Positions 1-64,000 of a stretch of DNA of 64,000 nt are shown here, piece by piece (the first letter of the stretch is position 1; each line of letters opens with the position of its first letter). The notes under the pieces were generated by a model. It had not been told where the DNA came from, searched no databases, and saw only the letters and a program-made list of their open reading frames with translations. Origin of the DNA: Okamejei kenojei (taxonomy: Eukaryota). Position numbers and translations under genes: made by a program. The stretch is taken from assembly GCA_035221665.1 (NCBI GenBank), contig CM069148.1:35030001-35094000 (forward strand), read 5' to 3'.

Positions 1-286
1 GTTTCCTACATGTTTTTCTTTACTCGGGGTTCATCATCGTACTGATGTGACTGCTTGGACCCACCACATATGCTACATAGGTTTTGGAGAAGTGTGAAGA
101 AGCCTCAGAGCATCTGGAAACCGTCACCAGGGGAACATGACGTCCACTCCTGGCACATTCAATTCAGTACCATAAAGCAAACAAGGCAGAAGGTTTAACA
201 CTCAACAGAGTAAAGCACCATACAAATTGGAGGAACTGCACCTCATATCTCATAGAAACACGGAAAAAAACAGGTGCAGGAATAGG

Positions 287-467
287 TAGACAAAAGTGCT
301 GGAGAAACTCAGCGGGTGCGGCAGCATCTATGGAGCGAAGGAAATAGGCAACGTTTCGGGCCGAAACATTACCTATTTCCTGCGCTCCATAGATGCTGCC
401 ACACCCGCTGAGTTTCTCCAGCACTTTTGTCTACCTTCGATTTTCCAGCATCTGCAATTCCTTCTTG
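287..467. mobile_element. Palindromic Penelope-derived mini-element with 18-bp TSD
   Basis: Near-perfect inverted arms across ~285-435; flanking AACAGGTGCAGGAATAGG at 269-286 and 468-485. Confidence 0.75.
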
Positions 468-1635
468 AACAGGTGCAGGAATAGGCCATTCAGCCCTTCA
501 AGCCAGCACCACCATTCAATATGATCATGGCTGGTCATATAAAATCAGTACCTCGTTCCTGCTTTATCCCCATATTCCTTGATTCCTTTAGCCCTAAGAG
601 CTAAATCTAACTCTCTCTTGAAAACATCCAGTAAATTGGCCTCCATTGCCATCTGTGGCAGAGAATTCCCAGATTCACAATTCTCCGGGTGAAAACATTT
701 TTCCTCATCTCAGTCCTAAATGGCCTACCACTTATTCTTAAAATGTGACCCCTGGTTCTGGACTCCCCCAACATTGGGAACATTTTCCCTGCATTTAGCC
801 TGTCCAATCCTTTAAGAAGGATTATATGTTACTATTAGATCCCCTTTCATCCTTCTAAATTCCAGTGAATACAAGCCCAGTCAACCCATTCTTTCATCAT
901 ATGTCAGTCCCGCCGTCCCAGGAATTAACCTGGTGCACCTACGCTGCACTCCCTCAATAGCAGAAATGTCCTTCCTCAAATTACGAGAGCAAAATTGCAC
1001 ACAATACTCCAGGTGCGGTCTCACCAGGGACCTGTTCAACTGCAGTAGGACCTCCTTGCTCCGAGACTCAAATCCTCTCGCAATGAAGGCCAACATGCCA
1101 TTAGCTCTCTTCACTGCCTGCTGTAACTGCATGCTTACTTTCAGTGACTGATGTACAAGCACACACAGGTCATGGTGCACCTCCCCTTTTCCTAATCTGA
1201 CACCAGTCAGATAACAATCTGCCTAACCTGTTCTTGCCACCAAAGTGAATAACCTCACATTTATCCACATTATACTGCATCTGCCTTGCGTCTGCCCACT
1301 CACCTGTGGAATTCTATGGAATTCTCTGTGGAATTCTCTGCCTCAGAGGGCGGTGGAGGCAGGTTCTCTGGATGCTTTCAAGAGAGAGCTAGATAGGGCT
1401 CTTAAAAATAGCGGAGTCAGGGGATATGGGGAGAAGGCAGGAACAGGGTACTGATTGGGGATGATCAGCCATGATCACATTGAATGGCGGTGCTGGCTCA
1501 AAGGGCCAAATGGCCTACTCCTGCACCTGTTGTCTATTGTCACCCAACTTATCCGTGTCACCCTGCAGCCTCATAGCATCCTCATTACAGCTCTCACAGC
1601 CACCCTGCTTTGTGTCATTCGCAAACTTGGAAATT
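468..1635 (-). mobile_element. CR1 (HER1-like) LINE 3' fragment, interrupted at 1305-1539
   Basis: Degenerate RT C-terminal peptides (VRPHLEYCVQF; SKFANDTK) plus CR1 3' tail. Confidence 0.9.
1305..1539 (+). mobile_element. CR1 3' end nested antisense in the CR1 above
   Basis: LWNSLPQRAVEA peptide plus tail ending ctattg; TCACC duplicated at 1300-1304 and 1540-1544. Confidence 0.85.
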
Positions 1636-3039
1636 TTCAGACTCTGCCACAGCTGGGTCAGCGGGTGCTTGCCCGGGGAGCTGTGTAGTGGGGAGGATTT
1701 GCGGTGCACTCTTTTGGCTGAGCTTCCAAGTGCTTCAAAAAGATTTGAGATTCTCAGTCCCACCCTGAATGCTTCATCACTATTTAGAACAGTCACTGGC
1801 CAAAGGTTTCCGCATCCCGCCTTGAGTGTGTCTGATGCTCATCTCTCGCTCGCCCCCGAAGATCGAGAACCGGAGGGAGGAGAGAGTCAGAGACACCAGG
1901 GGACGCTGGACAAAGGGACGGTAGGAGGAGGACTGGAGGGGGGGAGCTAACCTCAGGTATCTTTAAAGTCGGCTGTGGGAGGCGGACCCTAAGGCACGAA
2001 GGCCGAAGGACCGGAGAGGAGAGGGAAGGGTCGATGGCGAACTGTATGCGGGGGAGAGTCAGTCGGGCCGAGGACGGGCCGCAGAGAGACAGCGTGCTGA
2101 GGTTGGGCCGCCAGTAACAAGGAGGGACCCAGCAGGGCGAGAGACTGCTGAGAACTAAGAAAACCATCGGGATTCGAATGATTACTTTCTTAACTTCGCC
2201 GGTGCCAGATACGTGGCGACTCTTTGCGCGCTTTGTGTATTGTATGCAACAACAAAGAATTTCACTGCACCTAGTCACATGTGACAATAAAGTACCATTG
2301 AATCAATAAGGTTGTTTTTACCACGGAGAAAGGCATGAAGACTAGGGAACTTTGGAATGTTAATGGCGATGAATGGCGGGTGAACAGTCTATGTTACAGT
2401 CGAGGAGGTGCTGGATGTCCTAAAAGGTATGAACATAGATAAATCTCCCAGACCTGATCAGGTATATCCCAGGATGCTGCAGGAAGCTAGAAGGGAAATT
2501 GCAGGAGAACTGGCTGAGTTATATTGATTGATTAATTGATTGAAAGAAACAGCATGGAAACAGGCCCTTTGGCCCACCGAGCCCATGCCGTCCATTGATC
2601 ACCCGTTCACAATAGTTCTATATTGTCTCAATTTCTCAACCACTCGCTATACACTAGGAACAATTTTACAGAGTCCGATTAACTTACACACCCGCACGTC
2701 TTTAAGATGTTGGAGGAAACCGGGGCACCCGGAGGAAAAGCGAGCAAGCAAGAGGGATATTAGATAAGAGCAAGCAAAAGTGGCGTCTTGGTTGGCATGG
2801 ACGAGTTGTGCGGAGAAGATTTTTTCGATGCTTTGTGACTCTATGTTACATTTTTTCAAAGAAGTTTTAAGAACACCCTTGAAATATTTCCACCTGGCAC
2901 CTGGTAATCTTTGCCATTACAGTGAAGCACTCGGAGTAGAAGTGGGAGCTGGGTTTCAGATATGCAAATAAAATGGTACACACACACACACACAATGGAG
3001 CTGAATAAGTGTAATTTATTGAATCTGATCTCCCCGTTG

Positions 3040-3478
3040 CTAAACACTTTGATTCTCCTTCCCATTCTCACACTGATCTCCTCCATTGTCAGTGAGGTTA
3101 AATGCAAGTTGGAGGAACAGTATCTTATATTTTGCTTGGGCAGCTCACAGCCTAGTGGTATGAATATTGATTTGTCTTCTTAAACTTAAAGTAACCCCAG
3201 CATTCCCTCTGTCTCTCTATCTCTCCACTACCCAAGTCACACCAGCTTTTCATTTTCACCCTACACCCTAACAATGGCCTGTTTCCTTTATCATCGTTAC
3301 TTTTTTGCATATCTTTCATTCATTGTTCTTTATCTCTCTACATCATCGTCTATATCTCTCATTTCCCTTTTCCCTAAGTAGTCTGAAGAAGGGTCTCGAC
3401 CCAAAACGTCACCCGTTCTTTCTCTCCAGAGATGCTGCCTGTCCCGCCGAGTTACTCCAAGCTTTTTGTGTCTATCTT
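3040..3478 (+). mobile_element. Penelope-like element 3' end (ORF C-terminus plus hammerhead-like terminus)
   Basis: SEVKCKLEEQYLIFCLGSSQPSGMNID resembles the end of the Penelope GIY-YIG domain (E..I..L....P.G.N). It is followed by CTGAAGAAGGGTCTCGACCCAAAACGTC at 3383. Confidence 0.75.
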
Positions 3479-5344
3479 AAGTGTAATTAAGATCTCACTG
3501 CTGTGAATGTCAACTCCAGGAGAGGACACTGACATCAGTCGGGTTATGCTACAAATACCTTGGATACTTTGCGGAGAGTGCATATGAGGTATTGATTCAT
3601 TGTTTGAAATATTGGACAATACAGTTGTTTGATATATTCTGACAAAGCACTCAATGACAAATCACCCTCACACAAGAATAAGACAATGTAATTCCATGAC
3701 ACAAAGTATTGGAGTAATCCTATGGATCAGGCAGCATCTCTGGAGAACATTGATAGGTGACATTTCAGGTAGGGTCCAAAAAAGGGTCCCAGCCCGAAAC
3801 ATCACCTGTGCATCTTCTCTAGAGATGCTGCCTGACCCACTGAGTTACTCCAGCATTTTGTGACTATCTTCGAGTTACTCCAGCTCTCTCCGTTCCTGCA
3901 ACTGGAAGCATGACACGCTGCGTCAGCTCATGGGATAACCTGATGGAAGTGGAGCGTGGTGCAGTGGGAACCCTGCACAGTGACTAAGCAACCGAGACAC
4001 GCTTTGCCAGAGCGCTCTCCCCGATGCTGTTTTTCTGCTGTCCATTGCTGCGCTGCTTGCCACCATCAACACGAGCGCAGGCCTCGATCCGCTATAACCT
4101 AAATCCATTATAAAGAGGTCTATAACAGTGAGGGTTTTACTGTACACTGTCAGTCTTAAACAACAGAAATTCGGATACAGCACCTGTGTCAAAATGTACT
4201 ATCTCGAGTAGACTGGCACAACTTGTGCATTAAATAAACTGCACATGGGGACAATTGCCTGAATGCACACAGGAATTCAGAGAAGCAGATCTAACTTAGC
4301 AACCAGGCTGGTAACTGCAATCCACAAACTAGTCTAACTGCAAGTTCCAAGATCTTGCATAAAACACACCATACATAAAATAACCTTAATATTAGTCTCA
4401 CAAAACTGGTAAATAAATTAGCCAAATCTGCAGGACTCTTCTCAAAGGCGCACCTTCGGCATTAACCAAGGGCATGAAGGACCGGTTTGGCTCCAATAGC
4501 CAACTCTGAATAAACATCGCCCATTGCTGCTCTCCAGAGATGCTGATTGTCCCGCTGAGTTACTCCAGCATTTTGTTTCTATTTTCCGTGTAAATTCATC
4601 GTCCCTCACCAACAATTGGCCGATTATAGAATCACCCAGCCGGAGGTGAACTGTCGTCAGTCCTGATTTGTCCTGGTCTTCTCATGCTTCCAGTTTCCAA
4701 CCACCCCAACCTACAATCAGTCTGAAAAGTCACCTGTCCATTTTCTCCAGAGATGCTACCTGACCCGCTGAGTTCTCCAGTATTTGTGTCTATCTTCGGT
4801 GTAAACCAGTGTCTGCATCGTTTTTATTACATTTTAACCCAGATTTAATGAAGCAATTCAATGTCGACAGGGTCAAGTGCTGCAAATGTAATGACGTGGA
4901 ATGTTCCCCAACCCAAAAGAGATTTCTCTCATTTTAAGTAATCCCTGCATTCCTTCTCTCCTACCTACCCCATCCTAGTCATCTTACTAGTTCTAATGTT
5001 TGCATCCTTGTATCTCTTCATTATCTCCACTTCCCCAGCCAACAATGGGCCATTTTGTGCTCCCCCCCCCCCAGCCTCAGTCATGTGTTACCGGCCCTGT
5101 TTTGTTCTGGCCTTTTCTTACCCCTGGTTCCCTCCCCCTATTTCTCAGTCTGAAGAAGGGTCCAGACCTGAAATGTCACCCATCCTTTCGCCAGAGATGC
5201 TGCCTGACCCGTTGAGTTACTCCAGCACTTTGTGTCTTTCTTAGAGACATTATTATGTGTTGTTCAAATTAGTGATATGCAACACAACATTCCCGGAGCA
5301 TACTTTATTACAGTGAGGTAAACCACAATCTATTGACACTGTAC

Positions 5345-5548
5345 CTTGTTCTTCAGGACTGTCTGCCTCCCCTATTGGATTGCCCTCCAAATGCACAAAG
5401 GGGAAATTCTGAATCTCAGGAGGCACCAATCGCAGACTATTGTTCTGCAGAGCAAGTCTTGACAAGTTGGGGAGGTCTGCAAGGCTTGCCAGGACCGTTA
5501 CTAGTTGATTGCTGTGCAGATGCAATTCCCCAAGAGATGTCATGTTTG
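5345..5548 (-). CDS. PIDD1: PIDD1 coding exon 3 (last LRRs); gene continues beyond the left end
   Basis: ANMTSLGELHLHSNQL...PFVHLEGNPIGEA matches human LHSNLL...PFVRLQGNPLGEA. cctgcAG acceptor, GTACAG donor, 204 nt. ZU5/death-domain exons not found in 1-5344. Confidence 0.92.
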
Positions 5549-5685
5549 CTGCAGGCAGGAATATCAAGGTTTGTGCCACATATAAATGTTTTTTCAAATA
5601 TATTATTGCCACAACTATTACACTACACCAGCATCTAAAATATTGGAATCTGCACCAAAATCTTAAAAATTAAAGCATATTAAAA

Positions 5686-5716
5686 ATATATATATATATA
5701 TATATAAATATATATA
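5686..5716. repeat. (TA)n microsatellite
   Basis: Read directly; (CA)n tracts also at ~2978-2994 and ~6846-6866, (TG)n at ~12864-12881. Confidence 0.9.
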
Positions 5717-6268
5717 GCAAGTGATAAACATTAAACAAGCTTCTAACCTGCGATTTAGGTGCTAGTTCAAACAATCAATGATCCTGTCAAAACATTATTT
5801 TTTTAAATTCCTATCTTGTCAGTGAAAGATATTACATATACCAAATTCATTCGAAAACTGAGAGCGATCATACTATTCTGTAATAAAAATTCAATTCAAC
5901 CCTTTTTGCACATTATTATCTCAACATTTTCACTGATTTCAACAGCTTAATATTCTGTAATAAAAAGGAACCACAGATGCTGGTTTATACCAAAGATAGA
6001 CAAAAATGCTTAAGTAACTCAGTGGGTCAGGCAGCATCTCTTTAGAAAATGGATAAGTGACGTTCCAGTTCATGAGCCTTCTTTAATTCTGACCCGAAAC
6101 ATCACCTATCCATGTACTCCAGAGATGCTGCCTGACCCGCTGAGCCACTCTAGCAATTTGTGTCTCTCTTTCCCATAATATTCTGCATGATCTTACGTTA
6201 ATAGGCTATTCGAGATTTCAAGTTATATCTGCACTCCAGTAATCAGAGTTGTTGTCCAATTAACTTAC

Positions 6269-6682
6269 CAAGTGAGGATGGGAGAGTTTTCAGTCGATTC
6301 CCTGAAAGGTCTATCCAGGTACAACTGCAGAGGTTCCCTATCTCGTCGGGAAGCAATTCCAGTTCGTTTTCGGACAAGTCTGCTCTCTGAAGCGCTACAA
6401 GTTCACCAACGCTTGCGGGCAGCACCCTCAGCTGGTTTTTCATCAGGGAAAGAAAAGTCAGTTTTACCAGCTTGCCAATGCTGTCGGGCAGCGCAGCCAG
6501 CTTGTTGTGACTCAGCAAGAGCACCGTCAGCTCCTTTAACTCCGTCACACATTCAGGCAAAGAGGTGAAGCTGTTGAAGCTCAGATCCAAATGGGTCAAG
6601 TGCTGGAGATGTGTAAACTCCGCAGGCAAAGTTGTTACCAGACCAGGCAGACACATGCCATATTCATCCCATAGATGACCAC
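6269..6682 (-). CDS. PIDD1: PIDD1 coding exon 2 (leucine-rich repeats)
   Basis: GGHLWDEYGMCLPG...HLDLSFNSFTSLPECV...LLLSHNKLAALPDSIG...DLSGNRLKTLPSSL, LRRs collinear with human PIDD1. ttcactAG acceptor, GTAAGT donor, 414 nt, phase 1/1. Confidence 0.95.
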
Positions 6683-7118
6683 CTAGTGAAGTAAATGTAA
6701 CAGGTATTGAAAAAAGGTGCAATGCAGCATCGTATTCACAGTCCTTGGAAGTGTCCACATCCATTGATAATCACGCCGACAACAGATCTGTCGTAGTGAT
6801 AATTATCAATCGCAAACATTCTGACAGCCACACCCCCCCAATGTTCACACACACACACACACACACTAATTCAAAGAACATTATTACTTTTCGAAAAATA
6901 AACATGCATTTTTTACACCAATTCACTAGCCAATAAAAATTATACGTCATGAATCACAGTAGTTTAGAAATCAAATGTATTGGGGTGATAATCTATGATA
7001 AAGCTCATTTATACTACACCCAGAAAATTATATTACATGTAAATACAAAAATATTTAAAATGTGTACATTTAAATATAATGGATGAAACGGCTGCACAAG
7101 TAAACCTAGTTCCAGTAC

Positions 7119-7362
7119 CTTTAAGCACGAGTGATTTCAGCTGCCTTAGTTCAGGAATGATGGAAAGTGATGAACTGATCTCCTCCTCATTGCAGTTTAG
7201 CCGTAGAAACTCAATCTGTAGTAATTCCTCCCTGCGAGCATTGCACAGCACCAAAAAGTGCTTGGTGCCATTTGGATAGACGTCTAAATTCAGCCTGTTG
7301 TCTGCCAGGTACACCTCTGCCGCAGTGCCGGTGTCTGCCTCCCAAGATAACAACTCCGCCAT
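7119..7362 (-). CDS. PIDD1: PIDD1 coding exon 1 (ATG exon)
   Basis: MAELLSWEAD...YLADNRLNLDVYPNG...LLQIEFLRL...LKSLVLKG matches the PIDD1 N-terminus (human NRLSLDLYPGG...LLQVEFLRL...LRSLVLKG). ATG at 7362 in AAGATGG context; GT donor at 7118 (phase 1); upstream acceptors would start the exon at 7459 or 7454. Confidence 0.92.
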
Positions 7363-7530
7363 CTTCAACCATGGCTCAGCTGTGCGACGTGCGTGTTCCA
7401 ACACGCCAGGCAGACATTACATGTTTTTCACAACTGTTCTCCCTCAAGAATAGCCTGCACTGCAAATAATTGATAAAATAAGAAAGGCATAAGTTAACAA
7501 ACACGTTAGCTAATTGGTTCACTTCTAGGC

Positions 7531-7789
7531 CAGTGGTTGTCAAAGTGGGTGGTACTGGCCCCTGGGGGTCTGTGGGATTACCGAGGGGGTGATAAGAGGT
7601 AAGGGGTTGGCAGGGGGGCATTGGGCAAGAAAGGTGTCAGTGCGTCCTTGACATGCTTATAAGGCCGGTTGGTTGTTAGCTGCTGAGCGCTCAACTGACG
7701 TTCTCTTTTTTTGCTAAAATAGTATTTCTTGGAACTTTTCAAAGCTGTATCACTCAATCAAGACCATCCATCGCTTTGAGAATTTACTG
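7531..7789. mobile_element. Possible old hAT/Charlie-type MITE
   Basis: Ends CAGTGGTTGTCAAAG ... CTTTGAGAATTTACTG form imperfect TIRs; no 8-bp TSD visible. Confidence 0.35.
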
Positions 7790-7840
7790 AACAGTCACGT
7801 ACTGCATTTGAAATGAACCCAAGGTTATAAAGTAGATTCT

Positions 7841-8132
7841 GGGCGGCACAGTGGCGCAGCGGCAGAGTTGCTGCCTGCAGTGCCAGAGACTCGGGTTTAA
7901 TCCTGACTATGGGTGCTGTCTGCGCGGAGTTTGCATGTTCTCCCTGTGGCCGGATGTAGGTTTTAACCGGGTGCTCCGGTTTCCTCCCACATTCCAAAGA
8001 TGTGTAGGTTTGTCAGTTAAATTGTTCCTAGTGTGTAGGATAGTGCTAGTGTACAGGTGAGTGTTGGTCAACGCAGTCTTAGTGGGCCAATAGGCCGGTT
8101 TCCACACCGTACCTCTAAAGTAAACTAAACTA
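7841..8132 (+). mobile_element. tRNA-derived V-SINE (HE1-like)
   Basis: A-box/B-box head, V-domain GGAGTTTGCATGTTCTCCC...CTCCGGTTTCCTCCCAC, (AAACT)n tail. Confidence 0.85.
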
Positions 8133-8149
8133 GAAAGAACAATGGCTAA

Positions 8150-8250
8150 TTATCATCCATCAAGATCCCAGAATCGGCAAATAAATATGGTTACGGATCA
8201 AATGTTTTACATGTTGTTTGAGAGATAAATATTGGCCATTGGGGAAACAT
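8150..8250. mobile_element. Ancient Deu-domain SINE remnant
   Basis: caagatccca...gagataaatattggcca resembles the Deu domain of AmnSINE1/SacSINE1 (recalled consensus); similar remnant near 56225-56375. Confidence 0.45.
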
Positions 8251-8638
8251 TCATGTTTTAATTAGAGACTGAGAACTCTTTTAACACCACTCAAGGTACA
8301 TTTGAAAGATGACATTGCAATATTCTCTCTTTGTCGCAGCCTTTGTATCTCAGAGAAAGTTTACATTTATCTAACAACCTGTAACTCCCATTAAATTAAT
8401 CTGGACTATCAGTCTATTTTCAATCGGGCCTGCTTGCAACTCCCATCTAAACACGACTTGCATTTACAAAGCATCTACAATTTTAAACAATTTAAGAGGA
8501 TGTTATCAAACAAAGATTGAACTATTTAAAGAAACATTGAGACGTTTAGTCGAAAAGATGAGTTTTCCATTGTGTAAACTTTCTTTAAAACCTTGCCTCA
8601 CCTACCAACATGAAGTAATTGTAAAATTACTTGTGCAA

Positions 8639-8711
8639 AGCCACAACCAGCTGGCTGCATTGCCTGACAGCAATGGCAAGCTGGTAAAACTGACTTTTCT
8701 TTCCCTGATGA
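8639..8711 (+). repeat. Inverted partial copy of PIDD1 coding exon 2 (6440-6512)
   Basis: 67/73 nt identical to the reverse complement of 6440-6512; translates as SHNQLAALPDSNGKLVKLTFLSLM. Confidence 0.95.
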
Positions 8712-9020
8712 GAAAAATTGTAAATTGTGACTGACTTGTGTCGGCATCAGTGTTTATGGAGAGTAGTCAACAGTCTCTGTAGATTTCTGCAGTCAAAGCA
8801 TTTAGTGACGTTAAAATATGACAAAGCGACTGGAGTTGTTCCCTGCATTTTTCTTGAAGTTGTTGCTAGGTGAAGATCATGCCCATGAAACTCTAGATGG
8901 ATATAATTCATTTGATGATTCATAGAACAATTAAGTACAAGTTAAGCAGCAGGAAGACCCCATCTCCATTATCATGGTCAGGCTTCTCTATCTTCTTGAA
9001 GATAGCCGCAATTGTAGCAT

Positions 9021-9250
9021 ATGGTGGCACAGTGGTAGAGTTGCTACCTCACAATGCAGGAGACGCAGGTTTGATCCTGACCTCGGGTGCTGTCTGTACG
9101 GAGTTTGTGCGTTCTGCCCGTGACTGCGTGGGTTTTCTTTGTGGCGCTCCCGTTTCTGCCCAATTTCCAAAGACGTGCCGGTTTGTAAGTTAAGTAGCTT
9201 CAGTAAATTGGTCCGAGTGTGTAGGATGCGAAACTGGGATAACATAGAAC
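9021..9250 (+). mobile_element. V-SINE
   Basis: Same head and V-domain as 7841-8132. Confidence 0.8.
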
Positions 9251-9409
9251 CGGTGTCACCTATTCCTTTTCTCCAGAGATGTTGTCTGACCCGCTGAGTT
9301 ACTCCACCTTTTTGTGTCTATCTTTGGTTTAAACCATCATCTGCAGTTCCTCCCTACACAAGGACAAAGTCTGAGTTGTGCAGGTGTTTAGAGCATCATA
9401 TCGTGAGCA

Positions 9410-9715
9410 TGTTTACTCCCACCAGACTCAGGAAGATCTTCTTCCCGTCTGTTATCAGACTTTTGAACAGTCATTCCGTAAACTAGTGTATTGTCCGAAT
9501 AACCTCTACCCCATTGTTCACATAGACTTTGTCTCTGGAACTGATGCGCTACAATGCTGAGGACTATATTCTGCACCTTATATCCTCCCCTTTGCTTAAC
9601 CTATTGTATCTGAGTTTGGCTTGATTGTATTTATGTACATTATCCAATTTGATTGGATAGCATGAAAAACAGAGCTTTTCACTGTCGTTTGGTGAACGTG
9701 ACAATGATAAACTTC
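9410..9715 (+). mobile_element. Rex1/Babar-type LINE 3' end
   Basis: accagactcaggaagatcttcttccc... followed by a tail ending tttcactgt...tgacaat(g)ataaac. Confidence 0.55.
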
Positions 9716-11324
9716 GACCGAAACCACCAGATCCCAACTCCTAATGTGGAGTAAGGGCTTGCGTGCTTGTTCTGAAAGTAGCCTTGAGAGGGTGAAGAAC
9801 ATGCACATGTCATGGCTGTCAGTGAACCTCTTGCACTTTCTCTATTCACCATGTGTTCTTGACAGCTCTAATGTTCCGAAGGCTAATGTCTAGGGAGCCA
9901 GGACGCTGCTTCATGTTTCTAGGGTTTTTTTTTAATGCATTAAAGGCACAAATTAAATGCAAGTTATTGCAACACAAACCGCATACCGACACACCCTGCG
10001 AAGCTAAAATGCCCGATATTGCAAAGTACAACTGGGGATAAAGTCCCTTTAAGAAAACACCACACGACCTTCTTACCCAGGAAGTTACAGGGCAGAATTA
10101 TCCAAATATCATACACCTACCCTGACAATGGATTGATGCAAATCTAAATATGAAACAGTTTGCAATTTAACATCTACGATCGCTGTCCCCCACGGAAACG
10201 GAACGATGTATTCGGCCTGTGGAGACAAAAAATAAAGTAGAAAAAAATCTGTTCCTGATCATACGTCAGCACTGTACAGAAATGCGCCGGATGCAGAGGG
10301 AACTGGGAAGCTTGAAATAAAAGTTTTTCACGAGTTTAAGGCGCCCCGGATGGTTAGGTTTGAGTCACCGCTTTTTGCAGGAAGGGACCACACTGCTCTC
10401 TCGCCCAGTTTTTCTTTAACCGCCTTCGGGGAGACTATTCCCGCTCAATGGCGCTTTACCAGTTGCTGCATTCCATGGTTTGCAATTAACATTATCCAGA
10501 GTTAGGTTTGTTGCAGCTTCGCGACGTTTCTTGGTTCAAAACATTTCCGATCGAAGTCTTTTTCCTTCCTTGTTGTAAAGGGTCACCGGGCTGTTTGGTC
10601 GTCGTTATTTACTCGACCACGTAGTCGCATGCACTCACAGTGACAGATGCCTCCCACACACTCAAAGTTTGTATCATTCAAAAGAGGCTACAATGGTGCC
10701 TTGTCTGTGGAATGTATTAATACTTCAAATGTATCGACCCGACATTCCTAGGAATGTACAGACCGGACGATGCCACGAATACACAGAAAACCATTCACTG
10801 TTTTTGTCTTTCTATTTGAAAAAAATGAACTTATCTTTTTCAAATAAAAACAAAACTGCTTCAGGTGTGAACCATGTAAATAGCGCTCTGCATCTGAGCC
10901 CGGCGACAAGGTGACAGATGGCGATGCTTCAGATCAAGCTGAAGCTTCCGCGCCACTGGCTTTGCAAATAACCCGCTGGCATTCTTCAAACGGGAAACGA
11001 TCATTTAAACTGAAGATATTAATTTTTTTTAGCATTGAAATCCATTACTGATCGTGAATGACCTGTTTCGTTCACTCGCTTAAAGTACGTGTACACAGTC
11101 ACACACGTACAGTATGCACACACACGCATGCATAATTTTACTTCACTGTGCAAATACATTTTTTAAACTTACTGTGAATTTCCTGTACTAATATTCCTCT
11201 TGGTACATACATGACCCGTGTCTACCAATATCCAAAAATATCCAGGGATGCTACCTGACCGGCTGAGTTACTCCAGCATGTCGTGTCTTTCCAAAAATAC
11301 CAATTTTAGTGTTTTTTTTGTTGT

Positions 11325-11610
11325 TTAGAGATGCAGCATGGAAACAGGTCCTTCGGACTAGCGAGTCCACACTGACCATCGTTCATCCATTCACACCAGT
11401 TCTATGTTATCCCACTTTCTCATCCACTCCCTGCACGCTAGGGGAATATGCAGGAAACCGGAGCAGCCGGAGGAAACCCACGCGGTCACAGGGAGAACAT
11501 GCAAACTCCTCACCGACAGCACCCCAGAACAGGATCAAACATGGGTAAGAACAGGATCAAATCTGGTGCTGTGAGGCAGTGGCTCAACCATGTGCAGCAC
11601 AGCGCTGCCC
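11325..11610 (-). mobile_element. V-SINE
   Basis: Reverse complement of the V-SINE head and V-domain. Confidence 0.8.
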
Positions 11611-11910
11611 ATCCAAATTATAATTTTAAATTATAACATATTACATATGTTATAATTTACATATATTACAATTGGTTTCTAAGTTTGCAATATCACACTG
11701 TATTGCTAGACTCAACTAAATGGTGTTGAAAGAAGACAGTAAGTCAGGCAGCATCCGTGGAAGGAATGGGCAGGCGACCTTTTGAGTCGGGGTCCTTCAT
11801 CAGACAGATTTATTATTATTATTGCTGTGTAGCTGCAAATTACATTTTCTCTGATCTTCCCAAAATGCACTGAAATAGGGATATTAAATATGTCTTAGCA
11901 ATGACTTGTG

Positions 11911-12200
11911 ATGGCAATGTGGCGCAGCTGGAAGAGCTTCTGCCTCACAGTGCCAGAGACCCAGGCTTTGTCCTGACCTCCGATGCTATCTTTGTGGGGT
12001 TTTTTCACATTCACCCTGTGACTGCATGGGTTTCCCACATTCAAAAGGCATGCAGGTTTATAGGTTAATTAGCCTCTGAAAATTAGTGAGTAGGGTGTGA
12101 AAATGGGATTGCGTGGAACTAGCTTGTGGGCCATCAATGATTGGCATGGACTCGGTGGGCCACAGGGCCTGTTTCTATGTTGTATCTCTAAACTAAACTA
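11911..12200 (+). mobile_element. V-SINE
   Basis: tRNA head, V-domain, (AAACT)n tail. Confidence 0.8.
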
Positions 12201-12364
12201 AGTGCTTGATGAACTCAGTGGGTCAGGTAGCATCTGTGGAACAAATGGGCAGTTGACTCTTCAGGTCGGGTGCCTTCTTCACACTGATGCTGTTATTATT
12301 ATTATTATGGCAGATGAAGTTTTCTCTGATCTTCCCATGCGCACTGAAACAGAAGATTGAACGT

Positions 12365-12660
12365 TCATAACTCATAGAAGCACAATTAGGCCATCGAGAC
12401 TACTCTGCCATTCAATCATGAATTATCTCTTTCCCTCTCAACCCCATTCTCCTGCCTTCTCCCCATAACTCCTGACACCCTTACTCAAAAATCTGACAAT
12501 GTCTTAAAAAGTACCCAATGACGGCCTCCACAGCCGTCGGTGCCAATTAATTCCACAGATTCACCACCCTCTGTCTAAAGAAATTCCTCCTCATCTCCTT
12601 TCTAAAGGTATGTCCTTTTATCTGAGGCTATGCCCTTGTCCCTAGACTCTTCCACTGGTG
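12365..12660 (-). mobile_element. CR1 LINE 3' end
   Basis: Antisense of the CR1 tail seen at 36170-36610. Confidence 0.75.
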
Positions 12661-13169
12661 ACTAATGATGATAATGTTGAAAGAGATTGCAGTGTTTTAG
12701 TTTCTAAAGGTTCTTAGCAATTAATAAGTGTCTATCCCAATCAAACAAGAATGAAAGGCTTAAAAAATTCTGAGTTCAGACTCTGTCTTTACATGCTGAC
12801 TGCTTCACTGTGCAGAAAATTCATTTTTTAAATTTCAGAAATGAAATGCATTGAGAATGAAACGTGTGTGTGTGTGTGTGTCTGTATGTGTGAGGATACA
12901 CAAAATGCTGGGGTAACTCAGCAGGACAGGCAGCATTTCTGGAAAGAAGGAATGGGTGACGTGTCGAGTCGAGACCCTTCTTCAGCCATATACACACATT
13001 CCGTTTTGCTGCTCCAAGTACGAATTTCATTGTTCTGCCTGGGACATATGACACTAAAACAATCTTGACTCGCCTATCTCCTTCGCTCCTTAAAAATACC
13101 CTTGACTCTTGACCCCTTGTCACCAACTAAAATCTGCAGCAAACACCGACCAAAAGTTGTCTCCAAACT

Positions 13170-13555
13170 TCCAGCCAATGGGAGGCGGATGAGGATGCGG
13201 CCGTGCGATTGGTCGGGCTTGCGGACGGCGCGGTTGAAGTCCGAGATTGGCCAACGGGATGCGAGCTGCCGGCGCTGCTGGCTAATGGGGCGCGGGCAGG
13301 CGGGCGGGCGGCGCTGTTGGCCAATGGAGAGCCGGCGGGCGGCAACCGCGGCTGGCCAATGGAATACCAGCTGCCGGCGTTGCTGGCCAATGGAATACGA
13401 GCTGCCGGCGCTGCTGGCCAATGGGGCGAGGGCGGGCGGCGCTGCTGGCCAATGGGGCGCGGGCGGGCGGGCGGGCGGCGCTGTTGGCCAATGGGGCGCG
13501 GGCGGGCGGCGCATGCTCTTTATGTGCGCGGGTGAGGCCGCGGCTCTTTCTTTCC
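13170..13555 (+). promoter_or_regulatory. RPLP2: RPLP2 CpG-island promoter with CCAAT/GC-box array and TCT (5'TOP) initiator
   Basis: Very GC/CpG-rich. CCAAT at 13175, 13321, 13356, 13387, 13418, 13449, 13488; ATTGG at 13208 and 13246; many GGGCGG boxes; pyrimidine tract CTCTTTCTTTCC at 13544-13555, typical of ribosomal protein gene starts. Confidence 0.85.
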
Positions 13556-13636
13556 GGCGGTCGGAGCGGAGCGGAGTGGAGCGCGTGCGTGTGTGACCCG
13601 GCCTCTCCTCCTCCTCCTCCTCTCCAACGGCTCCGA
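13546..13636 (+). other. RPLP2: RPLP2 non-coding exon 1 (start approximate)
   Basis: Begins in the TOP tract and ends at CCGA|GTAAGT; vertebrate RPLP2 has a non-coding first exon. Confidence 0.8.
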
Positions 13637-14254
13637 GTAAGTCGGTCCGCCCGGCCCGCGCTCCCGCTTGACGGCGCCTCAGCCGCCTGCGTCCCCTCCC
13701 CTCCCCCGCGGGGCCCACGTTGCACCGGCGGCAGCGGCAGCAGCGTTGTATGGGGGGGGCGGGCAGAGCCTGAGGCCTACGGCCGGGGCCTGGTCGCTAG
13801 GAGCGGGTGCGGGGGACCCCCCGGCTCTGGACCGTTTTCATTGATGAGCGATCAGCAGGGGGGAGGCCGCTTGTCGGCGGGTTTAGTTTCGGCATACCAT
13901 GTGGGGCGGCGGCCGGGGCCTCCACCCGCTCCCTCCCTCCCTGCTGCCGCCGGCTCGGCGCTGCAACAACGTGGTGGCGTCGCCCAGCCCCAGGCCCCGA
14001 GCTCGACCGCCCGCCCGCCAGAGCGGGAATTGTGAAACGGGTGGAAAGGATAGGGGTTGAAGGTAGACAAACACGTTGGAGAAACTCAGCGGGCGAGGCA
14101 GCAGCATCTATGGAGCGAAGGAAATGGGAAACGTTACGGGTCGAGACCCTTCTTGATGGGATGGGAATCCAAATGGAGCACAGGGAAGGGGGGGGGGGTG
14201 TTTTGGGTTAATTTCCAAAAATTAAATGTTCATACCATTAAGCTCCAAGTGATT

Positions 14255-14680
14255 TTTGAAACCTGGTTTTGCATTCTATCCCTCTTGAAATAAACGTTGG
14301 CATTGCGTTTGCCTTCCTTACTACCGATTCGACTTGCAAATTAACTTTTTGGGAATCCTGCACCAACCAGTACACCTAGGTCCCTTTGCACCTCTGATTT
14401 CTGGATTATCTCCCCATTTAGAAAATAGTTTACGCCTTTATTCCTACTACCAAAATGCATCCTCACTTTGCTACACTATATTCCATCTGCCCACTTTCCC
14501 AACCTGTGCAAGGCCTTCTGCAGAGTCCCTGCTTTCTCTACACTACCTGCCTCTCCAATTTTCGTATCAACTGCAAACTTGGCCACACTTCAATCGCCTC
14601 ATCCAAATCATTTAATATACAACGTACAGAGTAGCGGCCCCAGCATCGACCCTTGCGGAACTCCGCTGGTCGTTGGCAGC
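14255..14680 (-). mobile_element. CR1 LINE RT fragment
   Basis: Antisense to GVPQGS.LGP and KFAVDTK RT motifs. Confidence 0.75.
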
Positions 14681-15329
14681 TAACAAGGACAAAGCTCAGT
14701 TATTGCCATGTACGTGAATATACTCAATGACTAAGCTTCCTTAACCCTATTGATTAACGAATTCCAAAGATTCACTAGCCCCTAGTTGAAGAGAGACACA
14801 AAATGCTGGTGTAACTCAACGGGACAGGCAGAAGCTCTGAAATGGGTGATGTTTTGGGTCGAGGCCCTTCTTCGGACAATGTTCTCCCTGGATGAACCAA
14901 TGACTCCTTGCTGACATCTGTTATCCTTGCTTCTGGTCAGTTCAACCAGGGGAATCAAGTCTACATACGTCCTGTCCACGTTGAGGGCAGGTGGCATTGA
15001 ATGCTCGATGTCAATGCGATGGGCAATTAATGGAGAGCATTGTGTTCTGTAATCATCCATCAGTTCTTATATATAACAGATATAAACAGCTTCATAAATG
15101 GACCTCAAGACTATTCTGAATTATTAAACTTGTATTTGTGGGATATCTTAGCCTGCAATGAGGATGATCATTCCTGATCTTGTTTTCTTCTGTGCAGCGT
15201 TGATCGGGTGTCCATATTTCTGTCGGTTCCATACATTTATGGCCTTTGACAATGAGGTTGGAATTGTAGCAAATAAAATTTGCATCCAAAAGATTAAACT
15301 AAACAAGCTCAACTTCTTCCTCTTTCAGG

Positions 15330-15452
15330 ATGCGTTACGTCGCAGCTTACCTCCTCGCTGTGTTGGGCGGCAATGAAGCCCCAGCTTCAAAGGACATTAA
15401 GAAGATTCTTGAGAGTGTTGGGATTGAAGCTGATGATGAGCGACTGAATAAG
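15330..15452 (+). CDS. RPLP2: 60S acidic ribosomal protein P2, coding exon 1
   Basis: MRYVAAYLLAVLGGNEAPASKDIKKILESVGIEADDERLNK; tttcAG acceptor ending 15328, GT donor 15453. Confidence 0.98.
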
Positions 15453-15536
15453 GTATCGTGTCTACTCGTGCACATTTTGATCGGTGTTGATTGAATTCCT
15501 AATTTCCTTAAGTAATGGTTTTACATTGAATTTCAG

Positions 15537-15585
15537 GTGATCAGTGAGCTGAAAGGCAAGAATGTGGGCGATGTCATCGCTGCTG
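15537..15585 (+). CDS. RPLP2: RPLP2 coding exon 2
   Basis: VISELKGKNVGDVIAA(G); 49 nt, AG / GTGAGT. Confidence 0.97.
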
Positions 15586-16547
15586 GTGAGTAGCACGTTA
15601 AGCAATGACTCCGTGACTTTCTCTGAATCAACTGGGTTGGGGGTGTATTGCAGATCAGGTTCACCTTTCAGTTATGAATCTATGCAGAAAATCCCTGTGG
15701 AACCAGTAAAAATGTGGTCCAAAAATTGTGAGTGACTGTTAATGCCATTTTCAGGTTAGAACAGCAACTGCGATTTTCATTAAACGCTACATTTACAAGA
15801 ATTCTCTGCCTATTAAAGGTGGGCAGGTTTTCCTATTGCTCTGTTTTGTAATCTCCATCGCTCCCCGATAAGACTGTTGGTCCCCCTGCCAACCAATCTA
15901 CCTGCTTCAATTATTACATTAGAAAAGGCCTTGTACTTGCCTGAATAGACCATTTGGCCACTCTGATCGTCTCTGCCACTGATTGAGATTGTGGCAGATC
16001 CATTTGTAGCCTTAACTTTGCATTCCTATAGTAAGCCATTCTCATATGGCTCTCTACCAACTCATGGGTTTTGCTTCCATTGAGGTAGCGTTCTGAAGCA
16101 TCTGAGAGTAAAAATCAACCCATGTGTTGACCCTTCTTTTAAGCAGTAACTGCCTAGTTCTCGATTCCTCAATGGAAATTGAGAAAGCTTCCTCATTACG
16201 TCCAGCCCCTCAGGATCTTGTGTGTTTCATTCCAGTCAAACAAAAGGCGGCAATTTTGTTCTAGCTTTTGAAAATGTCCATAAATGGTACCAGGGATCTA
16301 GGTTAGAAACTTGGACATGGGTGAGCATGGTTGAGTGGTTACATTGTGTACAAAATGCAATTTTAAGGATTGCACTTGGCACAGCATGTAGAGTGTAAAC
16401 GAGGTTTTATTGCAAAATTGAGACATGAATGGTAGGTATATTTTAAAGCCATGTACAGTTATGCATTTAAACAATGATGGCCAACTATATGGTTTCAAAG
16501 GTGCACTAAAACATATTGGTTCTGTTTATTGAGCACATGGGTGGGGC

Positions 16548-16845
16548 AGCGGCACGGTGGCACAGCGATAGAGTTGCTACCTACATTGCTTGAAGCGCCG
16601 GAGACCCAGGTTCAATCCTGACCACAGGTGCTGTCTGTACGACGTTTGTCATTCTCCCCGTGACCTGTGGGTTTTCACCGAGATCTTCTGTTTCCTCCCA
16701 CACTCCAAAGATGCACAGGCTTGTAGGTTAATTGGTTTGGTAAATATAAAATTTTTCCCTAGTGTGTGTAGGATAGTGTTAATGTGCAGGGATCACTGGC
16801 GGGCCGAAGGGCTTGTTTCCGCGCTGTCTAAACTTAAACTAAATC
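16548..16845 (+). mobile_element. V-SINE
   Basis: tRNA head, V-domain, tail. Confidence 0.85.
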
Positions 16846-17528
16846 TGTAGATCGAAAGCAATCATGAAAGTTGAAGTTGTTGTAGAGTGTAAAGTAAGGC
16901 CATTGCTATTTTTTTTTTTTTTTAAGCCTCGGTATTCCCGTTGGAATGTCAGCCAGTTTTATATAACAGCCAGGAAGAATATGAATGCTTTAGAGTGGAT
17001 ACAGAGCAGATCTTTTTAGAATGGTACCAGGGATCTATTTTAATTTATATAGAGGGACTACAAAGGTCATTAACCATATGCAAAAGTTATCATTTTAGAA
17101 ATGTAGAAATATAGGTGCAGGAGTAGGCCATTTGGCCCCTCGAGCCAGCAGGCCATTCAATATGATCATGGCTGATCATTTAAAATCAGTACCCTGTTCC
17201 TGCCTTTCCCCCCCCCATATTCCTTGATTCCTTTAGCCCTAAGCGCTAAATCTAACTATCTTGAAAGCATCCAGTGAATTGGCCTCCACTGCCTTCTGTG
17301 GCAGAGAATTCTACAGATTCACAACTCTGGGTGAAAAAGTTTTTCCTCATCTCAGTCCTAAATGGCCTACCCCTGCTTCTGGACTCTCCCAACATTGGGA
17401 ACATTTTTACTGCATTTAGCCTGTCCAATCCTTTAAGAAATGTATGTTTCTACAAGAATCCCTCTCATCCTTCTAAATTCCAGTGAATACAAGCCCAGTC
17501 GACCCATTCTTTCATCATATGTCAGTCC

Positions 17529-18659
17529 CACATAGGAGATTAGTGGGCAAAATTGGGGCACATGATATTGGGGGTAGAGTGCTGACATGGATAGAAAATT
17601 GGATGGCAGACAGGAATTAAAGAGTAGGGATTAACGGGTTCCTTTCAGAATGGCAGGCAGTGACTAGTGGGGTACTGCAAAGCTTGGTACTGGGACCGCA
17701 GCTATTTACAATATACATCAATGATTTGGATGAAGGGATTTAAAATAACATTAGCAAATTTGCAGATGACACAAAACTTGGTGGCAGTGTGAACTGTGAG
17801 GAGGATGCTATGAGAATGCAGGGTGACTTGGACAAGTTGGGGGAGTGGGCAGATGGAAGTTTAATGTGGATAAATGTGAGGTTATGCACTTTGGTATCAA
17901 AAACAGGAAGGCAGATTACTATCTAAATGGCGTCAAATTGGGAAAAGGGAAAGCACAACGGGATCTGGGGGTCCTTGTTCATCAGTCTGAAAGTAAGCAT
18001 GCAGGTACAGCAGGCAGTGAAGAAAGTGAATGGCATGTTGGCATTTATAACAAGAGTCGAGTATAGGAGCAAAGAGGTCCTTCTGCAGTTGTACAGAGCC
18101 CTAGTGAGACCACACCTGGTGTATTGTGTGCAGTTTTGGTCCCCTAATTTGAGGAAGGACGTTCTTGCTATTGAGGGAGTGCAGCATAGGTTTACAAGGT
18201 TAATTCCCGGAATGGAGGGACTGTCATATGCTGAGAGAATGGAGCGGCTGGGCTTGTACACTCTGGAACTTAGAAGGATGAGAGGGGATCTTATTGAAAC
18301 ATATAAGGTTGTTAAGGGTTTGGACATGCTAGAGGCAGGAAACATGTTCCCGATGTTGGGGGAAGTCCAGAACCAGGGGCCACAGTTTAACAGTAAGGGG
18401 TAAGCCATTTAGAACGGAGACGAGGAAACACTTTTTCTCAGAGTTGTGAGTCTGTGGAATTCTCTGCCTCGGAGGGCGGTGGAGGCCGGTTCTCTGGATA
18501 CTTCCAAGGGAGAGCTAGATAGAGCTCTTAAAGACAGCGGAGTCAGGGGATATGGGGAGAAGGCAGGAACGGGGTACTGATTGGGGATGATAGGCCATGA
18601 TCACATTGGTGGTGCTGGCTCGAAGGGCCGAATGACCTACTCCTGCACCTATTGTCTAT
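17529..18659 (+). mobile_element. CR1 LINE (5'-truncated) nested in the opposite orientation
   Basis: RT motifs (SKFADDTK, VRPHLVYCVQFW) and full 3' tail; AGTCC at both junctions. Confidence 0.9.
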
Positions 18660-19221
18660 AGTCCGGCCATCCCGGGAAATAACCTGGTGAATCTACACTG
18701 CACTCCCTTAACAATAATGTCCAGAATTGCACACAATACTCCAGGTGCGGTCCCACCAGGGCTCTGTACAATTGCGGTAGGACCTCCTTGCTCCTAAACT
18801 CAAACCCTCTCACAATGATGGCCAACATGTCAAGAGCTTTCTTCACTGCCTGATGAATCTGCATGTTTACTTTCAGTGACTGATGTGCAAGCACACGCAG
18901 GTCTTGTTACAACTCCCCTTTTCCAAATCTGACATCAGATAACAATCTGCCTTCCTGTACTTGCCACCAAAGTGGATACCCTTGCATTTAGCCACATTAT
19001 ACTGTATCTGCCCACTCACCCAACCTATCCAAATCAACCTGCAGATTCATAGCATCCACCTTGCCACCCAGCTTTGTGTCATCTGCACACTTGGAGATGT
19101 TATATTTAATTCCCTAAATCGTTAATATATATATTGTAAAAAACTGGGGTCCCAGCCTCGAGCCATTTGTCATCCCACTAGTCACTGCCTGCCATTCTGA
19201 AAAGGACCTGCTGATTCCTTC

Positions 19222-19702
19222 TCAAAGTCAAGTCAAAAGAGTTTATTGTCATGTGTCCCTGACAGGACAATGAAATTATTTCTTTGCATAGCACAACAGA
19301 ACATAGTAGGCATTGACTACAATTATATACTCAAATACACATTAATTAATTAATTAATAAAGTGCAAATAACAGATGGAGGGGTATTAATGTTCAGAGTT
19401 TTGGGGTCCGAGCCAGGTTTAATAGCCTGATGGCTGTGGGGAAGTAGCTATTCCTGTACCTTCAACCCGAAGGTAGCAGGGAGATGAGTGTGTGGCCAGG
19501 GTGGTGTGGGTCCTTGATGATGCTGCCAGCCTTTTCGAAGCAGCGACTGTGGTAGATCCCCTCGATGGAAGGAAGGTCAGAGCCGATGATGGACTGGGCA
19601 GTGTTTACTACTTTTTGTAGTCTTTTCCTCTCCAGGGCACTCAAGTTGCCGAACCAAGCCACGATGCAACCGGTCAGCAAGCTCTCTACTGTGCACCTGT
19701 AG
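19222..19702 (-). mobile_element. Rex1/Babar-type LINE 3' fragment
   Basis: GCIVAWFGN...LQKVVNTAQSIIG...IIKDPHHPGH.L..LLPSG is typical of this clade; (GTCAA)n tail. Confidence 0.8.
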
Positions 19703-21722
19703 ACTCTTTGCTTCCTGTCTGCCTATCCATGTCAGTACCCTACCCCAATACCATGTGCTCTAATTTTGCACACTAATTTCTTGTGTGGGACCTTGGCAAA
19801 GGCTTTTTGAAAGTCCAGATGCGCCACATCTACTCTCTTATCCATTCTACTTGTTACATCCTACTGATGTAAGGCTATCTGGTCTATAATTCCCTGTTTT
19901 CTCTCTCCCTCTTTTCTTAAAAAGTGGAGTTACATTAGCTACCCTCCAGTCCACAGGAACTTATCCAAAGTCTATAGAACATTGGAAAATGATAACCAAT
20001 GCATGCATGATTTCTAGGGCCACCTCCTTGAGTACTCCGGGATGCAGACCATCAGGCCCTGGGGATTTATCTGCCTTCAGACCCAGCAGTTTACCTAACC
20101 ATTTCCTGACTCATGTGGATTCCCTTCAGTTCCTCCCTCCCACTAGATCTTCGTATTTCTGGGAGATTGTTTGTCTTCCTTAATGAACACAGAATCAAAG
20201 TACTATTGTACTTGTACACGCAACTGTTCTGCCATTTCCTTGTTTCCCATTATAAATTCACCTGTTTCTGATTGTAAGGGTCCTACATTTGTCTTCATGT
20301 CAAATCAATTGTGTTGCTTGATATGTTTTATTCCTTGTTGGAAGGCACTGAAGAAATGGGGTGTATTTCTATTCCTTAAGTTCTGGTGGCAGCGATCACC
20401 CAGAGTAGTGACTAAGTTGATACCAAACTTGCAGTGGAAATGTGCACCTTTTCAAGAGGTTATTACAGGCTTCCACATGGGTTGTATGAAACAAGAGGCA
20501 GTAGGCTTGCCAATAAGTGAGTTCGGTATTCCAAAAAACGGAAGGAATCATGGGATTTGTCAAAGGTCGAACGCTATAAATAAAAATAGAGCAAAGTGCT
20601 GTAGATACAGTGAGTATCGGCTGGAGACGTCTGGATCGACGCCGGCCCCCAGGCTGGGCAAGGAAGGGGGAGTAGGAGGAGGCTGCTGGCAGCAGTGTGG
20701 GCAGTTCAGGCAGCAGCTCCAGCGGGCATCCGGCCTACCCATGGCCGGCAGGAGCCCATCCACAGACTCTCCGACCAGGACGACTCCAGCAGCAGTGGCT
20801 CCGAGTCGCCTGTCTTCGAGCAGGGCCGGCGGCTGCCCATCTTCAGCGGGATCTCGGTGTCAGACTGAGGGGGAAGTGGGTGGAGGGCTGCCGGTCAGCA
20901 GAGGGACTGGCAGCTGGAGCCACCGGCTGCAAGTCTAGAGCCGCCCCGGACAGGGATGGGACACCGTGGAGGGGACGGAACGGCCCAGCAGCAACTCAAC
21001 AGTGGCTGCAGCAACGGAGAGCCGGGCCTGACCCCGACCACGAACGAAACGCAAGCCTGCACACAATGCAGCACCACCGTTGATGAGACTGTTTATAGCT
21101 AGTGGCCTATGACCTGGGCATGCGGAGTCAGGATACCAAACTCGGTTATAAAACTAAGTGAACAAGCTTGTATAAAAACCAACCATGGCTTGTGCTCAAT
21201 TATTGCTCCAAGTTGCTGCATGCGGAACCACAAGGCCTTTTGCCCTTCTAGGCAGAGATAGAAAGCCGATGACCTGCAGTTATTCACCTTGTCAAATGTT
21301 CTTAGTTGCAGTCTAACAGTGTAGCAAGCATATTTATATGCTTTACTATATACTTATTTACTACATAGTAATTCTTAAATGATGGTGTGTTGGGAGTTAA
21401 ATAACCATTTTGCAGAATTTACTTTTTTGAGTTGAGTTACTGAAAAGGAGCAATCCAGAAAGATTTGGGAAATGTTCAAGACTACTGGCAAGATTAGCAA
21501 GGCCTTAGAATTTGTTTCCTGGTTCTGTTGAAGTTGAAGACTGGTTTGGAGTGCAGCCACAGCGTTGCACATCTTCAAAAGGTTGGAGGGAGCTAACATT
21601 TATAAACTTGGTAACACTCATGGTTGGAAAATTGTGGGACCTTTGTGATTCTGAAATGTGTAGTTTCCTCAATAGTCAGGCTGTCATACATTTAGTTGTT
21701 TGTGTGAAGTAACCTGGGCAAA

Positions 21723-21904
21723 AGGGCCTGTCCCACTTTCATGACCTCTGCCGAGTTTGCCCTTGACTCGTACTCGCAGCATGGTCGTAGCAGGCCATGA
21801 TGCTAGTCGTAGGTACTCGTGGCATCAAGTAGGTCGGGGTGTTTTTTCTAGCCTGATGAAAAATGTCCTTGAGTAAAAAAGGTCGTGAATGTGGGACAGG
21901 CCCT
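21723..21904. mobile_element. MITE with ~25-bp TIRs (possibly PIF/Harbinger-type)
   Basis: AGGGCCTGTCCCACtTTCAtGACCT at the left end and its near-perfect reverse complement at the right end (first 14 bp perfect). Confidence 0.8.
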
Positions 21905-22104
21905 GAAGAACTGAAGTGGAACACAGCCACCCGCATCAGCCTACCATACCTGGAGGAATCCTTTAGATTGAAAGGGTGGATTTTAAGCGGAGGATTACGC
22001 CTACATTACCTTTGTATTGTTAAACTAGTAGACTAAACCGTGATACTTTCATATTCATTGGGGAGGGGTGTAAAGCAGAAATTTTATGCTGTTGTCTTGT
22101 TTAG

Positions 22105-22197
22105 GCAATGCCAAGCTTGCAAGTGTCCCGTCTGGAGGTGCGGTTGGTGTCAGTGCTGCAAGTGCTGCTACCGCGGCTACAGGTGCTGCTGCTGGTG
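22105..22197 (+). CDS. RPLP2: RPLP2 coding exon 3 (Ala-rich hinge)
   Basis: (G)NAKLASVPSGGAVGVSAASAATAATGAAAG; 93 nt, AG / GTAAGT, phase 1/1. Confidence 0.97.
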
Positions 22198-22955
22198 GTA
22201 AGTGCGTTTTTTTATTTATCCGGTTTCAATTTCCATCCATTCACCTTGATGAAGTGCTGTGGGACAACAAAAGTTAAGTCTATAACTTGATACACTTGTT
22301 GGTTTACAGCAAGGCAGCACTGGAGTAAATCTCATAAGTTATAAGAGCAGAATTAGGCCATTCATTCGTGGCTGATCTATCTTTCCCTCTTAACCTAATT
22401 CTCCTGCCTTCGTCCCATAATCCCTGAACCCCTAAAAATATGAATTGATTTTGCTGCAAAAAGGCTGTTGGTTTCCATGAATTCTCGTGACGGGAACGTT
22501 GATTCAGTTGTACTTTCTGAATATGGAGTGGAGTGGGAAGTTACTGAGTGCCTTTGCTTCTAAAATGATAGAATTCTATTTGCAACAATGAAAGTGTTCA
22601 TTGGGGAATTTTATTTGTCTGGTTTTGGCTTTGAGGTCTTAACCACCTCTGTCATACTAATGTCCTAAAAGACTTTCGATTTGCTGCTAGAATGTCCATT
22701 TTCATGGTGCACATAAGCACTGATTTTTCAAAATGTCAAAACATGACATGGAGGATCCATTTTTCTCTGCTGGATAACTTTCAGCATTACTAACAACAAA
22801 TTGGTGAATTGGTTAATATCTGGGCCATGCAGCGTGCAGGCTGAGGCAGTATGTTTGCAGCTCAATTTTGGTGTTCCACCTGCAGTTAGTTCCCAAAATG
22901 TTAATTTGGTAATTTAGTATTATGTGGTTGATCTTTGTCTTAATTGTGTTTTTAG

Positions 22956-23035
22956 CAACTGAAGAGAAGAAAGAGGAAAAGAAGGATGAGTCTGAAGAAT
23001 CAGATGATGACATGGGCTTTGGTCTCTTTGATTAA
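22956..23035 (+). CDS. RPLP2: RPLP2 last coding exon
   Basis: (A)TEEKKEEKKDESEESDDDMGFGLFD*, the conserved P-protein C-terminus. Total CDS 345 nt = 114 aa. Confidence 0.98.
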
Positions 23036-23100
23036 ATAAAAAAACATCTAAAAATAAACTGTTTTAATGGATGTTTCCCTGTGTTTGTGTTGTGGTGTGT
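23035..23100 (+). terminator. RPLP2: RPLP2 polyadenylation signals
   Basis: AATAAA at 23035-23040 (overlaps stop) and 23053-23058, then a GT-rich downstream element at ~23080-23100. Confidence 0.8.
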
Positions 23101-23653
23101 ACAGATGCCAACGGCAGGTTTAAGTATAGAGCTGGCGGAGAATTCCCACGCTATTTTCAGAAAAATACACACTAATATAGTGACAAACCTTAAAGGCAAG
23201 AAATTGGATCTCTGGTTAGTTTCAGCCAAAAGTTGTGTTTGGTTAGCTACCTGAACACATGAATGCAAGACACAAGAAACTGCTGGTGCTGGAATCTTGA
23301 TTAAGAAATAAACTGCTGGAAGACCTCAATGGGTCAGAAAAGAGGCAACTGGTCAGATGACATTTTGATTCGGGACCTTTCAGTCTGAACCTACCTACTA
23401 CCCATGTGAATGTAAGTTCTGCTTACATTCTATCCTGTAGAACAGATTCCATTTGTAAAATGACAGGCAAGCTGGTGGAGGTTCTTAATAGTGAAGCTTT
23501 TGAGAAGGTGGGTGCCCACCTATGCAAAGGTGTAGGCTCTAACAACCTACCCACAGCACTGATGTGAAATATATGACCAGCCGTAAAACCTATCTAGTTC
23601 CATCAGCATTGGTTGATTGATTTGTAACATTGAGAGAATTGCCCTATACATGG

Positions 23654-23672
23654 TGGCCACAAGATGGCGCTA
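23654..23672 (+). promoter_or_regulatory. Candidate CTCF site
   Basis: TGGCCACAAGATGGCGCTA closely fits the CTCF consensus TGGCCACCAG(G/A)(G/T)GGCGCTA. Confidence 0.55.
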
Positions 23673-24809
23673 CAACCATTCAGGGGAAAACAATCTGATT
23701 ACATTATTTTTCGTGACTTCCTGAGATTACAGCTGGTGACTTGTTAGGGAAAAGATTTTGTTCATGGCATTGAGTCTGTTTATCTTTATGCTCGTGGTTC
23801 AATCATTTAATGGGCTGCGCTGCATTCCGGTAAATTCTTTCAAACTTAATAGCGAAATCAAGCACTGCTGCCAACAATGTCTTGTGAACCAAACATGTTG
23901 TTGCCGTGGGCACAGTGTCATGAGGGTGACTATCAGTCCTAATCGTCCTAGTAATGTTCTTGGTGTGCAGTTCTTCACTTTTCTGAGAAGACCATTAATT
24001 TTTGGGGTATACTTTGATTGCCTTTCATTTAGTGTCAGAAACAATGCTGTATATCAGTACAGGTACAGCAGCGATGTTCCAGACGGAGCCTTGCCAGATT
24101 GTCCCTTTGCTGGTCCAACAGAAGTCACGTAATAATAATACAACAATGCACCACTGATCCACGAATTGTACCCTTCCTTAATCTACAGCACCATAGACGG
24201 CTAAAAATGTAAAGTATTAACAATTAACTTTAAGGATGGAGACAAATGTGTACCACATTTAATTCACTGCTTCCATGATTTTGTCTGGATTAAAGAGGGT
24301 GCAGGACCATTTGCTGGAAAATTCATGGTGCACCTATATTATGTGTAACTGTCGGGGACAAGAGTCCAACAACATCCAGAACCAAAATTATTTGACACTA
24401 GGTCTGTTCATAGCTGCAGTGAGCCAGTATTTCCTCTCTTGTGCCCAAATACTAATTTTACCGATGTTATAGGCAGCACATTTGCATCACCTGGACTTGA
24501 GTAGAATGTTAGAAGTGCTGAGGCAGAATCCACAGCTGGGATGCTGACTTGCCTTCCGAGGTGAAAAATCAGCAACCTGAAATATTGACTGTCCATTTGC
24601 AGCTGCCTGTCAGCTGACTTTGCATTTTATCATTTTAGTTTTTCATGAACACTGGCAGAAGTTCAAGATGAAATTGCTTTTAAGCAGGTGCAAAGTTGGA
24701 AAAAAAAGTAAGGCCTGTGATAACTTTGCTGGTAGGACAGATTAAATTGTCAACTGAGGGTATGTACAAAACAGTTTGAGATTGTAGATGTCCATGGATG
24801 CTGTTGCTG

Positions 24810-25520
24810 AATAAATCAAAATCATACTTTATTTGCCAAGTATGTTTTGCAACATGCGAGGAAATTGATTTGCCATAGTCATTCAGAAATTGATTTGCCA
24901 TAAGCAACAAAGCGCACAAAATACATTTTAATATAAACGTCCCCCACATCCACATTCCTCACTGTGATGGAAGGCAAAAGAAAAGTTCAATCTCTTCCCT
25001 TTGTTCTGCAGTCGAGGGCCTTGAGCCTTCCGTTGACGGGACGATCTTGGCTCCCGTAGCCGGCGGTCAGGCCCTCTGTGTCGGGGTGATCAAGATCCCT
25101 CGTTGGGGATCTCAGCTCCCCTGCGCCTGGCAATCAGACTCCAGGTCGGGGCTCGTGAAACCTGTGACTTTGGAGCATCCCGACATCAGTCTCTACCCAA
25201 GACTGCGAGCTCGTCGATGTTCGCGGTTGCAACGTCAATCCCAGGCAAGGGATCGCAGGCTCCGACGGTAAGTCCACAGCTCCACGTTGTGGCTTGAAGT
25301 CGGTCTCGGGCAAAGGCTCCAGCTCCATGATGTTAGCGCGCAGAGCGACCGGCGATACGGTCCGGAAAACAATCGCATCTCCGGCAAGGTAGCAGATTGA
25401 AAAGAAGTTTCCCCCGACTCCCCACCCCCACATAAAACAAACCAAAAAAGATTAACACATACTTTTTAAAACGCACTAAAAATAACAAAAAAGACAGACA
25501 GACCGTTGGTGAGGTTGCTA
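24810..25520 (-). mobile_element. Unclassified GC-rich retroelement with LINE-like tail
   Basis: Left end is the antisense of an AATAAA-containing LINE tail; CpG-rich body with no real ORF. Similar layout at ~1800-2305 (+). Confidence 0.45.
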
Positions 25521-26234
25521 TGAAGAAAGAGTTGGGGGTAAAAAGGTTGATAAACCGTGTGAGAATATGGAAAGAGGTTGAATTGGAAACATTTGAGATT
25601 TAATAACTGGGTGAGAGGAAGAAATTGCAATTAGATTGTCATTGCCATTCTCAAAAAGGGGGTGAGGGATGGAGATGGTTTTACACAACACTTTCAAATG
25701 GTGTTATGACATGCACAATAGTCCTTTAATTTGTACTGTAGATCTCGGAATTGATTTATATGGAATATATTTGGAACTGCTCCCTAGGGATAAATAACCA
25801 GTTGTCATTGGTTTCCAGCAGGTCATTTGTTTACCATTTTCAGGTCCTCAACCATACACTTTTCTACCTTCCCAAAGACAAAACACTCAAAATCTACAAC
25901 TTTTCAGCCCGGTTCCTAACCCAGGGAGCTTACCTCTTTTCTGTTATTTAGATTTCATTTACCTTCATCTGTCACTCTTCTCATGTCCTCTTGCCACTTT
26001 GGTAGATTAATATCCTGGGGCTCTTTAGAGAATTGCTGGTTGAGAATGGTGATCTGAAAATTGTCTTTAATATGATGAAAAAGCTTGCTAAGGTAGATAT
26101 TTCCACTTGTTCCATGTTGCTTGCTATTTGAATATTTGATTCCTTTCTTCTGACCTGCCCATTCAAATTAGATGCACTGTTACCAACTAGGAGGAAGCAA
26201 TAAATAAGGGGAGCTGGTAATCGGCTGAAATCTC

Positions 26235-26545
26235 AGTCAAGTCAAGTTTATTCGTCACATGCACATATGAGATGCATACGAAATGAAAAAGTGGCAATGC
26301 TTGCGGATTGTGCCAAAAAACTACAAACAGAATGGAACAGAATCACACATTCACATATTACATATTTGTGGGAGGAACAAAAAAGAAAAAAAACTGTTAT
26401 TTTAAAAAGACACCACACAACAGTAAATTGGTACAGTAAGTAAGTCCCTGGTGAGATAGGATTTTACAGTCCTAATGACCTGGGAAGAAACTCCTTCTCA
26501 TCCTCTCCGTTTTCACAGCATGGCAACGGAGGCGTTTGCCTGACT
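26235..26545 (-). mobile_element. Rex1/Babar-type LINE 3' end
   Basis: gtcaagtcaagtttatt tail as at 19222. Confidence 0.55.
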
Positions 26546-26989
26546 GTCTGAAATCTGAATTAAAAGCAAAAAGGCTGGCCAGGTAGCATCTATAGAAGGA
26601 GAAATGGTTGGTGTTTCAAGGTCACTCTATCAAAATCAAGAATTAATTGGATGTGCTTAATATCAAACCATCTTAAAGCATTTTGCGTAATGAATTCAGA
26701 TGTAGGCCAAGGGTGCTGTATCAACACGATCTCCAAAATGGGATCAGCATCTTTTCCAGGGAAATGTTTGAAAGGCCATTTAACAGATCAAATGTAACTC
26801 TGGAATTCCTAGTGAAGAAAAGGTTTTATTTCAATAACCAGAAACCAAACTGAAATCTGTGAAACTGAAAAGGTTCACTGCATGTGTCTCCAATAACTGC
26901 CCAGAAGTCACTTACACTTTGGGCGAAGAACAACTTCCTGACACCAGCCAGAACTCTTCCCACCCCCCCCCCCCCCCCACCCCCTCAAA

Positions 26990-27285
26990 AAAAATGTGGG
27001 ACCTAGGCTGGGCGAGGTGGCTGATCTCAACTTCATCGGAAATGCTGTGATGATCAGCAGGTTGAATTTGACCCCTGTGGCCAGGGCTCTGAAATTTTGG
27101 CCTGGCCAACGTCAGCAGGTCTGTTGTCATAGCCGACTTGTGAGGCTGATTGCGGGCTGGTATCTTGGCGCCTAGGTGGACTATTCCAGTACTGTTCGAC
27201 TCCTCTCGGAGGCCATGACCTTTGTTGGTCCAGCAAAACGGATAATCCAGAAACAAAGGATGCTGGAAAATTGATGGTGGACCTC
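26990..27285 (+). mobile_element. Partial, diverged copy of the MITE at 45849-46351
   Basis: Shared blocks (gttgaatttg.cccctgtg, catagccgactt, gactcctctcggagg, ggtggacct). Confidence 0.7.
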
Positions 27286-29049
27286 CATTTGCTAGTTTGA
27301 ATTTGCGCTCCTTTGCCATCATGTTTTTTAAACCAAAGAAGTATTCTGATTAATATCTGCCGCACACTTATAATTTCATGTTCCTTAAAAAAGCTCTTTC
27401 AGATGCCTGTCCCTGTAGTCTTTTCCCCAAAATAAGACCAGATCTTGATCAGATCATATTTGACAAAGGTGATCAGGTCTATATTTCTGGAGTTGGGCTG
27501 TGACATTGGCTAAAAATGTACAAATTGCTACAAAAGTACTTCATTGGTTATACAACACTTTGTAACACCATTAAAGAATGAATGACCGGTTGTACTTGAA
27601 TATGATGCAAGTCAACTGTTTTTTGGTGTGTATGTAAATTGGTCGTCAACTGTTTTCATGGGGAATTCTTCCAAAAGGATTTCATAATAGGTTCAACAGC
27701 CATACGTATGGTTTGATTGAACGATAATGCAAATAGACCCTTCAGACTACCGAGTTCATGCCAACCTTAATCACCCATTCTCGCTAGTTATTATCCTACT
27801 TTCACATCTACTTCCTTTGGGAGTTATAGGGAGAATGCAAACCCCACACATGCAGCGGCCTATCAGCTGTGCCACTGTGCTGCCCCTAATAGGTGGTAGA
27901 ACTGTTGCCTCAGACCCAGTGAGCCAGGCTTAATCCTGACATCTGGTGCTGTCTGTGTGGTATTTGTGTATTCTCCCTGTGTTTGCGTAGCTTTCCTTGA
28001 GGTGCTCTTATTTACTCCCACATCCCAAAGATATATTGGTTAACAGTTGAATTGGCCTCTATACAGAGCCCTAATGTGTAGGTGAGAGTTAGACTCTGGA
28101 GAGGGCTAATTGGATTAATGTAGGTGCTGCTTGGTCAGTGTGGACAATATGGGGCGAGGGCCTGATTTCAGCACAGTAAGCCTCGATGCAATGTGTCATC
28201 CTTTGTACAGTGAATCGCATCAACAAGGCTGTATTATGTGTTTATCCTTTGGTTTCCTTGAGAATATTAAGAGGCAACATACAATGTGAGATCGGACTCA
28301 CATGTTGGTCTGTCCCCACAATGGCGCAAGGTCCCTCTCAAAGTTAGACTTTAAGTTTCAGTATTTTTTTGTGTCATTTCTTTCCGGCATCAGGACACAA
28401 TTTAGATTTGCAAAATTAAAAGCAAGAGCCACCCTTGTAACATTAACATTTAAGTAGCATGGAATAATGCGGCAAGGAGACACAAGGAACTGCAGATGCT
28501 GGAATCTTGAATAAAGCACAACGTTCTGAAGTTCTTATTCAGTCTGAAGAAGGGTCCCGGCCCGAATGGTCACCCATCCCTTTTCATCCTAGCCCGTTGA
28601 GTTACTCCAGCGCTTTGTGTCTATATTTGGTATAAACCATCATCTGCACTTCCTTGTTTCTACATGATGTTTATACATCCTGTATACACATGCCTGTATT
28701 CCCCGCATATCCACATATCTTAAACACCACTGTTGTATCTGTCTCCACAGGCACCCACGTAAAAAAAACTTACCCCCACATCTCCTTAAACGTTGAGTAG
28801 GTATGAACTGCAGATGCTGGTTCACACCGAAGATAGGCACAACATGCTGGAGTAACTTAGCCTTATGGAGAGAAGGAATGGGCAACGTTTCGGGTCGAGA
28901 CCCTTTTTTCAATTACTCCAGCATTTTGTGCGTCTCCTTAAACTGTGCTCCTCCCATCTTAAAACTATAAACACGAAGCAATAAATATCAGTTTGCAATT
29001 AATTCTTCGCCAAATCCCCTGCGCCTTATTTTTTGAAATTGCACAGCGT

Positions 29050-29428
29050 AGCCTGGTGGCCAGCTAGTTAGCAGCAGGAAGAGCATATTATCAAAACAAG
29101 TCCTGCAGCCCGGGCCAGGAGTGACTGACAGCTCGGTGCCTGGCTCGGAAACGGAGCCCGGTCATTGGCGACACTGAGGGGGAGGGGGTGTCTGTCAGAC
29201 CGTGCGGGGGAGATGGTTGGTCGGATGAGACGGGAGGAGGGGAGACGAGACAGCAGTGCCCGTCAAAGATACGGTGCCGGCCGGTAGAGGAGAGCAGGGC
29301 AGAGGCAGAGGCAGAGAGGAGAGTGGAGCAGGACAGAGGAGACAAGAGACCAGGAGAGCAGGGCTGGGCGGAGAGATGTGAGCGCGGTGGGCACTTGCTG
29401 CACAAATTAAAGGACTATTGTGCAGGAG
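29050..29428 (+). promoter_or_regulatory. PNPLA2: PNPLA2 promoter / 5'UTR region
   Basis: Local CpG enrichment, ATTGG at 29164, G-rich boxes and a GA-rich leader directly upstream of the ATG. TSS not determinable. Confidence 0.55.
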
Positions 29429-29618
29429 ATGCTGCGACCAGACGACTCGTCCTGGAGCATTTCGTTCGCCGGCTGCGGATTCCTCGGCATTTACCATGTG
29501 GGGGTTGCCAGCTGCCTGTGCGAGCACGCCCCGCATCTGGTGCACAATGCCAGCAACATCTACGGGGCATCGGCCGGCGCGCTGACAGCCAGCGCCTTGG
29601 TCAGCGGAGCCAGTCTCG
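29429..29618 (+). CDS. PNPLA2: PNPLA2 (ATGL) coding exon 1
   Basis: [30 protein letters not shown]...IYGASAGAL: patatin oxyanion loop GCGFLG and catalytic GxSxG. GTAAGT donor. Position next to RPLP2 favours PNPLA2 over PNPLA3. Confidence 0.95.
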
Positions 29619-29704
29619 GTAAGTGGCCCGCTCCCTCTCACCGAGAGACGCCCTGCTGACGGGACGGGACTCCGCTCACCTCTCCCTTCTCACCATGTTG
29701 CACT

Positions 29705-30042
29705 TATATAAGCCGGATGGTAATACAAGTTTGCAGATGATACAACATTGTGGGCGGCATTGTAGATAGTGAAGATGGTCGTCAGAAATTGCAGCAGGTT
29801 AACGATCGGTTGGCCAGGTGGGTTGGGGAATGGTTGATGGAATTTAAATACAGAGAAATGTGAGGTGTTGCATTTTGGAAACTCTAAAACATGGGCAGGC
29901 CCTGCACAGTGAATTGTGGGGGTCCGGGGAGTGTTGTGGAGCGGAGGGTTCTCGGAGTGCAGGTGCATAGTTCGTTGAAAGTGGCATTCCATGTAGATGG
30001 GGTGGTCAAAAGGTATTTTGGCACATTGGTCTTCATCAGTCA
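29705..30042 (+). mobile_element. CR1 LINE fragment
   Basis: KFADDT motif, then LGVQVHSSLKV. Confidence 0.8.
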
Positions 30043-31574
30043 GTATTGTCTGAAGAAGGGTCTCAACCCGAAATGTCACCCATTCAGTCCCAACTCCCCA
30101 CTTGTTTTGCTCTAAATACCCAATTCTCCCTCATTTGCCCATCAACTGCCTATTTCACAAAAATTGGAGGTAGTTTGCAGTAGTGGTCTGTCAGCAATTT
30201 CTTGGAATGTGGGATAAAATCGCCCAGGCATGGAAATGTGCGGGTCAAGTGCTGAAAGATGGGATTAATACAGGTGGGCGCCGGTATGGACGTGTTGGCT
30301 TTCACAAATGGACATTGGACAAATGGCTTGTTTCCATGCTGTATTACTCGATGGAACTGGAAAGCCAGTGGTAATCCACCAAAGAGAATGTGCAAACTCC
30401 ACACAGACAGCACTGGAGGTCAGGATTGATATCTGTGTGCCGTCAGAATTAACTGCTGCTTCACCAGAACAAGAAACCACTGCAAAGAAGATAGGCCTAG
30501 AGAAGGCATAAATATGAACTATTAAATTAATTCCAAGAACATCTGTCAGATAAAATAGACGATAGTTGTGATCTAAAGTTATTTTTACTAGTGGTTAAAC
30601 CTGTGAAGTGTGCTGAATCAGAGATAAGTTGTTTCTAGCGATAAGGTTCTTCTTTCTTGGAACAGAGTAGGAGATCTCTTAGAACACAGAGGGCAGAATT
30701 GGAGTAGGGTAGAGAATTAAAGTGATAGGCATTGTGAAAGTTGGGTTCATCCAAAAGTGTTCAATAGAGATGATTTCAAATTGTTGAAACTCAGTCTATA
30801 TTTTGGAATCTCTAACATAGATATCTCGCATCGTGAAGAATCGGTTTATGGTAAATATTGGCAGCCCACCCTGCGAATGTAGGTAGCAAAGTCAAGGAAA
30901 GGAAGTTAAAGCTAGGTCATGTGATGGGAGGAAGCAGAGGAGGTGACATTCTTGAGCTAGGGCAGGAAACAACATTTTAGTAATCGTGTGTGCAGAAAAA
31001 AGAGGCATCAGAGGGGAATTAAAAATTAAATAAGATTCATCCAGAGTCCCTCAGCAATGTCTTTTACTTGAACAGCTTATAGGTAACACCAAATCAAATT
31101 AATGCAGGCATTGGAGTTATTACATGAACACATAAAATGCTGGAAATGCAGATTGATTGTGGAGTATCTATGCTCAGTTCACATGTAAATGTGCACTTTT
31201 GCCACCTCTTGCTTTAATTTGCTCCCCCCCCCCCCCTCTCATCTTGTCGGCATTAGGGCTCAGCTTGCCACTATACCAGCGGCGGCCAAAGTAAGCACAA
31301 GAAATGGAACCTCATTTGGTACTTTAATACCATCTGGACTCGGTGTACACATACTGAAATTAACCTTTAATTCTGAACATTGGCTCCACATTTTTCAGAC
31401 AGTGCCTGTTATTTATGATTCCGCCATTATGTTTGTAACATGCAATTTTCTATTAAATATATGAAATTATAAGGAGGAAGTTGTGGGTTCTGCAGAGCCC
31501 ATACATTTCCTTCCTGGTCTTCTGCATGCTAACAGGGAGAAGTCTGGATGTGCCCAGTGGCGTCCATTATCACA

Positions 31575-31855
31575 TAACACAGGCTGAACCCCACATGCGG
31601 AATTTCGAGACACATTTATAAGCCACAAGACATAATTAGCAGCACAGAACGCCACAAGAGATCCTTTTTCCCTGTGGCTATCAAACTGTACAACTCCTCC
31701 CCTTTCCGTTGTTGGGTAGCCTGACTTCCCCCCTTCCCAATCTTTGCACAAATCCAATCCTGAACTTTCCACTCGTCACTTTATTTTCATGTATCTTGTG
31801 TTTCATGACTGGTGGCAGACCAATTTCCCTCCTGGGATAAATAAAGTTCTATCAT
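31575..31855 (+). mobile_element. Rex1/Babar-type LINE 3' end
   Basis: ...gaacgccacaagagatcctttttccctgtggctatcaaactgtacaac... and tail gggataaataaagttctatc. Confidence 0.6.
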
Positions 31856-33344
31856 ATTGTGAGAGCTGCTTCATCAGGATTTCAATGAGAATTGCTGGAC
31901 TATGTCCCATCCCCTGAAGTCTCATGCTGGGAACCCTTGTCAGATAGGCCAAGGTAAAGTAGTCAACCCTCAGTGCGGTTCCACCTCCATATCCGCAGTT
32001 CCTTCAGTTGTGAATCATCATCTTCCCCTCATGACCCTCTCCTGCATTCTCCCGACCCCAAACCTTTACCAATCATGTTGACCCCACCAATAGGTCTCTC
32101 CCTCACCGACTTTCCTTCCTCCTATTGCCACCAAGGTTCAGACCCACGTTTTCACACAGGAATGGATTTCAGATGTTTGGAGGCCTACTTTCTAAAACAT
32201 CGCGCCTAGGGTCTCAAGCGCTTTGGTACTTTGCAGGAGTGAATCACTATCAGGACATTTGTTGTTCCCCCTCCCCTCCGCTGTACCGTGAACAAAACAT
32301 GCCTTTGCAAACATCTCCTGCACCAGGTGGTGCTATCAAGCGTCAGTGGGAGCACGTCAACAGAAAGCTGAGCGATGTCATGGTACAGAATAATAACATT
32401 ATGTAATTTGTGAGATGTTGCAACGAAGGGTCAGCAGTGGGTCAGAAAATATGAGGTCAGTGTCTTGTAAAGGTTAACATCGAGCAGTAACGCTAGATAA
32501 TCCTATCATTGTGGATGAAAGGTGATGGCGGTGTACACGGTCTCCACTATGTTTTAGGTAAATTATCTTCTTAGTATTTACAAGCAGTTGGTCATAATAT
32601 CGTCAGCCACAACTGGGCTTGGGAGTGGCATAACAAAGTCAAGGACCTTTTCTGTTGCGTTAAGCCTTAGTCAACCGTCAGTATTGGCACCATAATACAC
32701 TTACGACTTCAAAAAGGGGGGGGAGGCCAGTGCAGACTCATAATGAAACCAAGGTTAAATGGATTTAATTAGGACATTTTTGCATCAACTTGTCCTGTAA
32801 TGGGTTAGAAGATGATCCAATCTAGACCTTTGACTCCCTTCCTTTCATGGATAAGAAACCCAGAATAAGATAACACAATCATAACATTTGAGCAGCTGGA
32901 AGTAAAATCAGTTGGAAGGAAATATGTTTTTATGCAGCGGATTGTGTAAATTAATACTGTCCTCACTTCAAAAGCCTTAGACGCTGGTCAAATACAAAAC
33001 AAATCTAATCATATTTGAAGTGCTAGGGAAAGGAATCAAATGATGATGTTATAGGAATGATGTTACAGGGCAGCCAATGATGAACAGGCTTGTGGGACTG
33101 AATGGCCTGTTCCTATTCCGGTGTTCCTTGAAAAATAGTGCTGCTTTGGTGCTAAAAACTGGAAAAACAAAATTTTTAGTTGCGGCAGTTTTACAGGCAC
33201 ATTAACACAACAACGCAACAAATAAATATAAAATAAACAATTGAACAATGAATTATCAGTTACATTGGATAACCAGATCATAATAGTATAAGTCAAAGTA
33301 TGTAGTGCAACCTTATACAAAGAATATAGTAGTTCAGTGGAGAG

Positions 33345-33540
33345 ACAATAAACTGCAGATGCTGGTTTACGAAAGAAAGACACAAGGTGCAGAAGTAATT
33401 CAGCAGGTCTCTGAGGAACATGGGTAGCAACGTTTCGGATCGGGATCCTTCTTCAGACTGAGAAGGGTCCCAACCCAAAATGTCACATCCATGTTCTCCA
33501 GAGATGCTGCCTGACCTGCTGAGTTACTCCAGCACTTTCT
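33345..33540. mobile_element. Palindromic Penelope-derived element
   Basis: Two inverted copies of the terminus meet at cttcagactgagaag. Confidence 0.75.
33429..33456 (-). ncRNA. Minimal hammerhead-ribozyme-like core (best-preserved copy)
   Basis: Minus strand reads CTGAAGA-A-GGAT(CCCG)ATCC-GAAA-CGTT: both core boxes, a 4-bp stem II and palindromic AACGTT. Confidence 0.55.
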
Positions 33541-33861
33541 GTACATCAGTACGTTTGTAGGAGTGTTGTACCAGGGTGGTTCAAGTGCTTGATGGGTGAT
33601 TGGAAGAAGTTGTTCTTGAAACTGGAGGTCACAGTTCTCGGGCTCAAATTATGACCCCTAGTTTAAGACTCCCCATCCCAGCCGAACTGAGTATTCTTTA
33701 TCCTCCCAATCAGTTGCATTTAACATCTCGGAAACCTTAACAAAATACCCTTTAGTCTTCTAAATTGCAAGCAGTATTATCTTGGTTTGAGTAATCTCTG
33801 CTGATAGTTGATCCCTTGGAATCCAGTACCATTGAACTCTTGGAATTTAGGTATCATATAT

Positions 33862-34400
33862 CTGTGCAGTTTTGGTCTCCAAATTGGAGGAAGGACATTC
33901 TTGCTATTGAGGGAGTGCAGTGTAGATTCATGAGGTTAATTCCCGGGATGGCGGGACTGTCCTATGTTGATAGAATGGAGCGGCTGGGCTTGTATATTCT
34001 GGAATTTAGAAGGATGAGAGGGGATCTTATTGAAACATAGAAGATTATTAATGGTTTGGACACGCTAGAGGCAGGAAACATGTTCCCGATGTTGGGGGAA
34101 GTCCAGAATCAGGGGCCACAGTTTAAGAATAAGGGGTAAGCCATTTAGAACGGAGATGAGGAAAAACGTTTTCACACAGAGGGCTGTGAATCTGTGGAAT
34201 TCTCTGCCTCAAAATACAGTGGAGGCCAATTCTCTGGATGCTTTCAAGAGAGTTAGATAGAGCTTTTAAAGATAGCGGAGTCAGGGGATATGGGGAGAAG
34301 GCAGGAACGGGGTACTGATTGTGGATGATCAGCCATGATCACAGTGAATGGCGGTGCTGGCTCGAACGGCCTACTCCTGCACCTATTGTCTATTGTCTAT
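33862..34400 (+). mobile_element. CR1 LINE 3' fragment
   Basis: VQFWSP...RRMRGDLIET peptide and (ctattgt)n tail. Confidence 0.9.
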
Positions 34401-36169
34401 GCTGTGCTCCTTCTAGCCAATGCATCCTCCCCAATGTTTAGTTCCGGAACTGTTCATGGTGTTCTAGATATGGTCTAACCTGTGTTGTTTGTGGTGCACA
34501 GAAGCCTCTGTCCCACTATTATCCACTAACAATGTCAGCATTGCTATTGCTATTACGATGGTTTTTTGTCCGAGTCTGTGACTCATTACTCCTAAGGTCC
34601 AAAACTCATTTTATCTACGACACTTATATGCTTTTCACTTGGGATGTACAGGCAACGTCCGGGTTATGAATGCGTCCAGTATGTATACCACACATGTAGA
34701 GTCACACGGCACGGAAACAGGGCCCTTCGGCCCAACTTGCCCATGCTATACAAGTACACCACACCCACTATGATCAAGCTCTCATCATATTACATCAAAA
34801 GCCACTCATTACAATACTGCAGATGTATAGTGACCATTTTGAGCGATATTTGTGTATTTTATGAATTAAGGACAAAATAAACTTATGGATGTCGGTAAGG
34901 ATGGAACATATTCATTATCCGGGGATGGCCGGTGTTATCTTCTCTGCTTATTTGAGCGGAAGATCTTATTTGCCTGCATTGAAAAATATATGCCACGACT
35001 TTGTGAATCTGCTCAATCTAGTCCTGTGAAACGTTGTTACTCCGGTAAACTCAGGGCCATGCTGAAGATGGACTATTGAATATTGTTCCAATAAATACCT
35101 CAACACATTTTGAATTCACCTTTTGAAGATGTTGCATATTATAGTGGCGTAGCGAGTTTTCTAGTGAACACAGTACTTTCAAGTTATTGTAGTAAACAGG
35201 CTGGGGAACCTGAGGCTCCGGTTTGTTCACGAGCGCATGGGAACTGAGGTGGCTGGTGTGTTAAAGAAATCATGGGAACTGGGAGTGCAGTGACCTTAAA
35301 GAGAGGACTGGAACCCAGGTCCACCTATGCTAAATGGTACATGTGAAGCAACACCCTGTGAGAGAGAGTCTGGACCGTCAACATTTCCAAGCAAATGAAA
35401 GGAGATTATACATTTGACTGTAATATTACTTTATATTTTAATGTTTCCACCTACAGCGCTTACAACACTGCCTATTCTATCATCTACCTTATTTACAAAT
35501 TATTTACATATCTGGTGCATAGTTGTGACTCCAGCACATATCCATATTGGACATCCACTCATCAAATCCTGTCAATTGGAATTCCAGTCCAATAACCATA
35601 TCCTGTCAAATGTTATGCAGCTATTTTTATAGTCAAGTCAATAGTTTAACTTCCTTTTGGAGTCGTAGTCATACAGCGTTGAAACAGCTGTCTTTTAAAT
35701 GCTGTTATAGTATCTGTCTGCAACAAACTCCTCTGGCAGCTCCTGCCATATATTCACCACCCTCTCAGTGAAAAAAGTGGCCACTCAGGTTCCTATTAAA
35801 TCTTGCCCCTCTCATCTTAAACTTATGTCCTAAGGTGTTTGATTTCTCATTCTTTCCTGTTAATTGTAGATAGTAAATGTTATTCTTATTCTTTCTTTAA
35901 GATAATACATTGCATTATTGCTCTCTGTCCCCTTTGCACTCTGTTCTGCAGTTGTTGGCTCTTTAATGAGTGTAAGTACAACTGGCAACTCTCATAGATC
36001 TCGTGCAAACTTTGACTTTGGGTGTAGTCAGGTATTGATCACCTGGCTGGGTCAATCTCTCCTTGATGTATTTCACATCCTATCTGCTTGTACTCATTTT
36101 ATTTATTGCTCTGTTTTTACTTGCACGCTTTCTTTATCTCTCACTCACTTTCATTACGACTCACATGTG

Positions 36170-36610
36170 TTAACATATGATGAGCATTTGACTGCACTGG
36201 GCCTGTACTCGCTGGAGTTTAGAAGCATAAGGGGGGGACCTAATGGAAATTTACCAAATAGTCAAAGGCTTGGATAGAGTGGATGTGGAGAGGATGTTTC
36301 CACTAGTGGGAGAGTCTAGGACTGGCCTAGGACTAGCCTCAGAATTAAAGGATGTTCCTTTAGGAAGGAGGTGATGAGGATTTCTTCAGACAGAGGGTGG
36401 TGAATCTGTGTAATTCTTTGCCACCGAAGGCTGTGGAGGCCAAGTCAATGGATATTTTTAAGGCAGATAGATTCTTGATTAGTACGGGTATCAGAGGTTA
36501 CGGGAAGAAGGCAGGAGAATGGGGTTAGGAGGGAAAGAAAGATCAGCCATGATTGAATGGCGGGGTAGACTTAATGGTCCGAATGGCCTAATTTCACAAG
36601 ACCTTATGAG
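36170..36610 (+). mobile_element. CR1 LINE 3' fragment (second subfamily)
   Basis: [16 protein letters not shown] peptide and CR1 tail. Confidence 0.85.
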
Positions 36611-38233
36611 TACACACGCTCTTCTATTTATCTCTCTCTCTGTATGGCAGCAAGTCTACTGCCGTGCCACAGTGCCACCCTGTTTCAAAAACCTGTTCCA
36701 AAAACAAATAAGAACTGTAGTTTTGCCAGACCGGCGAGGTTGAAAATCACACGGGAGACAGATTTTGCATGTCGCAGTGCCGTTGTTATCTATCGGAGAG
36801 GTTTTACACCAGGATAAAAGTCAAAAGAAGAATGAAAATCCTGTTGGAAAGTCAGGAATTGTATTTCCCAACAGGCACGAAGACTCCTGGAAATGGGCAC
36901 AATTTCCCCCTTCTCCACATAAGTTGAATTTTAATTGTAGATTTAAAAAAAAAGAATGTTATGAGCCTTCCCCAGATAACAAATGTGTTCCATCTTTTCA
37001 GACGTCCATAAGCTCAGAAAATTCACAAAAATCATTGGATATGGTAATTATGCCTCCACAGTATTAAGTGAATGGCATCAAAAACACACACACCGCTGAT
37101 ATGAAAGTCTAATTTGCTAAAATTGGAGCGAGAGGAAACTAGTTCTGCCATTGATATGAACAAATGTATGTATGTAGTCAGACTTTTGAATTTAATAATA
37201 TTATGGAAGCCCGTTTGTATGTAGCGGTGTCTGCAAATATTGGCATTCGGTAACTGGGGATGGCCTCTATCGAGTGTATAGCCCTATAGAATTTCTAGGC
37301 GCATTTTTGAAGAGCTTTTCACTGCATCCAGCTATGACAATATTCTTCCAAGTGGTCACTAGAAAGCAGCATGGATCTGTGTGTGTTATTGGATCTTTTT
37401 TAACCTGTCCCAAGGGTTGGAACCCTGACCCAATGTTTCAGCCAAGGAAGATCAAATCTGATGCCACCTTGGCCAGTAAAGATGATCGCTTTCAGCGGTC
37501 TGTTTACTGAATAAATAATTGAGGAGGTGGATTGTGTTTTTTGGTGGAAAAATAGTTGATGTTCATACACAGATATCTTACTGTACAAATACTGTGCTTT
37601 AGATAGTGCAATGCCAAAACAATTTTCAAAGCCATTCTTTTCCAGAACTGGCACTAATTCTCTGAAAAGATCAACGGTGTTTTCTGCACAGATTATATTG
37701 CTTTGCCAAGCACCCGACTGGTTGGTTGCTACATTCATTATCAAATTTGATAATAATTGTGAAGACTTTCAACCCGAATATTCTGGGAAATGCAATCTAC
37801 AGCAAGAATATTGAAATGTGGCCAAATCTAGAATGAAACCTTCATGATTTTAAGAGGACCCAGGGCACTGCAGATGCTACTTTACAAAGAAAGGCACAAA
37901 GTACTGGAGTAGGTCAGCGGGTCAGGCCACATCTCTGGAGAACATGGATAGGTGACGTTTCAGCTTGGGACCCTTCTTCAGACTGATTGTGGTGTTGGGG
38001 GGGGGTGGGTATAGGTAGAGTGCTGGTTGCATAAAGGCTAGTCCCCCCCAACCCTCCTCACCTGCAATCAGTCTGAACAAAGTTCCTGACCTGAGACATT
38101 ACCTATCCAGGTCCTCCAGAGATGTTGCCTGACTCGCTGAGTTAATCCAATACTCTGTGACATTTTACTTAGTTTTAAGTGTGGGGAAATAGGTGAAAAA
38201 CTGCCTCCTTGCTTCAATAAATCAGTGGAGTTC

Positions 38234-38372
38234 CTCGGAGTGGGAGATTACAACCTTCACATGGTCCGCCCTGTTTCGACGAATGCAATCAACCTGGCGT
38301 GCACAATCAAATTAGATCAAATAGAACAAGTTGTCCTACAACTTTAGGCTGTGCACGCCATACGCAAGAAGA
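38234..38372 (+). mobile_element. Short retro-insertion with 10-bp TSD and (AAG)n tail
   Basis: AGTGGAGTTC at 38224-38233 and 38373-38382; internal inverted repeat TGGCGTGCACA/TGTGCACGCCA. Confidence 0.7.
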
Positions 38373-41300
38373 AGTGGAGTTCTTCAACACATCCTCAATC
38401 ATTTCAAGTAATCAAAATCTGTTTCATTGGCTCCTTTTATATAGGTGGCAAAACTATGATAAACCTTGTCACTTGGCTAGTTATTCCACAATTGGATTGC
38501 CCTTATATATTTCTTTGGAAAAGAGTACCTCTTATTGTTTAAATTGAAAACGCTTTCAATTGGCCATGTGGGCTTGTAAGTTCTTCCACTCCAGGAATGT
38601 CATGTTAAACTGTTGGTGCGGGCTAGACCGTAACATTTTGTCAGAGATGTTGCTACAACAAAATTCTGTTGCACATAAGTCCCATGGCATTTAGTTTTAG
38701 TTTACAGATACAGCATGGAAACTGGCCCAAGGCCCACCAAGTCCACGCCGACCATCGATCACCCGTTCGCACTAGTTCTACCTCATCCCATTTTCCCTAC
38801 CACTCCCTACACAAGCTCCACAGAGACAGCACCCGTAGTCACGATTGAGCCCAAGTCTCTGGCAGTCTCTACCAGCTGTGCCACATTGCCGCCCGTGTTG
38901 GCTTCAGTGAACTAGACAAGCACATTAACGTGCACAAAGGTCTTCTCTTCACTTCCTCCACCATTATGGAGAAGCCGTCGGAAGTCAGGCAGCTTGAGGA
39001 TCGTGTGGTGCTGTGGAGAAAGGGTGATGGCACGGGGAAGTTGATTGGAACCATGGACTATTTTACTTTCTACTAACAAATTTTCAGTCATCCTTCCCCG
39101 ATTATAAGTTGAGATTAATTGTAATGATTCAGTATGTACATTTATTCTGTGTACTTCACAGAATGTTCCATTTTGTTTTACAACCACAGCATGAGGGCAG
39201 AACAGTGGCGCAGTGGTAGGGCGGGAGGGCCAGAGACCAAGGTTCAATCTTTGAGGTGTGGGAGGAAACCCACATGGTCACAGGGAGAATGTACAAACTC
39301 CATACAGACAGCACCCGTAGTCAGCATCAAGCCCGGGTCTCTGGCATTGTGAGGGAGCAACTCTACCGCTGCACCACCCCAGTATCCTCAAGTCACTTCT
39401 AAAGTAAAACATAGCAGATAAAAGTAATGTTATCCCTTTATAATTTGGAACATGGTCAGATCCTACTAATCTGTTTTGCAGACATAAAATGTATTTGTGA
39501 GAACGTAAGTGCATGTTTACTGTCTGGACCAAAGATTATGGCTGTTATTGTGTAAGAAAAGAACTGAGTGAACTTGTGATATCTTCATAGAACTCGCGCA
39601 AGTATAGAAATGTTTTTCTATCTGCAGTGGGAGTTAACAATTCTTGATATTGAATTATCAGCCACAGCCTTATGTGAATGTAGTGTCAGCATAAAGAAAG
39701 TGTGGTTTAAATGGCATGCAACATGAGTTCCGTGTCGGTCAGGTTAGTTTTACGTCCCGTTGCATTGCTGTGCATACAGTATATGTAGTTCCTTTTTACG
39801 GTGGTGAAATGTAAATAGCGCTTCATGTTTATGCTCAGACATGAGCAGGATTGGTCCAACAGAGCTGGTTCAAGACCCTGTCCAACCTATGGGTTTGAAG
39901 TGCAAAGTTGGACCAAGTTGTAGGAAGTCAAAAGTAGCTCGGAGGGATGGCAGTAAGATCTGTTCGTAAAGTGAAAAGGTTGAACATTTTTCGTTTCTAC
40001 ATCCTGTTTCTTTTAATTCAGCTCTGGATCAATTAAACATTGTGGTATGCAGAGCAGGAATGTTGTTTGCAAGCCAGAACAAGCTGTGAATTCCAGCTAG
40101 GTGCCAAGATTTTCCATCAGTTGGATAAATCTGAGGCTCTGGATACCTCTCCCTCATCTTTGTTTCACTCTTTTCCTCCTTTGAAGATCTCCCCCTGGAC
40201 CTACGGCCATGTTCTGTTCATTGCCCCTTGCATAATTGTCCATGATACATGAATTTAAAGGTGACCACTTTTTACAGATGCATAAAGCACATATTATACA
40301 CACGTAAGCAAGTTCTGAATGTACTTCACGATTTTGTTTTTGGTGGGGGTGGGCACACAATTCCCTACTTCCCCCATACTTCCCTTGCCCTCCTTGTGAT
40401 TCCCAATACCTCTCTCTCTGGCAATAGTGCTAAGTTTTGTGCTGATCGCTCCTTTGATGTGCCTGAGGATATTGTAAGCCCATTATAGGTTATTTATAAA
40501 TGCAGGTTAACAAACGGTGGATCCCGGATATCAGAAATAAGAACAGAACTCGTTATGCAACAACTGTGGAGAGAAGAGCAGAGTTATTGTGACACCACCC
40601 TGACATGTTAATTCTGTTTCTCTCTCCACCCATGCTATTCTGCTGGCTGAGTAGATCCAGAATTTAGAAACAAGCAACTGCAGATGCTGGTTTACAAAAA
40701 AAAAAAGACACAAGGTGTTGGAGTAACTCAGCGGGTCAGGCAGTATCTCTGGAGAATATGGATAGGTAACGAATCGAGTTGGGACCCTTCTTCAATCTGA
40801 TTGATATGGGAGTGAGGTGGAGGGATGGGGGGGGGGGAGGTGAAAGCTGGGAGAGAGGGGAGGCAGGACAAAGTGTGGCACAGTAGGTTGACTCAGGCAT
40901 AGAGGAATTATCTTAGCAGCCCCTAAGGAATGGTAAATATTGCCTATATTGATGGAGGGATAAATATTAACTACTACAAGAGGATAATTGCAATTGACAC
41001 CCAAATTGGCTAGTAAATCAGTCAGTTTTGAAGAAGGATCCCGACCCGAAATGTCATCTATCCATGTTCTCCATGGATGATGCTGGAACCGTTGAGTTAC
41101 TCCAGCACCTTGTGCCTTATTTAACTATTTTCCTATTTTTGTCACTGAACAGGTGGTTGTTGTTCCATCAGTGTACTGTGGGCATGTGTGTGTCTTTGTG
41201 TGTCCAAATTATTGGGCACTATTTGAACAAGCGTTTGAACTTGTTAAATAAACATGTTCTGTTTCAAAGGAATTTTATCATCATGTTAGTTTAAGTCACT

Positions 41301-41569
41301 TGACCTTCCATTCTGAATTCAGTAGTCCCAGTGATTATTGAACAACACTTATCTGTTTCTCCTATCAAATTTATAGTCACTGAACTCTGCTGACTTCTCT
41401 TTTTGTTATTTTTACTATTTGTATTATCAACAGTGATCGTATTAGCAGCTTAAAGAGGAGCGCTGACAGCACTGAAACGTCATTATTTGAACCACTGGAC
41501 GAGTAAACATTATCTCACAAATTGAGCACATTGGGACAATTTTGATCTTCAACGTACTCATGTTCAGGG

Positions 41570-42080
41570 GTGGCAGCGGTAGAGTTGCTGCCTTACAGTG
41601 CCAGAGACCCTGGGGTTCGATCCTGACTACAGGTGCTGCCTGTACAGAGTTTGCACGTTCTCTCCGTTACCCAATGTGCAAGTAGGAACTGCAGTCGCTG
41701 GTTTAAACTGAAGATAGACACAAAAAGCTAGAGTAACTCAGTGGGGCAGGCAGCATCTCTGGAGAGAAGGAATGGGTGACGTTTCGGATAGACAGGTCCC
41801 TTCTTCAGATCTGTCTCGACCCGAAACGTCACCCATTCCTTCTCTCCAGAGATGCTGCCTGTCCCCCTGAGTTGCTCCAGCATTTTATCCCCATCTTCCT
41901 GTTACCCGTGTGGGTTTTCTCCGGGTGCTCCGGCTTCCTCCCACATTCCACGTGCTGGTTTGTAGGTTAATTGGTTTCTGTAAATTTTCCCTGGGGTGTA
42001 GGATAGATCGAATGTAGGCGTGATTGTTGATTAGCGTAAACTCAATGGGCCAAAGGACTGGCTTCCACGCAGTATCTCTA
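41570..42080 (+). mobile_element. V-SINE interrupted by a palindromic Penelope-derived element (~41675-41900)
   Basis: V-domain is split and GTTACCC recurs at both junctions. Confidence 0.75.
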
Positions 42081-42799
42081 GAAACCAAAAAAAAAATTAT
42101 GCTAGGATTTGACTGGGTAGCACACACAATTTTTTTTGTCACTGTTATTACTGTAATAAACCAATACCAATCAAATAAAAATCTGGCTTGCCTAGTATGG
42201 TTTCTATTCCCTACAATGGAAAGATGAGATGCTTTATAAGAGATGTTTCATAGAGTCATACAGCATGGAAACAGGCCCTTCGGCCCAACTTGCCCATGCC
42301 AACCAAGATGTCCCATTAATGCTAGTCCCACCTGCGCACTTTTGGCCCATATCCCTCTAAGCCTTTCTTATCTATGTACCTTTCCAAATGTCTTTTAAAT
42401 GTTATTTATAGTACCTGACTCAACTACCTCCTCAGGCAGCTTGTACCCATTACCCTCTGCATGAAATCGCTATTGATGACCGTGGAATGGTCTTCATCTT
42501 GAAGTCGGCTGACTTTCAGGTGAGGATTCTTGCTCCAGGGCAGATCCTTACTGTGGGTGTCCTATTTTATCTTGTGGGGCCTCTTGCAGATGATTACATT
42601 TGGGATGTTCACAAGGAAGGAAGTATCCTGCTGACGCTGTGACCTATTACTTTGTCTAAAGGAAACCTGAACTCTGAATTTATTGCAGCAATGAGCTGTC
42701 AATGAAATGCTGACCTGAGCGGTGGAATGCCATAAATCGCTTGCTTGCTCACTCACTTTCGCTGAGGTGTGTTCAAGTTGTGATTAGGTTACCAGATCA

Positions 42800-43095
42800 G
42801 CTGTGAAGTTTTGGACCTTTGATCTGGGGATGTGGACTGAGTCCCATCGTGGCAGCAGGAGAACTGAAGTTCAAGTAGTTAAATAACTCCGTAATTTAAA
42901 AAAAGGGATTGGTGTCAGTAAGAGTGAAATTAAAACGGCACGATTGGCAGAAAAAATCCATCTAGTTCACTTAGGAAGGAAAGCTGCTGTCATTGCCCAG
43001 TCTGGTTTATAGGTGACCACAGAAGCGGCAAAGTGGTTGCCTGCTCACTGCAGGGGCAAAAGGGCATGGGCAATAAATGCTGGCAGTGCTAGCAA
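42800..43095 (+). mobile_element. Older SINE with L2-like tail
   Basis: aaaatccatctagttcact..ggaaggaaagctgc...gggcaataaatgctggc; antisense relative at ~45070-45250. Confidence 0.5.
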
Positions 43096-43097
43096 CA

Positions 43098-43730
43098 GGG
43101 CGGCACGGTGGCATAACGGTAGAACTACCGCCTTACAGCGCCTGCGACCCGGGTTCGATCCTGACTACAGGTGCTTGTCTGTACAGGGTTTGTACGTTCA
43201 CCACATGACCTCCATGGGTTTTCTCCAAGATCTTTGGTTTCCTCCCACACTCCAAAGTCGTACAGGTTTGTAGGTTAATTAGCTTGGTGTAAATGTAAAA
43301 TTGTCCCTAGTATGTGTAGGATATTGTTAACGTGTGGGGGTCGCTGGTCGGTGCGGACTCAGTGGGCAGAAGGGCCTTTTTCCGGTCTGTATCTCTAGAC
43401 TAAACTAAACTAAACTAAACAACCACTCATTTAGAGTTTAAAGATACAGCGTGGAACCAGTCACATTGGCTCACCGAGTCCATGTTGACCATCGATCACA
43501 CATTCACACAGGTTCTATGTTATTCCACTGTCTCATCCACTCCCTACACACTAGGATGAATGTTCAGAGGCCAATTACCCTGCAAACCCTCACATTATTG
43601 CATGTGGGAGCACACCGGAGAACCCAGAGGAAAACCACATGTCACAAGGAAGAATGTGCAAACTCCACACGGACAGCACCCGAGCTCAGGCCTCTGGTAC
43701 TGTGAGGCAGCGGTTCCACCAGCAGTGCTG
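43098..43730. mobile_element. Tail-to-tail V-SINE pair
   Basis: + copy ~43098-43420 ending (AAACT)n; - copy ~43435-43730. Confidence 0.8.
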
Positions 43731-45848
43731 CCCTACATTTACCATCTACATTTAAAAATGTATTTAATAATATCAACCCACCTCTTCATCTCATTAGGAT
43801 GCAAAGTGCTGGCGTAACTCATCAGCACCTCTGGAGAACATGCATAGGAGACGGTTCGGCTTGGGATTTTTCTTCAGACTGTCTGAAGATGGGTCCCAAC
43901 CTGACACGTCACCTATCTATATTCTCCAAGGATGCTGCCCGACCTACTGAGTTACTCCAGCACTTTGTGCCCTTTTACAAAGGAAGTATCTAGATGAGCT
44001 CTGAAATCACCTAGGTATAGGTTTCAGACTACTGAAATTGAAGTAGTATTTGTTTCCTTTTGTGTAAACCAGCATCTCTGCAGCTTCTTCTTTCTTTATC
44101 TTAGTGTCTGCACTTAGTACATCTGACATTCAGTTCCTCATGGTTTGTTAAGGATGGTTTTTAAATATGTTTTATTCTTTTAAGTCAGATTTTGGAGCCC
44201 TGGATTAGTGGGCTGGCTCATATAGAAATCATGCTGTCAAAACTGTTTAGCAATAGTTCGAGAAAAACTAGGTCAACGAATTGGTGTCATTGTTCTCCAA
44301 AAACAAATGGATTTAACAGCATAAGCACTAGGATCAGCCCATGTGATGCCAGGAATCAGCTTTGTGAATACAAAACGAAGGAACGAGCTAACATCAGTTT
44401 TTTGTGCTTGTTTTTAGAAAGGGTTTGAGATGAGCATTACAATAGTTATTTCTGGAATGAGCCTACAATCTGTGCATTGTTTGAAATATCACGTTTGTGT
44501 TCAGTATTACTGAACCACACCCCTGCTCTTGTGAACTGATCTGAAGAATCTGGTCTTAAGAAGGGTCTCGACCCGAAACGCACCCATTCCTTCTCTCCAG
44601 AGATGCTGCCTGCCCCGCTGAGTTACTCCAGCGTTTTGTGTCTATCTTCCCTGTTCTTGCTCCACCTTTCTTTCCTATGAGGTTTGCCATTCAATGGCTG
44701 TGGTCTTGTCAAGGTGTGTAAGGGAAGATGCCTCCTCACCATTTGTATCACAGAAGTATTTTTTAAAAAATTGTTCATAGAATTAGAAGAAATGATTGTT
44801 TACTGACTCATGCTCAGTTTAGTTTGGAGATACAGTTTGGAAACAGGCCCTTCGGCCCACCGAGTCCAGGCCGACCATTGATCACCCGTTCACACTGGTT
44901 CTATGTTATCCCACATTCGCATCCACTCCCTACACTCTAGGGGCAATTTCCAGAGGCCAATTAACCTACAAACCAAATTTACCAGTCGCACCACAATGCC
45001 GCCCAAAGATCCTATAGCTCCGCTACTTGTGCTGGCTCTGTAATGTACGTCATTACTGGCAAGGTCTGTATTTGTAAGCTATGTTTAATAGTTCTGTACA
45101 ATGCTGTGCCAGTCCATTTTCAGGAAGAGTCAACCTCATTGCTATGAGGTTGTGACTTCTGGAGTATATATTAACCAGCAGACTGGGTAAGGATGGCAAA
45201 TTCCTGCCCCAGAAGCACATTATTGGCACTGAAGAAGCTGAATAGTTCCAAAGGGAGCTTGTATTTGTGGCCATTCAGGAGGGTTGAACCCGGATGATAT
45301 GCATCATCCACTGAACTGTGATGGGCAGCAGTGGAATCAATTTACACGTGCATTTCATTCAAGGTTGCTGTATTAATACGTGTATCTGGGATGAAACCTA
45401 TGACAGCGCTGTGTTTGCATTACCGAATGCCAATGCAGTCTGTGCCCATTCATAAACATTGTTCATTTCATTGACACCTATTGCCCAAAGAGATGGCATT
45501 TTGCCACTCAATCGGTCCTTCCCAAGGATGGTGGAGAACAGGACGTGCTGTTAACCTGCAGTGCCTCATGATCGCACTGTCCAGTTTAGCAACATGCTTT
45601 CTGCTTGCTCGAGAAGAGTGAGAGGACATTTGTTTGTAAGAAAACACTGCCCACAAGCACAGGGGGAGATCTTTTTAATGAAGTACAGGATGAGTCCATC
45701 AAATCATATTCACAGGCAACTACATGCCACAGTTTGCACTTGTTGAACGGTGCAGTTATCAGATGGGTAGTGACTGGCTGGCTGATGTGTTGTACCAGGG
45801 ATTTTGACGCATTTGAGCCCGCTTTATGCAGAAGCATGAAACTGAGTA

Positions 45849-46351
45849 CAGGTCCACCGCCAAATTTCCCGGCAACCGGTAGTCCTTTAATCCGGACAAA
45901 ATTCCAAGAGAGCACTTGAAATCCCTCCCAGAGGTCCTTTCAAAAATGTACCGCCTAGGCCGGCCGATCTCTTACCTCATCGGGTTACCTCTTCTGCTGC
46001 CGATATGCGGTTTGAATATTCCCCCTGTGGCTGGGGCTCACAGAGCCTGGAGGCCAGAGCCGGCAGATCCGTTCCCATAGCCGACTTCCATGGCCAATCA
46101 GCGGGTTGAATTTGCTCCCTGTGTCTGGGTCTCAGGAACTCCAGCCCAGCCGTAGCTGATAGATCCGTTCCCATGGCCAGCTTCCGAAGCCAACTCTGCA
46201 GGCCGGTATGTCGGCCCCTTTTGGCGGCGTAGGTGGATCATTCCAGCATCATTTGACTCCTCTCGGAGGATGGGACCTTTGCTGGTCCGGCACAATGGTA
46301 ATCTGGCAAGGCTTTGGAACCAAAAGTCCCGGAAAATCAGTGGTGGACCTG
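45849..46351. mobile_element. Tc1/mariner (pogo/Tigger-like) MITE
   Basis: TA|CAGGTCCACC...GGTGGACCTG|TA with ~23-bp imperfect TIRs, TA TSD and an internal ~90-bp tandem duplication. Confidence 0.8.
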
Positions 46352-46667
46352 TACCAAAGATTTTTGTTGAATGTTAAGCACAAAAATCATGAGAAAACAG
46401 GCATCATGTTTGTGGCGTTTACACAACATTGCAGAGGCTTGCAAGTTATATTATCGTGGTTTTCAAATTTCCCAGAATCAGCAGGATGATACAATGAGGA
46501 GATCCATGGGCATTTTGAAGTTTAACTTTGAATGATCTCTTTGCTCATTCATTTACACCAACAGAAGGTGCAAAAGCAACAAACTTGCATCCCACCTATA
46601 GCCCAGTCTAGTTACTTGATAATTTCAGTCGTCAACTCAAATCAGTGGTACCACTTTTTTCTGAGTT

Positions 46668-47024
46668 GGAAAATCTCACCATTGGAATTGAACCTACAAG
46701 CTACATTGCGAGTGCTGGAAATTCTTTATAGGTCAAGTAAGAAACTGCCTTTTGAGGTGAGTGTAAGAAATCCCATCATACCAACCAAAATAAATCATTG
46801 AATTTTGCCCAGTTTTTTTGCATCCATTTTTCCATCAACACACAAAGTTAAAAATAAGTGCACTGCATCACAGAAACAAGATGTGCACAGATCAAGGCTG
46901 GATTCTCCACTATAAAGGTGACTGTACTTCAAAATTAGCTTATTGGTGAGAAATACTTTGCGACCTTTCGTACTTCCGAGGGCTGCAGTCTCAATGAAGC
47001 CCCAACTGTGGGTTTTTTAGGAAG
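46668..47024 (+). repeat. Left arm of ~360-bp inverted duplication
   Basis: Aligns collinearly to the reverse complement of 49805-50162. Confidence 0.9.
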
Positions 47025-48989
47025 TGGCATTTGATATACTTCCCTCGGTCTGTTGTCTGCCTGGTTCCCAAGGCTCAGTGCCATTCCTCAATATATCAGC
47101 TGAGATAGAAACGAATACACAGATATGTGGGTCAACGTAACTCCAAAAGTGTGAAGTTATTCCTGGATTAATGAATCTGCACTTGTGCTTCCAAAGACAG
47201 GATTTAATTTTGACCTGAACAATGTAGGCAACTTCCACGTAGAGTAGAGGCTTTTTGCCACAGATGTGCAAGTAGTTTCATTAGTTGAGCCCTTCCTTCT
47301 TCTGAACGATTTGTTAAATCTCCTGGTAGCTCCTGGAGAGCAAAGAGTATCAATGAATTCCTGATCTAAACACTTGAAAGACGGTGGGTATGACTAAGGA
47401 GAAGACCTACCAAAAAGACTGAAGGGTTTCGGCCCGAAACGTTGCCTATTTCCATCGCTCCATAGATGCTGTTTGTCCAGCACTTTTGTCTACCCTAAAG
47501 TAGACCACATTCTGTATGCATTCTTGGCAGTAGCGCCCGATTGTTGGTGATGTTTGCATGAAGGAACTTGAACCATCTCCACTTCATGAAGGAGGATGTC
47601 AGAGGCATCGTACTTTAGTCATTGAGTCGTGCTACCTTTTTTTTCCTTTGGTATTGGGATGATTGAGTTTCTAAAAAGCAACCATTTTGATTATAAAATG
47701 CAGTGCTCCACGAGACCAATATAGAGACATCCAGGAAAAATAATTGAGAAAATGTGAAGAAATGCCCAAACCCAATAAACTTCATTACATCCACATAACA
47801 TCAAAACAATCAGAGTTACAATGAACACACTCCATCCTCATACATTTTCTTTGGAAAGTTTAACACGACATTCTCTACAGTAGCTCTGAACAATCACTCA
47901 GATAAAACTTTTGTGGAATATTTAATGGAATGAATCATTTAAGGGAATTTATGATTTAATTCCATCAAATCTAATCGTCAAATCATTTCAACACACATTC
48001 AACCTTCCTCCTATCTGCTGTGACTTTCGAGATGAGAAATGAGCTAGGATTGTGTCATCAATATGGGAAAAATGCAGAAGGAAAACAATGTATGTTTAAT
48101 AAGAGCTGAGCAGAATTTTGGGGAAATGAAGAAATAGTTTTAGAAACCACATGCTGAGGAAATGAAGACATGTGTAGGTTGTTATTTTACAGTCTGTTGT
48201 CTCAGTAAATTATTATTAGATGCACCGGTATATGATCAGAAAAAGATACAAGTCATTGAACTATAGAGGCAAAATAAAAAAAAACATTTGTAATCAACTG
48301 GGTTCTACTATTGAAACTATATATTTTTATTCATTACTTTTCTTTTGTATCATTTCACTCTCCAAACTCAGGCTATTACATTAGTCCTCTCACAAGATCC
48401 ACTTAAAATAGAGTCAAATGGTAAAGGAGTGTTATTTGACTGCAATAGTGTGTTAGAGGGTTATAGAGTTGGACTGAATGCCCTTTGGCACAACTCAATC
48501 ATGCGACCAAGGTGTCATGCCAAACTAGTCCCATTTGCCCATATCCCTCTAAACCTTTCACATCCATGAATACAGCCAAATGCATTTAAAACATTTAGTT
48601 TATCCAGTTAATTTCCGTCGACTGTCCTTTCCAAATAATTTTCTTCCAATTATTTAACCAGTTTTCATTGAAAGTTACTGTTCAATTTGCTTCACCAAAC
48701 AATGCATTCATTCAGTCTGAAGAAGGGTCTCGAACCAAAACGTCGTCCATTCCTTTACTCCAGAGATACTGCCTGTCCCACTGAGTTACTCCAGCGTTTT
48801 GTGTCTATTGTTTGAACGTACACATTCTCTGTCTGTCCTGTTTCATCTCCCCTGTTAGAGTCATGGAGGCATACAGCATGGAAGCAGGCCCTTTGGCCCA
48901 ACTCGTCCATGCAGATTATGATGCCCCTTTGAAACTAGTCCCATGTATCTTGCCATCATCTGCTATCAGTTACTACTCCCTGCTACTTG

Positions 48990-49326
48990 TTTTGTTTAGT
49001 TTAGTTTAGAGATACAGTGTGGAAACAGGACCTTTGGCACACCAGGTCCGCGAGGCCATCTGTCACCCACACACTAGTTCTATATTATCCCAGTTTTACA
49101 TTCTACACACTAGGAGCAATTTACAGAAGCCAATTAACCTACATACCTTTAACCTACAACCCACATACATATCTTTGGATGATGGAGAACACCAGAGCAC
49201 CAAGAGGAAACCCACGTGGACATTGAGAGAATGTACAAACTCCATACAGACGGCACCTGTGGTCAGGATCGAACCCAGGCCTCTGGTGCTGGAAGGCAGC
49301 GACTCTACTTCTGCACCACTGTGCCG
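48990..49326 (-). mobile_element. V-SINE
   Basis: (AGTTT)n tail, antisense V-domain and head. Confidence 0.8.
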
Positions 49327-49804
49327 CTCTACATCTACCTATTTATAATTTTATCCTTCATAAATTTCATACTGCATTAAAGCTCCCTGTAATCACCTGC
49401 TCTGGGATCATCATAGGTTCATTTGCTCAGTCTTTATTCAAGGACCATGGCAAACTCTCAAGTGGAAATGTGACCAGTTATTTCTGTAAGCAAACCACCG
49501 ACCTTGAAAATTAATATTTCACTAAGCAACTTCCTGATAAATGATAGTGTGACGTCAAGGCTTGTAGCATAAACTATTTTGTTGTGTGCCCTCTTTCGAT
49601 ATAATTTTGCGGTTCCTTGTTTATTTATTATACTGTTTCTATGAAAAGCAGAGTTTCCCAGGCAAAATGAATCTAGTTTATGTTGGATAAAGAGCAAATT
49701 TATTACTTTCAACAATTTGCATTAATTTCCTGTTTATACCACAAAGGAATTTGAGCCTTGAGAAGAAGGCGGCCAATAGCCCGAGGGAAGTATGTTAAAT
49801 GAAG

Positions 49805-50162
49805 CTTCCTATAAACCCACAGTTGGGCTTTCATTGAGACTGCAGTCCTTGGAAGTAAGAAAGGTCATAAAGTATTCCTCACCAATAAGCTGATTTTGAA
49901 GTACAGTCACCTCTGCAGTGGAGAACCTAACCTTGGTTTGTGCACATCCCATTATCCCATGAACCATAATCCAAAGTACTTTTTTTAACTGTATGTTGAA
50001 GGAATAATGTAGGCAAAGAAATTGGGTGAAATTCAATGATTTTCTTTTGTTAGTTTGAGGGAATTTCTTAAACTCACCTTCAAATGGCAACTTTATTACT
50101 TCATAAAGCATTTCCAGCACTTCAATGTAGATATACGTTCAATTGCAGTGGTGAGATTTTCC
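49805..50162 (-). repeat. Right arm of ~360-bp inverted duplication
   Basis: Aligns to 46668-47024; inner ~120 nt about 85-90% identical by eye. Confidence 0.9.
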
Positions 50163-51594
50163 CTAGGCTTTGAACAGGGAATTGCACACTAACCAGGACA
50201 TGGGCATCATGGCTTCACGTGGCCTCTCTCAAGCTTACAGATGTTCCTTGTTAACTTTCTGAAGGGTATCTCCCCCATCAATGGGAGAAAGCGAGGTGAA
50301 GCAAAAGCTCTTTTTAACCCTCTCAGACCATTGCAGATCGGTCTGCCAAAGTGACCTTGGATGATTCCCTACAGAATGAACAATCTTCCTGCATCTAGCC
50401 TGTCCAACCCCTTAAGAATTTTGTAAGTTTCTATAAGATCCCCCCTCAATCTTCTAAATTCTAGCGAGTACAAGCCGGGTCTATCCAGTTTTTCTTCATA
50501 TGAAAGTCCTGCCATCCCTTTTAGCAGTTTTTTAAAAGTTATGCACTTTTAAGAAATTCTTCAGATTAAGAAATTCTTTAGATTAAAACACAAGTAAGCA
50601 AAGTATAAAACAAAGTATATATAAGCAAATATGCTTATTTGAGCAAATATGCTTATATGCTAAATATGAGGCAACATTTCATATTTAAATTACATCAGCT
50701 TTCAGACTAATGTGTAATAGGAACCATAATGATTGGAAAACGGTAATCGAGAGACTCTAGTACGTAAAGTTACAATGGATTTCCAAGTCAGGACTAAAAT
50801 ATCCCCTTGGTCTGGGGTTTGGATCCCGACCCGAAACGTCACCTATCCACGTTCTCCAGAGATGCTGCTGGACTCGCACTTTGTGTCTTTATTTGTTAAC
50901 CAGCATTGGCAATTGCTTGTTTCTACTTTTGAAAATATACTGTAATCCTTTGTATTTGAAAAAAAAACTGTAAAGCAAAGTTTGTTTTTTAAAAATGTGC
51001 AAGGTTGGTATAAATGTCAGCAATACAATAAAATTACTTATCCTATAATGACACAGAAAGTAACATTCAGCCCATTCGGTCCAGATCAGCTTCCAGGCGA
51101 TGGATCCTCCATCCCCAATCCCCTTCTCCTTTTTCCCCGTACCCTAGTACTTATTCTCTCTCAAATCAACAGCCCGTTGACTTTTCTTTTAATTAACCTA
51201 AAGGTAATTTTTTTTTTGTTGCCGGCAGCCTTGCTAATAATGCAAACATTTTATGCAAGTTCCAATTGTTTGGACAAAAATCACTTATTACCGCTTTATA
51301 ACAGTTAAGTTACTTTAAGACTATTTCAGAAATTATGGCAGTCAACAAAAAAATCAACCAACAAATTAAAGCAAACTAAAAAAAAATAACATGTTCCCTT
51401 TCCTGACTACCTCATAAGTACTTTAATGCTTTTAAGAGAGCAAAGGGATATTAATCTCAAGAATCAAAATGGGGAAAGTGAGGGCAATTTTGCTTAAATG
51501 GTAATTCTAAGCCCATTCAGATCTGCATAGAGTCAGTTATACAACATGTACATGGCTGGCCCAATTTGTCCATACTGATTAAGTTGGCATTCTG

Positions 51595-52053
51595 CGAGCC
51601 CTGGGACTGGCTGCCGTTCCCAGGTCAGCCCGCGTTCCAGGGTCTGTCGCAGTTCCCAGGTCGGCTCGCCTGCCCCGACCCCGCGAAAAAGAATGTTTTT
51701 AAAATAAGCGGTTTTTCGGGTTACGGGCCGTGTGCCGGTAGTCTGAACCCTGTCCTAGATGTTTGGTTTCATTGTGGCCTGCGTTCCCCCCCCATGTTTG
51801 ACAACTGCTTCACCTGGTTTTTGTTGCTGGCAGCTGCACATTCGACCAAAGAGAAGAGAAGAGACGCGACGTCACTCACAGCCGTCAACCGACGCGCTTC
51901 CCCAGACCGCACAGATCGCTGGCAGGCGGTGCAAAGGGACCACCTGGCGCAGGGACTGAACTCTGCGCGAGAACTCGGCCACGAGCGTGAGGGCGTGAGA
52001 ATTTGCTCCAAGGAGCGATTCTCACGCTGAAAGCGTGAGAGTTGGCAGCCCTG
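51595..52053. mobile_element. CpG-rich DNA transposon end, hAT-like
   Basis: Ends GTTGGCAGCCCTG (reverse complement CAGGGCTGCCAAC) with GCGTGAG subterminal repeats; partner TIR not found. Confidence 0.5.
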
Positions 52054-54689
52054 CATTAACACTATCCTACACTAGGAATAATTTTTACCTTTATACCAAG
52101 CCAATTAACCTACGAACCTGTACGTCTTTGGAGTGTGGGAGGAAACCAAAATTCTCGGAGAAAACCCACGCAGGTCACGGGAAAATGTACAAACGCCGCA
52201 CCAGCAGCCAGGATGGAACCCGGGTCGCTGATGTTGTAAGCGCTGTACGGCAGCAACTGTACCGCTGCTTCACGGTGCCACACGGCTGCATTATTGTGCC
52301 TTCCTCTTATATCCATGGTTTTATTCAAACGTACATTACTTTTTAAGAAAATTATTTGATACAGGAAACCACGAGGCACTGGTGATTAAACAACCTTAAT
52401 TTTATTTATTTTTCATCAATTCTTCTAATTACTCTAAGGTGAGTAGCCTTACGTAAAGCTTACGGAATTATGGGTGTTTCGACAGTATGAAGTCTTGAGC
52501 AGCAGGATACCCCAAACCTCTGGCAATTATTATATAGAATACAAGTTAAATCAATACATGATGATTGTGTCAACCGAGTGACATACCAGAGTTCATCATC
52601 TGGAGGCTTAAAAATCTTTTCTGCTAATGTGCTGGATTTCACTTGCTTGGCTAAAAGATTCCTTTGTTGAATGAAGATTTATACTGCACTTGCTGACTGT
52701 GTCCCAATGAGTTTCTGCATTGGAGTGCATTGTTGCGGTGGAATGAAGAACCATCGTTGGAATAAAGGACCGGGATTTCTTAAACACTTTCACTGACTTT
52801 CCACAACCCCATTCATTTGTGAGCTGGTACATTGACTGCATCAACCACAGGAACACAGTCCCATTATACTCCTCGATGCTGTGTGTTTTCACTACTTGAA
52901 ATTGTGCAGCTCCTTCTTCATGATTCACCATACTTGGTTTCTTGTTATAAAAAGCAAAGAGAGGTTGTGTAGTGCTGCTGACATGTTAGAAGTGGCAATT
53001 TGTTGGAGATTCCTGTGAGTGGGAAGATACTAGGGTTCAGCATTTCTAACCGTGCCAAGGCTGGAAACCATGACTTCCCACTGCACTTTCCTGAGCTGGA
53101 ATTGTTTGTTAACCCATACTTGTTGTTAACTGTACTCTGATGTAACTGTATCTGCTGAATGCTGGCCATCTTTCAAATACAATTTGGCAGAAGCAGGCTG
53201 GAAACCGAACCAAAGTACTTCAAATGTGCCAGCAAATCTTGGACAGAAATGCCACAAAGAGCCAAAATAAAGACAGGGTTTGTTGTGGATGGCCACTGTT
53301 TAAGCAATTCAAAACAGAATCTGGGTCTTAAACTGGGACGGAGTGAGGCATTGTGTTGGTTGGGTACAAAATTCTAGGCACAAGAAGAAGTTGGCAGTTT
53401 ACGTAAGTGCCCACAAACAAAACTGTGCAAAAATACACTGGGGTAATGAGCGCACATTTGTACCTCCCTAAATTTGGACTCCTTGAATCAGAAAGCATCA
53501 GAAAGATGATTTTATTTATTACTTGTCGGCCATTTTCTAGTTTTTGGTAAACCCCTTTTTTTAAACACTTTGGCGAATTCTACCCATTTAATTCCTGCAA
53601 ATATAAATAGGTGCCTTGAATACATTTGCCTTTAATTTCACATCAGGAAAGTTTCTTTCAGACAAGCCTGCAGAAAAATAAATGTTGTCTTGTCAGAAGT
53701 TGGTGAAAGGAAGTCGAAGATTAACAGTTGATTAACCCGTAGCTACAGAATACCTTCACAAGAGGCAAAGATATAGGAATTACCCTGCTCCCTCATTGTC
53801 CTGGAAAGATGAGTAGATCAGAGACAAAGAACTCTGGGAGGAACAGAATCATTGATGCGATGAACAGCTCTATGTTTCTTTTTACATTTATGTTCATCCA
53901 TCTTCCACCCTAAAGGTAAGGAGCTGTGCAAGTCATTGATTCAATCAGTCTCAGTACGATCTCCCTTATAATGATGTGTTTGGTTCTTGGTTTCCTGGTC
54001 CTCCAAAAATATTCCAAATGGAATTTATACTGAAGGTGGCGGAGGATGGACCTATGCGAAAAAGTGTTCTTGGAGAAAAAGAGCTACCTTAAATTTAGTT
54101 GCATCTGGTTGGGTAACTATGGTAGGGTGAAGACTATTCCATGCTTTAATTGTGTGGGGGAAGAATGAATTGCTGTACACATCTGTCTTGGTAGCTGGTA
54201 TCTCAAATGTTATAGTGATCCCATTTCACTCCTACTATCAGGAAGGTACAGGAGTTTGAAAACTGGGACTAAAGGTTCAACATTAGCTTCTTCCGAAGAA
54301 CCATCAGGCCTTTAAACACTACTCAACGCAGTCAGGGGTCTTGAAGAGAAGGAAGGAGAATGGGGTTAGGAGGGTGTGATAGATCAGCCATGATTGAATG
54401 GTGGAGTAGACTTGAGGGCCAAATGGCCTAATTCTACTCCTATAACTTATGATCTTAATATCTTATGAACTATGAACTATGGACTATGGACTGTCTTTAG
54501 ACATACTAAGGACTGGGACTTTTATACATACTGGGGTTATTAATTTATTGAAATATTGCTTATTATACATTATTTATATGAACTGTGTTTACAGACCTAT
54601 GTGCTGCTGTATGTAAGAATGGCATTGTTCCATTGTCGGTACTTATGGCAATTAAGCACTCTTGACTGACCGATTGAGATTGTTTCGTC

Positions 54690-54982
54690 TGATTTAGATT
54701 AGATGTACAGCGTGGAAACGGGCCCTTTGGCCCACTGAGTCCACGTTGACCAGAGATCCCCTGTACACCAGTTCTATCCCACACACTAGGGGTCATTTAC
54801 AGAAGCCAATTAACCTGCAAACCTTCACATCTTTGAAGATTGTGAGGAAATCGAAGCACCCGGCGAAAACCCACACGGTCACAGGGAGAAAGTACAAACT
54901 CTGTACAGACAGCACCTGTAGTCAGGATCAAACCCAGGTCTCTGGCACGGGAAGGCAGCAATTGTACCCACTGTGTTGCCCT
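54690..54982 (-). mobile_element. V-SINE
   Basis: Antisense head and V-domain. Confidence 0.8.
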
Positions 54983-55110
54983 GGTTAACAGGTTATAGCG
55001 AGCTGTATGGAATAGTAGACACAGGCATAAAATGAGTACATGACTGGTATTGCAGAAGCTTGATATAAATTTACACTTGCCAAAACTTTCTTTAAAACAA
55101 TATTTTGCAG

Positions 55111-55343
55111 GAGAATCTGGTGCAAATATTATTGATGTTGCTAAAGAGGCACGCAAGAGATTTCTGGGCCCTCTGCACCCTTCCTTTAACATGGTGAAGG
55201 TTATCCGTAGCCGGCTTAACAAGGGGCTCCCAGACAACGCACATGAGTTGGCAACTGGTCGCTTGGGCATTTCGTTGACCCGTGTGTCCGACGGAGAGAA
55301 TGTACTGGTGACGGTATTTAACACTAAAGAGGAGCTGGTGCAG
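55111..55343 (+). CDS. PNPLA2: PNPLA2 coding exon 2
   Basis: (G)[26 protein letters not shown]...[29 protein letters not shown]; 233 nt, AG/GT. Confidence 0.96.
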
Positions 55344-55379
55344 GTACATTAAAACTATTTTGTTGTTGTTATTCTTAGT

Positions 55380-55662
55380 CTTAGTTTAGAGGTACAATGC
55401 AGAAACAGGCCCTTCGGCCCACCCTGTTCACCCCGTAGACTAACACTATCCGACACACAGGGACAGCTTACAATTTTACCAAAGCCAATTAACTTACAAA
55501 CCTGTACGTATTTGGAACGTGGGAAGAAACCTGAGCACCCTAAGGAAAACCCCTTTCGAACACAGGGACAGCGTAGAAACGCCGTACAGACAGCACCTGT
55601 GGTCAAGATCGAACCCGGGTCTCTGGCGGGGTAAGGCAGCAACTCTACCGCTGCGCCACCCT
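55380..55662 (-). mobile_element. V-SINE
   Basis: Antisense head and V-domain. Confidence 0.8.
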
Positions 55663-56454
55663 GCCATTCATCTAGAGCATTTAGTTGAACAGCAAAAGTT
55701 CTAATCAATGGGAGTTTCACCTTTGTAAGATCCCATTGATTCACATGAATAATATCCTTTTATTTATATTCGTGGTTTTCATTGATAATTCTGATTCTTT
55801 GGGATAGTTAATCAGGGGCAGTGTTTTCACTGGTTTTGAGTTTAAGTTTGGCCTGAAATTGATCTGTTGTTTTGGCCACTATGTGGAATTATATAATTGT
55901 TTTTCCTTCCTCTTTTTCCAGCACATGAGTCAAACTTGGCTGAATTCCACTCAATAGTAAAATGTAATTTTATTTTACATTGTAATGGTTGGGTTTACAT
56001 AATATGTTCATATGCCAGGAATATGTTGCATTGCTTCATGCAGTAATGTGGGTCTGTAACTTATATATGAGGTAGTTAAAGTTATGGACTCACAGAGATA
56101 TGCAGCAAAGATTAGGCCCTTCGACTCAACTCGTCAATGCTGACCAAGTTGCCTAACCAGGCTACTCCCATGTGGGTGTGCCTGGCACATATCCCTCCAA
56201 ACGTTTCCTATCCATGTACCTTTCTACAGTAGGCAACAGCCATTTTGCAGACAATACAGAAGCCATTTTGCATTGTTCAAAACCCCACAATTGTTAACAA
56301 CTGCACAACAAATTGTTATTCAAGGCAGAAAATCTGTACCAGAACACCTGGAGATCTCTGCTCTCATTCAAAAATTATAATGAAAGAATGTATACATGTG
56401 TTAGTTGCATAAAATTACGCACATACAGGGTATCTGTTATCTGATTATGTACTA

Positions 56455-57580
56455 GGAAACATAGAAACATAGAAAATAGGTGCAGGAGTAGGCCATTCGG
56501 CCCTTCGATCCTGCACCGCCATTCAATATGATCATGGCTGATCATCCGTACCTGAATCCGTACTCAGTATCCCGTACCTGCCTTCTCTCCATTCCCCTTG
56601 ATCCCTTTAGCCACAAGGGCCACATCTAACTCCCTCTTAAATATAGCCAATGAACTGGCCTCAACTACCTTCTGTGGCAGAGAATTCCAGAGATTCACCA
56701 CTCTCTGTGAAAAATGTTTTTCTCATCTCGGTCCTAAAAGATTTCCCCCTTATCCTTAGACTGTGACACCTTGTCCTGGACTTCCCCAACATCTTCCTGA
56801 ATCAAGGCTGTCCAACCCCTTAAGAATTTTGTAAGTTTCTATAAGATCTCCCCTCAATCTTCTAAATTCTAGCGAGTACAAGCCGAGTCTATCCAGTCTT
56901 TCTTCATATGAAAGTCCTGACATCCCAGGAATCAGTCTGGTGAACCTTCTCTGTACTATGTACTATGGCAAGAATGTCTTTACTCAGATTTGGAGACCAA
57001 AACTGTACGCAATACTCCAGGTGTGGTCTCACCAAGACCCTGCACAACTGCAGTAGAACCTCCCTGCTCCTATACTCAAATCCTTTTGCTATGAATGCTA
57101 ACATACAATTCGCTTTCTTCACTGCCTGCTGCACCTGCATGCCTACTTTCAATGACTGGTGTACCATGACACCCAGGTCTTGTTGCATCTCCCCTTTTCC
57201 TAATCAGCCACCATTCAGATAATAGTCTACTTTCATGTTTTTGCCACCAAAGTGGATAACCTCACATTTATCCACATTATATTGCATCTGCCATGCATTT
57301 GCCCACTCACCCAGCCTATCCAAGTTACCTTGCAGCCTCCTAGCATCCTCCTCACAGCTAACACTGCCCCCCAGCTTCGTGTCATCCATAAACTTGGAGA
57401 TGTTGCATTCAATTCCCTCGTCCAAATCATTAATATATATTGTAAATAGCTGGGGTCCCAGCACTGAGCCTTGCGGTACCCCACTAGTTACTGCCTGCCA
57501 TACTGAAAAGGACCCGTTCACTCCTACTCTTTGCTTCCAGTTTGCCAGCCAGTTCTCTATCCACATCAATACTGAACCCC
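56455..57580 (-). mobile_element. CR1 LINE RT fragment with 3' tail
   Basis: WIENWL...SGVPQGSVLGP...SKFMDDTKL...VRPHLEYCVQFW; (ATAGAAAC)n tail. Confidence 0.95.
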
Positions 57581-58464
57581 CAGAATTCGGAAATCAATGA
57601 AGAATTTACATGTAATTCATGGCTGAGATTAACTTAATTTGATTACATAAAAAATAACTACCAGTAACTATTCTGGTGCGCTTGCTATAGATCAGTGTTT
57701 GTTCTTGTTTGATGGGGAAGAGATCAGATCTGAAAATGATATAACAACCTGAAGATGTGGGAAATCTGAAACAAAAGCAGAATATGCTCAAAATCGCAAA
57801 ATGCCAGTCAGGCAGCATCTGTGGGAAGAGAAAGAGAAGTAATGAAGGTTTTTTAAATAGACTATTTCTATTTCCACAGCTGCTGCTCGACCTGTTGAGT
57901 GTTTTTGCTGTGTTTAGTTAAAGTGTAACGTGTATAAAATGCAAGTTTTTAGAGAATGTGCATGAAGCTACATATTTTTGAAAACCTTTTAATGGGATGT
58001 AGCAGTAACTCTTTAAAAATGTATTATGGCCATACTATATGTATGAATGATCCCAATTGAACAAAATTAATGAAGCAAAGACCATTCTATATTCCTCACG
58101 TTTAGTTTAGAGATACAGCACGGAAAACAGGCCCTTCGGACCCCCGAGTCCATGCCGACCATTGATCACCATTCACACTAGTTCTTTGGCTTGTGAATTC
58201 AAAAAGGGGAACATAAAATCAATTGCATAATCCTAAATAGTGGCCAAAATTACAAATCAATTTCAGGCCAAACAATTAGATCTCAAACTCAGTTTTTACT
58301 CCAAAACTTGGTATCTTCAGTGAAATAAAGATTTATGGCCCTTGACTCCCAACTGACAATGATTCCACTTGATCACTTTCCCTCGATTTCCAGCAGAGTG
58401 TAAGAGTTCAGATTAAAGTGGTATCTTTCGCAGCTCATCAAGAAAATATTTTGATTGTTTGCAG

Positions 58465-58530
58465 GCCTGCATTTGCAGCACATTTATCCCTGTGTACTGT
58501 GGACTAATACCACCAACACTGCAAGGAGTG
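58465..58530 (+). CDS. PNPLA2: PNPLA2 coding exon 3 (missed by ORF track)
   Basis: [22 protein letters not shown]; 66 nt, ttgcAG / GTAAGT. Confidence 0.95.
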
Positions 58531-61223
58531 GTAAGTTGAACTGTGACCGGAGAGTAAAATGAATTTTATCTGTAATTTGATTTGAGACAATAAATAATAT
58601 TTGCAACTTCAACCCACGGAAATGCAAACTCGTTGGAGCTTATCAGCCTCTTTTTCCAAATAATGGATTATCCCCACCATATAAAGTTTTATCATTATAA
58701 ATGTCCTCGCCTTGTTTCTTTTGTTTTTCTTTTCCATCTGAAGGCAATTTCTCCTCATGAACGTCTTTATTGTGCATACAAAGGACCTTTCATAAACTCA
58801 CCCATGTGATTGCATAGAGAGTAATTATAAACAAGTTGCAGCAAGCATCTGATCCTGTGAGCCTTCCCTAATTTAGGCATCCCATGACTGATTCAGACAT
58901 TCTGGTTGGGATGGTTAGAGGTTATTAGATTCTTGCAGATCATGACTTACAAACTGATTTTTTTTATGGTTATGAATCCATTTTCAGCTGTATTAAGCTG
59001 TACCACGATGCCTCACATAACATCACAGCATGTTTTTAAAGTCAATTTTATATTTAAAATATCCCTGTTGAGATGCACCAACTTGCAGCAGACTAGGAAT
59101 GGGCCCGGGACTGTGCTTTGTGTATATCGGTCAGCTATGTGGCGTCTTCAGAAAAACCCTTGTAGAGGTATTCATCGATTTTTATGCTCCTGCTTCCATA
59201 CATTCATATATTCAATGTAATTTACCAATAAATTAACAAACCCATTGCAAAAGGTGGTGGAATTTGAGGCTGAATTTAGATTTGCCATAGAACAAGTTTC
59301 CATAATCTTTTCTGTTTGTTCCAAACAAAATTGCAGTCAGCTAGTTCCTGCCCACAAAACTGGCTGCTTTCCAAGTGTCTATTAATCACCATGGTGAGAT
59401 TCTGATAAATGTACTCATTTACTTTTCTTAATGGAGATTTTTAAAATTAAGCTTTTCCATTGGTACAAGGATACCAATGGGCATGTTCTAAATGGTTTGG
59501 GTTTTTTTTGTTTAGCTAAAATAATATGACTATATCCTGAAATACTTAAAAAAAAAATAGGTTATTGGGTTCTTCCCATTTTCAGCTGTATTAAACTGTT
59601 CCACAATGTCACAGTGTTTTTTTAGGTAGATAATTGGATGAGCAATATGCATAAAAACTTGGACATAAACTGATGATAAGGACATTATAATTAGTGCAAA
59701 TATGGAGGCATTTTAAAACCGTCTAACTAATATCTATCATTTATATCTTTAAGATCATAATTTCTCCTTCTCTGGAAAAAAAATAGGGATTCCTTGGACA
59801 ATAGTCACGTGTAATTAATGGGAGGGGCTTCCTATACCTAATGGGACAGATCTCTCAATGACTCTCAGTGAGGCATTGGGAGCTCATAGTTTCTTCTCAT
59901 GTACCACAGTACACATTCCTATAATGGGAGGCTGACATCTCGCCACTCAGCCCTTTCTATTGTAACTAGCTAATTCTACCCCTGAACAATCTGGGAATGT
60001 CAGATCTCAGACAGTTGCCTCCATCCACCAGGTGCTTTGCTCTGGGATACAATGACATACCTATTGCTTTTTGATTTCTAAGCTGGATCCTTGCTCTACA
60101 AGGCTTTCCAACAGCAATAATGGGTGCGAAAAACATATCAGCTTGCCCAGCACTCATTTCTTCCTCTTCCAGAAAGCCAATGTGGAATCTGCAAAGGGGT
60201 AGAACATATACTATTCCGTGTGTTCCTGTGTGGTGTAAAAGAAAGAATGATTACCTACGTCACAGTGCGTGCATGTTCAATCAAACATCCTTTCTGAAAA
60301 CCTATTTGCACCTTATTGAAGTATCTACTAAACTGATGAATAACATACGCAAAATAACCTTGTAAACTTTCAGGGCAACAAGCTAAATATCCATGAGTCA
60401 CATGTAGTAATGATAACAGTCCTGCATAGACTTCTAGGTATTATTTGTTGTGTTTACTTGATAATGTTTGGGTTTATTGCTTGGATTGGCACGGAATTGG
60501 AGATGAACTGCAACGGAATACGAGTATTCTAATCATTAACCAAAGTCCTTGCTGTTACAAAGTTGAAACAACGTATGACCCCTGAGTCATACTTGGGAGT
60601 GAAGCGTCAGTTCAGAGAATCGGACATCAAGTAAACATGGCAATTTTTTTCTCTGCTGCTGCGTCTTTATATTTTCAGGTGACGTGTGTGAAGCCTTCAT
60701 CACATGCCTCAAACTGTTCACTTCTGGTCGTGCACAAGTAATCAAAATACTACTTTAGGGTTTTGCCATTTAAGAGTTTTGGGTTAAGAAGCACCACTAA
60801 GGTAAAGCATCACCACTCTCTCATATTGTACACACAGGAGTTCATGATGACATTGTGGCACCGTCAATGTGGCCACTGCACATTTATGATGCAATGTGCA
60901 TGAAAAAATGAAGCATAAAATGGAGGTTTATTGCTAAATACAAACACTATGGTCATTTACAGACCTTTCTTTGCAGTTCACGTGCAGCAGTCATTAATTT
61001 TGTAAGTCCGATAAGTGCCAAACTTCGTAATGATCCTTATCAGTTGGGCATGAAATTTTCTTTCTGACTCATTTTCAGACATGACAAAATATTGGAGTAT
61101 TTTGGCTTCATCCATATCCTCCTTCTCTGTCGTAAAGATGTATGGAAATTGCCATTCAGATGTCAACCGTACAATGCATTTATGTTCTCCATGGACAAGC
61201 AATAATGCCAAGTTGATTTGTTT

Positions 61224-61437
61224 AAGAAGGAACTGCAGATGCTGGAAAATTGAAGGTGGACAAAAATGCTGGAGAAGCTCAGCGGTGAGGCAGCGTCTAT
61301 GGAACAAAGGAAATAGGCAACGTTTTGGGCCAAAACACTTCTTCAGACTGAAGGACGGTTTCGGCCCGAAACGTTGCCTATTTCCTGTGCTCTATAGATG
61401 CTGCCTCACCCGCTGAGTTTCTCCAGCATTTTCGTCT
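61224..61437. mobile_element. Palindromic Penelope-derived mini-element with 19-bp TSD
   Basis: ATGCCAAGTTGATTTGTTT at 61205-61223 and 61438-61456; inverted arms between them. Confidence 0.8.
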
Positions 61438-61861
61438 ATGCCAAGTTGATTTGTTTCCTTTGCAGACTTCTTGTCCACCTGTATGATTTTTAAAATATTT
61501 TTTCAGAGATACGTTGTAGAAATTTGCCCCACCGGGTTCACACCAACCATCAGTTACCCATTCACACTAGTTCTATGTTATCCCACTTTCACATCCACTC
61601 CCTACACAGTACGGCTAATTTTACAGAGGCCAATTAACCTACAAGCCTGCACATCTTTAGGATGTGGGAGGAAACCAGAGCACCCGGGTGAACCCACGAG
61701 GTCACAGAGGGAACGAGCAAACTGCACACAGATAGCACCCGAGGTCAGGACTGAACTGGCGCTGTGACGCTGTAGCTCTACCAGCTGCGCCAGCATGCTG
61801 CTATAGAACAAATCAGCACAATGAAGGGTCTACAATATTTTTAAATCATAAAGATCTATAG

Positions 61862-62053
61862 TTTAAGAAAGAACTGCAGATTGTGGAAAAATCGAAGGTA
61901 GACAAAAATGCTGGAGAAACTCAGCGGGTGAGGCAGCATCTATGGAGCGAAGGAATAGGTGACGTTTCAAGTCACGACCCTTCTTCAGAAGGGTCTCGAC
62001 CAGAAACGTCACCCTATTCCTTCACCAGCTGATTTTCTCCACCAATTTTGTCT
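61862..62053. mobile_element. Palindromic Penelope-derived mini-element with ~14-bp TSD
   Basis: ATAAAGATCT(A/G)TAG at 61848-61861 and 62054-62067. Confidence 0.75.
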
Positions 62054-62074
62054 ATAAAGATCTGTAGGATCAGT

Positions 62075-62335
62075 AAAGACCCGGGTTCGATCCTGACTAC
62101 GGATGCTGTCTGCACGGAGTTTGAACGTTCGCCCTGTGACCGTGTGGGTTTTCTCCGGGTGCTCCAGTTTCCTCCCACACTCCAAAGACGCGCAGGTTTG
62201 TCAGTTAATTGGCTTCTGTAAAATTGTCCATGGTATGTAGGGTAGTGCTAGTGTGGGGCGATTGCTGGTCGACGCAGACTCGGTCAGTCCAAGGGCCCGT
62301 TTCCACGCTGTATCTCTAAAGTCTAAAGTCTAAAA
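62075..62335 (+). mobile_element. V-SINE (5'-truncated)
   Basis: B-box GGTTCGATCC, V-domain, (CTAAAGT)n tail. Confidence 0.8.
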
Positions 62336-62604
62336 TCATGGCTGAACCAATCCCTTGATTCTCCAAAGAGGTCTATTACTCTTGAAGATATTGTTCTGGA
62401 ACAGACAGTGATCAGGAACGAGACCAATTGCAGCTTGATCTCTATTCCTTGCTATGAGCCCTAATTCCTAAACTTTATATGGAATGTAGTTGGATTAAAA
62501 TAATACATCTGCTTTCTTTTGATCAGCTGATGATTGGCTGAATGTATTAACGTAATGGAAGATGGCCTCTTAAACCATCATTTTATTTTTGTTTGTATTC
62601 TCAG

Positions 62605-62814
62605 CGATACGTCGATGGAGGAATTACAGATAATTTACCTCTGTATAAACTCAAGAACACAATTACTGTGTCTCCCTTTGCTGGAGAAAGTGACATCTGT
62701 CCTCGGGATTGCTCCAGCAACATGCATGAGTTAAGAATAACGAATACCAGCATCCAGTTCAACCTGCAGAACATGTACCGCCTTTCCAAGGCCTTATTTC
62801 CTCCTGACCAAGCG
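62605..62814 (+). CDS. PNPLA2: PNPLA2 coding exon 4
   Basis: [14 protein letters not shown]...[15 protein letters not shown]...[10 protein letters not shown] with catalytic DGG; 210 nt, AG / GTAAGC. Confidence 0.96.
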
Positions 62815-63896
62815 GTAAGCACAAATGGAAGAAGATGCAAAATGCTGGAGTAGTTCAATGGGGCAGGCAGCAGCATCTCAGGTGAAAATAGATAGCCGAT
62901 GCTTTGGGTCCAGACCCTTCTTCAGACTGATTGTAGGGAAGGAAGCGGGAAAGAAAACTGAAAGAGAGTAGGGTGCAGGACAAAATGTAGAAACAAAGAA
63001 ATGCAGATTTATACCAAATAAAAAATACAAAGCACTGGGGTAACTCAGTGGGTCAGGCAGCATCTCTGGAGTAAAATAATGGATGATGTTTTAGGTCGGG
63101 ACCCTTTTGAAGTCTGAGGAAGGGTCTCGACCTAAAATGTCACCTATCCATTTTATGCAGAGATGCTGCCTGACCCACTGAGTTACTCCAGAACTTTGTG
63201 TCTTTTAGGGGCAGGACAAAGCCTGACAGGTACTAGGCTGACACAGGTGAGGGGGTTATTTGCTGGGCAGATGGTTGGACAAAGGCCAGCGATGGTGTGA
63301 GACAAAAGATTGTGAAGCGAGTTGTGAAGATGGAGGAAGGAATGTTGGTGGAAATGGAGGAGGAGGGGAGAAGTAGATGCGACTTCAGTTGGGGCACAGA
63401 GGAGTGGAATGGAGGGGGAGGGGGGGGGCACTAGAGTCAAGTACAGGCACTGTAATAATTTAAAAGCCAAGATTGGACGACATATTTCCGATTATAGTCG
63501 AATTACCAGAGTCAGGCAGATTTCACTTCCACAGATGGTTTCTGCAAGCTCAACATCAATAGATTGCCAGTGGCCAGGAGACACAACTCACCTCTGACCA
63601 ACCATCATGAATACATGATGCCCAGAACAAAGGCATTTGGTTTTAACTTTGATCGTAAAATTGATGTAGGATGGATGAACAGACAGGCAGTAGAGTTTCT
63701 TCTACTTTCTTTATCAGATTCCCATACACTAAAGATGCTTTTACTAGATTTTAGCTGCAGTGTCCAATTCATGTTGCATAATATCCTTATTCAATATCAT
63801 GAAATTATGTAAAGATCCATGTAAATTGTTAATTGAACTGACTGCCCGATTTTTGCATCAATTATTAAATTTGGTATATTTTAATGTGTTGGACAG

Positions 63897-63957
63897 GTGA
63901 TGCGGGATATGTGTAAGCAGGGATACAGTGATGCCCTTGACTTTCTCAAGAGGAACG
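63897..63957 (+). CDS. PNPLA2: PNPLA2 coding exon 5; gene continues beyond the right end
   Basis: VMRDMCKQGYSDALDFLKRN(G); 61 nt, AG / GTGAGA. Confidence 0.93.
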
Positions 63958-64000
63958 GTGAGAATGGATTATTGCTTACGAACTATACTATCTAAGTGTG

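What the first reader, a model, noticed from the sequence alone, without database searches (positions are those of the whole stretch)
6440..8711. PIDD1 carries an antisense copy of its own LRR exon about 2.1 kb upstream: candidate exon-pairing (editing/splicing) element
Seen: 8639-8711 matches the reverse complement of coding positions 6440-6512 at 67/73 nt, including a perfect 38-nt run (8674-8711). It sits in unique sequence with no flanking exon or splice-site context. Seen: the ATG exon has a 3' splice site, so an upstream exon exists. Inference: if that exon lies beyond 8711, the pre-mRNA can fold a ~73-bp exon-intron duplex (two of the six differences become G-U pairs) that loops out the ATG exon. 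Established: such duplexes act as editing-complementary sequences for ADAR and can change exon inclusion. Edited adenosines in GKLVKLTFLSLM would recode K, T and M. A neutral template-switch duplication is equally possible.
Basis: partly seen in the sequence, partly recalled or inferred. Interest (0 to 1): 0.7.

Follow-up and report, generated by a model that had tools for sequence, protein, structure and literature searches.

The report
Backwards PIDD1 exon copy in skates
In a skate genome a 77-base piece of a PIDD1 coding exon sits copied backwards 2 kb upstream; four related species share it and it is predicted to pair with the exon in unspliced RNA, but it changes about as fast as the DNA around it, so it is likely an old, harmless DNA-repair duplication rather than an editing or splicing switch.

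Summary
The inverted copy is real: 67/73 as stated, 70/77 extended, two copies in the genome, and in place in 4 of 4 relatives laid, so no assembly artefact. It is old: it keeps the Gln codon of rays and sharks where skate exons now have Lys. No compensation is seen: the exon moved away from the copy, the copy gained three changes within the sampled species, and copy-versus-flank divergence does not differ (Fisher p 0.21-0.50, low power). Two spliced skate PIDD1 contigs show no recoding. Such local inverted two-copy pieces recur here (3 others verified in 1.46 Mb) and fit repair-mediated duplication (PMC2671141). Best reading: a neutral repair scar that can form an incidental duplex (0.72). 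TSS and editing remain untested. The scan noted the same kind of object in several other genomes.

The parts
8639..8715 (+). 77-nt copy of PIDD1 coding sequence; reads in mRNA sense on +, so antisense within the minus-strand PIDD1 transcript
   Evidence: 70/77 to 6436-6512; two places in genome; in place in 4 of 4 relatives
8674..8711 (+). 38-nt run identical to the exon
   Evidence: separate 38-nt contig with 0 other letters in runs X13 and X16 (records 12 and 30)
6436..6512 (-). donor segment, inside the LRR exon
6269..6682 (-). PIDD1 LRR-coding exon
   Evidence: tblastn of P0010, splice sites, homologs named PIDD1, Pfam LRR
7119..7459 (-). PIDD1 exon with the start codon (ATG at 7362), looped out by the predicted duplex
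8617..8625 (+). 9-nt direct repeat AATTGTAAA, left copy, inside an 8-bp hairpin (8613-8632); 13 nt of filler follow before the copy
   Evidence: 471 of 19,976 random flank pairs share a 9-mer; hairpin z -1.56, not significant
8716..8724 (+). 9-nt direct repeat, right copy, abutting the duplicated segment
8602..8704 (-). predicted cryptic cassette exon (acceptor AG 8706-8705; donors at 8630 and 8601), holding 66 nt of the antisense copy; use not shown
   Evidence: home-made matrices from 18 acceptors and 18 donors: acceptor 11.2 vs 1.2-10.5 for real sites left out in turn, donors 7.0 and 6.9; such pairs 0.14 per 10 kb of strand; best of 169 AGs in 7480-10000
9901..11100 (-). CpG-rich stretch, candidate PIDD1 promoter and non-coding first exon (inferred)
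   Evidence: CpG o/e 0.82-1.11 vs 0.27-0.59 over 7501-9000; several donor-like sites

Best explanation
The 77-nt piece is an inverted local copy of PIDD1 exon sequence that likely arose once, before the sampled skates diverged, when a DNA break or stalled fork about 2.1 kb upstream was repaired by copying from the nearby exon, and it has likely drifted as ordinary intron since. Shown: the copy, its uniqueness, its presence in four relatives, the direction of several changes. Inferred: the repair origin (no empty site seen), the intronic position (promoter placed by CpG content), and neutrality (low-power test). If intron 1 is still unspliced when the LRR exon is made, the predicted 70-bp duplex can form and may pick up low, unselected A-to-I editing, like the many repeat-derived duplexes in this gene.
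For: Size, single second copy and 2,127-nt spacing fit repair-mediated duplication (PMC2671141, which also reports an exon copied inverted into its own gene's intron without coding constraint). The class recurs in this genome: 5 other two-copy inverted pairs within 10 kb in 1.464 Mb, 3 of 5 confirmed two-copy genome-wide, 2 of 5 repeats: about 2 per Mb, 95% interval 0.4-6. Age and lack of compensation: the copy encodes Q where 7 of 7 non-skate elasmobranch proteins have Q and 5 of 5 skate proteins plus the window have K. In one search, 8659 and 8660 differ from all four relatives (own-lineage changes in the copy, 2/77 vs 13/713 in flanks, p 0.65); 8673 keeps the exon letter only in X10 and X14; contig ends imply an exon change at the position paired with 8698 in X10 and X14 with no change in the copy (inferred). 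Copy vs flank differences: at least 3/77 vs 34/713, 2/77 vs 36/711, 2/77 vs 38/683; one-sided Fisher p 0.50, 0.26, 0.21. X16 has a 20-nt deletion abutting the copy. 20 of 33 other inverted pairs within 3 kb in the gene are predicted stronger. No recoding in 2 of 2 spliced Logan contigs.
Against: All three copy rates are numerically below the flank rates, and the 38-nt core shows no listed fixed change in X13, X14, X16 where a rough hand tally expects 2.4-3.7 (P(0) 0.03-0.09; P(<=1) 0.12-0.30 if a low-depth variant in X14 counts). Power is low: half the flank rate cannot be told from the full rate, the three comparisons share the own-lineage changes, and 34 rows were not shown. It is the only one of 34 inverted pairs with an arm in a coding exon (by eye). 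No empty site was seen, so breakpoint hallmarks are unproven. The acceptor at the junction is unusually strong.
Confidence: 0.72

Rival explanations
1. The copy has been co-opted as an editing-complementary sequence: it pairs with the LRR exon in pre-mRNA and guides ADAR to recode codons in GKLVKLTFLSLMK, or alters inclusion of the looped-out ATG exon.
For: Duplex predicted with probability near 1; kept in 4 of 4 relatives with an unbroken shared core of 32-38 nt (inferred from contig ends); point estimates of divergence are below flank; an A-C mismatch falls on an exon Lys codon at 6439.
Against: The exon changed without compensation (Q to K; inferred change at the partner of 8698); the other two A-C mismatches put the A on the intron side; the 6439 mismatch is at the frayed end (pairing 0.1-0.2 beyond it); no majority recoding in 2 of 2 spliced contigs. 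In human Alu pairs editing decays with a scale of about 800 nt and is weaker across exon-intron borders (PMC4066801), about 7% of the maximum at 2.1 kb (an extrapolation).
Confidence: 0.09
2. The insertion created a new 3' splice site. A 74- or 103-nt cassette with 66 nt of antisense sequence is sometimes spliced into the 5' UTR, where it would fold back on the coding region around the start codon and lower PIDD1 output; pairing with the LRR exon would mask the acceptor and tune this.
For: Acceptor scores above all 18 real acceptors left out in turn and above 168 other AGs of the region; acceptor-donor pairs this strong occur 0.14 per 10 kb. No listed change hits the AG or the 8601 donor in four relatives.
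Against: The matrices are crude and the test was after the fact. Two full-length spliced PIDD1 contigs (3,165 and 4,471 nt) run unbroken through the donor segment, whereas DNA contigs break at the shared run, which argues against abundant inclusion in those samples (inferred; their species and RNA origin are not on record). Long near-perfect duplexes are purged from mature mRNA (PMC7006430, abstract). X16 has lost the 8630 donor.
Confidence: 0.08
3. Same neutral outcome, different origin: a short RNA-templated insertion, primed at the A-run of the PIDD1 message by a LINE reverse transcriptase or during RNA-templated repair, with the 9-nt direct repeat as a target-site duplication.
For: The copy ends at an A5 run of the exon, and a 9-nt direct repeat flanks it (2.4% of random flank pairs).
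Against: The copy lies within one exon, so no splice junction proves an RNA template; 13 nt separate the left repeat from the copy; landing 2 kb from the source is unlikely for a retrocopy, and in PMC2671141 none of 39 proximal cases had a poly(A/T) tail while 5 had a target-site duplication (Table 1).
Confidence: 0.1
4. Assembly artefact.
For: None.
Against: Seven differences from the exon; contigs from four other organisms bridge the right junction (4 of 4) and the left junction (3 of 4 in one record; X14 by overlapping records).
Confidence: 0.01

Closest known systems
Repair-mediated duplications, proximal class (Pace et al. 2009, PMC2671141; read: parts 1-2 of 8 and keyword passages, no supplements)
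   Same: [quoted passage not shown]
   Different: Found in a cartilaginous fish, a group not among the species they surveyed; only part of an exon; not inside a transposon; no empty site to confirm the breakpoints.
Intronic editing-complementary sequences of ADAR recoding sites (GRIA2 Q/R type; recalled, not read here)
   Same: An intronic stretch complementary to a coding exon, predicted to form a long duplex in pre-mRNA.
   Different: No editing shown, no excess conservation, no compensatory change; plainly derived by recent-looking duplication of the exon; lies upstream with another exon in the loop.
Inverted SINE pairs as promiscuous ADAR substrates (Bazak et al. 2014, PMC4066801; abstract and section 12)
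   Same: An incidental long-range duplex about 2 kb apart across exon-intron borders, likely edited weakly if at all.
   Different: One arm is unique coding sequence, so any editing would recode; 77 nt rather than about 300.
Exonisation of antisense SINEs (recalled)
   Same: The antisense strand of the inserted piece supplies a pyrimidine tract and AG.
   Different: The source is the gene's own exon, so inclusion would make a self-complementary mRNA; use of the site is not shown.

Membership tests
Repair-mediated duplication (PMC2671141) | Inserted segment of at least 50 bp with exactly one other copy in the genome | tested here: met
   77 nt, 2 places in the own genome; the search skips very common words
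Repair-mediated duplication (PMC2671141) | Donor more than 50 bp and less than 5 kb away on the same chromosome | tested here: met
   2,127 nt between arms
Repair-mediated duplication (PMC2671141) | No added poly(A/T) tail | tested here: inconclusive
   An A5 run ends the copy, but the donor has an A5 run at the same place
Repair-mediated duplication (PMC2671141) | Breakpoint hallmarks (microhomology, filler, deletion) defined against an empty orthologous site | tested here: inconclusive
   No empty site in 4 of 4 relatives; a 9-nt direct repeat and 13-nt filler are suggestive only
ADAR editing-complementary sequence (features recalled) | Can form a stable duplex with the exon | tested here: met
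   -129.5 kcal/mol; pair probabilities near 1 in a 2.55-kb fold
ADAR editing-complementary sequence (features recalled) | Lies in the same pre-mRNA as the exon | tested here: inconclusive
   Acceptor before the ATG exon and CpG-rich stretch beyond 9900; no RNA laid, start site unmapped
ADAR editing-complementary sequence (features recalled) | A-to-I editing in the paired exon | tested here: inconclusive
   No majority recoding in 2 of 2 spliced Logan contigs; minor editing would be invisible; no raw RNA reads were listed
ADAR editing-complementary sequence (features recalled) | Conservation above intron background, or compensatory exon-intron changes | tested here: not met
   Fisher p 0.21-0.50; exon and copy changes unpaired; low power
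Exonised antisense insertion | Functional-looking acceptor and donor around the insert | tested here: met
   Acceptor 11.2, donors 7.0 and 6.9 on home-made matrices
Exonised antisense insertion | Junction reads showing inclusion | not tested
   No RNA run was laid; unbroken spliced contigs argue against abundant inclusion (inferred)

The most novel reading that the evidence does not exclude
A repair-born antisense copy of PIDD1's own exon has become a self-targeting switch in skates: it supplies a new strong 3' splice site whose use puts a 66-nt antisense arm into the 5' UTR, folding the mature mRNA around its start codon, while pairing with the LRR exon in the pre-mRNA masks that site or recruits ADAR. 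A gene would then be regulated by an exonised mirror image of its own coding sequence.
Probability: 0.07. Interest if true: 0.7.

Novelty: new member of a known kind. Interest (0 to 1): 0.2.

Why it matters
As a neutral scar it matters little: one more local repair duplication, though dated to before the skate radiation and in a lineage where the class was not among the species surveyed in PMC2671141. It does show the raw material from which exon-intron editing duplexes could arise in one step. If the duplex or the cryptic cassette proved used, it would be a datable birth of an editing or splicing control element on a p53-pathway gene, testable by deleting 77 bases.

Tried and rejected
Assembly artefact: rejected. 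Relic of a larger inverted or paralogous PIDD1 copy: rejected; tblastn of the whole 878-aa protein over 1.46 Mb finds the intact gene and only this fragment, and the genome search finds 2 places for the exon stretch. Member of a repeat family: rejected. Coding exon on the + strand: the frame is closed by stops on both sides and carries I-to-N and K-to-R changes at positions constant in skates and rays. The 38-nt perfect run as proof of selection: not significant. Flanking hairpins: z -1.56 and -1.38, not significant. p53 element near the copy: none in the scan of 5000-14500 except weak sites at 5450 and 11342. Of 17 DNA or untyped holders with share above 0.2, 4 were laid; organisms A, B and G were not. 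No relatives of this stretch among earlier scan windows. Literature searches with no paper: PIDD1 + elasmobranch; editing complementary sequence + inverted duplication + exon; A-to-I + RNA editing + skate + shark. Searches listed nothing on this locus (listings only). The first donor scan used too strict a cut-off and was repeated; the acceptor matrix held one misaligned site and was rebuilt. Pfam missed the 41-aa RPLP2 piece; PDB sequences named it.

Full report
Observation. Window 8639-8711 is the reverse complement of 6440-6512 at 67 of 73 bases; blastn extends this to 70 of 77 (6436-6512 vs 8715-8639, E 1.6e-23). The own genome (2.76 Gb) holds the stretch at exactly these two places. The flanks 8150-9000 have no other hit in 1.464 Mb of the same genome.

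The gene. The donor lies in an exon at 6682-6269 on the minus strand whose product is 98% identical to an 878-aa protein clustered with PIDD1 of Leucoraja, Amblyraja and Rhinoraja with LRR, ZU5, peptidase S68 and death domains. tblastn finds the whole gene over about 60 kb, mostly left of the window, and the 77-nt piece as the only extra hit. The start codon is at 7362 in an exon beginning at an AG acceptor (7459). RPLP2 lies head to head (CpG island 13201-14100). Between 7501 and 9000 CpG o/e is 0.27-0.59, against 0.82-1.11 at 9901-11100, where donor-like sites exist. I infer a non-coding first exon beyond 9900, or at the RPLP2 island, and so an intronic copy (my odds about 0.85). This is not mapped: no RNA was laid.

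Can it pair? Yes on paper: -129.5 kcal/mol against -154.8 for a perfect duplex, and 69 in-register pairs with probabilities near 1 in a fold of 6300-8850. The seven differences give two G-U pairs, one A-G, one U-U and three A-C; in two of the A-C pairs the A is intronic, and the third (exon 6439) is at the frayed end. The gene holds 34 inverted pairs of 50 nt or more within 3 kb; 20 of the other 33 are predicted stronger. This one alone has an arm in a coding exon (by eye). In human Alu pairs editing falls off with a scale of about 800 nt and is weaker across exon-intron borders (PMC4066801, abstract and section 12).

Age and direction of change. The copy encodes HNQL; the exon encodes HNKL. 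Q is found in 7 of 7 non-skate elasmobranch proteins shown and K in 5 of 5 skate proteins (Callorhinchus has L). So the copy predates the Q-to-K change on the skate stem, and the exon left the copy behind without compensation. I-to-N and K-to-R are changes in the copy, as I and K are kept in skates and rays. Three of the other four differences are at or beside the donor's two CpGs.

Relatives. Logan contigs of four other organisms (X10, X13, X14, X16; 4 of the 17 holders with share above 0.2) were laid on 8200-8990. All four carry the copy in place: the right junction is bridged in 4 of 4, the left in 3 of 4 by one record and in X14 by overlapping records. No empty site. All four have the exon letter at 8659 and 8660, so these changes arose on the window's own lineage (2/77 vs 13/713 such sites in the flanks; p 0.65). 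At 8673 only X10 and X14 keep the exon letter in the copy. Contig ends, read with the 31-letter word size, imply that exon and copy share 8674-8711 exactly in X13 and X16, that in X10 and X14 the exon differs at the partner of 8698 while the X14 copy does not, and that X14 has two alleles of the copy, one variant inside the 38-nt core; these are inferences, and the X14 records have depth 4.4-5. X16 has a 20-nt deletion at 8617 abutting the copy. Putting every unlisted difference in the flanks (34 rows were not shown), the copy differs at 3/77, 2/77 and 2/77 against 34/713, 36/711 and 38/683 for X10, X13 and X16: one-sided p 0.50, 0.26, 0.21 (X14 was not put through this test). Against my reading: all three estimates are lower in the copy, and the core has no listed fixed change in three runs where a rough tally expects 2.4-3.7 (P(0) 0.03-0.09, P(<=1) 0.12-0.30). 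Half-rate evolution cannot be excluded. Strong constraint with compensation is not seen.

Editing. Two full-length PIDD1 proteins from short Logan contigs (3,165 and 4,471 nt, hence spliced; inferred) match genome-derived skate proteins across the paired segment: no majority recoding in 2 of 2. Minor editing is untested.

Background. In 1.464 Mb (six blocks) there are 6 inverted and 15 direct two-copy pairs (at least 40 nt, at least 80%, within 10 kb), ours included. Of the 5 other inverted pairs, 3 are two-copy genome-wide and 2 are repeats: about 2 per Mb, or 1,200-16,500 per genome. In PMC2671141, 8 of 824 human donors overlapped coding exons (Table 2), so some tens of genes per genome should carry such a piece by chance (my arithmetic). 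The scan itself noted like objects in HCFC1, PRAG1, MYO5B, Dachsous and slit of other genomes, mostly judged debris, and one conserved case in an insect receptor (unchecked notes, seen after my own tests, not counted as support).

Origin. Size, single copy and distance match proximal repair-mediated duplications (PMC2671141; parts 1-2 of 8 and passages; supplements not read), including an exon copied inverted into its own gene. A 9-nt direct repeat flanks the copy with 13 nt between it and the left end (2.4% of random flank pairs); the right end falls in an A-run present in both donor and flank. Without an empty site this is suggestive. Papers on polymerase-theta and synthesis-dependent end joining were seen as listings only.

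An unexpected feature. On the PIDD1 strand the junction of copy and right flank makes an acceptor (AG at 8706-8705) scoring 11.2, above all 18 real acceptors left out in turn (1.2-10.5), with donors at 8630 (7.0) and 8601 (6.9); such pairs occur 0.14 per 10 kb. Inclusion would place 66 antisense bases in the 5' UTR and fold the mRNA around its start codon. The matrices are crude and the test came after the fact. The two spliced contigs are unbroken where DNA contigs break at the shared run, which argues against abundant inclusion (inferred), and long near-perfect duplexes are purged from mature mRNA (PMC7006430, abstract). I give regulated use about 0.07.

Verdict. A real, old, skate-wide local inverted duplication of exon sequence, most likely a neutral repair product able to form an incidental duplex (0.72). 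Functional editing guide 0.09, used antisense cassette 0.08, RNA-templated origin 0.10. Searches found no paper on this locus. New member of a known kind; interest 0.2.

Noticed in passing
window 7372-7211 (-): An out-of-frame upstream ATG in strong context (GCCATGG) 10 nt before the PIDD1 start opens a 53-codon frame overlapping the main frame; two more upstream ATGs at 7422 and 7417. Possible translational damping; conservation not checked.
   Followed up: partly
window 20632-20868 (+), in an RPLP2 intron: A GC-rich stretch ends in the frame ...SPVFEQGRRLPIFSGISVSD-stop, which resembles the C-terminus of ZFP36-family proteins (recalled, not tested). It is a dispersed repeat: 40 of 40 scored matches at 86-91%, 362 candidates. 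Possibly a gene fragment carried by a transposon.
   Followed up: partly
window 13150-13640: RPLP2 promoter CpG island with a run of CCAAT and GC boxes (seven CCAAT at 13175-13488), head to head with PIDD1; may be bidirectional. The same gene order in human is recalled.
   Followed up: no
window 5450-5469: A p53-element-like site (2 mismatches, no spacer) inside the PIDD1 coding exon 5548-5345.
   Followed up: no
window 3724-3870 and 5993-6138: Inverted repeat-element pair (78%, -200 kcal/mol) flanking the single exon 5548-5345; a candidate for exon skipping or circular RNA, stronger on paper than the duplex studied.
   Followed up: no
L065:3650-3758 with its partner 1.1 kb on; L021:8001-8041; L130:8700-8747: Three further two-copy local inverted duplications in the same genome.
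   Followed up: partly
window 8725-8733: With the letter that X10, X13 and X14 read at 8732, the right flank would match a 9-mer of the exon about 30 nt before the copied part, a possible second templated patch; seen by eye, weak.
   Followed up: no
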